Below, piece after piece: positions 1-64,000 of a stretch of 64,000 nt of DNA. The stretch comes from Alkalispirochaeta sp. (GTDB lineage: Bacteria; Spirochaetota; Spirochaetia; DSM-27196; Alkalispirochaetaceae), in the NCBI GenBank assembly GCA_965601925.1, contig OZ271854.1, positions 4,928,001 through 4,992,000 on the forward strand, in the 5' to 3' direction. Position 1 is the first letter of the stretch, and every line of letters begins with the position of its first letter. The notes beneath the pieces were generated by a model. The model was not told where the DNA came from. It searched no databases and was given only the letters and a program-made list of their open reading frames with translations. Both the position numbers and the translations under genes were made by a program.

Positions 1-191
1 ACGATCTGCTCGGGCTCGATATGGACGTCCTCGCGCTGGCGAAAGAGGTACAGATCACCGTCTCTCTGGGCCGGAATGCAGCCCGCCTCGGCGAGCGACT
101 CGGTGAGTTCGTCGTCGAACCGGCGAAATCGTTCGGGATGAATGCGGGCGATCTGGCGCACCCCCGCGGCTTCTACGAGCAGGTAGTACAT
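1..191 (-). CDS. Hypothetical protein, 5' part only (runs off the window edge)
   Basis: Minus-strand ATG at 191 opens MYYLLVEAAGVRQIARIHPERFRRFDDEL... with no stop before position 1; same strand as the upstream gene. Confidence 0.55.
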   Translation of the reverse strand, partial: MYYLLVEAAGVRQIARIHPERFRRFDDELTESLAEAGCIPAQRDGDLYLFRQREDVHIEPEQI

Positions 192-229
192 CGTTTAAGA
201 ATATCGGCGAAAGAGCGAAGCCGGTTGAT

Positions 230-949
230 TCACTCGACGGGCGATATCTCGATGTCGAGGATCTCGCCCTCCTCTACGTAAAAGCGCAGGATGAGCGACG
301 CCTCGGTGGAGAACAGTAGTATGTACTCGCGCACCGCCGCGCGCTCTCGATCGGGCGAGTCGCCGTCGACGATGCGGTAGACCGCCTCCGCGGATCCCCG
401 CGACGCAATCTCGGCGACCACCGCATCCATCACGAAGGACGGCACCGTGTCGGTTATCGGTGTTGCGGCACCCGACTCCTCCGTCGATTCGTTCCCCTGG
501 GCGATACGAACGGCCTCCTCGTCGATCGGCCCCGTCCCCGCCAGGGTCTCGCCGTCCAAGAGTAGGATTAGTACCGCCGAGTCGTCGGGGGCGGACCGCG
601 CAAAATGGGAGACCGTCCCGTTGAGGTCCATTGCCCACCGTTCGACGGCACCGGCCGCGGGCCCGGTGATCGGCACCAAACGCGTAGACTCGTCCCGGTC
701 CACGGCGGGGTCGTCGCCTCCGTCCTCGATTTCGGTCGGGGTATCTACCATCCGTATAGCCCGCGCGTCGCCGCCCTCCGATGTTCGTATTCCCCCGTCG
801 GCCGCCTCTCCGCCGCCCCGCTCCTCGGCCGGCGAGGCTCCTTCGGCGCGTCTCTCCAGCTGTGCAACGATGAAGAGACCGGCGAGAAACACCGCGATGG
901 TCAGGAGAATGATACCGAGGGATCGCAGGCGGTCTTTACCAAGAGTCAC
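230..949 (-). CDS. Hypothetical membrane-anchored protein
   Basis: ORF 230..1093; probable GTG start at 949 just after TATACT; one N-terminal TM helix (LGIILLTIAVFLAGLFIV) then an acidic extracytoplasmic region. Confidence 0.6.
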   Translation of the reverse strand: MTLGKDRLRSLGIILLTIAVFLAGLFIVAQLERRAEGASPAEERGGGEAADGGIRTSEGGDARAIRMVDTPTEIEDGGDDPAVDRDESTRLVPITGPAAGAVERWAMDLNGTVSHFARSAPDDSAVLILLLDGETLAGTGPIDEEAVRIAQGNESTEESGAATPITDTVPSFVMDAVVAEIASRGSAEAVYRIVDGDSPDRERAAVREYILLFSTEASLILRFYVEEGEILDIEISPVE

Positions 950-1002
950 CGGCCAATGGTAGTATAGCGGCCGGACATAGTTCAAGAAATCGGAGATTCC
1001 CC

Positions 1003-2271
1003 ATGCAAAACGGCCAGACGATCTGGCATCATATCGAGACGGAGTACACCGCGCCGGTGCGTGATCCCCTATGGAGTCATATTTACCTGTCACCGGCGAT
1101 GATGCGCCTCGTCGATACGAGTGAGTTCCAACAGTTGAGTCGCATCAAGCAACTGGGCCCTACCTACCTCGTCTATCCGGGAGCGACTCACACGCGCCTC
1201 AACCACAGTTTGGGGGTGTTTCATATCGCCAAGCGCATCGTCATGCGCTTGGTACACCACCCGGACGCGCCGGAGCTCACCCTGGAGGGCGTAAAGGCCT
1301 TCTTGGCGGCCGCACTTCTCCACGATGTCGGGCATTTTCCCTACACTCACAGCTTCAAGAGTCTGCCGTTGGTTGAACACGAACAACTCACCGCGCGCAT
1401 CGTCACCGAGGGGACGTTGGCGCGACGGATCCGCGACGAGCTCAACGTCAATCCGCGAGACGTCGCGGCGATCGTCGACGAATCGTTGGATACCGGCGGT
1501 AACCCCGAGATCGTCCTCTATCGGAATCTTCTCTCCGGAAGCCTCGACCCGGACAAGTTGGACTATCTCAACCGCGACGCCTATTTCTGCGGTGTTCCCT
1601 ACGGCCTGCAGGACATCGACTTCGCTTTGAGTCGCGTGGTACCGGTCGGATACGACGGGATCGGTCTGGAAGCGTCGGGCGTATCGGCGGTGGAGAATAT
1701 TCTCTTCTCAAAATATCTCATGTACCGCGCAGTGTATTGGCACCGGACGGTTCGGGTTGCGACCGCGATGATCAAAAAGGCCGTTCATATGGGGCTGCAA
1801 CACGGCGCGATTCAACCGAACGATCTTTACGGGCTCGACGACGAGCTGTTCATTACCCGTTTTACCGACCATACCTTTCCCGCCTTTACATTGATTGCGC
1901 ACGTAGGGACGCGCCGCCTGCTCAAGCCGGCCGCCGACATCCCCTTCGATCCCGCCGATCCCCGCCATCACCGACTCGCCGACATGGCGACGCGGCGCGC
2001 CATGGAAGCGAGCTTGGCGTCAGAGCTCGGCATTCCCGAACACCAGGTCATCATCGACCTGCCGGACCCGATCTCCTTCGAGGCGCACTTTCCGATCTTT
2101 GAGGAGGGGCACGCCCACGAGTTTGCCGAGAAGAGCGTCTTCTCCGCCGACGTGGTGCACCGATTTACCGAGACCATACGGCGCATCCGCCTGATCATTC
2201 CCCACGAGACGGCCGACCGACTCGGCGAGGCGCGAGGTCACCTGGAAGCGATACTCGACGATGTGGTCTGA
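1003..2271 (+). CDS. HD-domain phosphohydrolase (YwfO/dNTP triphosphohydrolase-like)
   Basis: RDPL...QQLSRIKQLG...YPGATHTRLNHSLG, LLHDVGHFPYTH, LDPDKLDYLNRD, VYWHRTVR motifs. Confidence 0.9.
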   Translation: MQNGQTIWHHIETEYTAPVRDPLWSHIYLSPAMMRLVDTSEFQQLSRIKQLGPTYLVYPGATHTRLNHSLGVFHIAKRIVMRLVHHPDAPELTLEGVKAFLAAALLHDVGHFPYTHSFKSLPLVEHEQLTARIVTEGTLARRIRDELNVNPRDVAAIVDESLDTGGNPEIVLYRNLLSGSLDPDKLDYLNRDAYFCGVPYGLQDIDFALSRVVPVGYDGIGLEASGVSAVENILFSKYLMYRAVYWHRTVRVATAMIKKAVHMGLQHGAIQPNDLYGLDDELFITRFTDHTFPAFTLIAHVGTRRLLKPAADIPFDPADPRHHRLADMATRRAMEASLASELGIPEHQVIIDLPDPISFEAHFPIFEEGHAHEFAEKSVFSADVVHRFTETIRRIRLIIPHETADRLGEARGHLEAILDDVV

Positions 2272-3034
2272 TCTCCTGACCGCGCAACCGCCGCCGGTGG
2301 TGATGCGATTTCTCAAGCGCCTCGGACGTGGTATTAATCGGTACGCGATGATCGGCGACGGAGACCGCGTGCTGGTATCGGTCTCGGGCGGCAAAGATTC
2401 CCTCGCCCTCGCCTACGGCCTCAAGCTCCGTCTCCGGTTTCTACCCATCAGCTACGAGCTCTATCCGGTTATGATCAACTGGCGCGAGCACCCCCATACG
2501 AGCGAGCGTGTCGCTTCAATTCGCGCCTTCTTCGACGCGCTGGAACTGCCGCTCCATATCATCGAGGCCGATATGAAACCCGAATCCTTCGGCGGCCGCT
2601 TCGATTGTTATCGGTGCGGGCGCAATCGACGACGCATACTCTTCGATTTGGTACGGGAGTGGGAGGGCCGTCCCCTCATCGCCACCGGTCACCATCTCGA
2701 CGACATCGTACAGACCACGCTCATGAATATGTGTTTTCGCGGCTCGTTTTCGACGATGAATCCCGTTCAACCGTTTTTTGACGACGCGCTGCGGGTCGTG
2801 CGACCGCTCTGCGAGGTGCGGGAACGGATGATCATCGAGGTGGCCGAGGCCGTAGCGCTTCCGGTGGGTTCGATCGATTGCCCGTTCCGGGAGCGCAACA
2901 TCCGCACGCGCGTCGCACCGGTGATAGATGAGCTGGAGCGCATCAATCCCGGTGTGCGTGAGAACATCTATCGCTCCCTCCACCGCGTCGACCGTGAGTA
3001 TCTTCCCACCGCCGTCGACGGCCGCAGGCTGTGA
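2261..3034 (+). CDS. ttcA: TtcA-family tRNA thiolation protein (PP-loop ATPase)
   Basis: SGGKDS PP-loop, CYRC, IATGHHLDD, VVRPL motifs. Confidence 0.75.
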   Translation: MWSDLLTAQPPPVVMRFLKRLGRGINRYAMIGDGDRVLVSVSGGKDSLALAYGLKLRLRFLPISYELYPVMINWREHPHTSERVASIRAFFDALELPLHIIEADMKPESFGGRFDCYRCGRNRRRILFDLVREWEGRPLIATGHHLDDIVQTTLMNMCFRGSFSTMNPVQPFFDDALRVVRPLCEVRERMIIEVAEAVALPVGSIDCPFRERNIRTRVAPVIDELERINPGVRENIYRSLHRVDREYLPTAVDGRRL

Positions 3035-3320
3035 CGGGGCGCAGCGTACGAAGGCGCGTGTGCGAACCATAAACGCGGACGGAAAACGTCGTCGATCGCT
3101 CAGCAGACGAAGACGTCTGAAGCCGCGCTCGCCACCGTTCTCCACCCTCAAGTGATATCTCCCGCGCCCCGGGGAAGGGGCACACCTCCCCGGCTTCGCC
3201 CGCAGTAAGCTCCCACACCACTTACGAAGCTTACCCGTCACAGTCTGATGCGCGAGGGATCGAAAGGGACCCGTAGGGCGTCTTGCGCAGCAAGACCGGA
3301 GCGGCAGGCGGGCGCACGGC

Positions 3321-3356
3321 GTTCACGTACCGCAGCCTTCGGCAAGGGACGTGGAC
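3321..3356 (+). repeat. Hairpin module X (related to the tandem-array unit at 59906-60134)
   Basis: gttcacgt-accgca-gcc.ttc.ggc-aaggg-acgtggac: 8-bp outer stem, ACCGCA internal loop, 3-bp inner stem. Confidence 0.45.
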
Positions 3357-3447
3357 AGAGTAGCTCGCCGTAGAGCCGCGGAGCCCTGCAGAGCCCGGTC
3401 TCCCCGCCATGCCCATTGAGGACGAGACACCCCGGTGGAACTACGCT

Positions 3448-3523
3448 GGGAGTGGGGGACGGTGGCGGGCGCGACTTCTGGCGTCTGCGCCTGCATGAGT
3501 GACCGACGCCGTCCCCCACTCCC
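3448..3523. repeat. Palindromic module Y, copy 1
   Basis: 15-bp perfect inverted repeat gggagtgggggacgg/ccgtcccccactccc enclosing cgcgacttctggc...gcctgcatgag, which recurs at 62262-62339. Confidence 0.65.
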
Positions 3524-3607
3524 TTCTCCGAGTCACCGGGGAGACGCGCCCGGTTACCGGCGAGTTGTGACGGCGCGTGTGATGATATACACTCTCAGAG
3601 CAGCGCT

Positions 3608-4066
3608 ATGAAGCAAAATCGTTTAATGCAGGAACGCATTCGTCGCACCACCATCCTCCTTCGTGAGCTCGGCTACGAGATTCAGGAGGGCGAGGTCGCC
3701 GACGACAGCTACAGCGCCGGGTTCGTCACGCCCGACGGGTTTCAAGCGGGATTCTTCATCGATGCCGACTCCAAGTTCCTGGAACTGGTCTTCACCTTCA
3801 CCTTCGGTAAGGGCATGGCCGACTTTGTCCGGGAGCGAATCGAGGAGGTGATGCACACCCTCTACGAGTACGGCTGTTACTTCACGCTACAAATCGATCA
3901 AGAGGAGATCAGCTACACCATCTTTTCCAAGATCTATTTCGCGGGGCTCAACTACTTTGCGCTCAAGGAGACGATTCGCGATTTTCGAGACGCGGTCGAT
4001 GCAAATCAGGAAATTTTTGAAATTCAATTAGAAAATGAACAAGGAGCGTCCTATGGCGATTCATAA
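3608..4066 (+). CDS. Hypothetical protein (acidic, possibly YbjN/chaperone-like fold)
   Basis: 152-aa ORF with coding-like composition; overlaps the start of the ComFB gene. Confidence 0.7.
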   Translation: MKQNRLMQERIRRTTILLRELGYEIQEGEVADDSYSAGFVTPDGFQAGFFIDADSKFLELVFTFTFGKGMADFVRERIEEVMHTLYEYGCYFTLQIDQEEISYTIFSKIYFAGLNYFALKETIRDFRDAVDANQEIFEIQLENEQGASYGDS

Positions 4067-4733
4067 CCTTATGGAAGAGCTCGCCGCTTCGGTGCTCGAC
4101 GAGGTATGCAAGGATGACCAGGCCGGAAGCCGACGATACTGCGCGAGCGAACAGTGCCGTACCGATGCGCTGTGCTACATACTCAACCGCATCCCACCGC
4201 GATACATCAGCTCCGGTCGCGGATTCGCCCACCTGACCGAAGAGTTACAGGACGATCAACAACTGATGATCGATGTCGTGCGCCTCGTCCATGAGGGGCT
4301 TCAACGGGTGAGCGCCGTCAGACGCACGTTCTACGATGTGGAATCGAAAGATGCACTTCAGGGGGCGTGTTTCAACTTCCCGACCATCAAGGGGCGCCTT
4401 TTGGACGGCGCCGGATTTCTGCCCGTTTCCGAGGTCGACGTCCAGCTCTTCCTCGACGGCGCATTGGTCGACATGTTCGATCAACGGTGGTCCAATCCGT
4501 ACCACGTGTCGGCGCAGACGCCCGGCACCTTCATCTTCTGGCCCGCCCCGATCAGCGTAACCGAGACCGGCAGCGACCGTAAGTTCGAGTTCGAACTACG
4601 CGTCGAGGAGCCCGGCTTCGATCCCCTTACCCACCTCTTTACGCTGGAGCTGACGAGCGAAAGCGGGGCGGAAGAGGTGTTCAACCTGGAGCGCGACCAC
4701 AAACTACCCGACTTGTACCTCTTTCGCCGGTAG
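4053..4733 (+). CDS. ComFB-family protein with C-terminal beta-rich extension
   Basis: HNLMEE...CASEQCRTDALCYILNRIPPRY ComFB signature; AAGGAG RBS before ATG 4053. Confidence 0.85.
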   Translation: MAIHNLMEELAASVLDEVCKDDQAGSRRYCASEQCRTDALCYILNRIPPRYISSGRGFAHLTEELQDDQQLMIDVVRLVHEGLQRVSAVRRTFYDVESKDALQGACFNFPTIKGRLLDGAGFLPVSEVDVQLFLDGALVDMFDQRWSNPYHVSAQTPGTFIFWPAPISVTETGSDRKFEFELRVEEPGFDPLTHLFTLELTSESGAEEVFNLERDHKLPDLYLFRR

Positions 4734-4766
4734 CGGCAGGGGTGCGGCCCGTCCCCGTCGCGCCGG

Positions 4767-5057
4767 TCAGTCGTAGATCTCGGTGTGGGTCTGGACGTCT
4801 TGAAGGCGCCCCGGCAGGTTGTGCTCGACGAAGGCGAGTACCTTCTGCATGACCCGCTCCCCGTGCTGCTTGTCGTTACTCACCAGCGCGACGCCGATCT
4901 GGGCAAAGGTGAGGCTCTCGTGCAGATCGACCTCCGCGGCGCTCACGTGAAACTTACGAATAACCCGGTCCCTCAGTCCGTGGACGATGCGTCGCTTGTC
5001 CTTCAGCGACTCCATGTCCGGAAGCTCGAGAACCATCATGAGCATGGACACGGTCAT
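4767..5057 (-). CDS. DUF503 (YlxP-like) protein
   Basis: SLKDKRRIV...KFHVSAAEV...IGVALVSN motif, 96 aa. Confidence 0.9.
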   Translation of the reverse strand: MTVSMLMMVLELPDMESLKDKRRIVHGLRDRVIRKFHVSAAEVDLHESLTFAQIGVALVSNDKQHGERVMQKVLAFVEHNLPGRLQDVQTHTEIYD

Positions 5058-5058
5058 C

Positions 5059-6186
5059 TCAGTCGAATAGGTCCTTGATATCGCCGAGACTCAAACTACT
5101 TCCCGCTTCGCCGTCCTCGGCGGCATTCTCCCGATCCTTCATCGGGAGGAAGGTGCGGTTATACTCCCGCGCCAAGCGGTACACGTCGTCGTCACGGTAC
5201 AAATCGGGGACGCGCACCTCGAGATTGTAGCTCTTTTCGGTCATACCGCGGCGCATGACGTGAATCGGGTCGGTCACGGTGAGGGCGAACTGCGGACTGT
5301 AGACGAACACCAACACGAGCACGAGCGCGAATATAACGGCGAAATATCGCAAATTCTCCGCCGCCTGCTCTTGATTGAGGGGCTTCAAGTCGACGAAGAC
5401 GGCAACATCGCCGGTCTCGAGGAGACCGTAGTCCGACGCTTGATAGTATCGATCGAGGTACGCTTGGCTGTGCCTGCTGTAACGGACCTCACCTCGGTGC
5501 TCGACGGTGAGTACCGTCGGTTCGGTGTCGGCAAATCGGCCGAGCGCCTCCTCGTTGCCTTCATCGGCTAAGCCCTCTTGGGCGATGTAGTGTAGCGCCG
5601 CCACGGCCTGCTCCTGGTAGGTCTGTTCCAACGACGGGAGCGTCACGGCGGTACCGGCGACCGCGAGCACGAGCAGCACGAAGACGAATACCGATACCCC
5701 CATGGCGGTGATTGTCGCGACGTGGCGCTGCGCCATGACCGAATCGGCGTTCTTGATACGGCGAAAGATCTTGAGCACGCGCAACAGTCTGAGCACACGA
5801 GCGATACGAATCGCCTTGACGACCTTGAGCACGTTGAGCATCCCGGCGACCCCGACGATCGACACGCCGCCCACGTACAAGGCCAGGACCGACGGGCCGC
5901 TATTGAACAGCAGAAGCGGTACGCTGGCGAGAAAGTCGATCCATCCGCGATCGAACCACAGATAGCGCCCGAGTCGACGATAGCGAAAGGCGTCGTAACT
6001 GCGCGTAAGAAACTCTACGGTAAAAAAGAGATCGAAAAAGAACCCCATCAACAAGAGTATGCGTTGCGCGGCGGCGCTCCACGCCAGGAGCGTCGCGACG
6101 TCTTCGAGAAAGGTCTGGACCAACACGAGGATGATAGCCAAAAGGACGACGTTTTCTAACCATGAACGTGTTCTGCTCATATCCAT
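5059..6186 (-). CDS. Ion_trans-like membrane protein (voltage-sensor-like S1-S4, periplasmic loop, HAMP-like tail)
   Basis: FDLFFTVEF, GWIDFLASVP, S4-like KAIRIARVLRLLRVLKIFR; C-terminal TDPIHVMRRGM...DDVYRLAREYN. Confidence 0.8.
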   Translation of the reverse strand: MDMSRTRSWLENVVLLAIILVLVQTFLEDVATLLAWSAAAQRILLLMGFFFDLFFTVEFLTRSYDAFRYRRLGRYLWFDRGWIDFLASVPLLLFNSGPSVLALYVGGVSIVGVAGMLNVLKVVKAIRIARVLRLLRVLKIFRRIKNADSVMAQRHVATITAMGVSVFVFVLLVLAVAGTAVTLPSLEQTYQEQAVAALHYIAQEGLADEGNEEALGRFADTEPTVLTVEHRGEVRYSRHSQAYLDRYYQASDYGLLETGDVAVFVDLKPLNQEQAAENLRYFAVIFALVLVLVFVYSPQFALTVTDPIHVMRRGMTEKSYNLEVRVPDLYRDDDVYRLAREYNRTFLPMKDRENAAEDGEAGSSLSLGDIKDLFD

Positions 6187-6189
6187 TAC

Positions 6190-7116
6190 CTACCACGCGT
6201 TCTCGGCGGCGATTTTGTACAACTCGTCGAGCATCTTGATATCGAAGCCGTAGAACTTGTAATTGCGCCGCGCGGTGTTAAACCAACTCTTATCCGGGCT
6301 GTCCGCCCCCCTATCAACCTTGATGTTGGACTGATAATTGCGGCTCCGGGTGCTCAACACCGCGGTCAGACGCGCGGTCGCCTCGATGAATCGGTTGTCG
6401 TTGAACGAGACACTGGCGTGCACCGCGCTCTTGAGAATCGACTCGGGAATCGGCCGCATCTCCTTCTTGAGCGTTCCCAGCACCTTCTCGGCGAACTGAT
6501 TCTGAACCATGCCCGTAGCGCGATCCTGCGGCGCCTGGGCGGTCGAGCCCACCAAGAAAACCGTCGGCTTTAGCAAGAGATTGACCTCTATGAAGTTGCG
6601 AATCTCCTCGGGGCCCAGACGCAGCCGTTGTACCTTCGTGAGCTCGAAGTGAATGTAGGACTTACGAGCGAAGATCTCATCGAGATACCGGTTGACCAGA
6701 CCGAAGTGCAACGCCGTATACGCTCCCGTAAAGGCGCGGCGCGCCTCCGGCTTCTCGAGCAACTTCTTCGTCATGCCGATAAGCTGACGCGCGATCGCCG
6801 CGTCGTCTCCCTGTTGCTGCTTGAGCAGCTGAATGAACGTGAAATCGATCTTCTCGGTTACGACGGCGTCGATATCGGCAAAGAGCTCTTGATTGGAAAT
6901 TTGGTACAGAGCGCTGATAAGCAAGGAGAAGATCTGATTCCAATTCTTTCCGGGAAAAAACTGGGCCGAACTGAGGGTAGGGGCGAGCTGGGCGGCGTTA
7001 ACGTGGAGGAACTGAATGATCTGCTCTTCCTTCTGCAGGACCGAAAATCCTTTGAGGGTCGGGTTCTGCAGCAACCGGCCGATGAAGGCTTGCGCTTTCT
7101 CACTCTCGCTGTTCAT
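6190..7116 (-). CDS. Hypothetical cytoplasmic protein
   Basis: 308-aa ORF with strong coding bias; first gene of a tight three-gene minus-strand operon. Confidence 0.8.
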   Translation of the reverse strand: MNSESEKAQAFIGRLLQNPTLKGFSVLQKEEQIIQFLHVNAAQLAPTLSSAQFFPGKNWNQIFSLLISALYQISNQELFADIDAVVTEKIDFTFIQLLKQQQGDDAAIARQLIGMTKKLLEKPEARRAFTGAYTALHFGLVNRYLDEIFARKSYIHFELTKVQRLRLGPEEIRNFIEVNLLLKPTVFLVGSTAQAPQDRATGMVQNQFAEKVLGTLKKEMRPIPESILKSAVHASVSFNDNRFIEATARLTAVLSTRSRNYQSNIKVDRGADSPDKSWFNTARRNYKFYGFDIKMLDELYKIAAENAW

Positions 7117-7304
7117 ACTGTTGTCACCTGCGCCATAATACTATGGTAATGTGCGAGGACTCAAGCCGCACGATTCCGACAAAAAGAAGAGATTTCGTCG
7201 TTTTGTTGAGTAGTACCGGGAGACATCGCTCCGTGCTGCGACCCTCATGCACCTCCCGCGACCGCTCGCTCGCCGTAAAACGCGCTCGGCACCGGACGCG
7301 TGCG

Positions 7305-10300
7305 GTGTGGCGACGATTCATCACGATACTCGTAGTGCTTGCGGCCGCTCGATCGGCGGCCGATGCGCAGGAGGCGCCGGCTCCCGGCCGGCAACCGGTC
7401 AATCCGTTTCTGGAGGATGAGGCGCCGCCCGCACTCTTCAATCTCGAGTCGGGGAGCACGGACGTCGATCTGTATGTGCTGGGGTCGTGGACCGCCTCCT
7501 CGCACATCGCGACGGGGTTTGCATTTCATCCGCCCCTGGAAGAGAACGGGCGGCGCGTCACTGTACCGTACGAGTATCCCGGCTTCGAGACGGTGTTATT
7601 CGCGCAAACGGTCGATCTGACGCTCTCACTTTGGTTGTACGAGCGCTTTTTTTTCGAGGCGAGCTTTGCCGACGAGTCCAATCTCAATACCATCGCCGCC
7701 GGATATTACGGACGAGAGGGCGAACTTGTGCGCGAACTCGTCGTCGGAAACGTTCCTCTCGCGGTGCAACAGTATCCCTACCAGTACGCGGGAAGCCCGG
7801 AGGCTCGCTCGGGACGGCGTCCGACCCCCGGTACCGTGCTACGCCTGGAGACCGAACGCACCTATCACGAACTCCTCGTTCAGTTGGAGAACTCGCGACA
7901 GGAACGCGTACGCTTCTCCGGCGGCGGAGTGGTAGAAGAGGTGAGAATCGCGCCGGAAAGCTACCTTCGGGAGCGCTTGTTCGTGCTACCCGACCGCGGG
8001 ATCCGCAATCTCGAGGTCTACCTCGAGGACGAGGAGGGCTCCGTCTTAGGCGGCGTCGGCGCCGCGCAACGGCGATTTCGCGCCCTGAATGAGGCGGACG
8101 GCGAGTATGTGGCCGACCTCGACGAGGGAACGCTCCGCCTCGGCGATGCGGTCGCCGGCGTCGGTACGGTTGCGGTCTATTACGAGACATCCCAAGGGGA
8201 GGTCGGAGACGCCGCCAACGGGACGTCCGCTCTGGTGCCGTTGGACGGCGAGACGCTCGCCCCCACGAGCGGATCACGCGTGGACTTTTCCTTTTCGAAC
8301 GCCGATCTCTACGATCTGTTGACCGGCGGCACGGGCATCGACGGGCCGGCGCTCGACGACTACGAACTGCCGTTGGCCGACGGTCGGTCGGCGCTCATCG
8401 TAGCGCGACCGGGACTCTGGTCACCCTTCGAGGCGGCGGGTCTCTACGCGTTGCCGCAGGAGATCGCCGACGACGAGGGGGCGTCCGACTCGATACGGAT
8501 CGCTCTCGTCTCGCGCGGTACGCGCACACCGATAGATGACGAGGCGCGCTACCAACCTGAGCGCATCGGCGACTCGGCGCTCCTGCTGCTGACGGCGACC
8601 GGAACGTCCACCGGAGAGTTGGAGTGGCGCTACCCTTTCGCCGGCCGTTCGCCACGGGAGGCCAACGCATCGATATACGGTCCCCTTGCCGCATCGGGAA
8701 TCGCGGCGTCGAACGTAGAGCTCCTCGTCTCGTACCGGAGCGACCGGGACAGCCTCTTTTTGGACGGCGACATCGTGCCCGGTACGGTCGTAATCACGGA
8801 GAACGGCCGTCCGTTGGACGGTGCGGAGATCGACTCCGCGACCGGCGAGATCACCCTCCCGCCGGGCCTTAGCGAAAACGCCACGATCGACGTGAGCTAC
8901 CGCGTCTATAGTCCGGGCGACGGCCCCGGCGATCTGGTGCTGATCGCCGGTAACCGCTGGCGGGCCGCTCCGGCGCTCTCATTGAGCCTCGCCTCCGGAT
9001 TACGATGGACCATATCGGACCAGGGTTTTTCCGAACAGATCGACCAAAACCCCGGCCAACTCACCGTCTCCGCCGGTGCGGAGTATACCGGCAAGCGGCT
9101 GTCGGTGGACGGTGCGATCGCACTTCAGGTCTCGCAAGCCGACACGACCGGATTCTTTCGCATCTTCGGAGGAAGTCCGGCGCAGACGCGCATCACTCCG
9201 GATATCGGTACGCTCTTCCCGGCAAGCGCGCCGACAGATCCGGTGCCGGCGGAGCCCACTCTCGATCTGACGGAGGCCAATCGTCGCTATCCGCGATATC
9301 GCGACTATTGGGAAACCGACGCACTGGGAGGCACCACCCTCGCGGCATATACCGCTTCACGCGCCGTCGACGCAGAGGAGTCCGGAGCGCGGATCGGTCC
9401 CTATCTCGCAAGCAGCCTCGACGATGATTTCACCGGGACCGTCGCGGTACTCGAGTGGGACGATCTGGGCGCCGGCGAGTGGCTCGGCGCGCAGATTCGC
9501 GTCTCCGCGGGCGAAATCGACCTGCGCGACGCCACCTCCGTTACCGTTTGGTACCGCTACGTCGCGACCGACTCGACGATCCCGACCGGTGCCGATCCCG
9601 CCCTTACGATACAGCTCGGGAGCGCGGCCGAGGACCTCGACGGCGACGGCGTCCTCGACGAGGGCCGAAGCGCGGTCGATCCGCTCCTCGACTTTGACGG
9701 AGCCGCGGGTCTGCGGCGGGCCGGTCAGGACGCGCCGATACGTACCGCGGCCCTTACCGAGGACGGCAACGCCAACGGGTTACTCGATATCGAGACGCCG
9801 ACGGCGATTTACTCGGGGACGGTAAGTGATCCGCTCGACTCCACCGTATGGCGCGAAGTGCGCCTCGATCTCGACTCCGACGACCGGAGCAATCTGGCGG
9901 CGGTACGTGCCGCGCGCATTATTCTCACCAACGGGAGCAGCGCCACGGACGACCTCGCCGCAGGACGAATCCTCGTCGGACGGATCGAAATCGAACGGAC
10001 GGAAGCGGCCTACATCGTGTCGAGAGGGGGCGGAAGCGCAACGGTGGCGATTCGAGACGATCCGGCGGGGAACGACGCAGCGGACGGCGTGCGTAGCCGA
10101 TTCGATCTGGTGGGAGAGCGTTTTGCCCCCGATGAGGAGGACCAGCGCGTTTTGGAACTCGACTGGTCGGGCGCTACCGCCGATGTCGAGGCGGAAATCG
10201 TCATACCGGAGTTTGCGCCCAACCGTTACGGCACGCTGCGCACCTTTATGTGGCTCTTTGACGACTCGGCGGTCGTAGGCGGCGACGACGAGCTGGTAGA

Positions 10301-12266
10301 GATCGAGCTCGCCCCCTCTCGCGGCGCCGCCGATGACGAGATCGTACGTTTTGCGTTACCGGCGCGGGAGATCATCGGACGTTGGCGACAGGTAGATTTC
10401 GATCTCAACGACGGAACGGTACTCGTCGACGGTGTTACGGTCTCGTCGTTCGATGTACGAACCGCCCCGGAGGACGCCGATTTTCTGCGCCTCGCTACGT
10501 TACGCGTCGGCGGCCTTGCAAACGGCACACTCTATCTCGACGAGCTTCACGCAGCGGACCCTCTCACTCAGTTTGCCACCGCCGCGCGCGTAGACGCGCG
10601 CTGGACCCATCTCATCGAGGAGGGCCGGCTGACGGGGGGCACTGTCACCGTCGAGCAGAGCGTGGACGCCCAGAGCGACGGGTTCCAGTCGGCGCAAACG
10701 CTGTCCGAGAGCGGATCGGCGAGTCCGGCGACGGTATCGAATCGCGCCCTGTCCAGCCGCACGGTCGCACGCTTCCGGCGGGAAGAGCTCGCGGCGGAGG
10801 TGCAAACGTCCGTGCGCGTCCTCGACTCCGGGAGTGACGGCGCATTCGGTCACCGGCTGGCGGTTCCCGTGCTCCCCCGCTCGATCCTCACTGTCGAGGA
10901 GCGCTTTCTGCGCGACTACTCGGTCGCCTCTCCCGTCGCGGACCGCAATGTGGCGATCAGTAGCCGCGGCTCGTGGGGCTCCTATCGCCTATCGGCCGCC
11001 AACCTCGCCGACAGCCGCGAGATCGAGCAGTCGTGGGCCGCCGTCGCAACGCCGCCGACGATCGGGCCGGTGGCGATCTCGCTCGCCCTCGATCTGGCGG
11101 TACGCTCCCTCGACAGAGAGATCGCATTGGAAGACTACGCCTCCTCGTGGGTGAGAAGTACCGAACACTTCGTGCCCCTGTCGGAGTCCGGACGGCGACA
11201 GGAACGACGCGCCGACGGCTCGGTCGATCTCGACCTCCTGCGGTGGTCGACCGGCCTCTCCGGGGGATGGACCAACCGCAGCTCGATATCGAGCGACCAG
11301 GATCACCGCGTGGATCTGCATTCCGAGCTTCCGATCGAATTCGACGCTCCCGGGAGGCGCCCGTGGCGCCTTGTCCCCTCCTACCGTCGTGATTACTTCT
11401 TTCAGGAGGAATTTGCGAGCGACACGTTTGCCGGCGACGCCGACGGCTGGGCCGAGCGGATCGCATCGGAGCCGCAGGTCTTCTCGACCGTGCCGATTGT
11501 GGAGCTCTTTCAGAGGAGCGATCGCATAGGCCTTACCTCGCTACCCACGGAGGGACTCACGCGAAGATACGACACAGAGGCGCGTGTGGCCGCGAGCCGC
11601 GCCTTCGCCTCCCGCCCCCGCGATCTGTGGGTACCTTCGGACGTAGAGGCGCTCGTTCGCCGAGAGCGGTCGTGGGAGGCGGACAGTAGCGAGGAGGTTC
11701 GATTGTGGCAGATGAGCCTGACCGCCGTCGCAATCAACCTGTACGGGACGGAGGGTAGCCGTCGGCGCTTCAATTGGTATCGGAGCGACGAGTTTCGAAA
11801 CGGTGTCGTCCTCGGCCTGGAGGAGGCGATCGACGGATCATCGCCGGCGTGGTCGATTTCGCTCGAGCAACAGACGGCGATCTTCGGCCATTCGGACAAC
11901 GAGTTGGAGGTTGTCTCGCGCGCCTCGATCGGGCGTGGCGAGACCACCGCGACCGACCTCTTCTCGGAGACGACGTACGCGTGGCGCCGGAATCGATATC
12001 CCCGTATTGCCGTGTTTGATCGCATGGAGGTGGAACCGTACTACCGTCACGAAGAACGCCTGAGCGCCGAGCTATCGTTCGAGGACGCTGGGTTTGTCGG
12101 AAGCGAGGTCCTCATCGGCCATCGTACCGTCCTGGTCGTCGGTACGCAAGGCGAGCTGAGTCTCTACGGGGACATCGGATGGCTCACCGATCCGGGAGAA
12201 TACGAGAGCGGAATGCTCCACGTCATCGGTTTTCAGGCGGGAATCGAGGCCAAGCTTACCTACTGA
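7305..12266 (+). CDS. Large outer-membrane protein with SprA/Sov-like (T9SS translocon) motifs, ~1653 aa
   Basis: GTG 7305 starts a signal peptide (VWRRFITILVVLAAARSAADA); SprA-like motifs in collinear order; C-terminal amphipathic strand ending GIEAKLTY. Confidence 0.65.
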   Translation: MWRRFITILVVLAAARSAADAQEAPAPGRQPVNPFLEDEAPPALFNLESGSTDVDLYVLGSWTASSHIATGFAFHPPLEENGRRVTVPYEYPGFETVLFAQTVDLTLSLWLYERFFFEASFADESNLNTIAAGYYGREGELVRELVVGNVPLAVQQYPYQYAGSPEARSGRRPTPGTVLRLETERTYHELLVQLENSRQERVRFSGGGVVEEVRIAPESYLRERLFVLPDRGIRNLEVYLEDEEGSVLGGVGAAQRRFRALNEADGEYVADLDEGTLRLGDAVAGVGTVAVYYETSQGEVGDAANGTSALVPLDGETLAPTSGSRVDFSFSNADLYDLLTGGTGIDGPALDDYELPLADGRSALIVARPGLWSPFEAAGLYALPQEIADDEGASDSIRIALVSRGTRTPIDDEARYQPERIGDSALLLLTATGTSTGELEWRYPFAGRSPREANASIYGPLAASGIAASNVELLVSYRSDRDSLFLDGDIVPGTVVITENGRPLDGAEIDSATGEITLPPGLSENATIDVSYRVYSPGDGPGDLVLIAGNRWRAAPALSLSLASGLRWTISDQGFSEQIDQNPGQLTVSAGAEYTGKRLSVDGAIALQVSQADTTGFFRIFGGSPAQTRITPDIGTLFPASAPTDPVPAEPTLDLTEANRRYPRYRDYWETDALGGTTLAAYTASRAVDAEESGARIGPYLASSLDDDFTGTVAVLEWDDLGAGEWLGAQIRVSAGEIDLRDATSVTVWYRYVATDSTIPTGADPALTIQLGSAAEDLDGDGVLDEGRSAVDPLLDFDGAAGLRRAGQDAPIRTAALTEDGNANGLLDIETPTAIYSGTVSDPLDSTVWREVRLDLDSDDRSNLAAVRAARIILTNGSSATDDLAAGRILVGRIEIERTEAAYIVSRGGGSATVAIRDDPAGNDAADGVRSRFDLVGERFAPDEEDQRVLELDWSGATADVEAEIVIPEFAPNRYGTLRTFMWLFDDSAVVGGDDELVEIELAPSRGAADDEIVRFALPAREIIGRWRQVDFDLNDGTVLVDGVTVSSFDVRTAPEDADFLRLATLRVGGLANGTLYLDELHAADPLTQFATAARVDARWTHLIEEGRLTGGTVTVEQSVDAQSDGFQSAQTLSESGSASPATVSNRALSSRTVARFRREELAAEVQTSVRVLDSGSDGAFGHRLAVPVLPRSILTVEERFLRDYSVASPVADRNVAISSRGSWGSYRLSAANLADSREIEQSWAAVATPPTIGPVAISLALDLAVRSLDREIALEDYASSWVRSTEHFVPLSESGRRQERRADGSVDLDLLRWSTGLSGGWTNRSSISSDQDHRVDLHSELPIEFDAPGRRPWRLVPSYRRDYFFQEEFASDTFAGDADGWAERIASEPQVFSTVPIVELFQRSDRIGLTSLPTEGLTRRYDTEARVAASRAFASRPRDLWVPSDVEALVRRERSWEADSSEEVRLWQMSLTAVAINLYGTEGSRRRFNWYRSDEFRNGVVLGLEEAIDGSSPAWSISLEQQTAIFGHSDNELEVVSRASIGRGETTATDLFSETTYAWRRNRYPRIAVFDRMEVEPYYRHEERLSAELSFEDAGFVGSEVLIGHRTVLVVGTQGELSLYGDIGWLTDPGEYESGMLHVIGFQAGIEAKLTY

Positions 12267-12360
12267 CGACACGCGCGGCCGGTGCGCCGACCGACTGAAG
12301 ACTCGATATCGTTATGCCGAAGGGATATACTTTGTGAGTAGTCACAGGAAGGAGCAAACC

Positions 12361-13824
12361 ATGAAAAAATGTGTTGTTCTCCCGCTAGCAATCTCTATAA
12401 TGCTGGCGTCTCCGCTCTCCCTGGTAGCCCAAGAGGACCAATCGGAGGGGGAAATAACATCAGAAGCGCAATCCGACGCACCGGAATCGGCCGACGAAGA
12501 GCGCGGGCGACCGAGTAGCGCGTCACCCGGCGGCGACGGACCGTTCGGTTTCGGGATGGGTATCGCCTTCGGCGTCAACTCGTTCGAGGACGATCAAACC
12601 GGCGCGGTGGAAACATACCAATTCATCGGTCTTCGACCCGATTTCTCCTTTGGGCGGTTCGGTGTCGGCCTCGACCTTACGGTGAACTACCGCTTTACCG
12701 GTGGGGACGACGGCGATGAGTTCGAAATACGGGAGGAAGATTGGGAGCCCGACGACGAGACGTCGTTTCTCGAGTTGTATCTTCCGAAGTTTCGTTATAT
12801 CCGCTACGGACAAAAAGGTGACGACCTGTTCGCTCGCTTCGGAGGCTTTTCCGACTCGACGCTCGGAAACGGCTTTATCGTCGGTAACTACTCCAATGAG
12901 CTGTTCCTTCCCGAGCGACGCATCTTCGGCGGTAACTTCGATCTTGACGGACAACTGTTCGGCGTGCCCTACTTCGGATTCGAGACGCTGGTATCAAACG
13001 TTGCTGCGTGGGATCTCATGGCGGGTCGCCTCTATGTGCGTCCCCTCGCCTCCTTAGAGGCGCCGCTCTTGCCGGCCCTACAAATCGGATCGACTATCGC
13101 GGTAGACCGCGACCCCTTCTACTTCGAAGAGCGCGATCCCGCGAGTGTGTTCTACACGGAGGCCGATCCGCGCGTGGACGCTCCGGACGAGCAGATCCTC
13201 GTATGGGGACTCGACGTACGCCAGCCGATTCTCGCCACCGATCTTATCAGCCTTGCAGCGTTCTCCGACGTCGCCAACCAGGACGGCCGGTGGGGCGGTA
13301 TGGTCGGTGTCGGTGGGCGCATTTCGGGCTTTCTCCTCTACGGTGCGCAGATCCACCTTCTCGAGGACAACTTCGTCGCGTCGTTTTTCGACTCGACCTA
13401 CGATCTGAGGCGGCCCGAGCGGTACGCAATCTACGAAGAGGAGACCGAGACCGACGGCGGCGCGGCGTGGCTCGCACGTATCGGCTTCGCCTTTCTCGCC
13501 GATTCGCTCGTCTTCGACACGACGGTCAGCGGGCCCTTCGACGCCTCCTCGGGACGCTATCCCGAGCTGCGATCGAGTCTGCTGTTGGCGGAGGGCGTCG
13601 TACCGGGCTTCTCGGGTCTCAGCTTTCAAGCGAGCTACGACAAATTCAACCTGCGGGATTACGACGATTTGTGGGACGCCAAGGATTCGATCATCGGCGC
13701 ACGGTTCAACATCCGTTCCGGCCCGGTCATGATCTCCTTGTTGTATAACCTTACCTACGATCCCAACGCCGACGGCGACCCCTGGACGGTCACCTCCGGG
13801 TTGGAAAGTACGATTTCGTTCTAA
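12361..13824 (+). CDS. Predicted outer-membrane beta-barrel protein
   Basis: AAGGAG RBS, signal peptide, alternating aromatic/Gly strands, terminal Phe (GLESTISF); paralogous to the C-terminal part of the next gene. Confidence 0.65.
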   Translation: MKKCVVLPLAISIMLASPLSLVAQEDQSEGEITSEAQSDAPESADEERGRPSSASPGGDGPFGFGMGIAFGVNSFEDDQTGAVETYQFIGLRPDFSFGRFGVGLDLTVNYRFTGGDDGDEFEIREEDWEPDDETSFLELYLPKFRYIRYGQKGDDLFARFGGFSDSTLGNGFIVGNYSNELFLPERRIFGGNFDLDGQLFGVPYFGFETLVSNVAAWDLMAGRLYVRPLASLEAPLLPALQIGSTIAVDRDPFYFEERDPASVFYTEADPRVDAPDEQILVWGLDVRQPILATDLISLAAFSDVANQDGRWGGMVGVGGRISGFLLYGAQIHLLEDNFVASFFDSTYDLRRPERYAIYEEETETDGGAAWLARIGFAFLADSLVFDTTVSGPFDASSGRYPELRSSLLLAEGVVPGFSGLSFQASYDKFNLRDYDDLWDAKDSIIGARFNIRSGPVMISLLYNLTYDPNADGDPWTVTSGLESTISF

Positions 13825-13837
13825 AGGGGGCGGCACG

Positions 13838-16051
13838 ATGAAACGAATAATTGTTACGGCCGTCGCGCTGATTATGATCTCGGCGACTGCGGCTGCGCAA
13901 CAGTCGCCGATTGCGATCCTCGAGTTTTACGACGATGAGTTCGAACTGGTCATCACCGACGCCAACGGTTTCGATGTGAGCTTCTATATCGGCATGGGCC
14001 TCTCACCGGGCGACCAGGTGGTAACCGGCGACACGTCGGCGGAACTGCGTCTGGACCCGAACGGGAGTATCATTCGGATCGCCCCGGAGACGACCTTTAC
14101 CGTAGGCTCGTTTCAAGGTCGCGACAACGCGCCCGAGACGTCGTTCGCGGTGGACCGTGGACGTATGAGGATGGTCGCGGCCCGCATTACCGGACGCGAC
14201 TCGCGCTATAGCATCGTGACGCCCACGGCGGTCGCCGGGGTGCGCGGCACCGACTTCGGCGTATCGGTCGTCGGGGAGGGCGCCGGCGTTCTTCCGTCGG
14301 AGGAGCTGTTCGTCTTCGAGGGCGAGGTCGTTTTTTCGTCCTTCGTCTCCGGCGAGGAGATTTCGGTCACGGCCGGACAGTTCGCCGATGCGTTCGCCGA
14401 GACGTTTCTCCCGCAGGTGATGACCCCCGAGCAACTACAACTCCGCCGGGAGGGGCTCGATTTTCAAGCCCTCGATCCGGCCGATGTGCCCGGTGCTCCG
14501 GAACCGGTCGAAGAGGAGCCGATACAGGACGTGGAACCGGCTGTTGTCGATCCCGTTCCGTCGCCGGGAGCCGCCGAACCGGGGGCCGGTGACGAACTAT
14601 TTGGACGAATCGCTTCGTTTACGGGGCTGCAGGTGGGCTCGGTGACGATCAACGAGGAGACGTGGGCGAAAGTGGTCTTTCAACCACGTCTTTCCATCGG
14701 ACGTCTGGCACTCGAACTCTACCTTCCGATTACCTACCGAGAAAACCTGTTCGATACCGGCGACTGGTACCGCCCGGAGGACAACGACGAGTGGTCGTTC
14801 GGTACCGACCAAGACTGGTCGGAGGAGCCGGAAGAGGGGCTGCGCGACTTGGGAACCGACCTCGCGCTCAAGATTCGGTCCATCGAGTACGGAGAGCATG
14901 GGGATCGTTTCTTCTTCAAGGTTGGCAATCTTTCCAACTTCACCGTCGGGCAAGGGTTGTTGATGCGTAACTACGCCAACGACATCGACTTTCCGGCCGT
15001 GCGAAACGTCGGTTTTAACCTCGGCGCGGATTTCGGCGGTGTCGGAATCGAGGCGGTCGTCAACGACCTTACGGAGCCCGAGATTTACGGCGGGCGACTC
15101 TTTTTCCGCCCCGACGGCTCCCGGACCCCGGTCGCGGTCGGCCTCTCCGGAATCGCGGACGTCAACCCCACCGGCGAGATATCGGCTACGGGAGGTGCGG
15201 AGCTCGGAGTCGGCGTCGATGAGATATATACGGCCGCCGAGGATAGCGATCTGTACTTCCTCAATGTAGGAGCGGACATCGAGTTTACGGTGATCGATCG
15301 CGAGCGGCTCGGCATCATCGGTTTCGCCGAGATAGGAAGTATGCTTCCCTACGTGCGCGAGGGCACGACGTTATTCGGAGAGGAGATCGATTCGGGACTG
15401 CGCGACGACGCGGTGTTCGACTCGTGGGCGCTGAACAACTACGGTTGGAACACGGGCGTGCGGGGACGCGTGGCGCTCCTCGACTATCGCCTCGAGTTTC
15501 GCAGCTTCGACGGCATATTCCGACCGGGCTTCTACGGTCCGACTTATGATCGGATTCGCGGACAGCGAGCGGCGGAGGTCATTACGTATCTGTCGGACCC
15601 CGAGAACGAAGAGTTCGATGTGCTGACGATGGGCGTCGCCGGAGAGGCGGGCGCCAGTCTCTTTGAGGTGCTCTACCTTTCCGCCGGCTACTTCTGGCCG
15701 TGGGAGGTGGACGACGGATCGTGGCGCGGCAGCAATGAGGACGAGTTTCTCTTTTCGGTGACGGCGCAAGAGGGGTTGATTCCCTTCGGCATCCAGGCGG
15801 GGTTTGAATATCGTCGCACTCACTTCGCGGCTACGATCGCCGGTTGGGGAGAGTACTCCGAGGCGACGCTCTTTGACGCCAATACGACCCTCGACGCATT
15901 CGTCGCCTATCCGTTCAATGAGTTCGTGAGCCTCGTGGCACGCGTCTCCACCGCGGCGCAGAGAGACTCCGAGGGAGAGATCATCTACGACTCCGACGGA
16001 AATCCGCGTATGGCGCCGACGGTTGTCATACAAACCCAGATCGGGTTTTAG
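13838..16051 (+). CDS. FecR-domain protein fused to a predicted outer-membrane beta-barrel
   Basis: Signal peptide; GDQVVTGD..AELRL..GSIIRI..TPTAVAGVRGTDF FecR motif; Pro/Glu linker; barrel-like domain ending QTQIGF. Confidence 0.75.
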   Translation: MKRIIVTAVALIMISATAAAQQSPIAILEFYDDEFELVITDANGFDVSFYIGMGLSPGDQVVTGDTSAELRLDPNGSIIRIAPETTFTVGSFQGRDNAPETSFAVDRGRMRMVAARITGRDSRYSIVTPTAVAGVRGTDFGVSVVGEGAGVLPSEELFVFEGEVVFSSFVSGEEISVTAGQFADAFAETFLPQVMTPEQLQLRREGLDFQALDPADVPGAPEPVEEEPIQDVEPAVVDPVPSPGAAEPGAGDELFGRIASFTGLQVGSVTINEETWAKVVFQPRLSIGRLALELYLPITYRENLFDTGDWYRPEDNDEWSFGTDQDWSEEPEEGLRDLGTDLALKIRSIEYGEHGDRFFFKVGNLSNFTVGQGLLMRNYANDIDFPAVRNVGFNLGADFGGVGIEAVVNDLTEPEIYGGRLFFRPDGSRTPVAVGLSGIADVNPTGEISATGGAELGVGVDEIYTAAEDSDLYFLNVGADIEFTVIDRERLGIIGFAEIGSMLPYVREGTTLFGEEIDSGLRDDAVFDSWALNNYGWNTGVRGRVALLDYRLEFRSFDGIFRPGFYGPTYDRIRGQRAAEVITYLSDPENEEFDVLTMGVAGEAGASLFEVLYLSAGYFWPWEVDDGSWRGSNEDEFLFSVTAQEGLIPFGIQAGFEYRRTHFAATIAGWGEYSEATLFDANTTLDAFVAYPFNEFVSLVARVSTAAQRDSEGEIIYDSDGNPRMAPTVVIQTQIGF

Positions 16052-16059
16052 TATGTGAC

Positions 16060-17850
16060 ATGAACGCTTCGCACCCGGTGGCGGTCCTGCCGCCGGAAGT
16101 CTCGCGGCGTATCGCCGCGGGAGAGGTTATCGAGCGTCCCGCGTCGGTCGTCCGTGAGCTGTTGGACAACAGCCTGGACGCCGGCTCGAGGGCGATCGAT
16201 CTATTGTGGACCGCCGGCGGGCGCGAGGAGATCCGCATCGCCGACGACGGGCGCGGTATGAGCCGCGCCGACTTAGAGCTGTGCTGGCTCCCCCACGCGA
16301 CCAGCAAAATCAAAACCATAGAAGATTTGGAACGCACCGATAGTCTCGGGTTTCGCGGAGAGGCGCTGTCGAGTGTCGCCGCGGTAAGCGAGCTGGAGAT
16401 CGCGACGTCGATCGAGGGTGCCGAAACGGGCCATCGCTTGCGCGTCCGAGAGGCCGAACTCGTCTCGCTGGACGCCGCGCCGCCCGGACGGGGCACCACG
16501 GTCGTCGTACGACGACTCTTTGCCAACCTACCGGCGCGACGACGCTTCCTCGCGCGCTCACAAGCCGAGACGCATGCGATTCGCAACGTCATCATGGATA
16601 AGGCGCTCCCCTTTCCCGACGTTCGCTTCACCCATCGCTCCGATGCCGCCTCGGTACGCGTACTTCCTCCCCAGTCGTTGATAGAGCGATGTGCGGAGGT
16701 CTTCGGCGCCGCGGCTCCGCCTCAGAGTCTGAAACGGATAGAGGGCGGCGGCGACGGGTTCACGGTGACGCTCATCGCCGCCGAGCCGGCGATCGTCAGG
16801 CGCGACCGACGACTGATCCAGGTGTTCGTGAATCGGCGCCGCGTGTGGGAGTACAAACTGATCCAGGCGGTGGAATACGCGTATCGCGACGTGCAGCACG
16901 GCGGTCTGTTTCCCGTCGCGGCGGTACTCGTCGATATCGACCCGGCATTGGTCGACTTCAACATCCACCCGGCAAAACGCGAGGCTCGCTTGAGAGTCGG
17001 CGGCGAGATCCACCATCGCATCGTCGGGCTCCTCCGTTCGTTCCTACGCGCCTACGCGGTACGAGCCGTTCAGCTCGGACCCGACCTACCGTCCCTATAC
17101 GGCGATCGCGATAGGGAGGCCGCACGCGCACCGGAGGGCGTTGCCGAGCGCCCTTCGCCGAGTACCGCGGGGCGTGCGGAGACCGTGCCGCAACGGCCCG
17201 CCCACGGATCGGTACGGCACTCCGTCGCGGCGCGGGCGATACACGGTAAGACCCCGACAACCGGCACGCGTGCACCGGCCTTCGATTCCGCCACCCGTGC
17301 GGTGCCCGACGATGAGGATCTGGTATACCGGGGGACACTCTTCGGTACGTTCATCATCGTGGAACGACGGGATCGGGCGTGGATTATCGACCAGCACGCG
17401 GCCCACGAGCGCATCCTCTACGACCGCTTTGCCGCCGACAGGACGTCCCAACCCCTACTGGTACCCGCGGAGTTCGAGACGAGTGAGGATCAGGACCGGC
17501 TGCTCTCCCGTCACGCAGACGAATATCGCGAGATCGGTATGGTGCTCGAGCGCGTCGCCGATTCGCGATGGCGTCTTTCGGCGGCGCCGACCGAGTACCG
17601 CGCCAATGTCGAGGACCTCATCGATACGATCTTGGAACTGGGCGGCCTCAATGAGGCGCTCGACCGAACCTTCATCGCCGAGATGGCGTGCAAAGCCGCG
17701 CTCAAAGCGGGCGACTATCTCGACGATATGACCGCCGTCGAGCTTGCTCGCCGGACGCTTGCGCTCCCCGAGCCGCGCTGCCCTCACGGTCGTCCGCTGT
17801 GGATCGAACTGACCCGCGCGGACCTCGAAAAACTGATCGGACGGCGATAA
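16060..17850 (+). CDS. mutL: DNA mismatch repair endonuclease MutL
   Basis: IAAGEVIERPASVVRELLDNSLDAG, HATSKI, GFRGEAL, DQHAAHER, ACK, CPHGRP. Confidence 0.97.
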   Translation: MNASHPVAVLPPEVSRRIAAGEVIERPASVVRELLDNSLDAGSRAIDLLWTAGGREEIRIADDGRGMSRADLELCWLPHATSKIKTIEDLERTDSLGFRGEALSSVAAVSELEIATSIEGAETGHRLRVREAELVSLDAAPPGRGTTVVVRRLFANLPARRRFLARSQAETHAIRNVIMDKALPFPDVRFTHRSDAASVRVLPPQSLIERCAEVFGAAAPPQSLKRIEGGGDGFTVTLIAAEPAIVRRDRRLIQVFVNRRRVWEYKLIQAVEYAYRDVQHGGLFPVAAVLVDIDPALVDFNIHPAKREARLRVGGEIHHRIVGLLRSFLRAYAVRAVQLGPDLPSLYGDRDREAARAPEGVAERPSPSTAGRAETVPQRPAHGSVRHSVAARAIHGKTPTTGTRAPAFDSATRAVPDDEDLVYRGTLFGTFIIVERRDRAWIIDQHAAHERILYDRFAADRTSQPLLVPAEFETSEDQDRLLSRHADEYREIGMVLERVADSRWRLSAAPTEYRANVEDLIDTILELGGLNEALDRTFIAEMACKAALKAGDYLDDMTAVELARRTLALPEPRCPHGRPLWIELTRADLEKLIGRR

Positions 17851-17880
17851 AAAAAAGCCACCGACGTGACGTCGGTGGCT
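17849..17880 (-). terminator. Intrinsic terminator for glpK, between convergent mutL and glpK
   Basis: agccaccgacg-tga-cgtcggtggct 11-bp stem with an A-tract on the left (U-tract on the minus strand). Confidence 0.8.
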
Positions 17881-17904
17881 CCCAATCCAAACGGACGGTG
17901 AAGT

Positions 17905-19410
<1,506 letters not shown>

Positions 19411-19516
19411 TTAACCTCCGTCTTTTGATTTCCAACCAACGTTGTGTAAAAAGGGGTCGCCTCGAAGACGCGCGCTCGGTCGCGCCTCGAAACGTCCCCT
19501 TATGATCCTAACCCGA

Positions 19517-20260
19517 TTACGTGAGACCCGCTACGAAAACCCACAAGAGGCAGCCGAGAATACCGCCGACGATGGGGCCGATAATCGGAACGGTGAGGCC
19601 GTAGCCCCAGTCGTTGTCGCCCTTGCCCTTGATGGGCAGGATCGCGTGGGCGATACGAGGTCCGAGGTCGCGGGCGGGATTGATCGCGTAGCCGGTCGGT
19701 CCACCGAGAGAGAGACCGATCGAGAAGATCAGAAAACCGACGACGAACGGATTCATAGCGCCGGTTCCGGCGTTGAGCCCGAAGGTGTGGCCGATACCGA
19801 GGATACCGAAGAGAAGCATCGCCGTACCGATGATCTCGGTCACGAGGTTCCAACCGGTGTTGCGTACCGCCGGGCCGGTAGAGAAGGTCGCCAGCTTGAG
19901 CGCCGCATCGTCGGTCTCGTCGAAGTGCTGCTTGTAGCTGAGATACACGAGTACCGCACCGAGGAAGGCGCCGATGAGCTGCGCCACGATGTAACCGGGG
20001 ACGAGCGCCCACGGGAAGGCGCCGATGACCGCGAGGCCGATCGTTACCGCGGGGTTGATGTGAGCGCCGGAGACCCAGCCGGTTACATATACGGCGAATG
20101 CGACCGCGAGTCCCCATCCGGTAGCGATGACGATCCAGCCGCTCGAGTTACCCTTTGTCTTGCCGAGAACCACGTTCGCAACGACGCCGTCACCGAGTAG
20201 GATCAGGATCATCGTTCCCACGACTTCCGCGAGATACATTGCCATCGGGGAAAAATTCAT
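19517..20260 (-). CDS. glpF: Glycerol uptake facilitator (MIP/aquaglyceroporin)
   Basis: SGAHINPAVT and GYAINPARDLGPR NPA motifs; GGAGG RBS before ATG 20260. Confidence 0.95.
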   Translation of the reverse strand: MNFSPMAMYLAEVVGTMILILLGDGVVANVVLGKTKGNSSGWIVIATGWGLAVAFAVYVTGWVSGAHINPAVTIGLAVIGAFPWALVPGYIVAQLIGAFLGAVLVYLSYKQHFDETDDAALKLATFSTGPAVRNTGWNLVTEIIGTAMLLFGILGIGHTFGLNAGTGAMNPFVVGFLIFSIGLSLGGPTGYAINPARDLGPRIAHAILPIKGKGDNDWGYGLTVPIIGPIVGGILGCLLWVFVAGLT

Positions 20261-20338
20261 GCGCGCCTCCAAACTAAATTAGGATTTTTTGTTACGGTGT
20301 TACATCGTCTCGTGACATTTGTAACCCCGGCTGAAAAA

Positions 20339-20515
20339 ATGCTACACCCACTGTGAACGTACGTCAACAAAAACTTTCTTTTCTTTGGCCGAATATTCTC
20401 ATTCGGTCTTAATACATTATAACATAAGACATTACGTCGCCGCCGCCACCTTTCTCAGAGGATGATGAAACTTTGTAACTTCTTCGTTGACATACGTTCA
20501 TTCATGGTCTACCCT
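20339..20515. promoter_or_regulatory. Divergent sigma70-type promoters sharing a 15-nt candidate operator
   Basis: Minus: TTGACG-17-TAGCAT (20367-20339); plus: TTGACA-17-TACCCT (20487-20515); both contain GTTGACRTACGTTCA. Confidence 0.7.
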
Positions 20516-20548
20516 GAATTCTGATACCAATAATTCCCAATATTCGAG

Positions 20549-22033
20549 GTGAACAGCGTGGAGCAGCGAAGGTACGATGTGGTGATCATCGGCGCCGGTA
20601 TCGTCGGTTCGATGGTCGCCAGAGAGCTATCGAAGTACCGCCTTTCGATAGCGGTCGTAGAAAAAGAGGCGGACGTCGGTATGGGACAGAGCACGTCCAA
20701 CAGCGCAATTATCCATTCCGGCCACGATCCGGAGCCGGGAACGCAGAAGGCGCGGTTGAACGTCCGGGGAAACGAACTGTGGTATGACATCGCCTCCGAG
20801 CTCGACGTACCGCTATCGAGGACGGGTGCGCTCATCGTCGCCGTCGGTGCGGAGGAACAGCAAGCGTTGTACCCTTTGTTGGAACGCGGCAGGTCGAACG
20901 GCGTCAAAGGCTTGGAAATCCTTACGCGGGAGCAACTACTCGAGAGAGAGCCGCAACTGAGTTCCGACGTATCCGGAGCGCTCTCGACCCCCACCGCGGG
21001 CGTGGTAGATGCCTTTCAGGGCGTGTTGGGTGCGGCCGAGAACGCCGCGACGAACGGCGTCGAGTTTCTCCTCGACACCGAGGTACGCGGCACGATCGTC
21101 GAGGACGGAACGCTGAAGGCGCTCACCACGACACAGGGAACGATTCACGCCGACTGGTTCGTCAACGCTGCGGGAGTGCATTCCGACGATATCATGCATA
21201 TGGCCGGAGACCATCCCGAGTTCGAGATCACCGTGCGCCGCGGGGAGTATTTCGTCTTCGATGAGTCGCGGCTCAACGTCGCACAAGTGCTCTTTCCGAT
21301 GCCCGGGGCAAAGGGCAAGGGTATCCTCGTCACGACCACCACGCACGGGAACACGATGGTCGGACCCAACAGCGATTATATCGAAGACAAGCACGACAGC
21401 TCGGTAACCGAGAAGGGTATGCACGAAATCCTCACCGGTGCGACCAAGTTGATACCCGGCGTCTCTCCTCGAGACGTGATCGCTACCTTTGCCGGCCTGC
21501 GCGCGACGGGAAATTACGCGCCCGAGGGACACGGAAAGGACTTCTTGATCGAGGTTTCGGGGAAAGTGCGCGGGCTGATTAGTCTCGCCGGTATCGAGTC
21601 GCCGGGGTATGCGTCGGCGCCGGCGATCGGCGAGTACGTAGCGGAGTTGCTCCGCGGCGAGGGTGTAGCCCTCGCGGAGAAGGCCGACTGGAATCCGCGC
21701 AGACGGGGTATTCCGCGTTTCAGGGATCTCGATCACGCAGCGCGTTCGGCGCTGATAAAAGAGAAGCCGGCGTACGGTCGCATCGTCTGCCGCTGCGAGG
21801 AGGTCACCGAAGGCGAGATCGTCGAGGCGATCCACTCCCCGATCCCCGCCACCACCTACGACGCGATTAAGCGACGCACGTGGCTCGGCACCGGTCGGTG
21901 TCAGGGCAGCTTCGACTATCCCCGTACCTTGGAGATCCTCTCGCGAGAGCTCGGAATCTCCATGACCGAGATCACCAAAAAGGGTCCCGGATCGGTGTTT
22001 TTGTATCGCAGGACAAAAGAGGAAGTGGTCTAA
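20549..22033 (+). CDS. FAD-dependent glycerol-3-phosphate dehydrogenase-like subunit with C-terminal BFD-like [2Fe-2S] domain
   Basis: IIGAGIVG, NSAIIHSG, IVCRCEEVTEGEI...GRCQGSF; divergent from glpFK. Confidence 0.9.
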   Translation: MNSVEQRRYDVVIIGAGIVGSMVARELSKYRLSIAVVEKEADVGMGQSTSNSAIIHSGHDPEPGTQKARLNVRGNELWYDIASELDVPLSRTGALIVAVGAEEQQALYPLLERGRSNGVKGLEILTREQLLEREPQLSSDVSGALSTPTAGVVDAFQGVLGAAENAATNGVEFLLDTEVRGTIVEDGTLKALTTTQGTIHADWFVNAAGVHSDDIMHMAGDHPEFEITVRRGEYFVFDESRLNVAQVLFPMPGAKGKGILVTTTTHGNTMVGPNSDYIEDKHDSSVTEKGMHEILTGATKLIPGVSPRDVIATFAGLRATGNYAPEGHGKDFLIEVSGKVRGLISLAGIESPGYASAPAIGEYVAELLRGEGVALAEKADWNPRRRGIPRFRDLDHAARSALIKEKPAYGRIVCRCEEVTEGEIVEAIHSPIPATTYDAIKRRTWLGTGRCQGSFDYPRTLEILSRELGISMTEITKKGPGSVFLYRRTKEEVV

Positions 22034-23319
22034 TGGACGTGAACACCAACTACGACGTAATCGTCATCGGCGGAGGTCCCGCCGGTATCTCGGCGGCGAT
22101 CGAAGCGTATAAGGAAAATAAGGCGCGCGTACTGGTCATAGAGCGCAACGACAGTCTCGGCGGTATTCTTCCGCAGTGCATACACAACGGATTCGGCGCG
22201 GTCAACTTCGGCAACGATCTTCCCGGCCCGGAGTACGCTCACCGATACGAGACGGAGCTGCGGGGACTGCCCATCGATGTGATGCTGGATACGATGGTCG
22301 TCGATCTCACCTCGAATCTCGATATCTACGCGATGAACAGCGACGAAGGATATCTCCACTTTCGTCCCCGCTCGATCGTTTTGGCGATGGGGTGTCGCGA
22401 ACGTACGCGTTCACAGATACAGCTCCCGGGCACGAGAGCCGCAGGCATCTACACGGCCGGCACCGCGCAACGACTGGTCAACATCGAAGGCTATATGCCG
22501 GGGAACCGTATCGTTATTCTCGGCAGCGGCGACATCGGAATGATCATGGCGCGTCGCCTCACGATCGAAGGAGCCGAGGTGTTGGGCGTGATGGAACTGC
22601 TTCCGTTCCTTACCGGGCTGCGGCGTAACTACGTACAGTGCCTGCAGGACTACGGGGTTCCCCTCCACCTGAGTACGACGGTCAACCGCATCGTGGGAGA
22701 GCGGCGCGTCCAAGGAATCGAGACGGTCAAAGTGGACGATAGTCTCAAGCACGTTCCGGGAACCGAGGAGTTCATCCCGTGCGATACGTTGGTGCTTTCG
22801 GTCGGGTTGATTCCCGAGAACGAGCTCTCGCGCAAAGCGGGCGTGGAGCTCGACGTCAGAACCAACGGGCCGACGGTCGACTCCGACATGGCGACCAACG
22901 TCCCGGGTATCTTTGCCGCCGGCAACGTCACCGCGATCTACGACCTGGTCGACTACGTGAGCAAGGCCGGCGAGGTAGCGGGACGCGGCGCGGCGCAGTA
23001 CGCATCTATGCGCCGTCGTGAGAAACACTTTGGAGAAGCGGCGATTCGTATCAAACCGGGGGCCAACGTCGGGAGCGTCATTCCCCAACAGATCTACCTC
23101 GACGATCTGGATGATCGCGACGTCTACCTCAACATGCGGCCCAACGCGTTGTTGGAGCGCAATGTTACGGTGACGATCGGCGGCGAGGACGGTGAGGTGC
23201 TCCATTTTCGGGAGCAGTACGCCCGACCGGCGGAGATGATTATCCACAAACTCAAGGCCCGGGACGTCGCACGACTGAGAGAGAGCGGCGAGACCGAGGT
23301 GGTCGCCACCATTTCATAG
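22033..23319 (+). CDS. NAD(P)/FAD-dependent oxidoreductase (partner subunit)
   Basis: TAATG coupling to the previous gene; IGGGPAG, GGILPQCIHNGFG, LAMGCRER, ILGSGDIG. Confidence 0.9.
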   Translation: MDVNTNYDVIVIGGGPAGISAAIEAYKENKARVLVIERNDSLGGILPQCIHNGFGAVNFGNDLPGPEYAHRYETELRGLPIDVMLDTMVVDLTSNLDIYAMNSDEGYLHFRPRSIVLAMGCRERTRSQIQLPGTRAAGIYTAGTAQRLVNIEGYMPGNRIVILGSGDIGMIMARRLTIEGAEVLGVMELLPFLTGLRRNYVQCLQDYGVPLHLSTTVNRIVGERRVQGIETVKVDDSLKHVPGTEEFIPCDTLVLSVGLIPENELSRKAGVELDVRTNGPTVDSDMATNVPGIFAAGNVTAIYDLVDYVSKAGEVAGRGAAQYASMRRREKHFGEAAIRIKPGANVGSVIPQQIYLDDLDDRDVYLNMRPNALLERNVTVTIGGEDGEVLHFREQYARPAEMIIHKLKARDVARLRESGETEVVATIS

Positions 23320-23332
23320 AGGATATGAGACG

Positions 23333-23728
23333 ATGAACGAGAGCAAACAAGGCGATTATCGCACGCGGATGGACATATGCCTTCGCTGCCCGAGAGGCTG
23401 TGAAGTCGAAACGATACTGAGCCCCGCCGACGAGATTCTTAATATCACCGGCAACAAGTGCAAACTGGGACGCGAATACGTGGAACAGGAGATCAACGAT
23501 CCGCGGCGCGTACTGCCGACAAGTGTGCGTGTTCGCGGCGGCACACGTCCCCTCGTTTCGGTGTGGACTCCCGAGCCGATGCCGAAGGGGCTTCTCATCG
23601 ATCTCGCCAAGGAGTCGCGCTCGATCGAGGTCGACGCGCCGGTACACGTCGGGGATGTAGTACTCGACGACTGGCGCGGTCTGGGCGTGCGCTTGGTGGC
23701 AAGCGCCGAAGTTCCCAAGAAGGCGTAA
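23333..23728 (+). CDS. DUF1667 family Cys-rich protein (third subunit)
   Basis: CLRCPRGC...GNKC.LG.EY...P.RVL.TSVRV. Confidence 0.88.
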   Translation: MNESKQGDYRTRMDICLRCPRGCEVETILSPADEILNITGNKCKLGREYVEQEINDPRRVLPTSVRVRGGTRPLVSVWTPEPMPKGLLIDLAKESRSIEVDAPVHVGDVVLDDWRGLGVRLVASAEVPKKA

Positions 23729-23879
23729 CCGACGGGTCGCTCGGCGGTGAGGCCGAGTACGGAAGCGGCGACTGAGCGCGTCGGCGTCGCTCGGCCGACC
23801 GTCTCCCGGCGCAGTGGAAATCGTACCGGACGGCGAGGGCCCTGTTTACGCCGTCCTCTTTTGTGGCATGGTATGCGCC

Positions 23880-24434
23880 ATGCCGCACCTCTACGGACAA
23901 CGAGTTATCCTCAGGGAGTATCGTGAATCGGACTTCGAGCACGTCCGGCGATGGGTGAACGACCGCGAGGCGACCGCCAACCTCAGTCCGATATTCGACC
24001 GCGTTCAGACTGAGCCGATGACGCGATCCTTTTTCGACAAGCCGCTCAACAATGAGCTGCCCGGCCACTACTTCGTCATCGCCGATCGCGAGAGTGAACA
24101 ATACCTCGGACAGATCGACATTCGAACCCAAGACGATCCGAGTCGCCAGGCGAGCCTCGGCCTCATCGTCCCCGATCTCGCGAATCGAGGCCGCGGATAC
24201 GGGCGCGAGGCGACGGCCCTCATGCTCACCTTCGCCTTCGACACGCTCAATCTCCACAAGGTGTGGCTCCACGTTTTCGTGCGCAATGAAGGAGCGATCG
24301 GATTGTATCGCTCCTTAGGGTTCGTCACCGACGGCGTGTTACGGGACGACGTGTACCGCGGCGGCGCCTACCTGGACGTGATGATCATGTCGATACTCGC
24401 CGATGAATGGCGGTCGCGCGCCGGAGAGCGTTAG
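23880..24434 (+). CDS. GNAT family (RimJ/RimL-like) acetyltransferase
   Basis: RGRGYGREA...FAFDTLNLHKVWLHV...NEGAIGLYRSLGF. Confidence 0.9.
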   Translation: MPHLYGQRVILREYRESDFEHVRRWVNDREATANLSPIFDRVQTEPMTRSFFDKPLNNELPGHYFVIADRESEQYLGQIDIRTQDDPSRQASLGLIVPDLANRGRGYGREATALMLTFAFDTLNLHKVWLHVFVRNEGAIGLYRSLGFVTDGVLRDDVYRGGAYLDVMIMSILADEWRSRAGER

Positions 24435-25429
24435 TGCACCAATGTGCGATACCGCTTCACGAACTGTCCTCGGTCGTATGCAGTCGGGTCGGCGACGCGC
24501 GGCCGGCTGAGCATTCCTCGGAACTCCTCTATCGCGCCGTAGCCCTTCTCGCCCATCCACGCACGAAGGCGCTCGTTCATCTCTGCGACTACGTCGATTC
24601 CGCCGCGATAGAGTGCCGAGGCTACCTGCACGGTGTCTGCGCCGGCGAGAATCTGTTTGATTACCGCATTCCCGTCGTGGACGCCGGTTGAAGCGGCCAG
24701 ATCGCACGCCACATATCCACGCATGATCGCAATCCATCGCAACGACATATGCAATAACTCCGGCGTACTCAGCACGTTCGTCGGTACGATCTCGAGCGTA
24801 TCGACGTCGAAATCGGGGTTGAAAAACCGATTAAAGAGAACCAACCCGTCTATCCCGGAGTCCGAAAGCCGCTTGAGGGTGCGAGCCAAGAGGGTGAAAT
24901 GATACCCGACCTTAACGGCCACGGGAATCTTGACGTGCTTTCTCACCTCATCGACGATATTGAAATAAGTCTGCTCGAACGCCGCACCGTCCGCGATGGT
25001 CGGGTCGGAGGGCATGAGAAAGACGTTGAGCTCCAGCGCGTGAGCGCCGGCACGTTCGATCATATCGGCATAGGTCGGCCACCTCTCGGCGGTTATACAG
25101 TTTACCGAAGCGATGATGGGAATATCGACGGCGTCGCGCGCCTCAGAGATGAGCTTTATATAAGCGGTCATTCCGCTCTCGTCGTCGATAATATCGTCCA
25201 TATCGGCGGTCTCCGGAAAGACGTATCCGGGTCGTTCCATCGCCCGACGCGTCCGATCCATTTCGGCTATAATCTCCTCTTCAAAGAGAGACTTCAGCAC
25301 GACCGCACCGGCCCCCGCATCCTCTAATCTGCGCACATTGTCGACGTTGTCGGTGATACCGGAACTACCGGCGACCACCGGCGAAGACAATGTAAGTCCC
25401 ATGTAACTCGTTGTGATGTCCACTCGCAT
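24431..25429 (-). CDS. Dihydroorotate dehydrogenase-like protein
   Basis: GAGAVVLKSLFEE, IIASVNC, ALELN, VLFNRF, STGVHDG. Confidence 0.9.
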   Translation of the reverse strand: MRVDITTSYMGLTLSSPVVAGSSGITDNVDNVRRLEDAGAGAVVLKSLFEEEIIAEMDRTRRAMERPGYVFPETADMDDIIDDESGMTAYIKLISEARDAVDIPIIASVNCITAERWPTYADMIERAGAHALELNVFLMPSDPTIADGAAFEQTYFNIVDEVRKHVKIPVAVKVGYHFTLLARTLKRLSDSGIDGLVLFNRFFNPDFDVDTLEIVPTNVLSTPELLHMSLRWIAIMRGYVACDLAASTGVHDGNAVIKQILAGADTVQVASALYRGGIDVVAEMNERLRAWMGEKGYGAIEEFRGMLSRPRVADPTAYDRGQFVKRYRTLVH

Positions 25430-25605
25430 ACCACTAAGCTACGCCCACAGGGACGGTAACGCAAGCGAAAAATCACACGCCATCTCGTCCCGATGAGCCG
25501 GTGTACCTCGAACAGACACGGCTCGCGGGAACCGCTCGCCGCGCATGGGCGTCCGGACCGTCGTTGACAGTGCACTCAATCCCGTGCTACGGTTCGCACT
25601 CAATT

Positions 25606-25679
25606 CGGGCTGTAGCGCAGGGGTTTAGCGTACTTGTCTGGGGGACAAGGGGTCGGCGGTTCAAATCCGCCCAGCCCGA
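25606..25679 (+). tRNA. tRNA-Pro (anticodon GGG), CCA not encoded
   Basis: Cloverleaf: CGGGCTG/CAGCCCG acceptor, CTTGT-CTGGGGG-ACAAG anticodon arm, GGCGG-TTCAAAT-CCGCC T-arm; TTGACA at 25564. Confidence 0.97.
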
Positions 25680-26221
25680 GGCAAAAAGGGTGATCGGTAC
25701 CAACCGGTCGCCCTTTTTGTTTGGCCTTGGGGCGGATTTGAAACGGAGTTGCGGCGCGAATACCTGGAGCGCACATCGGCACGACGCCGATGTAGCAACG
25801 GAGGCGGGTCGAAGGGAGCCGGCAGGACGCCGGCGACCGCAGACCACATCCGCCCAGCCCGATAGAAACAGCATTCGGCCGTGGATGCGACGCATTCACG
25901 GTTTTTTTGTGCTCTCGGTCGAAGAAAGCGGATTTGAACCGAGGGAGCGCCGAGCGATAGCGAGGAACAGCGGCCACGGACGGCCGCGACAGCGACCAAG
26001 GCGGCCCGGATAGAGTCGGCAGGATGCCGGCGATAGGAGGACAAATCCGCCCAGCCCGAGGCAAAAAGGGTGATCGGTACCAACCGGTCGCCCTTTTTGT
26101 TTGGCCTTGGGGTGGATTTGAAACGGAGTTGCGGCGCGAATACCTGGAGCGCACATCGGCACGACGCCGATGTAGCAACGGAGGCGGGCCGGCGACCGCA
26201 AACCACATACCGCCCGACCCG
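25662..26221 (+). repeat. tRNA-linked modular repeat array (A-B-A')
   Basis: 147-bp direct repeat 25662-25808/26042-26188 (1 mismatch); tRNA 3'-end copies at 25848, 26042 and 26207 (degenerate). Confidence 0.92.
25682..25721 (+). terminator. Terminator hairpin after tRNA-Pro (repeated at about 26062-26101)
   Basis: caaaaagggtgatcggt...accggtcgccctttttgtt. Confidence 0.75.
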
Positions 26222-26347
26222 GTTATAAAATTCTGTAACGCAGAAACTTACAACGCATCTTCGGGGTTTCGAGCCTCACAATGTGTGAGCAGATTGTGGG
26301 CAATTCTTCCTCTGTGATCGTTCCTCGAGAAACCGGACACCCACACC

Positions 26348-27391
26348 TCACGCATCGGCGCGGGGCGGGCCGACGCTGTCACGAACGATCAGCTTCGTTC
26401 CAATGCGTAATACCACTCGTTCAGGCGGATCCGTTTCGATTCGCTCCACCAGACGGCGCACGGCGAGCAGCGCCATACGTTCCTTGAAGACGCGTACCGT
26501 GGTCAATCGTGGGTTTAGATGATCTACATAAGGAAGGTCGTCGAACCCGACGATCGAAATATCTCGCGGCACGGAAAACCCGGTCTCGTTGAGTGCGCGC
26601 ATCGCACCGACGGCAATAATGTCGTTCGTTGCAAAAAACGCCGTTGGAAGTTGCGTTGCCTCGCCGATAAGCCTTCTTGCGTCTTCATACGCGTCGTTTT
26701 GCCTGGGGCGGACTCGTGTCGTATATCGGTCGTCGTACTCCAGACCCTCGGTCTGCATCGCGGCGATGCACGTCCGCTCGCGCTCCTCGAAATTACGATT
26801 TGATATGTTTGAGGAGAGCAGTCCTATCTTTTGGTGTCCGAGGGCAATGAGGTGTGAAACGGCTGAACGAGCCCCCCCGACGTTATCGATCAAAACCGTG
26901 TCGACCTCGAACTCGGGGAACTGCTGGTCGATCACCACTATCGGCAGCGTTGGAGAGATAAAACGGCGTAACTCGGCTGCCGGCATCACCGAAGCGTCGA
27001 GTATGATCCCATCGGTCTCATACTTCATAAGTTTATGAAGCACGCTCTCGATATCGTCACCCTCGGAGACGTACGTAACGCGTAGCCCATACCCTTGACG
27101 TTGCGCCTCCTTTTCAATCCCACGCTGTATTTCAGCAAAAAACGGATTGTGCGATGCCTCTATATCGGTGCGATCATAGACGATAAAGGCCAGCGTTCCC
27201 GATTTGCTCGCTGCCGGCCGTCCTCGTGCACTGCGCTCGTAACCGAGTCGTCTCAAAAGCTCTTTTAGCTCCGCCCGCTTCCGTTCGCCGACGCCGGGGC
27301 GATCGTTGAGCACGAGTGAGAGCGTTGAGGCCGAAACGTTCGCCTCACGTGCAATCTCCGTCAATGTCAAACGTCTACCATGTTCCTGCAT
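26348..27391 (-). CDS. LacI family transcriptional regulator
   Basis: LTLTEIAREANVSASTLSLVLN HTH; NPFFAEI; VPRDISIVGFDD; LTTV. Confidence 0.95.
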   Translation of the reverse strand: MQEHGRRLTLTEIAREANVSASTLSLVLNDRPGVGERKRAELKELLRRLGYERSARGRPAASKSGTLAFIVYDRTDIEASHNPFFAEIQRGIEKEAQRQGYGLRVTYVSEGDDIESVLHKLMKYETDGIILDASVMPAAELRRFISPTLPIVVIDQQFPEFEVDTVLIDNVGGARSAVSHLIALGHQKIGLLSSNISNRNFEERERTCIAAMQTEGLEYDDRYTTRVRPRQNDAYEDARRLIGEATQLPTAFFATNDIIAVGAMRALNETGFSVPRDISIVGFDDLPYVDHLNPRLTTVRVFKERMALLAVRRLVERIETDPPERVVLRIGTKLIVRDSVGPPRADA

Positions 27392-27443
27392 CGATTCTCT
27401 TCTCTCACCATCCAAGGATAGCTGCAACCGCAAAAAGTTTCAG

Positions 27444-27500
27444 TTGACAGCGTAGCACACCGCCCATAGAATATTCAATAGAAAAAACATATTTTTTACT
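27444..27500 (+). promoter_or_regulatory. Promoter of the sugar ABC operon with candidate operator
   Basis: TTGACA-17-TAGAAT (27444-27472), followed by the imperfect palindrome agaaaaaacatattttttac. Confidence 0.7.
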
Positions 27501-27522
27501 AAATAATATGCGGGAGGCACTC

Positions 27523-28857
27523 ATGAATATGGGAAAATGTGCATTGCTGATTCTGTGCGTGACAGCTCTCTCCACAACGCCGATGTATGCCCGAGGAGCG
27601 AACGAAGCGCAGTCCGAGGACGGCGGAACGATCGTGCTGGAAGTGTGGGATCAGTTCACCGACGAGGCGGGCGGGCCCGCGGCGGAACAGTTAGCTCGAA
27701 TGTTCGAGGAGCGGTATCCCAATGTCGTTGTTGAACGCACCGCATTCGGTGACGCGGGGGAGCTCTCGGATATCCTACGCCCCGCACTTACCTCCGGCAC
27801 CGGTCCGGACGTGATTTACTCGGAGATGGGTATCGGTTTTCTCGGCAACCTGGCCCGCGCCGGTGCGATCATGGATCTCACCGACGTATGGAGGGAGCGT
27901 GGCTGGGACGAGATACTGTATCCGCTCTCCAAAGACGTCCCGACGTTCGGTGGAAGAACATTCGGTGTCGGGAGTCAGCTCGAGTTCGTTCCGATCTACT
28001 ACAACGCTGCGCTTTTGGAGGATCTCGGCTTGGCACCGCCCCAGACGATCGCGGAGTTGGAAGCGCTCGCAGAAGCGGCAAAGGCCGCCGGACTCTATCC
28101 CTTTGCGTGGGGTGGGCGCGATTGGTGGGCACAATCGAACCTCATTAATGCGATCCTCTGGGCATATGTAGGGGAGGAAATCGCCGAGAGCGGCATGTTC
28201 GATGGGGGAAGCTGGGATCGCCGCGAGGTGGTTGAAGCGATTGAGGCGTTCCTGCGGTGGCACGGGGCGGGCTACTTCTTGCCCAATGCCGAGGCGATCG
28301 GCTACGACGAAATGCACGTGGAGTTCTACCAACAGGACGCGGTGATGCATCCCGTCGGAAACTGGATGATCGGACAGTATTCACAGAATATCGGCGACCG
28401 CTTTCCGATCCGATCGATGGTATGGCCCGTGCCGGCGGGCAGAACACCGACGGCGATCTCCTTTGTCGGATCGGGCTACATCATCAGCGCCGACACATCG
28501 CATCCCCAAGCCGCAATCGACTATGTCGACTTTCTCATGACCGATCCGGAAGCCGCACGCGTCTGGTATGAGGTCGCGGAGTTCATCCCCCCACTCCGAG
28601 ACGGACTCCCCGACGATCTGAACATCAATCCGCTCCTGCAAGAGACGCTCGACGCATTGGGCGGGAGCGAGGTGGATGTCGTAGCAGGTCTCGCTATGGC
28701 GGCGCCGCCGGAGGTGATGACCTTCCTGCAAAGCTCCGCAGCACGTCTGATGACCGATCAGCTTACCGCTCGAGAGTGGGTCGATGAGTTCGAGCGACTG
28801 TGGCAGGAGAGTCGTGAGCAAGGACTCACGAAGGACACGTTCACGCTATCACCGTAG
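27523..28857 (+). CDS. Carbohydrate ABC transporter substrate-binding protein
   Basis: GGAGG RBS, signal peptide ending ARGANE, GPDV, IYYN..LLEDLGL..PQT. Confidence 0.92.
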   Translation: MNMGKCALLILCVTALSTTPMYARGANEAQSEDGGTIVLEVWDQFTDEAGGPAAEQLARMFEERYPNVVVERTAFGDAGELSDILRPALTSGTGPDVIYSEMGIGFLGNLARAGAIMDLTDVWRERGWDEILYPLSKDVPTFGGRTFGVGSQLEFVPIYYNAALLEDLGLAPPQTIAELEALAEAAKAAGLYPFAWGGRDWWAQSNLINAILWAYVGEEIAESGMFDGGSWDRREVVEAIEAFLRWHGAGYFLPNAEAIGYDEMHVEFYQQDAVMHPVGNWMIGQYSQNIGDRFPIRSMVWPVPAGRTPTAISFVGSGYIISADTSHPQAAIDYVDFLMTDPEAARVWYEVAEFIPPLRDGLPDDLNINPLLQETLDALGGSEVDVVAGLAMAAPPEVMTFLQSSAARLMTDQLTAREWVDEFERLWQESREQGLTKDTFTLSP

Positions 28858-28914
28858 TGCCGGACCGTGTGGACGACGTGCAGAGCATCCGGCGCGAGGA
28901 GGTACGACAAACCC

Positions 28915-29832
28915 ATGACGACGGTAGAACGGAAACGAAGAAGAGCGGCGCATAGGATCTACGGCCGTCCGCTCGTCGCGTTTGCACTCATTGCGCCGAC
29001 CGTCGCGTACCTCGGACTACTGATCTTCTATCCCATCGCATCATCGATCAACCTGAGCTTCTTTCGGTGGCCGGGGATCGGTCGGCGCGAGTTTGTCGGC
29101 TTCGGCAACTATATCGAGGCGTTCTCGGACACCACGGTGCATCGCGCGTTTCTGAACAACGTTCTCTATACGATCGGCATACTCGCTGTTGCGGTGATTC
29201 CGGGATTACTGCTGGCCGCAGCCCTTGCCGGCGGTATAAAGGGGCGGACGGTGTATCAGACCGTCTTCTTCTTTCCCCGCCTCCTCTCCCAGGTCATCGT
29301 TTCGGTACTGTGGAGCTGGATCTACAATCCGAACTTCGGATTGCTGAATACTCTCCTTCGACACCTGGGGTTGAATCGGCTTGCGCTGGGTTGGCTCGGA
29401 CATCCGACGTGGGCGCTCCCTTCCGTGGTAGTCGCCGCCGGATGGACGTACTTCGGCTTTTGCATGGTAATCTTTCTTGCGGCTCTCCAGAGTACAAGCC
29501 AAGATCTCAATGATGCGGCGATAATCGATGGTGCCGGCGCCGTACAAACCTTTTTTAACGTTACCGTTCCGCAGATAAGAACGGTCATAACGATGGTCAT
29601 TATGTACACTATAATCGACTCATTCAAAGTATTTGACATTATTTATATGATGACTCGCGGCGGCCCCGGAGATAGGACACAGATAATGGCGACCTATCTC
29701 TACCGCGAGTCCTTTCGACACAGTCGGTTCGGCTACGGAGCGACGATCGCCGTCTTGCTCACTGTATTTGTGGTCACCGTCGCCGTGCTCTTTCAGCGTA
29801 TACGCGAACGGGAGGATCGTCGATGGCGGTAG
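28915..29832 (+). CDS. Carbohydrate ABC transporter permease
   Basis: FVGFGNY, DAAIIDGA EAA-like loop, MTRGGPG. Confidence 0.93.
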   Translation: MTTVERKRRRAAHRIYGRPLVAFALIAPTVAYLGLLIFYPIASSINLSFFRWPGIGRREFVGFGNYIEAFSDTTVHRAFLNNVLYTIGILAVAVIPGLLLAAALAGGIKGRTVYQTVFFFPRLLSQVIVSVLWSWIYNPNFGLLNTLLRHLGLNRLALGWLGHPTWALPSVVVAAGWTYFGFCMVIFLAALQSTSQDLNDAAIIDGAGAVQTFFNVTVPQIRTVITMVIMYTIIDSFKVFDIIYMMTRGGPGDRTQIMATYLYRESFRHSRFGYGATIAVLLTVFVVTVAVLFQRIREREDRRWR

Positions 29833-30659
29833 TCGGTTATCGTTCGTCGAGGATCATGCTCTACGTCACCCTGACGGTGGTCGCGGCCTACACGCTCATT
29901 CCGCTGGTGACACTGGTGATGACCGCGATACGCGCCTCGGGAAACCTCGCCCTCGGCCCCTTCACGCTCCCCCAACGTCTCGCCCCGATCGGCAACGTTC
30001 GCGCGGCGTGGATCGGCGGTCGCTTCAACGAGTATACCCTCAACAGCGTCCTGATTACGGTACCGAGCGTCGCAATCGTCCTGTTCTTGGCGACGCTCGC
30101 AGGCTACGCCTTCGGCAAGATGCGCTTTCCCTTTCGCGACGTTCTGTTCTATCTCGTACTTGTGGGCATGATGGTTCCCTTCCAAGCGGTGATGATACCG
30201 CAGTACTTCTTAATGAATCGGTTACGACTCCTGAACAACCACTGGGCCGCCATTCTCTCGATCAGCGCCTTGGGTGTCCCGTTCGGCATTTTCATGATGC
30301 GTTCGTTCTTCATGGGCTTACCAAACGAACTCATCGAGTCTGCCAAACTGGATGGGGCCACCGACATACAGACGTTCCGGCTCGTTATGCTGCCGCTGAC
30401 CTATCCCGCATGGGCCTCTCTATTGGTGTTTCAGACGATGTGGTCGTGGAACAACTTCCTCGTACCGCTGCTTTTCATCTACGACGACTCGCTGCGACCA
30501 ATTCCTCTGGGGCTCATGCAGTTCCAAGGCCGGTACACCATGGACTATACCCTCGTCGCCGCTGCGGTGCTGATTGCGCTGCTTCCGCTCGTCGTGCTCT
30601 ATGCGATCCTTCAGCGAACATTTGTAGGAGGTATCACTATGGGGGCTCTCAAGGGATGA
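29823..30659 (+). CDS. Carbohydrate ABC transporter permease
   Basis: ELIESAKLDGA EAA loop, WNNFLVPL, C-terminal GALKG. Confidence 0.93.
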   Translation: MAVVGYRSSRIMLYVTLTVVAAYTLIPLVTLVMTAIRASGNLALGPFTLPQRLAPIGNVRAAWIGGRFNEYTLNSVLITVPSVAIVLFLATLAGYAFGKMRFPFRDVLFYLVLVGMMVPFQAVMIPQYFLMNRLRLLNNHWAAILSISALGVPFGIFMMRSFFMGLPNELIESAKLDGATDIQTFRLVMLPLTYPAWASLLVFQTMWSWNNFLVPLLFIYDDSLRPIPLGLMQFQGRYTMDYTLVAAAVLIALLPLVVLYAILQRTFVGGITMGALKG

Positions 30660-30770
30660 CTCGATCAATGCAGTGCACGTCGGCGCCGCCGGCTCACCAT
30701 ACACCGTGATAATCCTGGCATTTCCAAAAAACGCTGTTTTTGGGAGGTGTCTGAACGAAAAGGAAGGGCG

Positions 30771-31865
30771 ATGGACAACGGATTGTACGACAAGATCTAC
30801 GGCAGTTTGATCGGCGCCGGCATCGGCGACGCGTTGGGAGCCCCGGTCGAGGGGTGGTACTGGAAGGAAATTCGGGAGAAGTACGGCCGTATCGAGGAGT
30901 TTTTGCCCTTCGAGACCGGCTACTCCGACGGTTCTCCGGGTACCTTCACCGACGATTCCGTACTCCGCCACTATCTTGCCGTGGCGATTATCGAACGGGG
31001 CGGCCGCATACTTCCCGACGATTGGGGACGCTTTTGGGCGGAACGGGTCAACACCGATCGGCTGTGGGTCAATGAGTCGCTGGCCGCCATTAAGCTTAAA
31101 CAGGGGATGAACCCGTGGTTCACCGGTGAAGGCTCGATTCCGTGCGGGTGCGGCGCGATGATGATCTCCCCGATCGGCATCGTCAACGCCGCCGATCCGA
31201 CACAAGCGTTTCAAGACGGCATGAACATCGCCGGTGTCAACGTGCACGGCCGCGATCAGGAGGCCGCGGCGAGCGTTGCCGCGGCAACTGCGGCTGCATT
31301 TGCGCCCGGCGCGACGGTCGACTCGATCATTCAAGCGATGTACGAGCACAGCTCCTGGTTCATGCGACGAGCGTACGACTTCACCATGGAGCTGGCGCGT
31401 AGCAGCGGCTCCGTCGACGCTTTTACAGAGCGATACTACACGGCGATGCTCGATTGGTCGTGGCCACAACCGGACTGGAACAAGGATCACTTCTTCAGCG
31501 GCAACAGCCACGAGTTTGTGCCCGTTGTCATGGCGCTGCTGTTTCTCTGCCGCGGGAACCCCGACCGGTGCATCATCGAAGGAGCGAGCTTCGGCCGTGA
31601 CTGCGATACGATCGCCTCCATTCTCGGAGGCATCGTCGGCGCCCTACACGGGGCGTCTTCTATACGACAAACGTGGATCGAACAGTGCGAGCGGGCAAAT
31701 CGCCCCTTCTACAACGAGGTGGAGGGGAGTCCGGATGCAACGCTCAGCCGCGTCGCCGAGCGTCTTGTCACCGTCCTGCGCAACGAGCAGGCTCATGCAA
31801 ACGCGAGAGGCGCCCAACTCGAACAGTTACTGTCGGGGCGGAATGTCGCTCATCGGCCGCATTGA
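30771..31865 (+). CDS. ADP-ribosylglycohydrolase (DraG/ARH) family protein
   Basis: GSLIGAGIGDALGAPVEG, FTDDS, GRDCDTIASILG motifs. Confidence 0.92.
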   Translation: MDNGLYDKIYGSLIGAGIGDALGAPVEGWYWKEIREKYGRIEEFLPFETGYSDGSPGTFTDDSVLRHYLAVAIIERGGRILPDDWGRFWAERVNTDRLWVNESLAAIKLKQGMNPWFTGEGSIPCGCGAMMISPIGIVNAADPTQAFQDGMNIAGVNVHGRDQEAAASVAAATAAAFAPGATVDSIIQAMYEHSSWFMRRAYDFTMELARSSGSVDAFTERYYTAMLDWSWPQPDWNKDHFFSGNSHEFVPVVMALLFLCRGNPDRCIIEGASFGRDCDTIASILGGIVGALHGASSIRQTWIEQCERANRPFYNEVEGSPDATLSRVAERLVTVLRNEQAHANARGAQLEQLLSGRNVAHRPH

Positions 31866-31879
31866 TAGGAGAGCGCAGC

Positions 31880-32354
31880 TACGAACTAAAAATGAAAAGG
31901 CTGTAAATAAGGACGCCGCGAAGCTTGCCCCGACCCATTTTCCTGCGACGGTGTACGAGATCGACCCCTTCATGTCTCCGGGATATGGTGCCGCTTTTAC
32001 CGTCGCGACCATTGTGAAGGAAGCGGGCGATAGAAAGTGGTTTCACCGAAACCGGGTGCTTGACTGCGGCGGTGTTTTCTCTCAATCCCACCTTCCTATT
32101 GCTGTTTCGCGCTTGTGCTCCGAGGTAGCTTTTCCTATCATCAAAAAATGAGTTATCCGCTATTCAACTACCGGAATGCCTTTTTTGACCACCTCTTTCA
32201 GCGACGGTATTTCGGCGAAAGTCACTGCAGCACCGTTGGAGCCGATTTTTGCTCAATTTGCCAACTCAGCTGCCTTTCATGTTCTCGTACTCACCACACC
32301 GGTTGTGTAATAGAGAGCAGTTTTCTGACTTTGGATAATTTTGCCCATTTTCAT
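31880..32354. pseudogene. Decayed low-GC coding remnants
   Basis: Minus frame from ATG 32354 reads protein-like through in-frame stops; plus frame has PGYGAAFTVATIVKEAGDRKWF, resembling an IS110 motif. Confidence 0.3.
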
Positions 32355-32403
32355 GCTTTGAATCCTGAACTTGTTTAGATGAGCCGCGAAGGGGACGAGG
32401 GTA

Positions 32404-33714
32404 GTGGTCGCATCTACGGCAAGTTCAACGTTCAGCAATGAAAATGTCGGAAGATTACTGATAAAGCTCTCTTTTCCCTCAATTATTGCTCTACTAGCGA
32501 ACTCATTTTACAATATTGTGGACGCTATCATTATTGGGAGAGTGATTGGGCCCGTTGCAATGGGAGCCATATCGATCGTTCTGCCTCTTCAACGCGTGAT
32601 AATGGCAGTCCCGATGATGTTGGGTTTGGGCGCTTCCACCTTGATATCCGTTCGACTCGGCAAACGCGAGTCTGCTGGGGCACAAAGAGCGGCAGGAAAT
32701 GCGTTTTTTCTTTCCGGTGTTGCCGGCCTCGCTCTTGTACTTCTTGGTCTGTCGTTTCTCAGGCCCATTATGGTTGCTTTCGGTAGCACTCCGTCAATTC
32801 TACCGTTTGCAAGTCGATACGGCATGATTCTTATCCTCGGATCGCCTTTCTATATGGCAATGATAACTGCTCTGCAACTCATACGATCGGAGGGAAAGGC
32901 GTCATACGCAATGATAGCAATGATGTCCGGGACCTTTTTGAATGTGGGCTTAGATCTTCTCTTTGTTTTGATTTTCGATATGGGCATCACAGGTGTTGCA
33001 GTGGCCACCGTCCTGTCGCAGTTCGTATCGTTTCTGTTTGTACTGTTGTTCTATCTTACCGATCGGTCCGACATACGGTTGAGAGTTTCTCACCTACGGT
33101 TTGACAAAAAGACTATCACGGAAATGCTTCCCCTGAGCTTTCCCCCACTCGTCAACCAGTTGAGTAACATTCTTACTCCTCTGACAATTAACAATCTGCT
33201 GCGAGTGCATGCGGGTGCCCTCCACATCGCCGTATTCGGTATCGTGTATCGCCTGATGTTCTTCCTGAGGGTTCCGGTTTATGGAACGGTGCAAGGCTAT
33301 CGACCTATAGTTGGTTACAACTACGGCGCCGGAGAGATGCATCGGGTCAAGCGTGTAACGGCTATCGCCTTACTCTCACTATTCGTTTTTTCTGCTGTGT
33401 GTTGTTTGGTATTCTTTTTTCTACCACGATCGATTATTGGCATTTTTAGCAGAGATATGAATGTAATCGAGTCGGGAAGCCACGCGCTTCGAATAGCAGT
33501 TCTCTTGTTCCCGTTCTTTTCGGTGCACGCAATCGGCAGAAACTATTTTCAGGCAATAAAAAACGCACGGAGCTCTGTACTTCTCTTTGTTCTACCCAAC
33601 TTTGTTCTCTTTATTCCCGCAGCAATTATCTTTCCGATGGTGTTCGGTATCGACGGTATATGGTGGGCGTTTCCATTTTCCGATTTTGTTACCGCAATGG
33701 TTGCCGCGATATAG
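32404..33714 (+). CDS. MATE family efflux transporter (MepA-like); last helix possibly truncated by TAG
   Basis: YNIVDAIIIG, RSEGKA, LNVGLD.LF, GYNYGAG; visibly lower GC than the flanks. Confidence 0.92.
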   Translation: MVASTASSTFSNENVGRLLIKLSFPSIIALLANSFYNIVDAIIIGRVIGPVAMGAISIVLPLQRVIMAVPMMLGLGASTLISVRLGKRESAGAQRAAGNAFFLSGVAGLALVLLGLSFLRPIMVAFGSTPSILPFASRYGMILILGSPFYMAMITALQLIRSEGKASYAMIAMMSGTFLNVGLDLLFVLIFDMGITGVAVATVLSQFVSFLFVLLFYLTDRSDIRLRVSHLRFDKKTITEMLPLSFPPLVNQLSNILTPLTINNLLRVHAGALHIAVFGIVYRLMFFLRVPVYGTVQGYRPIVGYNYGAGEMHRVKRVTAIALLSLFVFSAVCCLVFFFLPRSIIGIFSRDMNVIESGSHALRIAVLLFPFFSVHAIGRNYFQAIKNARSSVLLFVLPNFVLFIPAAIIFPMVFGIDGIWWAFPFSDFVTAMVAAI

Positions 33715-33940
33715 CTTGGACAAAGCTTTCGTACCTTCTTTGCAACTCAGACCGAGCCGCTGGAGTAGATGCCCGTCGACTTGCCACATATCCTACAAGT
33801 TCCGGTTACTGTTTGACTCGCCACGTGTTCCCGCATAAGTGGCGGAACCACCTGCTAGTATACGCATAGTGTAATAAAATTATTTTTATATTATTTTATT
33901 AATTTTATTTAAAATTATTGTTTTGGAGCCTCATGGTGTC

Positions 33941-34029
33941 GGAAAAAATTCGAATTTATTCTCCTTCTGGTGTATAGCCCGCTGAATTTTCAGGCTGTAG
34001 AGTGGAACGAAACCCACCTAAGGAGACTC
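33941..34029 (+). promoter_or_regulatory. 89-nt leader/regulatory element upstream of oadG (copy 1)
   Basis: 76/89 ungapped identity to the reverse complement of 40430-40518; ends in the AAGGAG RBS. Confidence 0.85.
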
Positions 34030-34035
34030 GGTTGT

Positions 34036-34320
34036 ATGATGGGCGCAGGAATACAGCTCATGGTACTGGGCATGAGCGTGGTGATCGTCTTTTTAATCGT
34101 GTTGGTCTTGTTCATGGGGCTGGCGGCGGCGATGGTGCGGCGATTCGCGCCCCAAGCGGCGGAGTCGGACGCCGCGGATGCGGCGGTGCGGACCGCCGGC
34201 GGGCATAACGACGCCGCGGGCGAGACGCGCACCCACCGCATCGCCGCGGTCCTGGCGGCGGTGGCGATGCACCACCGGCGGCGACGGACATCCACCACAT
34301 CGCAAGGAGAGCACCGATGA
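34036..34320 (+). CDS. oadG: Oxaloacetate decarboxylase gamma subunit
   Basis: GIQLMVLGMSVVIVFLIVL TM helix, IAAVLAAVAMHH tail; upstream of oadA. Confidence 0.88.
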   Translation: MMGAGIQLMVLGMSVVIVFLIVLVLFMGLAAAMVRRFAPQAAESDAADAAVRTAGGHNDAAGETRTHRIAAVLAAVAMHHRRRRTSTTSQGEHR

Positions 34321-36146
34321 AGAGGATCAACGTGATGGTTACGGCGTTTCGGGACGGGTTTCAGTCCGTCTTCGGTGCCCGGGTGTTGACGCCCGATTTC
34401 ATTCCCGCGTTGGAAGCCGCCCGGCACGCCGGCCTCACCCACTTCGAGGTGGGCGGCGGTGCACGCTTTCAGAGTTTGTACTTCTACTGTAACGAGGACG
34501 CCTTCGCCATGATGGATGCGTGTCGCGCGGCGGCGGGGCCCGAGGCGAACCTCCAGACCCTCGCCCGGGGGATTAACGTCGTCGGCTTAGAGAGTCAGTC
34601 GTCGGACATGATCAAGCTGCACGCGGAGCTGTTCAAGAGGCACGGTATTACGACGATCCGCAACTTCGACGCGCTCAACGATGTGGACAACCTCGACTAT
34701 TCGGGACGCTGCATCGTCGATGCGGGGCTGCACCACGAAGTCTCGGTCACGCTCATGGGCCTTCCGCCCGGGTTATCCGGCGCCCATACCGCGGAGTTCT
34801 ATCTGAACCGATTGACACAGATTCTCGACGCCGACATTCCGATGCACTCCTTGGCGCTGAAGGACGCGTCGGGGACCGCGACGCCGCAGGTCGTGTACGA
34901 GACGGTGCAACTGGCCAAATCGAAGCTGCCGGCGGACATCCCCGTACGGTTTCATACTCACGACACGGCGGGCACCGGCGTGGTGACCTACCGGGCGGCG
35001 CTGGAGGCCGGCGCCGACGGCATCGATCTGTCGATGGCACCGGTGTCGGGCGGTACGGCACAACCGGACATCATTACGATGTGGCACGCCCTGCGCGGCA
35101 CTGAGTTCGATCTGGGTGTGGATATCGAGCAGGTGATGGAGGCGGAAGAGGTCTTCAAGGAGTGCATGCAGGACTACTTCTTTCCCCCCGAGGCGTTGCG
35201 GGTGGAACCGCTCATCCCCTTCTCGCCGATGCCCGGCGGCGCGTTGACGGCCAACACGCAGATGATGCGCGACCACAAGGTGTTGCACCGCTTTCCGGAG
35301 GTGATCGCGGCGATGCGCGAGGTCGTGGAACGGGGCGGGTTTGCGACCTCGGTCACCCCGGTCTCGCAATTCTACTTCCAGCAGGCGTTCAACAACGTCG
35401 TCATGGGGCCGTGGAAGAAGATCGCCGACGGGTACGGGAAGATGCTGTTGGGCTACTTCGGTAAGACGCCGAATGCGCCGGATCCGGAGTTGGTACGCAT
35501 CGCCGGCGAGCAGTTGGGACTGGAGCCGACGACCGAAAGTCCGCGCCTGTTGAACGACGCCGATCCGACCAAGGGCCGCGACGCCGCCGAGGCGGTCTTG
35601 CGCGCGGAGGGGCTTCCCGTCACCGACGAGAACGTCTTTATCGCCGCAACGTGTAAGGAGCGGGGCATCACGTTTCTCAAGGGCGAGGCGCGCGTACAGG
35701 TCCGCAAACACGGATCCGACGGAGCCGAGACGCCGGCCGCGAGCGGTCCGTCTCCTCAGACGAGTGTCGGACCGGCAACGTACTCGGTGACCGTCTCGGG
35801 ACAGACCTTTGCGGTAACCGTGGCGGACGGGAGTGCGGTGATCGACGGCCAGGCACATCCCTTGCCGTCGGCCGGCACGGCCGCACCCACCCCGGGTGCC
35901 GCTCCGTCTCCGCCTCCGACACCGCCGGCCGGCGGCGCCACCGTATCCGCGCCCATGCCCGGGGTGATTCTCCGTACCCTCGTACGGGCCGGCGAGGCGG
36001 TCACCGAGGGGACACCGGTCGTACTCATGGAATGCATGAAGATGGAGATGAAGGTCGAGGCGTCCTCCGCGGGAACGGTTTCTCAGGTACACGTCACCGA
36101 CGGACAATCGGTTGAGGCGGATGCCGCGTTGGTATCGGTCGTATGA
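34317..36146 (+). CDS. oadA: Oxaloacetate decarboxylase alpha subunit (carboxyltransferase + biotin carrier)
   Basis: [35 protein letters not shown], biotinyl ECMKME. Confidence 0.9.
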
Positions 36147-37282
36147 ACATCGCGCACTCTTTCGTCAATCTCTGGACGGCGACGGGGATCCACGCGATCA
36201 CCGGCGGCGAGCTGGTCATGATCGGCCTTAGTCTGGTGTTGATCTATCTGGCGATCGGCCGGAACTTCGAGCCGTTGTTATTGTTGCCGATCGGGTTCGG
36301 CGGAATACTCGCCAATATTCCGATCGCCGGCATCGCCGGGCCCGCCGGCTTCATCGGCATGATCGATGCGGTGGGGCTGGCGACAGGGATCTTTCCGCTG
36401 TTGATCTTCATGGGCGTGGGCGCGATGACCGATTTCGGCCCGCTCATCGCCAACCCGCGTACCGCCCTGTTGGGGGCGGCGGCGCAGTTCGGCATCTTCG
36501 CCACGGTGTTGGGCGCCCTCGCATTGAGCGAGTATCTCGGATTCGACTTTTCTCTGCGCGACGCCGCCTCGATCGGCATTATCGGGGGCGCCGACGGTCC
36601 GACGGCGATCTTCCTCTCCTCGCGGCTGAGTCCCGATCTGGTCGGCGCCATCGCGGTGGCGGCGTACAGCTACATGGCGTTAGTACCGATCATCCAACCG
36701 CCGATCATGCGTGCGCTGACGAAACCGGAGGAGCGTCGTATCGTCATGACGCAGCTGCGCCCCGTGTCCAAGATCGAGAAGATCATCTTCCCCTTGATGG
36801 CCCTCGGCCTGTGCATTCTCCTGCTGCCCACCGCAACGCCGCTGATCGGCGCGCTCATGTTCGGTAATCTGGTAAAGGAGTCCGGCGTCACCGAACGGCT
36901 CTCGAAGACGCTCCAGAGCTCGTTTATCGACAGCGTCACGATTCTGTTGGGATTGGTCGTCGGGGGGAAACTACAGGCGGCCTACTTCCTCCGCCTGGAA
37001 ACGATCGGCATTCTCTTGTTGGGGTTGGTCGCCTTCTCGATCGGCACCGCGACGGGGGTACTGTTGGCGCGCCTCATGCATCGCCTCTCCCGTACCCCGA
37101 TCAATCCGCTGATCGGCGCGGCCGGCGTCTCGGCGGTTCCGATGGCCGCACGGGTCGTCAACAAGGTCGGACTCCAGGACAACCCCCGTAACTATCTGTT
37201 GATGCACGCCATGGGTCCCAACGTCAGCGGCGTCATCGGCTCCGCCGTCGCCGCCGGCGTCCTCCTCTCGGTCTTTATGTAG
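36143..37282 (+). CDS. oadB: Na+-translocating decarboxylase beta subunit
   Basis: [43 protein letters not shown]. Confidence 0.95.
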
Positions 37283-37580
37283 CCCGACCGGGACGTGTCT
37301 CTCGGCGTACCGCGACGCTCCCGGCCAGCACGGTACACGGGAAGCGCACGAGAAAGGTAAGCGAGTCCTCGACGGCAATGGAGAACATTCCACCCAAATC
37401 GGCCGCGAGGGAGCCGTCGCTCCCTGCGGACTTCAACCCGCTCCTCCGCGGAACAAGACGTCGTTCCCTCGGACGCTCCCCGCAGAACATCGCACGCTTT
37501 CGTGACCTGCCAACCGCGACACGAGCTCGTCGGCCTTAGGACGGAGCGTCTCCAATGTCCTTATCACACTTCGTGGGCGC

Positions 37581-37612
37581 AAAAAAAGGGCTGCTCCACC
37601 ACTGAGCAGCCC
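37581..37612 (-). terminator. Intrinsic terminator of the TRAP operon
   Basis: gggctgctc-caccact-gagcagccc with A7 on the left. Confidence 0.8.
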
Positions 37613-37634
37613 CATTCCGCGCTCCGACCTGAAT

Positions 37635-38912
37635 CTATCTGAACAGATTCGGTAGGAACATAATGATGTCGGGAACCAGGGCAAAGATGAACACCTGGAC
37701 CACCAGAATGATGATATAGGGGTAGATCGCCCGGGCTATCTTATCGATGCTGAGTTTCGTCACCGCACTCACGACGAAGAGGGCCAGACCCACCGGCGGA
37801 GTGATGTTGCCGATAGCCAGGTTGCAGATCATCAGCACACCGAAGAACACCGGGTCGATGCCGAAGTTCAATGCCACGGGAAGCAGGATGGGGGTCAGGA
37901 TAACCACCGCCGCCGAGGGATTCACGAGGGTTCCCAACAGCAGCAGAATGATGTTCACCAAAATGACGAACACGTACCGGTTGGGGGCTATCGTCGTCAT
38001 GAACAGACCCAGGCGGTGGGGAATTTCCGCACTGGTAATGACGTAGCCGAACACCTTCGCCGCCGCTACGATGAACATGATGATTACCGTTCCGTAAATC
38101 GCCGAAGAGACGATTTTGGGAATATCCTTGAGCTTCAGCTCTCTGTAGACGAAGAACCCGATGAAGAGCGCATACACCGAGGCCACCGCTGCGGCTTCGG
38201 TAGGAGTAAAAATACCGCCGTAGATGCCGCCGAGGATGATCACGGGCATCAGAAGTGCCCAAATGCTCTTCATGAAGGCTTTGACGACCGCCCCAAACGA
38301 CCAGGTTCCCTCCCCGCCCCATCCGTTCTTCCGGCAGATGAAGTAGCTGAGAACCAACATGGAAAGTCCGTAGAGGATTCCCGGACCGAATCCGCCGAGG
38401 AATAGGTCCCCGATGGAAACGCCGGCGATGACGCCGTAGACCACCAGGGTGATGCTCGGGGGAATCACGATGCCGACCATGCTGCCGGAGGCGATAACCG
38501 CCGCGGTGAAGGGCCGGGAGTAACCTTTTTTCTCCATAGCGTCGATCATGATGGCGCCGATGGCGGCGGCAACGGCGGCGGCGGAACCGGAGATGGCCCC
38601 GAAGAAGATTCCCGCTACCGCAACAACCTGTGCCAGCCCGCCCCGGAAGGGGCCAACCAACGACTGAGCGAAGTCGATCAACCGCTTGGTTACGCCGCCG
38701 TGGCTCATGAATGCGCCCGCTAACATGAAAAACGGGATGGCCAGGAACTCATAGGAGTTCACCGCCGAGAACATATTCTGGGCGACCAGGACCAATGGAA
38801 GGTCCAGGTAGGCCAGAATAAGGTAGATCGACGAGAGCCCCAAAGAATAGGCAATGGGAACTCCCAGGAAGATCAAACCAAGTAGTAGTAAAAAAAAGAT
38901 GTAAAAAGCCAT
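37635..38912 (-). CDS. dctM: TRAP transporter large permease
   Basis: LAIPFFMLAG, GAISGSA, IPPSI, GIFTPTEAA, TPPVG. Confidence 0.95.
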   Translation of the reverse strand: MAFYIFFLLLLGLIFLGVPIAYSLGLSSIYLILAYLDLPLVLVAQNMFSAVNSYEFLAIPFFMLAGAFMSHGGVTKRLIDFAQSLVGPFRGGLAQVVAVAGIFFGAISGSAAAVAAAIGAIMIDAMEKKGYSRPFTAAVIASGSMVGIVIPPSITLVVYGVIAGVSIGDLFLGGFGPGILYGLSMLVLSYFICRKNGWGGEGTWSFGAVVKAFMKSIWALLMPVIILGGIYGGIFTPTEAAAVASVYALFIGFFVYRELKLKDIPKIVSSAIYGTVIIMFIVAAAKVFGYVITSAEIPHRLGLFMTTIAPNRYVFVILVNIILLLLGTLVNPSAAVVILTPILLPVALNFGIDPVFFGVLMICNLAIGNITPPVGLALFVVSAVTKLSIDKIARAIYPYIIILVVQVFIFALVPDIIMFLPNLFR

Positions 38913-38914
38913 TC

Positions 38915-39418
38915 TTAGTTCCCTTCCGATTCACGCCCGAAGTACTCCAGGACCAGCTCGACGTAGTTCAGGATGTGGAACACGAGGGTCAGTCCCGAGC
39001 CGATGGGCACGGCGAGATAGACGTATCCCATGGGAACGCCCATGGCCGCGCTGGAGTAAAAGTTCATCGTGCCCGAAAGTCTCACTCCGCCGGAGAAGAC
39101 GACGATCAGAAACACCGTCCCCACGACGAAGATGAAGCTCTCGACGACAAACCCGGACATGCTGCCCTTTAACTTCTCGGTGAGAAGGGCGACGCACACC
39201 TGCCGTTTGTCCTTCACGACTTTGGCTATGCCGAGGAACACTACCCAGACAAAGATGAATCGGGCCATCTCATCGGCGAAGAAAATCGAGTTGGCGAAGA
39301 CGTAGCGTCCGATGACGTTGGCAAAGGTGAGAAACAGGAGGAAAAGCATCAGCGCAATCGATAGCTTTTCCAGAGCCCCGTTCACGACGTTGATGGACCT
39401 AAGAACGACTTTCTGCAT
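38915..39418 (-). CDS. dctQ: TRAP transporter small permease
   Basis: NVIGRYVF...DEMARFIFVW; four TM segments. Confidence 0.9.
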   Translation of the reverse strand: MQKVVLRSINVVNGALEKLSIALMLFLLFLTFANVIGRYVFANSIFFADEMARFIFVWVVFLGIAKVVKDKRQVCVALLTEKLKGSMSGFVVESFIFVVGTVFLIVVFSGGVRLSGTMNFYSSAAMGVPMGYVYLAVPIGSGLTLVFHILNYVELVLEYFGRESEGN

Positions 39419-39434
39419 GGACGTCCCGCCCTGC

Positions 39435-40427
39435 CTACCGCAGTGCCTGGATTCTGGCAATCAGCTCATCGCTGGTGTCGGTACGCAGAGTCGTCCAAAC
39501 GAGCTCGGTGGCTTCTGCGAAGAGCGCTCGGTCCACGTCGATGATTTCGGTGCCCGCATCGGCGATCTGTTGGAAGAACTCGCTCTCCTGTTCTCGGGCC
39601 AGGGCGCGGGAGTATTCCAACGCTTCCGCGACGGCTTCCATCATGATGTCCTGGTACTCGGCGGGGAGTCGCTCCCAGGTGCGCATGGACATCGACAGGG
39701 GTTCCGACTCATAGGTATGGCCGGTAAGAGAGACGTATCGATTCACCTCGAAGAACCGTTGCTGCCAAATATGGACGGCGGGAACTTCTAAACCGTCAAT
39801 GGTGCCGGTAGAGCCGGCCGAGTAGACCTCGCCGAAGGCCATGGGAGTGGGGTCGGCGCCGAGGGATTGCATCATCGCGACATAGACCGGAGTGGTCATG
39901 ACCCGCATTTTGAGACCTTCCATATCTTCAGGGGTGTGGATCGGGCGTCTGTTGTTGATCATGTGTCGAACGCCGTTCTCAAAGAATGCGAGGACCTTAA
40001 CACCTCTGGGTTCGAGTCCCTGAGCCACCTCCATGCCGATGGTATCGAGCGCGGCATAAGCGTGATCGCGGTCCTCGAACATGTAGGGATAGCCGAACAC
40101 CAAAAGGTCGGGCTCGAACTGGCCGAGCACGGCGGTGGTGGTGAGGGCGAAGTCAAGGTTGCCGAGAATCAGGCTCTCGATGAGCTGCTGCTGATTGCCC
40201 AGCTGGCTATTCGGGAAGATGGTGATCGTCACGTTCCCGTTGGTTCGCTCCTCCACGAGATCGGCGAACATTTGGCCGCCCAGGGCGTACGGATTATCGG
40301 GATCGGCGACGTGTCCGAGTTGCAGCTCAAAAACCTGGTCCGCGCCGTCAGCTTCTTCGGTGCCGGCGGCAAAGGCGAAGGAGGTTACCAGCGCCACCGC
40401 TGCAATGAGCATCCAAAAATTCTTCAT
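39435..40427 (-). CDS. dctP: TRAP substrate-binding protein (DctP family)
   Basis: FPNSQLG, ENGVRH, DMEGLKMR, PTPMAFGEVYSA...DG. Confidence 0.93.
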   Translation of the reverse strand: MKNFWMLIAAVALVTSFAFAAGTEEADGADQVFELQLGHVADPDNPYALGGQMFADLVEERTNGNVTITIFPNSQLGNQQQLIESLILGNLDFALTTTAVLGQFEPDLLVFGYPYMFEDRDHAYAALDTIGMEVAQGLEPRGVKVLAFFENGVRHMINNRRPIHTPEDMEGLKMRVMTTPVYVAMMQSLGADPTPMAFGEVYSAGSTGTIDGLEVPAVHIWQQRFFEVNRYVSLTGHTYESEPLSMSMRTWERLPAEYQDIMMEAVAEALEYSRALAREQESEFFQQIADAGTEIIDVDRALFAEATELVWTTLRTDTSDELIARIQALR

Positions 40428-40429
40428 AT

Positions 40430-40518
40430 GAGGCTCCTTATGTGGGTTTCGTTCCACTCTAAGGCGTGAAAATTCAGCGGACTATTCACCAGAAGGGGGA
40501 GAAATTCGCTGTTTTTCC
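40430..40518 (-). promoter_or_regulatory. 89-nt leader/regulatory element upstream of dctP (copy 2)
   Basis: 76/89 identity to 33941-34029 in inverted orientation. Confidence 0.85.
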
Positions 40519-40589
40519 TGAGAATCGAGGGAGCATGTACACCAAATGGTGAATAGCGCGGGATCGACGCAGGAGGCGACGGTGACCGG

Positions 40590-41243
40590 TTAGATAAGCC
40601 CTTCCCGGATGACTTTTTTAACGATCTCCACTTTGGAACTGACATTCAGTTTCTGGTAGATGTGGAGAATGTGCTTCTTCGCCGTGGACGGGGCGATGAT
40701 ATAGCGTTCGGCGATCTCTCTGTAGGTGCGGCCGTCGATGATGTCCTCGAGTATCTGATGCTCCCGGGGAGTCAAGCCGTAGTCCTTCGTGGCGTCCTGT
40801 GCGGACTCTCTCTGAATTTCGGTGAGGATTGTCCGGGCGATGGTCGGGCTGATGGGCGAGCCGCCGTCATGGAGGCTTTTTATCTGCTCGATGAGATTTT
40901 GGGGTTTGGTATTCTTCAGGATGTACCCGCCGGCCCCCGCTCTGATACTTCGGAGAATTTTATCTTGATCTTCGAATACGGTCAGCATGAGCACTGCCGT
41001 ATCGGGAGACCGCCGCTTTATCAGGGGAATCGCTTCGATACCGGTCATGCCGGGAAGCTGGATGTCCATCAGCACCACGTCGATCGGTTGCCCCGATTCC
41101 AGACTTGTTAGAAAGGCCTCGGCGGACTCATAGAGACCGCGGACCTTACATGTCGGCTCTAAGTTCAGGTAGTAGCCGATTCCCTCTCGGACATCCTTCA
41201 TATCTTCCACAATCGCTATGCGGATAAGGTGCGGCGTTTTCAC
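40590..41243 (-). CDS. NarL/LuxR-type response regulator
   Basis: IVED, VVLMDIQLPGMTG, GYILK, LTPRE...HILHIYQKL. Confidence 0.95.
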   Translation of the reverse strand: MKTPHLIRIAIVEDMKDVREGIGYYLNLEPTCKVRGLYESAEAFLTSLESGQPIDVVLMDIQLPGMTGIEAIPLIKRRSPDTAVLMLTVFEDQDKILRSIRAGAGGYILKNTKPQNLIEQIKSLHDGGSPISPTIARTILTEIQRESAQDATKDYGLTPREHQILEDIIDGRTYREIAERYIIAPSTAKKHILHIYQKLNVSSKVEIVKKVIREGLI

Positions 41244-43162
41244 GGTGTGTCCTCGCGTCGGCCCACGGGGACGGTGATATGAAAGCGAACACCCCGTCCC
41301 GGAGTCGAGTGCATGGTATACCGTCCATCGAGACGTTCCAACCGTTTTTTGATGTTCCTCAGGCCGAAACCGCTCTTATCCTCTCCACTTCCGAGGCCCC
41401 GGCCGTCGTCGGAGAACTCGAGGATAAGCGCGTCATGCTTGATTCCGGCGTTCAGATGGACTGCACCGGCCTGAGAATGCTTGAGGACATTGGATACGAG
41501 TTCTTCAAGAATTTCCTTGATCTGATGGCTTCGGCGGCCGTCGAACGCCTCCGGCGGTACGTTGACCTTCTCTCGCAGCACAATGCCGCGAATCGCCAAC
41601 CGGTTACGGATTTGCTCCACCATCGCGTCTCCGAGGAGGGGCTCGTCTTCGATGAGGTTGCTGTTTCGGCTGATGAGTCTCTTCATTTCGTCGATGGCTA
41701 CCTCACAATTCGAATCGATACGTTTGAGCATGTCTTCGACCATGACCGGATTCTTATGCAACTCGCTGGAAGCGACGGTGTTGCAGATGTTGATATTGGT
41801 AAGCCGGGCGCCGATGGAATCGTGCATATCCGAGTACAGCTGTTCCCGTTCTTCAATAATCCGTAGTCGAGTATTCTCCCGCTGCAGAGCCAGAACTTCC
41901 CGAGTCCGGCTTTCGACACGCTGCTCCATCTCCTGGGAGTAGCTTTCGATAATATCCAGCAGTTCATTGAAGCGCCGGGCCAAGTAACTGAACTCATCAT
42001 TGCTCTGAATCGTCACCCGTTTATCCCAGTTCTTGTCTTTGACATCGGCGATCACTTCCGTCAAGGTGGTGACGGGCCGGGTAATCATCCCGGTAATGTA
42101 GAACGAGGCCAGCGTCAGGACAATGATGATGAACCCAAGGAGCATCACCGTTCTGACGAATAGGGCCCTGGACAGAAACCTGAACTCCGTATAATCCAAG
42201 CTGACACCGATACTCCAGGAGAAATGGTTTATAGGCACCAGTGCCAGAACCATCCACCTCCCCTCCTCTGCATCCCGGTATACCGTGGCGGTGACCTCTC
42301 GTGATTCAAGGGACTGGTCGTGAAGCTCCCCCAACACCCAATCGTCCATGCTGGGGATAGCGCGCCCCAAAAACTGGCGGGAGGCGTCCAGCTCCGCGAC
42401 GGTTTCCCCATCCAGCGGGGTCACGCTCCGGTACACCAACTCTCTTCTCGTGTGGAGAATCACAATCCCGTCTCTGTTGATGATAAACACTTCCGGCCTC
42501 CGGACGGGAATGGAAACGGGCCGAATGCGGTTCGTGCCGCTCCCCAGAGGCTCCTCGAGGATTTCCGGCTCGGCAAGGAGGGTGTTCAATTCAATGATGT
42601 TCTGCAGGTAGCTCCCGTCGATTTTCAGCACCACGACACCGGCCAGACTGCCGTCTTCGTTCTTGACGGGCGTCGACAGGAACACTCCGGGAATCAGGCT
42701 ACGCAACCCGATGGAATAGTCCGAGATAAACAAATCCGTCTCGCCGCCTACGAGATTTTGGTAATAGGGCCGGAATGAGTAGTCGGTGCCGACAAACCGG
42801 CGGTCCGTGGACGCCCGGCAAACCCCCGCTTCATCCAAGAGGAAGACAACGGAGAACTCTCGGGGATTCGTTGAACGAATATCGTCCAGGAGTGTGTGAA
42901 TCTCCCGAGTATCCTCGTACTGCCGGGAATGAATGAATCCGGTGATATCGGAGTTGAGCGCCAGTTGGTTGACGACGACTCCGGCATGCACCAAATAACG
43001 GTCAAGCTGGTCTTTGACCATCAGCCCCCTGTCGACCAAGTTGTCGAGCTCCATTGTCAGGATGTAATCGGTGCTGGACCGGTGTTGAAACACACTGAAC
43101 AGACTGATGCCCAGGGTGAAAATAGTAACGAAGACGATAAGCAGTCTGATACTGAATCGCAT
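41240..43162 (-). CDS. Sensor histidine kinase (Cache sensor, HAMP, HisKA_3-type, HATPase)
   Basis: DYSFRPYY Cache motif, HAMP, DMHDSIG, NVLKHS, DDGRG, GFGL. Confidence 0.93.
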   Translation of the reverse strand: MRFSIRLLIVFVTIFTLGISLFSVFQHRSSTDYILTMELDNLVDRGLMVKDQLDRYLVHAGVVVNQLALNSDITGFIHSRQYEDTREIHTLLDDIRSTNPREFSVVFLLDEAGVCRASTDRRFVGTDYSFRPYYQNLVGGETDLFISDYSIGLRSLIPGVFLSTPVKNEDGSLAGVVVLKIDGSYLQNIIELNTLLAEPEILEEPLGSGTNRIRPVSIPVRRPEVFIINRDGIVILHTRRELVYRSVTPLDGETVAELDASRQFLGRAIPSMDDWVLGELHDQSLESREVTATVYRDAEEGRWMVLALVPINHFSWSIGVSLDYTEFRFLSRALFVRTVMLLGFIIIVLTLASFYITGMITRPVTTLTEVIADVKDKNWDKRVTIQSNDEFSYLARRFNELLDIIESYSQEMEQRVESRTREVLALQRENTRLRIIEEREQLYSDMHDSIGARLTNINICNTVASSELHKNPVMVEDMLKRIDSNCEVAIDEMKRLISRNSNLIEDEPLLGDAMVEQIRNRLAIRGIVLREKVNVPPEAFDGRRSHQIKEILEELVSNVLKHSQAGAVHLNAGIKHDALILEFSDDGRGLGSGEDKSGFGLRNIKKRLERLDGRYTMHSTPGRGVRFHITVPVGRREDTP

Positions 43163-43397
43163 AGTTTTCCTCGATAACGCTCCGGGTACATCATACTAGT
43201 TCAGAGCTGCCGAGGATTCAATCCTCAAACCGCGCCGAGCGGGCCACGGTTTTCCGGTGTAAACTACTTCCGTTCGGTGTTCAGGCGGGAAGCGGTGCGA
43301 ACGGAGGAGCGCGCAGTGTGTCGACTCACCGTGTATGGAAGAAACGTCTTCCGTCGGAGCGCCGAAGGCGCGTACAACGATCTCGTAACGGTTATCG

Positions 43398-43426
43398 TTG
43401 ACCCGCATACCCCCGACGGGTATTCT
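43398..43426 (+). promoter_or_regulatory. Promoter with CsoR/RcnR-type operator
   Basis: TTGACC-17-TATTCT with ATACCCCCGACGGGTAT (43407-43423) in the spacer. Confidence 0.82.
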
Positions 43427-43433
43427 CTTTTTT

Positions 43434-43718
43434 ATGCTGCACGAGAAACTGAAACTCTCGATCGCTCATCGCCTCCGGCGGATCGAGGGGCAGGTCGTCG
43501 GCGTCCAAAAAATGGTCGACGAAGAGCGCTACTGCGTAGATATTCTCAACCAGACCGCCGCGATTGTATCGGCGATACGTGGGGTCGAAAATCTGATCGT
43601 GGAACACCATCTCGATACCTGCGTCTCCGACGCGATGCGAAGCGGCGACGCCGACGCGCAACGTCGGAAGATCTCCGAGGTTATGGACGTCATCGGAACG
43701 TATCGCAAGCACGGATGA
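43434..43718 (+). CDS. csoR: CsoR/RcnR family metal-sensing repressor
   Basis: RLRRIEGQV.G...YCVDIL.Q...HHLDTCV (C-H-C ligand set). Confidence 0.88.
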   Translation: MLHEKLKLSIAHRLRRIEGQVVGVQKMVDEERYCVDILNQTAAIVSAIRGVENLIVEHHLDTCVSDAMRSGDADAQRRKISEVMDVIGTYRKHG

Positions 43719-43770
43719 GACGCGTCGACGAAACGTTCGCGCGCTACGGTATGAACACGTCCGGGATACC

Positions 43771-44880
43771 ATGGGCAGACATCTCGTATTAGTCGGCGGC
43801 GGTCACGCACACATGGTGACGCTGGCCAACGTGCGGCGATTTGTGAAGCGCTCGCATCGGGTGACGGTGATCGGGCCTTCGGTGCACCACTACTATTCGG
43901 GTATGGGGCCCGGGCTACTGGGCGGAACGTACGCCGCTGAGGAAATCCGCTTCGCAACGCGTCGTATTGTCGAGCGACAGGGGGGACGATTCGTATGCGG
44001 CGCAGTACAGCGCATCGATCCGGAAGATCGCAGGCTGTTTCTTGATACCGGCGAGACCGTCGCCTATGACGTCGCGTCCTTCAATGTCGGAAGTATCGTG
44101 CGTAGCGACACCGTGCGCATTAAGAACTCGACGGTCTTTCCGGTAAAGCCGATCGAAACGTTGCTCCGAGCGCGAAACCACATTCGAGACGCATCGACGC
44201 AGAGAGGTCTCCGGATCGGCGTAGTGGGAGGAGGACCGGCCGCGGCGGAGATCGCCGGTAACATCGGACACCTCGTTCGCGGAGAGGGAATCCGTCGGCC
44301 GACCGTCACGATCCTCACCGCCCGCCGTTTCATGGATTCCGTCCCCGAAGCCGCCAGGCGCTGTATCGCGCGGCACCTGGCGCGACACAACATCGGGATA
44401 TCAGAACACGACCCCGTAACGACGGTACGGAATAACCGCATCGAAACGAAGGCCGGCCGTTCATACGAGGTCGATATCACCTTTCTCGCCATGGGCATCA
44501 GCCCGACACCGATTTTCCGCGGCTCGGGGCTACCGACCGGCCCCGACGGCGGTCTGTCGGTCAATCGATATCTTCAAAGCTGCGCGTATCCCGAGCTATT
44601 CGGCGGCGGCGATTGCATCCACTTCGCCGATCATCCGCTCGCTAAGGTCGGCGTGCACGCCGTGCGGGAAAGCCCGATTCTCTGTTACAACCTCATGGCG
44701 ACATTGGAGGAGAGGCCGCTTCGGCCGTTCTCCCCTCGCAATGGATACCTACTCATTCTCAATGTCGGTGATATCGGAATCTTGCGAAAGGGGCGATTCA
44801 TCGTTGCGAGCCCCGCAATAAAACGGCTCAAAGACTCCATCGATCGCCGGTTCATGCGACGATATCAAGCCTTGGAGTAG
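43771..44880 (+). CDS. FAD-dependent pyridine nucleotide-disulfide oxidoreductase (like the SelD N-terminal/NDH-2-type domain)
   Basis: LVGGGHAH, YSGMGPG, PVKP, VVGGG, FGGGDC, K.GVHAVR. Confidence 0.85.
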   Translation: MGRHLVLVGGGHAHMVTLANVRRFVKRSHRVTVIGPSVHHYYSGMGPGLLGGTYAAEEIRFATRRIVERQGGRFVCGAVQRIDPEDRRLFLDTGETVAYDVASFNVGSIVRSDTVRIKNSTVFPVKPIETLLRARNHIRDASTQRGLRIGVVGGGPAAAEIAGNIGHLVRGEGIRRPTVTILTARRFMDSVPEAARRCIARHLARHNIGISEHDPVTTVRNNRIETKAGRSYEVDITFLAMGISPTPIFRGSGLPTGPDGGLSVNRYLQSCAYPELFGGGDCIHFADHPLAKVGVHAVRESPILCYNLMATLEERPLRPFSPRNGYLLILNVGDIGILRKGRFIVASPAIKRLKDSIDRRFMRRYQALE

Positions 44881-45094
44881 ACCGCACGCCGCTGCCGGTC
44901 CCGGTAACGTCGCGTACAAAGCGAGCTACCGGAAATCGGGTCGGCCTACGCGGAGCGGAAGGGGTATGTGAAGACGCGATGCGGCGTGGATCACGATCTC
45001 TTTTACGCTCTTTTTGCGCTATTGCAGCCTTTAAAAGATCAAAACGATCTTTTTCATTGACGAATCGATCATGCAATGATACAAAGAGAGCACT

Positions 45095-46156
45095 ATGAAC
45101 GTTTCAGAAATCACCAAAGATCGATGGCTCCATGATGTGTTCCCGGAATGGGGTACCTGGTTGAACGAAGAGATCGAAGAGGAAGTCGTAAAACCGGGAA
45201 CCTTCGCCATGTGGTGGTTGGGTTGTACGGGCATCTGGATAAAGTCCGAAGGCAACGCCAACCTCATGATCGACTTCTGGACGAAAAGCGGAAAGCGAAC
45301 GAAGAAAAACAAGCTGATGCGCAAGCATCACCAACACCAACGCATGATCGGATGCGTAGCGTTGCAGCCCAACCTCAGAAACGCGCCGTGTGTGCTCGAT
45401 CCGTTCGAGATCAGAACCGTCGATGCGGTGTTGGCGACTCACGACCACGGCGATCATATCGATCCGTACGTCGCGGCGGCCGTCCTGCAAAACTGCGCTC
45501 CCGACGTTCCCTTCATCGGCCCTCAATCGTGCGTCGATCTGTGGACGTCATGGGGCGTACCGGAGGCGCGCTGCACCGTCGTACACCCCGGTGACACCGT
45601 AACGATCAAAGACACGACAATCGCGGTCCTCGAGTCGTTCGACCGCACGGAGCTCGTAACGGCCCCCGACGATGTGGTGTTGAAGGGCAAGCCGGTGCGC
45701 GAGATGAACGAGATCGCGGTGAACTATCTTATCAAGACCCCGGGAGGCAATCTCTATCACGGCGGCGATTCGCACTACTCCAACTACTTCGCGAAACACG
45801 GCAACGATCACGATATCGATGTAGCGTTGGGAGCGTTCGGCGAGAATCCCCGCGGTATGACCGACAAGATCAACGCGTTCGACATGCTGCGCATGGCCGA
45901 GTCTCTCAAGACCAAAGTGATTATCCCGGTCCACCACGACATATGGACGAACTTCATGGCGAACCCACAAGAAATTTTGACCTTGTGGAACATGAAAAAG
46001 GATCGTCTCAAATACCAATTCAAGCCGTACATCTGGCAGGTCGGGGGTAAGTTCAGCTGGCCGGAAAACAAGGACGATCTCGAGTTCATGTTCGACCGCG
46101 GATTTCACGACGCATTCGCCATTGAGCCCGACTTACCCTTTCCGTCGCTTCTGTAG
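45095..46156 (+). CDS. ulaG: L-ascorbate-6-phosphate lactonase
   Basis: [45 protein letters not shown]. Confidence 0.95.
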
Positions 46157-46316
46157 CCGCCGCCTCTCGCAGGCGGGAGACGACGTATCCCGCCTGCCGC
46201 CGGGTATTACTCCCTCGCTTGATGCCACCTTCACATCCGCGTCGATTTTTGCCACCGCTCGGCTATATACGATAGAATCGGCATCCGAGAATCGATTGCA
46301 ATGAGCGAGGAAAACG

Positions 46317-47102
46317 ATGAGAAACAGCTCCATTTCCCAAAAACGGCAACAACAGATCATGCAGCGCTTGTACGAGGCGGGAAAAGTCACCGTAAACGAG
46401 TTGAGCCGAGACTTCGACGTCTCGCCGATTACCATTCGTCGCGACCTCGACCTCTTGGGCGATGAGGGACTTCTCGATCGCGTTCACGGCGGAGCAACGA
46501 TTACGAAGGGAAACCCAAACGAGTTGCTGTTCTCCGAGAAGGACCATACGAACATCCAGGAGAAAGACGCTATCGGGAGAGCCGCGGCGGGGATGCTGGC
46601 CGACGGCGACACGGTTTTGCTCAACAGCGGCTCTACGACTCTACAGGTGCTGCGCCACATCGGCAGCAAAAAAGTCCGCGTCATCACCAATAATGCGGCC
46701 GCCATGAACGTCGACCGCGACCCAACGGTGGAGCTTATCATCGTCGGAGGCGAGCATCGCGCAACGTCGCACTCCTTAGTCGGGGAGCTCGCGGTCATGA
46801 ACTTATCGCAGGTCTACGGGAGCTGCGCCATGCTCGGTGTAAACGGCATCGACGCGGCCGGCGGCCTCACCTCGTCGGTATACCAGGAAACGGGAGTAAA
46901 CCGCGCCATGATCGAACGTAGTCGCGGGCCGGTCATGGTCTTGGCCGATCATACGAAGCTCGGTGTAGTGTCGAACTTTCTTACGACCTCGATACAGCAC
47001 GTCGATACGCTCATAACCGATGAGAGCGCCGACGAGAATGTTATCCGCACCCTGGAGCAGGCGGGCCTGCGTGTCGTCATAGCTCAAAAAGAACTCTTAT
47101 AA
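46317..47102 (+). CDS. ulaR: DeoR family regulator (UlaR-like)
   Basis: VSPITIRRDL...RVHGGA, SGSTT, ITNN, LADHTK; inside the ula cluster. Confidence 0.8.
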   Translation: MRNSSISQKRQQQIMQRLYEAGKVTVNELSRDFDVSPITIRRDLDLLGDEGLLDRVHGGATITKGNPNELLFSEKDHTNIQEKDAIGRAAAGMLADGDTVLLNSGSTTLQVLRHIGSKKVRVITNNAAAMNVDRDPTVELIIVGGEHRATSHSLVGELAVMNLSQVYGSCAMLGVNGIDAAGGLTSSVYQETGVNRAMIERSRGPVMVLADHTKLGVVSNFLTTSIQHVDTLITDESADENVIRTLEQAGLRVVIAQKELL

Positions 47103-47141
47103 CATTCAAAAAGAGCATACAACATGCTCTTTTTGAATGTT
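47101..47141. promoter_or_regulatory. 18-bp perfect AT-rich palindrome (terminator and/or DeoR operator)
   Basis: aacattcaaaaagagcat-acaac-atgctctttttgaatgtt. Confidence 0.6.
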
Positions 47142-47237
47142 TTGCTTGTGTTTTCACCGAACTCGGGTTACGATCATCCAACCTACATAGCACGACGTTG
47201 CGCTTCGACCGGCAGCGTTCAGTAAAAGGAGACGCGG

Positions 47238-48650
47238 ATGATTGAGATTTTTCTCGAATTTGTGAACAAATTCTTAGGCAGAGCACCGCTGTTGCTCGGT
47301 ACCGTGACCCTCATCGGATACCTGTTGCTGAAACAACCGCGCAAAGCGATCCCGGGATTCATCAAGGCGTACGTCGGGTTTCGGATCTTGCAGGTCGGTG
47401 CCGGTGGCTTGGTCGGTACCTTCCGCCCGATCATCGATGCGGTACGCGCTCGCTTCGGCGTGTCGGCTTTGGTAATCGACCCGTATTTCGGTCAGACCTC
47501 GGCTACCGAGGGTCTCGACGTGTTCGGCTCGCTCCAGTTCGTCGGCTACGTCATGATCATCGCCTTCGCGTTCAACATTGTATTGGTGGCCTTGCGCAAA
47601 TACACCAAGATTCGCGCGCTCTTCATTACCGGCCACATCATGTACCAACAGTCGGCGGTGCTTCTGTGGGCGGTGTACTGGGTCATTCAGGGAGGCACGG
47701 GCCAACCGGTCTCCCCGCTGATCTGGATCGTATGCGGTCTTCTGATCGGTACCTACTGGTCGGTCTCTTCCAACCTGACCATTGAGGCGACGCAACACGT
47801 CACCAACGGCGCCGGGTTCACCTTGGGACACCAGCAGATGTTCGGTGCGTGGTTCGCCTACAAGCTCGGTAAGGCGGTCGGCGGTAACAGCAAGAGCGTC
47901 AACGAGGGCGAAAGCTCCGGTTTAGCGGCTCTGTTGAACGACAACGTCGTGGCCAACACCGTGCTGATGACCTTCTTTGTCGGTATCATCATGCTCATCT
48001 TGGGCCGCGACACCTTCACCTACAACACCGACCAGTACTACTTCGCGACCTACATCTTCGAGACGACGGCGCTGTTCGCCGTGTATATCGCGATATTGCA
48101 GATGGGCGTGCGTATGTTCGTTGCCGAGCTGACGGCGTCGTTCCACGGAATCTCGGATCGGGTTCTCAAAGGTGCGGTCCCGGCGGTCGACTGCGCAGTC
48201 ACCTTCGGCTTTTCACCCAACGCCCCGAGCTTCGGCTTCATGTTCGGTTTCTTCGGGCAGATGATTGCGATCGTGACGCTGATCGCCGTTCGCTCTCCGG
48301 TCGTGATCCTGGCGGGATTCATCAGCTTGTTCTTCGATAACGGTACCTTGGCGGTCTACGCCAACGCCTCCGGCGGGCGTCGCGCCGCGGCGATCATCCC
48401 CTTCGTGTCGGGCTTGATTCAGGTCTTCGGTTCGGCCGCGGTTTTAACGGTCCTGCGCGACAGTCCCAACGTAGTGGGTTGGATGGGTATGTTCGACTGG
48501 GCGACGCTCTGGTCCGGTACCGTGCTCTTGACCGACGTGCTGGGCATCATCGTTCCGATTCTGCTGATCCCGGCTCTGTTGATCATCCCGCAGATTCAGT
48601 ACCGGCACACCAAGGAGAACTACTTCACCACGATGAGAACCGATAAGTAG
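47238..48650 (+). CDS. ulaA: PTS ascorbate transporter IIC
   Basis: LFITGHI, GFTLGHQQ, GVRMFVAEL..SF.GIS, AVPAVDC, FFDNG. Confidence 0.93.
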   Translation: MIEIFLEFVNKFLGRAPLLLGTVTLIGYLLLKQPRKAIPGFIKAYVGFRILQVGAGGLVGTFRPIIDAVRARFGVSALVIDPYFGQTSATEGLDVFGSLQFVGYVMIIAFAFNIVLVALRKYTKIRALFITGHIMYQQSAVLLWAVYWVIQGGTGQPVSPLIWIVCGLLIGTYWSVSSNLTIEATQHVTNGAGFTLGHQQMFGAWFAYKLGKAVGGNSKSVNEGESSGLAALLNDNVVANTVLMTFFVGIIMLILGRDTFTYNTDQYYFATYIFETTALFAVYIAILQMGVRMFVAELTASFHGISDRVLKGAVPAVDCAVTFGFSPNAPSFGFMFGFFGQMIAIVTLIAVRSPVVILAGFISLFFDNGTLAVYANASGGRRAAAIIPFVSGLIQVFGSAAVLTVLRDSPNVVGWMGMFDWATLWSGTVLLTDVLGIIVPILLIPALLIIPQIQYRHTKENYFTTMRTDK

Positions 48651-48734
48651 GCGACGCATTTCCCGTCCTCCGCGGAGGGGTCGACACCCCTCCGCCGCGT
48701 TTACGGCAATTCGGAGAGAAGGAGTATCGGATCG

Positions 48735-49025
48735 ATGAAAATCTTGGCAATTTGCGGAAACGGAATGGGCACCAGCTTAGTCATTAAGCTGAAGGTGAAG
48801 AAGTTCTTGGATGCCGCCGGCATCGACGCCCAGGTAGAGTCGTGTTCCTTGGGCGAGGCGTCCGGACACCTCGCGACCGGTGTCGACATCGCAATCTGTT
48901 CGCAGCAGCTGGTCGGCGGCATAAATGCGCCGGAGCGCACGCATGTAGTCGGCCTCAAAAACCTCATGGACGAAAACGAGTTCGGCCCCAAGCTCCTGGC
49001 GATCGTAGGGGGACGTGACGAGTGA
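48735..49025 (+). CDS. ulaB: PTS ascorbate IIB
   Basis: ICGNGMGTS phosphorylation motif. Confidence 0.9.
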   Translation: MKILAICGNGMGTSLVIKLKVKKFLDAAGIDAQVESCSLGEASGHLATGVDIAICSQQLVGGINAPERTHVVGLKNLMDENEFGPKLLAIVGGRDE

Positions 49026-49480
49026 CCTTCGTCGAACAGCTTTTGGCGCGTAATACCATCGCGATCAAGGTCCACGCAGCGGATTGGAAAGAGGCGGTAA
49101 AGGTCGGAACCGATCTGTTGGTCTCCGCCGGCACGATCGAGGAGCGTTACTATGACGAGATCCTCAAGTGCCACGAAGAGTTGGGCCCCTATTATCTCTT
49201 GGCACCGGGTCTCGCCATGCCCCACGCACGGCCGGAGAGCGGCGTCATCGAGACCAGCTTCGCCTTGGTGACCCTCGAGGAGCCGGTGGAGTTCGGCGAC
49301 GAGTACAACGACCCCATCGACATTCTCATTACCATGGCGGCGAAGGACGCGAAGACGCAAAACGAAGAGGCGATCGTGCAGGTCGTCACCCTCCTCGACG
49401 ACGAGGAGACGGTCGCCGCGCTGCGGGGTGCCGTCGACGTTGCAGCGGCACGCGCAGTGCTTACGAGCATCAAGGAGTAA
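49022..49480 (+). CDS. ulaC: PTS ascorbate IIA
   Basis: GPYYLLAPGLAMPHARPE.GV. Confidence 0.9.
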   Translation: MTFVEQLLARNTIAIKVHAADWKEAVKVGTDLLVSAGTIEERYYDEILKCHEELGPYYLLAPGLAMPHARPESGVIETSFALVTLEEPVEFGDEYNDPIDILITMAAKDAKTQNEEAIVQVVTLLDDEETVAALRGAVDVAAARAVLTSIKE

Positions 49481-49483
49481 CTC

Positions 49484-50134
49484 ATGGCCATACCGCTACT
49501 ACAAGTGGCGCTCGACAATCTGCAGCTGGACGAAGCGCTCGCCTCGACTCGTCTCCTCGCGCCGGAGCTCGATGTCATCGAGGCGGGCACACTGCTGTGT
49601 CTATCCGAGGGCGCCGACAGCGTACGCGTCCTCTCTACGCTCTATCCGGACAACATCATCGTCGCCGACCTCAAAATCGTCGACGCCGGCGGAGAACTCG
49701 CCGATATGGCGTGTCGCTCCGGCGCCGACTGGGTGACGGTGATGTGTAACGCCGCCGACGCGACCAAGGAGAAAGCGATCCGAGGCGCGGGGCAACACGA
49801 TGGAGAGGTACAGATTGAACTATTCGGCAACTGGACCTTTGACGAGGCTGCGGCGTGGCGGGAGCTCGGCATCAAGCAAGTGATCTACCATCAGAGCCGT
49901 GACGCGCTCAACGCGGGCGCATCGTGGGGCGAGGAGAACATGCGGATCGTCCGTCGGCTCGCCGATATGGGCTTTGAGGTTTCGGTCACCGGCGGGCTCG
50001 AGCTCGACACGCTCAAGCTTTTTGCCGGCATCCCGGTCAAGTGCTTCATCGCGGGGCGCAGCCTGAGGAACGCCGCCGACCCCGCTGCCGAGGCGCGCTC
50101 GTGGAAGAACGAGATCGCGACTCATTGGTCCTAA
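49484..50134 (+). CDS. ulaD: 3-keto-L-gulonate-6-phosphate decarboxylase
   Basis: LQVALD, IEAGT, VADLKIVDAG, YHQSRDA, VTGG. Confidence 0.93.
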   Translation: MAIPLLQVALDNLQLDEALASTRLLAPELDVIEAGTLLCLSEGADSVRVLSTLYPDNIIVADLKIVDAGGELADMACRSGADWVTVMCNAADATKEKAIRGAGQHDGEVQIELFGNWTFDEAAAWRELGIKQVIYHQSRDALNAGASWGEENMRIVRRLADMGFEVSVTGGLELDTLKLFAGIPVKCFIAGRSLRNAADPAAEARSWKNEIATHWS

Positions 50135-50157
50135 CGAGTCGAAAAGGACGGAGCGAG

Positions 50158-51030
50158 ATGTACAAGATCGACGAGCCGGCGCTCGGTATTTACGAGAAAG
50201 CGCTCCCCCCGGTCGAGAGCTGGCGGGAGAAGCTCTCCGTCGCCAAGGAGGCGGGGTACGCCTTTGTAGAGCTATCGGTCGACGAGAGCGACGAACGCCT
50301 CGAGCGCCTCCGGTGGGGTGAACGCGAGCGCGCCTCGCTGCGCGAGGCGATCGCCGAGACCGGGGTGCGTATTCCTTCAATGTGCCTCTCCGCCCACCGC
50401 CGTTTCCCGCTCGGGAGTGAGAACGTCCGGACGCGGGAGAGAGCGTTCGAAATTATGAAACAAGCGATCGAGCTCGCCGTCGACGTCGGAATTCGCAACG
50501 TTCAACTGGCAGGTTACGACGTCTACTACGAAACGGGAAATGCCGCCACGCGACGTAACTTCGTGGAGGCACTGAAGCGGGCGATCAGATGGGCGGCTCG
50601 CGCGGAAGTAATGCTCAGTATGGAGATCATGGACCATCCGCTTATGAACTCAATCGGTCGCTTCATGGAACTCGCCGAGCAGGCGCCCTCTCCGTGGTTC
50701 ACCGTCTATCCCGACATCGGGAATCTGTCGGCGTGGGGCAACGATATCGAACGCGAGTTCTCGCGCGGTATCGAAAGGATCACGGCGGTGCATCTCAAGG
50801 ATACCAAGGCGGTCACGGGAACCTTCAGCGGTCAATTCAAAGAGGTGCCGTTCGGCGAAGGGTGCGTCGACTTCGTCGAGTTTTTTCGTATCATGGCGGA
50901 TCTCGACTACTCAGGCCCGTTCGTCATCGAGATGTGGACCGAAAAGGCCCCGGACCCCATACGTGAGATCACGCACGCACGGCGATGGATTTTGGATAAG
51001 ATGGCCGAAGGCGGCTTTTCCTTACAATAA
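50158..51030 (+). CDS. ulaE: L-ribulose-5-phosphate 3-epimerase
   Basis: LGIYEKA, SMCLSAHRRFPLGS, QLAGYDVYYE, YPDIGNL, HLKDT. Confidence 0.93.
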   Translation: MYKIDEPALGIYEKALPPVESWREKLSVAKEAGYAFVELSVDESDERLERLRWGERERASLREAIAETGVRIPSMCLSAHRRFPLGSENVRTRERAFEIMKQAIELAVDVGIRNVQLAGYDVYYETGNAATRRNFVEALKRAIRWAARAEVMLSMEIMDHPLMNSIGRFMELAEQAPSPWFTVYPDIGNLSAWGNDIEREFSRGIERITAVHLKDTKAVTGTFSGQFKEVPFGEGCVDFVEFFRIMADLDYSGPFVIEMWTEKAPDPIREITHARRWILDKMAEGGFSLQ

Positions 51031-51181
51031 ACGTCCCGGAACGCCGCGCTTTGGGCGTACAATACAGCCGGCAATCCGCACCACCCTCCCGAGCGACGAT
51101 CGGTCGCCGGTTGAGTCGGATCGGGTTGGACCGTACGAAACGCGCCGCCGGTGCGCATGGTGGGCCGGCAAGGAGATGCAG

Positions 51182-51442
51182 ATGGTATCGAGAGAGATAG
51201 AAATCGTGAACGAGACGGGACTACATACGCGACCCGGAAAACGGTTCGTCGACGAGGCCAAAAAGTTCGCGTGCGACGTACTCGTGCGCAAGGGTGACGT
51301 GGAGTGTAACGCCAAGAGCTTGCTCAAACTCCTGAAAGTCGGCATCTCCAAAGGAAATCGCATTACGATCGTCTGCGACGGCGAGGGCGAGGGTGCGGCG
51401 CTGGAGTCGCTCTGCGACTTCGTTGCGGCCCTTCAAGAGTAG
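51182..51442 (+). CDS. ptsH: Phosphocarrier protein HPr
   Basis: GLHTRP (His15) and NAKSL (Ser46). Confidence 0.93.
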   Translation: MVSREIEIVNETGLHTRPGKRFVDEAKKFACDVLVRKGDVECNAKSLLKLLKVGISKGNRITIVCDGEGEGAALESLCDFVAALQE

Positions 51443-51457
51443 CTTCGGAGTACGCAT

Positions 51458-53194
51458 ATGGCAGATACCGGACGGATTATGACCGAGATACGCGGCATCC
51501 CCGCCTCTCCCGGGGTCGCCATCGGCGCCGCATGGATATTTCGTCACCAAGATCTACAGATCTCCGACGAACCCATCGACGGTAAGGCCGTGGAGGCCGA
51601 GTTTCAGCGGTTTCTCGACGGTCGCGCGCGTGCCGAAGAGGAGTTACATGAGATTCACCGCAAGGCCCTCGCTACGCTGGGAGCCGAAGAGGCGGAGATA
51701 TTCGAGGGACACATAGAGCTTCTGGGCGATGATGAGATCGAGAGTGAGGTGCGCTCGGCCATCACGGGCGAGTTGATGTGTGCCGAAAAGGCGGCGTCGG
51801 TCGTGATGGAACGGAACGCCGCCGATATGGAGGCTCTCGACGACGAGTATATGCGCGAACGGGGAGCCGATCTGCGCGATATCGGCAAGCGGTTGGTGTA
51901 CGCCATCGCCGGCGTCGAACTGGCGAGCCTCGATGCAGTCCCCGAGCCGGTGATCGTCGTCGCCGACGACCTGACGCCGTCGGATACCGCCCAAATGGAC
52001 GCGGAGAAAATCCTGGGGTTTGCAACCTCATCGGGAGGGCCGACATCCCACGTTGCAATTATGGCTCGCACCCTGGCGATTCCCGCCGTCGTGGGGTGCG
52101 GCGATGAGCTCTCCCGCCTCGCGGGGAACACGCCGGTCGTACTCGACGGAACCGAAGGGGTCCTCCATCCCCATCCCGACCGCGACCGGGTAACCGAGTA
52201 CGAACGACGCATCGAGGCGGCTCGTGTGGAGGCGGCCTCTCTGTCGACGTTCAAGGATCTCCCGGCGGAGACGAACGACGGCCGGCGCGTCGAGGTGTGC
52301 GCCAACATCGGAACCGATCGCGACGTGCACTCGGCGCTCGAGCACGGTGCGGAGGGCGTCGGACTGTATCGGACCGAGTTCCTCTTCATGGATAAGAGCG
52401 AGATGCCGGGTGAGGAGGAGCAGTTTCACTCCTACAAAGCGGTCGCCGAAGCGATGGGCGATCGTGGAGTGACGGTGCGTACACTCGATATCGGCGGCGA
52501 CAAGGGGCTCGACTATCTCGAGTTTCCACGCGAGCTCAACCCTTTTTTGGGTTGGCGCGCGATCCGCATGTGCCTCGATGCACCGGAGATTCTCGATACG
52601 CAGCTGCGCTCGTTACTGCGGGCGAGTCACTTCGGGAAGCTCCGCATCATGTTTCCGATGGTCATCTCCGTGGAGGAGATCAGACGGCTCAAAACGCGTA
52701 TCAAGGAGATCATGGACGATTTACGCAGCGCCGAAATCCCCTTCGACCCCGACGTCGAGATCGGCATCATGATCGAGACTCCCGCCGCGGTCGTGATCGC
52801 GTCGCACCTGGCGAGAGAGGTCGATTTTTTCAGCATCGGAACCAACGACCTCACGCAATATACCTTAGCGGTCGACCGCGGCAACGAGAAGATCGCTCAT
52901 CTGTACGACCCGCTTCACCCGGCGGTGCTCGCCTCAATACGCAACGTGATCGAGGCCGCGCACGAGCGGAACAAGTGGGTCGGAATGTGCGGCGAACTCG
53001 CCGGTGACGAGCGGGCAAGCGTCGTTCTCCTCGGTATGGGTCTGGACGAGTTCAGTATGAGTGCACCGGCCATTGCGCGAGTGAAGCGCGCGATCCGCCG
53101 CGTCTCATACGCCGATGCACAGTCTCTCGCCGCCGAAGTGGCAAAGCTGGGAACGAGTGCCGAGATACGCGCCCTCCTAAACACGACGCCCTGA
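51458..53194 (+). CDS. ptsI: PTS enzyme I
   Basis: GGPTSHVAIMAR, GLYRTEFL, RTLDIGGDK, NPFLGWRAIR, SIGTNDL, MCGE. Confidence 0.97.
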   Translation: MADTGRIMTEIRGIPASPGVAIGAAWIFRHQDLQISDEPIDGKAVEAEFQRFLDGRARAEEELHEIHRKALATLGAEEAEIFEGHIELLGDDEIESEVRSAITGELMCAEKAASVVMERNAADMEALDDEYMRERGADLRDIGKRLVYAIAGVELASLDAVPEPVIVVADDLTPSDTAQMDAEKILGFATSSGGPTSHVAIMARTLAIPAVVGCGDELSRLAGNTPVVLDGTEGVLHPHPDRDRVTEYERRIEAARVEAASLSTFKDLPAETNDGRRVEVCANIGTDRDVHSALEHGAEGVGLYRTEFLFMDKSEMPGEEEQFHSYKAVAEAMGDRGVTVRTLDIGGDKGLDYLEFPRELNPFLGWRAIRMCLDAPEILDTQLRSLLRASHFGKLRIMFPMVISVEEIRRLKTRIKEIMDDLRSAEIPFDPDVEIGIMIETPAAVVIASHLAREVDFFSIGTNDLTQYTLAVDRGNEKIAHLYDPLHPAVLASIRNVIEAAHERNKWVGMCGELAGDERASVVLLGMGLDEFSMSAPAIARVKRAIRRVSYADAQSLAAEVAKLGTSAEIRALLNTTP

Positions 53195-53318
53195 GCTCCG
53201 GGCCTGGGCAGGCGGGCCCGGCCGGACGCGTGTCGGGCCTCCGAACGATCGGCTTCGCCGTCGGCGTGTATCGATGCGTCGCCTGTCAATCCCCGCGCGC
53301 CTCGGTATAGAATGGCGC

Positions 53319-53837
53319 ATGGTCGATATCGGTCTTTACTACTACAGCTACGAGGGTTTCACCGATCGCGTGATGCGAGCGGTCGAGGCGGAACTTGCCG
53401 TGTCGGGTGCTACCGCCGAGCACGTGTATCTCGAGCGGTTGGTTCCGACACGCGAAAAACGGCGTACGGGACTCGCGAAGTACATGTGGGGCGGCAGAGA
53501 GGCGCTCATGGGGCGGAGACCGCACCTCCAAACGATTAAACGGGAACCGACGAACGGTTCGGTACTGGTGATCGCGGGCCCGGTGTGGGCCTTTACCTAC
53601 CCTCCTCCGATCGGGAGCTTCATCGCGCGATACGACCTGTCCTCTCATCCGATAGCCGGCATACTCACCCACGACGGCGGTCCCATGCGGGCGTTGGACA
53701 AGCTGGCGCAGGCGTTGCAGCCGGCGCGCGTTATCGGAACCGCGGCCTTGCTCAATACCGGTGGCGACAAACCGGTTGAGTTGGACTCGCTACGACCGCT
53801 ACTCGAGTCCGTTGTCGCGGAGGCGATGCGTCGCTGA
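53319..53837 (+). CDS. Flavodoxin-like protein
   Basis: YYYSYEGFT, AGPVWAF..PPPI.SF. Confidence 0.75.
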   Translation: MVDIGLYYYSYEGFTDRVMRAVEAELAVSGATAEHVYLERLVPTREKRRTGLAKYMWGGREALMGRRPHLQTIKREPTNGSVLVIAGPVWAFTYPPPIGSFIARYDLSSHPIAGILTHDGGPMRALDKLAQALQPARVIGTAALLNTGGDKPVELDSLRPLLESVVAEAMRR

Positions 53838-53933
53838 CGCGCTGCAACGGAGTCCGAAATCGCCTCGCAGGCCGCATGTGCCGGCGGTTACGCGTTGACC
53901 CGTGGTAAAAGGTGCGATACCGTTATGTGGCCT

Positions 53934-54380
53934 ATGCTCAGCGATGTCTTGAGCGAAACGCTCATCACGTGCGACCTCGACGCCTCGAATGGTGAGGAGG
54001 TCATCGACGCGCTCGTGGATCTTATTTGCACCACCGGAGAGGTACGGAATCGGAAGACTGCGCTTGAGGACGTGTTGGCCAACGAGCGACGATCATCCAC
54101 CGGAATGCAGTACGGTGTGGCGATCCCCCACGCCAAGACCACGGCCGTAGACCGTTTGCTTGCCGCCGTCGCGATCACGCGAAACCCGATAGCGTTCGAT
54201 AGTCTCGACGGAAAACCGTGCGATATCTTCGTCATGACGCTCTCTCCAATCGACCAGGTGGGTCCGCATATGCGTTTTCTGGCTGAGATCGGACGACTTC
54301 TTAAAAACCGCCGGACACGGAAATCGCTCAGGCAGGCGCGTACCAATGCGGAACTGCTGTCCGCCTTTGTGGACGGTTGA
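53934..54380 (+). CDS. PTS IIA (fructose/Ntr-type) domain protein
   Basis: STGMQYGVAIPHAK, FDSLDGKP; start uncertain. Confidence 0.88.
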   Translation: MLSDVLSETLITCDLDASNGEEVIDALVDLICTTGEVRNRKTALEDVLANERRSSTGMQYGVAIPHAKTTAVDRLLAAVAITRNPIAFDSLDGKPCDIFVMTLSPIDQVGPHMRFLAEIGRLLKNRRTRKSLRQARTNAELLSAFVDG

Positions 54381-54395
54381 GTAGGACCGCCCGAC

Positions 54396-55901
54396 CTACA
54401 ACGCCATCATCACGAATGTCAGCACGACTGCGGCGCCGGTGGCGATGGTGAGGGCTATCTGGGCGTCAATGCGATAGGCGACGCGCAACCGCGCTCGCAC
54501 GGGACGCACCGAGGCGAGAAGCATTCTCCGAATGAACGGTTCGCGCTCCTCATGCCCCGGCAGCGACAGTAACCGGCGCCGTACGAGAAACCACAAAGCC
54601 AACGCCAGCCCCGCGGGATAGACGCCCGAGAATATCGCCTGCGGGCTGTAGAACTCGTGTACCGGAACGCCCGGCACGGCCGCTGGAAACAGCCCGATAC
54701 CGATGGAAAGCGCCGATAGGGTGACGAGGGCGATCGACGCCATGGGAGTGAGGCGGATCCGTTCGACCCGACGACCACTTCGGACCGATTCGTCCTGGTG
54801 CGCCGGCCGAAGGAATATCAGGTAGATGAACTTTGTAAAGGAGAGTCCCGTCCCGACGCTCGCGACGATTAAGAGCGTGGTCTGCAACTCGCCTCCGACC
54901 TTCTTCAAAAGCTCCTTACTGACGTATCCGCTCGTAAAGGGTAGTCCGACGATGGAAAGTGCGCCGATGACGGCACAGACGAAGACTAACGGCATGGAAC
55001 GGGCGAGCCGTCCCATGCGACGCAGGTCGTCGTGACCCACGTAGTCCACCACTATCGCAACCACCAAAAAGAGCAGCGCCTTGTACAGAATGTGATTTAC
55101 CGAATGAAAAAGCCCCGCGGTAATTCCCGCGTCGGCCTCGCCGGTACCGGCAAGGCCGACCCCCGCTAGCATGTACCCGACCTGGCTAATGATATGGTAG
55201 GAGAGGAGTCGTCGCGCCGAGTGTTGCACCAGTGCGCACAGTACGGCACATACCGCGACGACGGCGCCGATGATGCTCAGAATCGGTAGCGCGTGATGGA
55301 CGAACACCACCGACTCGGCGGCGGTGTACACACCCACTTTGGTAGCGTAGGCGGAGAGGACGAAGCTCCCTAGGAATCCGGCGCGAGTGTAGGAGCCGAT
55401 CAGCCAACCGTGAAGGGGCATCATCGCCGTCTTGATGAGCACCGCCGATATCATAAAGGGTTGCGCCGCCGCTCCCAGCGGCCCCACCTCGAGCGACCCG
55501 CTCTCGTCGGCGTGGATGACGATTGCGATGAAAAAGAGCGCCGCAGCGCATATCTGCGCCGCAAGGTACCAGTAGGCGGCGCGTTCGGAGTCCTCGTTCC
55601 GGAGTGTACGCCCGGGGCCGGAGCGAAGATCCCTCGTGTACACCATCGAGAGGCCGGGCCGCGGCCCGCAGCGAATGATGGCGAAGGCGGAAAAGGTGAG
55701 CAACTCCCACGCCACCAGAAGCGTCAAAAGATCGTGCGCAATGACCGACAACGCGCCGGAAAGCGCGTGGACACCAGCGGCGATACATAACGGCCGCTCT
55801 TTCACCGCCAGGGCGAGGCCGATCCCGAGTCCGCCGATCAGGAGATACACCCCGAGGAGCACCCGGTCGAGTCCCGTCGGCACGGCAAGAACGAACGGCA
55901 T
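54396..55901 (-). CDS. Mrp/Mnh antiporter MnhD/MnhA-like proton-conducting subunit
   Basis: WELL, KTAMMPLHGWL, TKVGVY, LLSYHIISQVGY, HSVNHILYKALLF. Confidence 0.88.
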   Translation of the reverse strand: MPFVLAVPTGLDRVLLGVYLLIGGLGIGLALAVKERPLCIAAGVHALSGALSVIAHDLLTLLVAWELLTFSAFAIIRCGPRPGLSMVYTRDLRSGPGRTLRNEDSERAAYWYLAAQICAAALFFIAIVIHADESGSLEVGPLGAAAQPFMISAVLIKTAMMPLHGWLIGSYTRAGFLGSFVLSAYATKVGVYTAAESVVFVHHALPILSIIGAVVAVCAVLCALVQHSARRLLSYHIISQVGYMLAGVGLAGTGEADAGITAGLFHSVNHILYKALLFLVVAIVVDYVGHDDLRRMGRLARSMPLVFVCAVIGALSIVGLPFTSGYVSKELLKKVGGELQTTLLIVASVGTGLSFTKFIYLIFLRPAHQDESVRSGRRVERIRLTPMASIALVTLSALSIGIGLFPAAVPGVPVHEFYSPQAIFSGVYPAGLALALWFLVRRRLLSLPGHEEREPFIRRMLLASVRPVRARLRVAYRIDAQIALTIATGAAVVLTFVMMAL

Positions 55902-55903
55902 CG

Positions 55904-57403
55904 TCACACCCCTCCCTGGACGATACCGAGATACGCGTCGATATCGACGAGAGTCGCCGCGGCGCGTGCGACGATCGACTCTATCCTCGGCCCGATGAAT
56001 CCGAGAGCGAGCGTCGCTACACTGAGAACGCCCGCCAACACAAGCGAAAATCGAGCGGCGCGCCGTCCCTCCGCCTGAGGCTCGGTACGGGAGAGCCCGA
56101 GGTGGAATATCCGCGCGTAGTAGAGCATCGATATAACGGTGCCCGCGGCGACGATCGCTACCGGCGCGGCGCCGTACGCGGTATACGCCTCGCCGGCGAC
56201 GCGCCACTTACTAAAAAACCCGCTGGTCGGCGGTATGCCGACGAGGGCGAGGGACGCGAGCAAAAACGCGGCGAACCCTACGCGCTCGGTGGTGGCGACG
56301 CCGCGCAGCCGTTCCAACGTCGACTCTCCCACGCGATCGATCAACGACCGTCCGGAGTAAAAGAGCGTCGTCTTCATGAGAGAGTGAAACACGATGTGAA
56401 GCAGCACGGCGCCGCCGGCCGCCGTCGCAAGCGATGCGCCGTCGGCCTCGATCGCCGCGGCCAGACCCACGAGGATGTAACCGACGTGAGCTACGCTCGA
56501 GAACGCGAGCAGACGCTTCAGATCCCGTTCCACCAGCGCGATCGTGTGTCCCGCAAGAATATTGACGGCCCCGAGCACCAAAAGCACCGATCCGCCCGCC
56601 TCGAGGAGCGTCGGAATCCTAAGCGTGTGCATCAGAAGCCGCACGAACGCATAGAGGTATATCTTCATTCCCGTCCCGGAGAGCAGTGCGGCGACGCTAC
56701 TGCCGGCCGCATCGTATGAGGGGGCCTGCCAGAAATGGAACGGTATCAGGCCGAACTTGATGCCGAGCGATGCGATCACGAGTCCTACCACCACCCGATA
56801 TGCACCGACCGGCATATCGTGTACTCGCGATGCTATCTCGGCCATCGTCAGAGTACCGGTGCCGGCGTATATCACCATTACGGCGATCAAAAAAAGAGTA
56901 CCCGAGACGGAGGCGAACAGGAGGTAGACAAATCCGGCGCCGGCGCCCTGAGGGCGCTGCTTGTGCGTGATGAGTCCGACCGTCGAGACCGACGCGAGCT
57001 CGACAAACACGAAAAGGTTGAAAATATCGCCGGCGACGACGATCCCGGAGAGCGCGGCAAGCAGCAGCTGCGAGAGAATCCACATTCCCGGACGAGCCCT
57101 GCGTTCCTGAGCGAGGGCGTGGGCGAGAAACACACCGTGCCCGGCGCACAGCAGTGTGAGAAATACTATCGTCAGTGAGTCGGCGACCATGACGATTCCG
57201 AGGGGTGCCGACCATCCACCGACTCGGTAGAGCACCGTGTCGACGGCGACTTCGGCGCTCAAGCGATAGATCGCAACGGCGTGAGCTGCGGCGGAGAAAA
57301 CAAGCAGCATCCGCACCGCCCTCTCGCTTCGCCGAACGACAAGCGAGGAGGCCACCGCTGTGGCGAGGGGAATCAAAACGACGGCAACGAGCCCATGGTT
57401 CAC
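55904..57403 (-). CDS. mnhD: Mrp/Mnh antiporter subunit D
   Basis: GDIFNLFVFVEL, KFGLIPFHFW, DLKRLLAFSS, GIPPTSGF.SKW. Confidence 0.9.
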   Translation of the reverse strand: MNHGLVAVVLIPLATAVASSLVVRRSERAVRMLLVFSAAAHAVAIYRLSAEVAVDTVLYRVGGWSAPLGIVMVADSLTIVFLTLLCAGHGVFLAHALAQERRARPGMWILSQLLLAALSGIVVAGDIFNLFVFVELASVSTVGLITHKQRPQGAGAGFVYLLFASVSGTLFLIAVMVIYAGTGTLTMAEIASRVHDMPVGAYRVVVGLVIASLGIKFGLIPFHFWQAPSYDAAGSSVAALLSGTGMKIYLYAFVRLLMHTLRIPTLLEAGGSVLLVLGAVNILAGHTIALVERDLKRLLAFSSVAHVGYILVGLAAAIEADGASLATAAGGAVLLHIVFHSLMKTTLFYSGRSLIDRVGESTLERLRGVATTERVGFAAFLLASLALVGIPPTSGFFSKWRVAGEAYTAYGAAPVAIVAAGTVISMLYYARIFHLGLSRTEPQAEGRRAARFSLVLAGVLSVATLALGFIGPRIESIVARAAATLVDIDAYLGIVQGGV

Positions 57404-57741
57404 CGTTGCCTCCGAAATACGACGCCGATGTCGGTCGTCCCGTGTCGAGCGTACACGACGACGGTCAAGGCCAGCGCCACCGAGAGCACACCGGCGCCGA
57501 TAACGATCGCCGTCAAAGCCAACGCGTGGGGAAGGGGATCGACGAACACGCTCGCGTTACCGTCGATAATCGGCGCCGCGCCGTCGGGGCGGTATGCGAG
57601 GGAGACGAGCGATAGAATCAGCGCGGAGTCCATGACGCTGAGACTTACGCATATCTTGATCATATCGCGTTGCGTGAGGACACCGAATAGCCCGATTCCG
57701 AAGACGATCGCCGAGGCGATGTATCCGGCCTGCTGCAGCAC
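57400..57741 (-). CDS. mnhC: Mrp/Mnh antiporter subunit C
   Basis: DPLPHALALTAIVIG. Confidence 0.92.
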   Translation of the reverse strand: MLQQAGYIASAIVFGIGLFGVLTQRDMIKICVSLSVMDSALILSLVSLAYRPDGAAPIIDGNASVFVDPLPHALALTAIVIGAGVLSVALALTVVVYARHGTTDIGVVFRRQR

Positions 57742-58451
57742 TACTCGCCCCCCGTGGAGAGCAGATCGAAGATAATCGAGCCGAGACCCGCAGCGACCTT
57801 GAGCCCGATGATAATGTTGAGGAGCGGGATAACGCCGCCGCTCAAAAGCGATCCGGGCTCGCCTCGGGAAAAGCCAGCCGCGGCATTCGCCAAGTACGGA
57901 AGGCCGCGGACGACGCCGATCAGTCCGACCAGCAAAAACGCCGCGGCGCTCAACGACTCGGTATCGTGTAGTCGCTCAAGCCCGACCGCGTGCGATGCAC
58001 GGAGCGTACCGAAGACGACCGCCAACAAAATGAGCAGTACCGCCAGACTCACTCCACCCTGAAATCCCCCGCCGGGCGAGAGATGGCCGTGGAATATGAT
58101 GTAGATCGGAAACATGAGAAAGAGCGCCGCCAGATAGGCGACCGCTCGCCGCACCAAGAGGCTCAAACCCGCATTGGAACGCCGGAGCGTGGATCCCGCA
58201 AAGACGGCGCCGACCGCGGCCACGGAGGCGAAGATAACGCTCGCTTCGCCCAGAGTATCGAAGGCGCGAAAGTCGAGGAGGATCGTCGCGACGACGTTAA
58301 CGGCCCCCGAGGCGGGCACCGAACCTCCCAAGAGGCGCGGCGCGATGTTCGGCGAACGGATTTCCGTAGTGGTAAACGAGATAAGGAGCGCTGCGAATCC
58401 GACGGCGGTGGTGACGGCCACGACCAGACCGAGCGTGGAGCGTTTTTTCAT
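57741..58451 (-). CDS. mnhB: Mrp/Mnh subunit B (MnhB with N-terminal DFRAFDTLGE module)
   Basis: NVVATILLDFRAFDTLGE; GHLSPGGGFQGG. Confidence 0.88.
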   Translation of the reverse strand: MKKRSTLGLVVAVTTAVGFAALLISFTTTEIRSPNIAPRLLGGSVPASGAVNVVATILLDFRAFDTLGEASVIFASVAAVGAVFAGSTLRRSNAGLSLLVRRAVAYLAALFLMFPIYIIFHGHLSPGGGFQGGVSLAVLLILLAVVFGTLRASHAVGLERLHDTESLSAAAFLLVGLIGVVRGLPYLANAAAGFSRGEPGSLLSGGVIPLLNIIIGLKVAAGLGSIIFDLLSTGGE

Positions 58452-58690
58452 CGGCGGCTCCGCGTTCGATTCACGGCAGTAATGAAAATTGCGGTCATGA
58501 GCCCGGCGCCGATAACCGCCTCCGCCATCGCCACGTCGACCGCTTGGAGCATCGCAAACGAGACGGTGGTAAGGATGCTGAATACCGAGAGAATAATGAT
58601 CGAAGTGATGTATCCCCGGGCTACCACGGCGCCGAACGCGGCGATCACCACAAGTATCAACAGCGCAAGAAAGACCCAATCAAGCGTCAC
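58448..58690 (-). CDS. DUF4040/MbhD-like small Mrp subunit
   Basis: LQAVDVAMAEAVIGAGL motif. Confidence 0.85.
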   Translation of the reverse strand: MTLDWVFLALLILVVIAAFGAVVARGYITSIIILSVFSILTTVSFAMLQAVDVAMAEAVIGAGLMTAIFITAVNRTRSRR

Positions 58691-59033
58691 TCGATCGCTC
58701 CATATGCTCGGCGTACTCATCGACGGCAAGGTGCCGTCTGGAACGCTCCGAGCGATAATTCGCCCGCGCGATGGCGTGAATAGCGATCGGATTCGTCGTT
58801 AACAGAAAGAGCGCTACCAGCACGGCGCGCACGGCGAATGCAAACGAGGGAGCGCGGAGGGCCACCCCGACGAGCAGTAGTCCGGCCCCGACGGTGAGCC
58901 CCTTGGTTCCGGCGTGAAGACGCGTGTAGGCGTCCGGGAAGCGGAGCATACCAACGGTCATCGCAAAGCAGAAAAAGAGCCCCGCGCCCATAAAGAGCGA
59001 ACCGGCGACGGCGCGAATCTCGGCGATCACCAC
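58680..59033 (-). CDS. mnhG: Mrp/Mnh antiporter subunit G
   Basis: GMLRFPDAYTRLHAGTK, TNPIAIHAIARA. Confidence 0.92.
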   Translation of the reverse strand: MVIAEIRAVAGSLFMGAGLFFCFAMTVGMLRFPDAYTRLHAGTKGLTVGAGLLLVGVALRAPSFAFAVRAVLVALFLLTTNPIAIHAIARANYRSERSRRHLAVDEYAEHMERSSDA

Positions 59034-59284
59034 GGCTCACTCCGGCGCTCCATAAATCGCGCGATGACGAGCGTGTCGGCAAAGAGAAGGAGCGAGTAAA
59101 CAATCGCGATATCCAGAAAGATCACCCGTTCGAAGAGGAGACCGAGAAGAACCAGGACGATCGTCATCATCGTTCCCACGGCGTCGGCGGCGGCGATGCG
59201 GTCCAACAGAGATGGTCCTTTGAGAACGCGAATCAGGCAAAAGCCGGCAAATCCGATAAGGAGCCCGGCACTGGTAACGATCAC
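59027..59284 (-). CDS. mnhF: Mrp/Mnh antiporter subunit F
   Basis: RVLKGPSLLDRIAAAD, FLDIAIVYSLL.F. Confidence 0.9.
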   Translation of the reverse strand: MIVTSAGLLIGFAGFCLIRVLKGPSLLDRIAAADAVGTMMTIVLVLLGLLFERVIFLDIAIVYSLLLFADTLVIARFMERRSEPW

Positions 59285-59823
59285 GCCCCGATCCTCCTCA
59301 TCCACGCTCGCAGTCCGCTGGTGACGCGACTATCGAAGTCGGCCTCTCCATATCCGGTTACGTCGATCCAGTGGACGTAGAGTACGTCGTCCTTCTCGTC
59401 GTAGTCGAGCGTCAACGTGCCGGGCGTCAGCGTCAGAAGATTTGCAAAGAGCGTCGTGCCCGAGACCGTGTTCATGCCGCCGTCGACCCGGACGATTCCC
59501 GGCCAGAAATCGATGCTCGGCTTGAGAGCGAGAAAGGCCATGTTGATACCCGACAACAGCACCTTCCAGAGAAAGACGGGAGCGAGGGCGCAGGCGGCGG
59601 CGAGTATTCGGACCGTACGTCGCGGCGAGGGTGGTCCGGACGGCGCGGGCCGCAGGCGCTCGCCTCTGCTCAACCACGAATCGCCGCCGATCAACTCTCG
59701 GAACACCGCGACCGACGTGATGCTGACCGCGACGCCGGTGATGATATTGATGGGCACCAAAGCTCCCGTAAGGGCGACCCAAATTCCGAAGAGGAAGACG
59801 GCCGCAAGCACGATCTTCACCAT
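59281..59823 (-). CDS. mnhE: Mrp/Mnh antiporter subunit E
   Basis: PGIV...ANLLTLTPGTLT...LYVHW; ATG at 59823 after TTGCGA-17-TACCAT. Confidence 0.9.
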   Translation of the reverse strand: MVKIVLAAVFLFGIWVALTGALVPINIITGVAVSITSVAVFRELIGGDSWLSRGERLRPAPSGPPSPRRTVRILAAACALAPVFLWKVLLSGINMAFLALKPSIDFWPGIVRVDGGMNTVSGTTLFANLLTLTPGTLTLDYDEKDDVLYVHWIDVTGYGEADFDSRVTSGLRAWMRRIGA

Positions 59824-59905
59824 GGAGCAAATGGTAGCCCATGCACCAAAGGCTCGCAAGGGTGGTGCGGTCTCGAGGGCGCATGTTGCAACCGCCCGTG
59901 CAGGC

Positions 59906-60134
59906 GGGGGCGGACGATGCGTTCCTCGCCTCCGTCTGCGGTACGCATCGGGGGGGGCAGACGATGCGTTCCTCGCCTCCGCCTGCGGTACGCATCGGGG
60001 GGCGGACGATGCGTTCCTCGGCTCGTCTGCGATACGCATCGGGGGGCAGACGATGCGTTCCTCGCCTCCGTCTGCGGTACGCATCGGGGGGCAGACGTTG
60101 CGTTCCTCGGCTCGCCTGCGGTACGCATCGGGGG
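59906..60134. repeat. Tandem array of five ~44-47-bp hairpin units
   Basis: G5-8 + c(a/g)ga + cgatgcgt-tcctcg..ctgcg(g/a)t-acgcatcg, five copies, no unique spacers. Confidence 0.93.
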
Positions 60135-60171
60135 CTGAGGATCTCGGGATTGGGGTCGCGCACGCCCCGAT

Positions 60172-60735
60172 TCACGGAGCTGAGCGGGAGCGCTCGGTGT
60201 AATGATCCACAGAGAAGCTGTAGGTAACCTTGACGGTGTACATCATGAGGGTGATACGGATGTACGACGCGGCTTCGGACGCAGCGAAGTAGGCGACGAA
60301 CAGCCCTGCGATGGCGGCGGCGAAGCCGACGATCGGCTGAATATCGCGCCCTCGCATGGATTCGACCCCGAACGCGCTCGCCACGGTAATCGCCCAAACC
60401 ACCATAGCGGGCGCAAAGGCGTCGCCGGAGACGAGGGCGAGAACGATCGGCTGGACGTGGACGGCGAAGAACACCACGCGTCGTCGCAGACTCTCTCCGT
60501 AGTAGCGATTGGTCGCCGGCGAGAGGTTGGCCACGACACCGCCGTAGATGTCGATCATCAACAGCGCGACGATTACCGTCGAGAAGACGTTCAACCCCAG
60601 CCACTCTTCGCGCGCAACCCACATCGTCGCTCCGGTCGCGGCAACGGCAAAACAACACACAAGCACGAGTACAAAGGGCGTCGTTTCGTCTCCGAACAAC
60701 TCGCGTAACCCGTGCGGTATCCGTACGTTCCTCAT
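60172..60735 (-). CDS. Hypothetical integral membrane protein
   Basis: Multiple hydrophobic segments; ATGA overlap with the tetR stop; GGAGG RBS. Confidence 0.75.
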   Translation of the reverse strand: MRNVRIPHGLRELFGDETTPFVLVLVCCFAVAATGATMWVAREEWLGLNVFSTVIVALLMIDIYGGVVANLSPATNRYYGESLRRRVVFFAVHVQPIVLALVSGDAFAPAMVVWAITVASAFGVESMRGRDIQPIVGFAAAIAGLFVAYFAASEAASYIRITLMMYTVKVTYSFSVDHYTERSRSAP

Positions 60736-61334
60736 GCGTCCTCCTTCGTGTCGGTAAGGGTATGTATGATCATGGTCTTGCAGAGTCGCCAGCTCGCCAC
60801 GTACTCGTCGGAGTCGGTCACGGCGAGAAGGTGAAGTCCAAATCCATCGAGTACAGTGAGGATGAGCCTCGCACACTCCTCGATCCGCCGCCGATCCGTC
60901 GTAACGTCGCGGCAGCTCACAAAGCGAGCCGTCAGCTGATCGACCAAGTTGCGTAGTAACTCGGTGAACGAGCGGCGCAGATGGTCGGCGTGCACGCCCT
61001 CGTGAAAAAAGGCAAGGAGTGCCGTGTGGAGCTTTTTGCGATCCGGCGGCGGGGAGAAGAGGTCGTCGCTCAACGCGTCGAGCACCTCCTCGACCGATCC
61101 ACGCCCTGACGGCTCGACCACCTCCATCAGCTTGGCTCCTACGTGCTCCAAGAGCGCCGCGGGAATCAGCCGCGTAGACGGAAAGTGGTGAAAGACATTG
61201 CTCTTGCTGATGCCGGCGGCGTGCGCCAGCTTCCCGGCGGTCATCCCGGCGACGCCGTGCCGCGATACGAGTTCCACCGCGGCCTCCAGTACCGCATCGC
61301 GTGTGTGGGCGCCGTTAGCCAGTCGCTTGTCCAT
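60732..61334 (-). CDS. TetR/AcrR family regulator
   Basis: TRDAVLEAA...GMTAGKLAHAAGISKSNVFHHF. Confidence 0.92.
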   Translation of the reverse strand: MDKRLANGAHTRDAVLEAAVELVSRHGVAGMTAGKLAHAAGISKSNVFHHFPSTRLIPAALLEHVGAKLMEVVEPSGRGSVEEVLDALSDDLFSPPPDRKKLHTALLAFFHEGVHADHLRRSFTELLRNLVDQLTARFVSCRDVTTDRRRIEECARLILTVLDGFGLHLLAVTDSDEYVASWRLCKTMIIHTLTDTKEDA

Positions 61335-61336
61335 CG

Positions 61337-61888
61337 TTAGCTCCCCTCCACGCCTTCATTCTGCAGAGGATACTCCGTAGCTCCCCGACCCACGGCGACC
61401 GCGACGGATATCAAAGACCGCGGAGAGAGCGTATTCAGCCGGAGCATGCCCTTTATATCTCGAAGTGCGAGAAACCCACGAACAAGGAACAGGAGCGCGA
61501 GAGTATGAATACCGATACCAATCCAATCCGGAATCGCGATATACACTCCAAGGTCCGCCATCATTAATGCGATTCCAAACGCGTACGCGGTGAGTGAGTT
61601 CCGGGCCGCGTGCGCGACGATCGCCAGGATTACAATCGGCAGCGCGTTGAGGAGAAGCGTCAGAGCCACGCTGTCAGTCAGTTCGCCCACGGATGGTATG
61701 AGGACAAATGTAAGTCCCAAGCTGACGGAGAACGGCATTTCGATCCCCAAGAATGGGAGACCCGTTTGAAGGGCGATTTGGAGTATCGACAGGCCGACGA
61801 ACCAGTGAAACCAGCTGATTCCCCCTTTCAACCGCTTCAGAAGTACTTCGAGCTTCGCGGTGTGGTTAAACGACGACGTATCATGCAT
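61337..61888 (-). CDS. Hypothetical membrane protein (lower GC, apparently inserted)
   Basis: 183-aa ORF with several TM segments; flanked by a 49-nt imperfect direct repeat. Confidence 0.7.
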   Translation of the reverse strand: MHDTSSFNHTAKLEVLLKRLKGGISWFHWFVGLSILQIALQTGLPFLGIEMPFSVSLGLTFVLIPSVGELTDSVALTLLLNALPIVILAIVAHAARNSLTAYAFGIALMMADLGVYIAIPDWIGIGIHTLALLFLVRGFLALRDIKGMLRLNTLSPRSLISVAVAVGRGATEYPLQNEGVEGS

Positions 61889-61956
61889 ATCTCAGATCCT
61901 TTCGTAAAATCGTAAACGTATCGACTGCGTACACTTACCATCGACTCCAAGGAGTG

Positions 61957-62005
61957 CGCGACCTCCGGTGCCGCATCGCTTGTGCGGGTGCCGTCGGCCG
62001 GTCGC
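61957..62005 (-). repeat. Degenerate copy of the tetR 5' end
   Basis: 40/49 ungapped identity to 61278-61326. Confidence 0.75.
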
Positions 62006-62025
62006 CTACTCCTCTCTTCTCGGTT

Positions 62026-62054
62026 ACTATAATACTAACCGATCGATCGGTCAA
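62026..62054 (-). promoter_or_regulatory. Promoter with candidate TetR operator
   Basis: TTGACC-17-TATAGT overlapping the perfect palindrome ACCGATCGATCGGT (62038-62051). Confidence 0.8.
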
Positions 62055-62261
62055 TATCTTTGGACACCCGGGCACGGTATGGGCGATCGAAGTGGAAGTC
62101 GGCGGGAAGTGCAGACAGTGCGTATCACGTACAGGAGGTACGAAGTCGTGAAAACGTGAACGGCAGGCGCGAGGAACGCAAACTTCGTCGGCACGCAGCC
62201 ATCGCCCCCGCTCCCCTCACCACCATCCCATCAAGCGGCACCGGGCGCGTGTTTTACGCTT

Positions 62262-62339
62262 GCGAGACGGTGGCTGTGGAACGACGCGACTTCTGGCCCC
62301 TAGGGCCTGCTGAGCGTCGGCACGCTGCCACCGTCTCGC
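62262..62339. repeat. Palindromic module Y, copy 2
   Basis: 13-bp perfect inverted repeat gcgagacggtggc/gccaccgtctcgc enclosing cgcgacttctggc...gcctgctgag. Confidence 0.65.
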
Positions 62340-62374
62340 GACTCAGTTACAAGCACGCGCAGCCGGAGACACTC

Positions 62375-63214
62375 TTAGTAGCGCGTGTCGACGAGGGCCT
62401 TACGCGTTTTGTCGAGGTTTCGTACCGTCTCATCGCTCCGCGAGAGGGCTACACCTACCGCCAACGTATCGATTACGCTCAACTGGGCGATACGCGAGGA
62501 CATCGGCTCAAACTTGAATTGCGTCTCCGTGGAAGCTACGCACAGGCTATGGCGCGCCGCGCTCGACACCGGCGATTTGCCGTGGCTCACGATCGCCACG
62601 GTTTCGGCTTTTGCTTTGTTGGCGGTCTCGACCGCGCGCACCACTTCCAACGTGGCGCCGGAGTGGGAAATTGCAACGAACACACTGTGCGCATCCAACA
62701 TCGAAGCGGCCATGATCGCCATGTGGGTATCGTTGAACCACTGACAGGGAATGCCGATGCGAAAAAACTTGTGATACGCATCCATCGCAACCACGCCCGA
62801 TCCACCGAGGCCGTAAAATACCAGCCTCGTCGCGGTAACCATCAGCTCGGTGACGCGCGTTACGGCGTCGAAATCGAGGGTCGATACGGTGCTCCGGATC
62901 GCCGCGATGTTGGAGTCGAATACCTTGCGGACGAGCTCCGGCGCAGCCTCGGTCCCGTCGACCGATTCGTGAATGTTGCGTACCGCCGGGATCGTCGCCT
63001 GGGCGAGATAGATCTTAAAGTCTTGAAATCCGCGAAATCCGAGTCTGCGGGAGAACCGTAGCACCGTCGGCTCACTCACTCCCGCATTCTCGGCCAGTTC
63101 GCTGATCGATGAATGGACTACCGCTTGAGCGTTTTCCAGGACGAATCGGGCGACCTTCATCTCCGACTTCCGGAGACTGGCGAGGTGGTCGGAGATGAAG
63201 CGCAGATCGGCCAT
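62375..63214 (-). CDS. MurR/RpiR family regulator (HTH + SIS)
   Basis: SISELAENAGVSEPTVLRF..LGF.GF, YGLGGSG, ISHSGAT. Confidence 0.95.
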   Translation of the reverse strand: MADLRFISDHLASLRKSEMKVARFVLENAQAVVHSSISELAENAGVSEPTVLRFSRRLGFRGFQDFKIYLAQATIPAVRNIHESVDGTEAAPELVRKVFDSNIAAIRSTVSTLDFDAVTRVTELMVTATRLVFYGLGGSGVVAMDAYHKFFRIGIPCQWFNDTHMAIMAASMLDAHSVFVAISHSGATLEVVRAVETANKAKAETVAIVSHGKSPVSSAARHSLCVASTETQFKFEPMSSRIAQLSVIDTLAVGVALSRSDETVRNLDKTRKALVDTRY

Positions 63215-63221
63215 TGTCGTC

Positions 63222-64000
63222 CTACGATTGGGGAACGAACGATCCGTTTTCGAGTTCGAGACCGAGTGTATCGAACCCGGAACGGATCCACTCTCGAATC
63301 CGACCGTAGCGCCCGTCGTCGAAGGGTGGAAGCATCATCGGCTTGCGCGGAACGCCGGCGTCGAACCCTCGCGCGTACAGTCCCATGTGAGATGCGATGG
63401 TACTATCGGTGAAGTGCATCTTTCTACTCAAGTCCATCACCACTGTATATGCTTTCTCGGCCCGTTGCCAGTCCCGGTCGAAGGTGGCCCGAAACAGCTC
63501 GGTCATAATCTCAGGCGCCCAGTTGTTCATTCCGGCGATCGCCGCGTTTACGCCCATGTGGTGGAGCGGAAGCCATCCGGTGGACGTTCCAAGGATAATC
63601 TCGAGCGAGCCCCCGGCGACGCGATTCTCATACGCTAAGGTGGAGAGAAAGGCGACGTTGAGCGGACTGTCTTTCAACCCTTTTAGGCCGTAGGATGCGA
63701 GTTCCCGGACCACGGGGAGAGAGAACGTGTAGCGCGACGTGGCCGGATTGTTGTATGCATAGACCGGCACGCGTACCGCGTCGATCAACTCCTTGTAGAA
63801 CGAGAGCACGACCTCGTCGGAGTGCTTATAGTAAAAGGGAGGTACAGCGGCCACTCCGTCGACGCCTACGCGTTCCGCCTCGACGGCCAACTCGATAGTC
63901 GCACCGGTATCGATTGCACCGACGTGGGCGATGAGCACTCGCCCCTCACCGACCTTGTCGGCGACGCCCCGAGCGGACTCAAAGACGCGCACTCGCTCGG
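63222..64000 (-). CDS. Dihydrodipicolinate synthase/N-acetylneuraminate lyase family protein (5'-truncated by window)
   Basis: IAHVGA, VPPFYYK, YNNP, GLKDS (Schiff-base Lys). Confidence 0.88.
   Translation of the reverse strand, partial: ERVRVFESARGVADKVGEGRVLIAHVGAIDTGATIELAVEAERVGVDGVAAVPPFYYKHSDEVVLSFYKELIDAVRVPVYAYNNPATSRYTFSLPVVRELASYGLKGLKDSPLNVAFLSTLAYENRVAGGSLEIILGTSTGWLPLHHMGVNAAIAGMNNWAPEIMTELFRATFDRDWQRAEKAYTVVMDLSRKMHFTDSTIASHMGLYARGFDAGVPRKPMMLPPFDDGRYGRIREWIRSGFDTLGLELENGSFVPQS

Follow-up and report, generated by a model that had tools for sequence, protein, structure and literature searches.

The 64,000-nucleotide stretch analyzed here (the window) belongs to genome G000, which consists of one contig of 5.05 Mb and is 96.7% complete. 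On its forward strand, the frame 7143-12266 is open throughout, and a GTG at position 7305 gives rise to a product of 1653 amino acids (7305-12266), a predicted SprA/Sov-like giant outer-membrane barrel protein. Its exact start is uncertain and may lie at 7305 or 7233, since the public gene call comprises 1677 residues (P0002) as compared with the 1653 read from the GTG. The only hydrophobic segment of the protein is N-terminal and is followed by a signal-peptidase-like site, ADA/Q, consistent with a Sec signal peptide predicted for residues 1-21 (7305-7367), whereas the C-terminus reads ...IEAKLTY, the last residue being aromatic (Tyr). The initial annotation, which had described a protein of this length with a signal peptide and an aromatic terminal strand, was therefore borne out, and the motifs it had quoted were found where it had placed them (7599-7988, 8772-8900, 9612, 9756, and 9849-9926). 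The gene is real and not a chance reading frame, because homologues occur in all 41 related genomes, a count that includes G000, and a profile of 36 close homologues (A1) matched 138 of 301 genomes of the phylum. The named homologues come from Alkalispirochaeta sp. and Spirochaetaceae, share 44-50% identity with the window protein, and are all labeled 'hypothetical'; with Treponema denticola and Thermospira among the genomes of the same phylum, the spirochaete host that had been suggested is supported.

Gene neighborhood

Two genes follow the barrel gene on the same strand: one encoding an uncharacterized predicted beta-barrel, B2 (12361-13824), and one encoding a FecR-domain protein whose C-terminal part is paralogous to B2 (13838-16051). 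Of 20 loci from the window's order, 19 preserve the arrangement barrel-B2-FecR-mutL, and B2 and the FecR gene also flank the barrel gene in two loci of another class. B2 was found in none of 21 Treponemataceae, many of these having the barrel, and it was found in four genomes that have no barrel (G042, G045, G048, and G049). On these grounds we rejected B2 and the FecR protein as obligate partners and regard the arrangement as a conserved neighborhood rather than the core of a system. The same data bear on an alternative reading, namely that a SprA-derived channel serves uptake or outer-membrane assembly with the B2 and FecR proteins as partners, and that the CTD-like tail described below is an ordinary FlgD-Ig domain. 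The conserved gene order speaks in its favor, as does the abundance of FlgD-Ig repeats in these genomes; however, B2 does not follow the barrel in either direction, and we consider this reading quite improbable.

Several further observations concern the surroundings of the locus. The B2 and FecR proteins (window 12361-16051) are paralogous barrels that are usually paired across much of Spirochaetota, and their barrel part belongs to no Pfam family. An upstream block (window 1003-7116), composed of genes for an HD hydrolase, a PP-loop ATPase, a 152-aa hypothetical protein, ComFB, an Ion_trans protein, and a 308-aa hypothetical protein, keeps its synteny with the barrel gene throughout the order. 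Several Treponemataceae have the SprA-like gene and, upstream of it, a DinB/Pol IV gene in a single open frame (L047:7600-13851(-), L048:6564-12641(+), L049:8113-13986(-), L067:7097-13045(-), and L080:7437-13382(-); P0137-P0139). These shared frames, in which a signal-peptide-like stretch follows DinB, represent either genuine fusions or overlaps in the same frame where the second gene starts internally; genomes of the T. denticola type have two separate genes that adjoin each other directly. The Treponema loci also hold, upstream of dinB, a conserved 650-aa gene whose product has the look of a multi-pass membrane protein; elsewhere in G000, only a weak match to it was found. Finally, window positions 32001-34000 have a GC content of 0.465 versus about 0.60 and a strong AT skew around an ORF for a 436-aa membrane-transporter-like protein, and this stretch was possibly acquired.

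Homology to SprA, predicted fold, and distribution

Searching Pfam, NCBIfam, and PDB directly with the window protein gave no match. In the genome search, neither PF14349 (SprA_N) nor TIGR04189 matched it, the latter returning only an unrelated weak match over G000, and none of 25 close homologues and none of 28 more distant ones had a Pfam SprA_N match. Hence, the SprA_N check proposed in the initial annotation failed on this protein, as did TIGR04189; it falls short of the curated SprA/Sov family cut-offs, and its homology is visible only through intermediates. The first lead came from the ESM Atlas, in which the cluster ranked third (score 0.97) has SprA_N in 12% of its members. TIGR04189 matched 13 of the 28 more distant spirochaete homologues with E values of 1e-23 to 1e-42 and one more at 0.007; none of the spirochaete homologues tested reached its cut-off, the best spirochaete-type one scoring 167.7 bits against the required 200.

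Neither A1 nor a mixed profile (A2) reached SprA in PDB. An alignment of 19 long, deeper spirochaete homologues with no member from the window's order (A3), however, matched Flavobacterium johnsoniae SprA (PDB 6h3i) with an E value of 7.5e-35 in collinear stretches covering SprA residues 166-553 and 609-887 and, weakly, 1284-1402 and 1463-1526. The same profile matched the window ORF at 8.5e-41 as the sole hit among 31,447 genome ORFs; since its members had been picked by the A1 search, this latter match is partly by construction, a reservation that does not apply to the link with SprA. A1 and A3 themselves align end-to-end over 1489 columns (hhalign probability 100). Furthermore, A2 retrieved two proteins that exceed the TIGR04189 cut-off, at 438 and 573 bits, one of which clusters with Gemmatimonadota 'SprA' and the other of which matches 6h3i at 1.5e-29. 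A1 scored the 6h3i-matching protein at 22 bits, with four collinear pieces and one out-of-order piece, as compared with -3 bits for the reversed sequence. The homology to SprA is thus collinear and transitive via one shared profile, A3, and the resemblance in motif order that had been noted at the outset holds for the first two motif blocks, which align through this chain to F. johnsoniae SprA 166-553 and 609-887. Judged by these profile comparisons, the window ORF is a remote SprA/Sov homologue.

The fold was modeled on the 1139-aa T. denticola homologue from 42 sequences (pLDDT 83, pTM 0.66), and that of the window protein was obtained by mapping. The model contains 36 long strands, arranged as seven, an inserted domain, and then 29, a number counted from the DSSP list without coordinates, so that barrel closure and a lateral opening lie outside what the count shows. 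Each of the 36 could be placed on the window protein by hhalign (probability 100), strands 12-13 being misregistered at a deletion. Foldseek placed SprA at ranks 1-4 for the T. denticola model (E values 4e-16 to 9e-9; query TM 0.50, 0.50, 0.48, and 0.32), and the remaining matches listed had TM values of at most 0.22; the rmsd in the SprA fold match was about 19 A. In SprA, two large domains are placed after strands 7 and 11. Its number of strands is likewise 36 (PMC10994853).

Mapped in this way, the window protein is predicted to be a 36-strand outer-membrane barrel. Strands 1-7 would span residues 54-195 (7464-7889), where the stretch corresponding to SprA 166-553 begins, and a first inserted domain, containing the IVPGTVVITENG block, would lie between strands 7 and 8 (residues 196-541; 7890-8927); this domain is homologous to SprA within 166-553 and 609-887. 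Predicted strands 8-11 (residues 542-612; 8928-9140) precede a second inserted domain at about residues 613-1085 (9141-10559), which bears the acidic motifs EDLDGDG and EDGNANG and is missing from the oral Treponema homologues; correspondingly, the T. denticola form lacks profile positions ~585-1115. Predicted strands 12-36, with an uncertain register for strands 12-13, would end in the terminal aromatic strand (10560-12263). The profile chain, the homologue model, and the fold search together support the original proposal of a shortened SprA homologue in a spirochaete.

The barrel falls into size classes of about 1140, 1600-1700, and 1850-2000 residues, the 1139-aa form being T. denticola AAS11455.1 and an 1886-aa form coming from Thermospira aquatica. 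An N-terminal profile of the family gathered 1,482 clusters (50% identity) at E<=1e-30. Of ten clusters looked up, one was named Leptospiraceae, one Candidatus Hydrogenedentota, and one 'hypothetical', and seven had no name, so that the family may reach beyond Spirochaetota. Within Treponemataceae, the barrel has been patchily lost (21/28), and in the five barrel-negative members of the family that were searched with a treponeme-specific profile, without a positive control, none was detected. In a FastTree phylogeny (33 sequences, 653 columns) with very long branches, the window protein groups with its own class, four Treponemataceae group together (0.99), and the spirochaete proteins form a group separate from Gemmatimonadota SprA (0.93). 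Since the root rests on three non-Bacteroidota SprA-family proteins only (the P0114/P0185 cluster and P0113), two of them from one cluster, we claim neither a donor nor a direction of transfer.

The long branches, the patchy loss in Treponemataceae, and the loss of a 500-aa domain in oral treponemes could be taken to mean that the gene is the remnant of a transferred T9SS, now decaying and without a present function. This idea is largely refuted, and we find it scarcely credible, in view of the intact frames of 1.1-2.0 kaa across classes, the presence of the gene in every one of the relatives, the many clusters recovered, and the fact that the T. denticola-type deletion spares all 36 strands.

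Candidate cargo and carrier

In G000, TIGR04183 pointed to a 4170-codon frame (C1:282845-295354), and the match ends at the stop codon. The encoded 4156-aa protein, our candidate cargo, starts with a signal-like sequence, has a high content of Gly, Ala, and Thr, contains 11 DUF5649 repeats, and is exactly the one protein in this genome with a C-terminal T9SS type-A-like CTD. It thereby combines a signal peptide with a very C-terminal type A domain as a T9SS substrate does, the assignment being borderline: the domain straddles the TIGR04183 cut-off (25.2 bits in one search, 21.6 in another) and matches FlgD-Ig better than Por_Secre_tail. Among 16 aligned CTDs, 10 have a Lys close to the end and two have an Arg. 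Of 41 relatives, 29 contain a match to the last 250 residues of the cargo, for the most part at 37-70% identity and in frames of very different length, and 10 of the 12 relatives without a match are assemblies of at least 200 contigs.

To follow this domain we used a CTD profile of 16 sequences, all from barrel-positive genomes, which was run on the same 301 genomes of the phylum as A1. At E<1e-20, all 30 barrel-positive genomes of the window's class had a full-length CTD and none of the 16 barrel-negative ones did; the frames carrying it ranged from 1,100 to 7,462 aa with a median of 2,330, some of them being truncated at contig ends. Within genus g24, at the same threshold, seven of 12 genomes had both barrel and CTD and five had neither, two of these five with weak matches near 1e-7. 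The association is looser across the phylum: at 1e-7, 122 genomes had both, 16 the barrel only, 17 the CTD only, and 146 neither, and at 1e-12 the corresponding numbers were 88, 50, 4, and 159; kin are included in these counts, so the genomes are not independent. It is the terminal CTD, and not B2, that tracks the barrel, and both were lost together within one genus, which further argues against a repurposed channel working with B2 and the FecR protein. The suggestion that the barrel serves a T9SS-derived secretion or outer-membrane-assembly machine gained specific support in its first half, from the CTD co-occurrence and a PorV-like carrier; the assembly half found no support.

Other CTD-related genes were also noticed. 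Deep-branching spirochaetes (G044, G046, G060, G074, G086, G098, and G119) have at least 15-16 CTD matches each and may possess a fuller, multi-cargo system; in G119, which is 78% complete, no barrel match was found. In G071, CTD-bearing genes of 2,550-2,620 aa occur in tandem (L130:3587-19100), with four such giant frames in that genome. A lipoprotein-like gene of ~400-470 aa without a Pfam match (G000 C1:281329-282723(+); L122:1330-2724; L098-L120) faces the cargo gene in convergent orientation in most of the relatives examined, and its product is a candidate accessory protein. Barrel-FlgD-Ig-OmpA proteins were considered as cargo and rejected, their Ig repeats being internal and their C-terminus being OmpA. 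Such proteins are encoded in G000 at C1:3470273-3475573(-) (L123), C1:3789008-3793078(+) (L124), and C1:4865794-4868781(-) (L125); they are related to NCBIfam Lsa66, their G047 relative (L093) has a weak N-terminal PorV-family match (E 5.9e-6), and they are possible outer-membrane-to-peptidoglycan tethers. Three ~3,100-aa frames of G000 (C1:1338968-1348438, 4152469-4161744, and 4315339-4324755, all on the minus strand) share the same N-terminal sequence and have divergent C-termini, like a polymorphic secreted-protein family.

A candidate carrier is encoded at C1:4306391-4307665. It matches NF033709 (PorV/PorQ family) with 91-92 bits, just above the cut-off of 90, whereas the Pfam PorV family PF19572 had no match in G000. 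The gene is present in 41 of 41 relatives, its T. denticola counterpart (AAS12637.1) is named as a member of the UPF0164/TP_0548 family, and in G047 a UPF0164-family gene lies directly upstream of the cargo gene. The PorV-like gene is not exclusive to the system, since it is also found in the barrel-less genomes G279 and G142. A model of the CTD-carrier complex reached an ipSAE of 0.90, as compared with 0.00 for the best of 3 controls. The mark applied, rough for this case, is attained by 116 of 157 solved pairs and by 2 of 215 mismatched ones; the runs shared at least 93% of contacts, and the partner pLDDT was at least 89. In the model, the near-terminal Lys of the CTD touches the carrier, a contact reported for T9SS CTDs (PMC10994853). 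We thus predict that the PorV-family barrel binds the cargo CTD. However, this result may reflect memory of solved structures, and because PorV-CTD complexes have already been solved (8gl6 and 8gl8), the model shows likeness and not binding.

Proposed mechanism and relation to known systems

The canonical T9SS includes a GldLM/PorLM motor, a GldKN/PorKN hub, and the sortase PorU, and nothing above cut-off was found for motor or hub. GldM and GldN gave no match in 5 of 5 genomes each, GldL gave only weak matches (E about 0.003) in the spirochaete genomes searched, and GldK gave only C-terminal partial matches of at most 92.6 of 350 bits, and it also matched in Bacillus and Methanosarcina. No positive-control genome matched in the GldL, GldM, and GldN searches, so these results mean 'not found' and leave room for divergent forms. 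The early remark that the window holds no GldKLMN genes thus extends to the whole genome, where no match exceeded the cut-off. In the search for PorU, a Peptidase_C25 match was found in one of five genomes (G060), not in G000 or G323, and the barrel loci inspected contain no conserved motor-like neighbor.

Taken together, these observations led us to propose that the SprA-like barrel is probably the pore of a reduced type IX-like system that exports a giant CTD-tagged surface protein, a reading built on observed homology, gene distribution, and co-occurrence and on a predicted fold and CTD-carrier contact. In F. johnsoniae, cargo docks by its CTD on a carrier inside the barrel and leaves sideways (PMC10994853). 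By analogy, the 4156-aa cargo, in which a signal peptide is seen, would cross the inner membrane by Sec; its CTD would then enter the barrel and bind the PorV-family carrier, and the two would exit through a lateral opening as inferred from SprA. Because PorU was not found, the cargo is probably uncleaved, retaining its CTD and staying tethered on the surface. Release would probably proceed without a GldLM motor.

It is mainly in this last step that a rival view differs, according to which the barrel acts as translocon in a complete and energized T9SS, with a motor and hub that have diverged too far to be detected or been replaced by another proton-driven complex. The barrel itself escapes its own family model, so GldLM and GldKN could do so too, and the silent GldL/M/N controls point the same way; on the other hand, the lack of any GldM or GldN match in the five genomes, the marginal GldL matches, partial GldK matches that also occur in Bacillus and Methanosarcina, and the loci inspected, with no conserved motor-like neighbor, make this view unlikely, if far from negligible. 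Substrate release in F. johnsoniae requires the motor and SprE (PMC10994853), and for the presence of a divergent energizer in the spirochaete system we consider the chances about evenly balanced. Returning to the reduced system, a bolder version may be put forward tentatively, at slightly less than an even chance: spirochaetes including T. denticola would run a three-part exporter made of a SprA-like barrel, a UPF0164/PorV-like carrier, and one giant CTD-tagged surface protein, with no GldLM, in which the 1139-aa T. denticola barrel would be a minimal translocon of 36 strands and which would be the first such route outside FCB.

Such a system would matter in several ways. A translocon, carrier, and cargo travelling together through Spirochaetota would extend the T9SS to a distant phylum and offer spirochaetes a possible route for displaying very large proteins. 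Here, AAS10659.1 is named as a putative variable giant surface protein in the periodontal pathogen T. denticola, and a new role, that of a CTD carrier, is suggested for the TP_0548 family. A natural version that apparently has no motor, and that in T. denticola is shorter than SprA by half, would make testable both what a minimal translocon is and whether release always needs energy. The T9SS is commonly placed in the FCB group only. It is also described as Bacteroidetes-only (10.1101/031039). The main text of a T9SS survey (PMC11705866) contains neither 'Treponema' nor 'Spirochaet', and our search, with supplements and most subscription journals outside it, found no published work on spirochaete SprA or CTD cargo.

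Compared with known systems, the spirochaete one resembles a T9SS translocon and fails as a canonical T9SS on motor, hub, and sortase. Members of the UPF0164/TP_0548 family, which includes the proposed carrier, are usually read as FadL-like transporters; here a role as CTD carrier is proposed, though the family is also present where no barrel was found. A PorV/PorQ-family barrel is described in Brachyspira, with no SprA homologue mentioned alongside in the available part of that source (10.1101/2025.01.03.631275). The nearest named sequences retrieved by a spirochaete profile are the Gemmatimonadota 'Cell surface protein SprA' (P0114/P0185 cluster, about 2010-2030 aa), which, unlike the spirochaete proteins grouping apart from it, passes the TIGR04189 cut-off and belongs to another phylum. 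Melioribacter and Ignavibacterium are relatives of Bacteroidota. They have SprA, PorV, and Plug without other T9SS proteins according to the available part of the survey (PMC11705866), i.e., a translocon and carrier with no motor as in our case; however, their SprA is readily detected, and no cargo is named there. The closest comparison is with SprA/Sov of F. johnsoniae (6h3i, 6h3j, 8gl6, and 8gl8): the N-terminal two thirds are collinear via intermediates, the T. denticola homologue model has the same number of predicted strands and SprA as its top fold match, and the spirochaete barrel occurs alongside a PorV-family barrel and a protein of the CTD type. In contrast to the 2403-aa F. johnsoniae protein, the window protein has 1653 residues and that of T. 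denticola 1139, below all family cut-offs, and the host is a member of Spirochaetota in which GldKLMN and PorU were not found and one cargo, in G000, takes the place of many.
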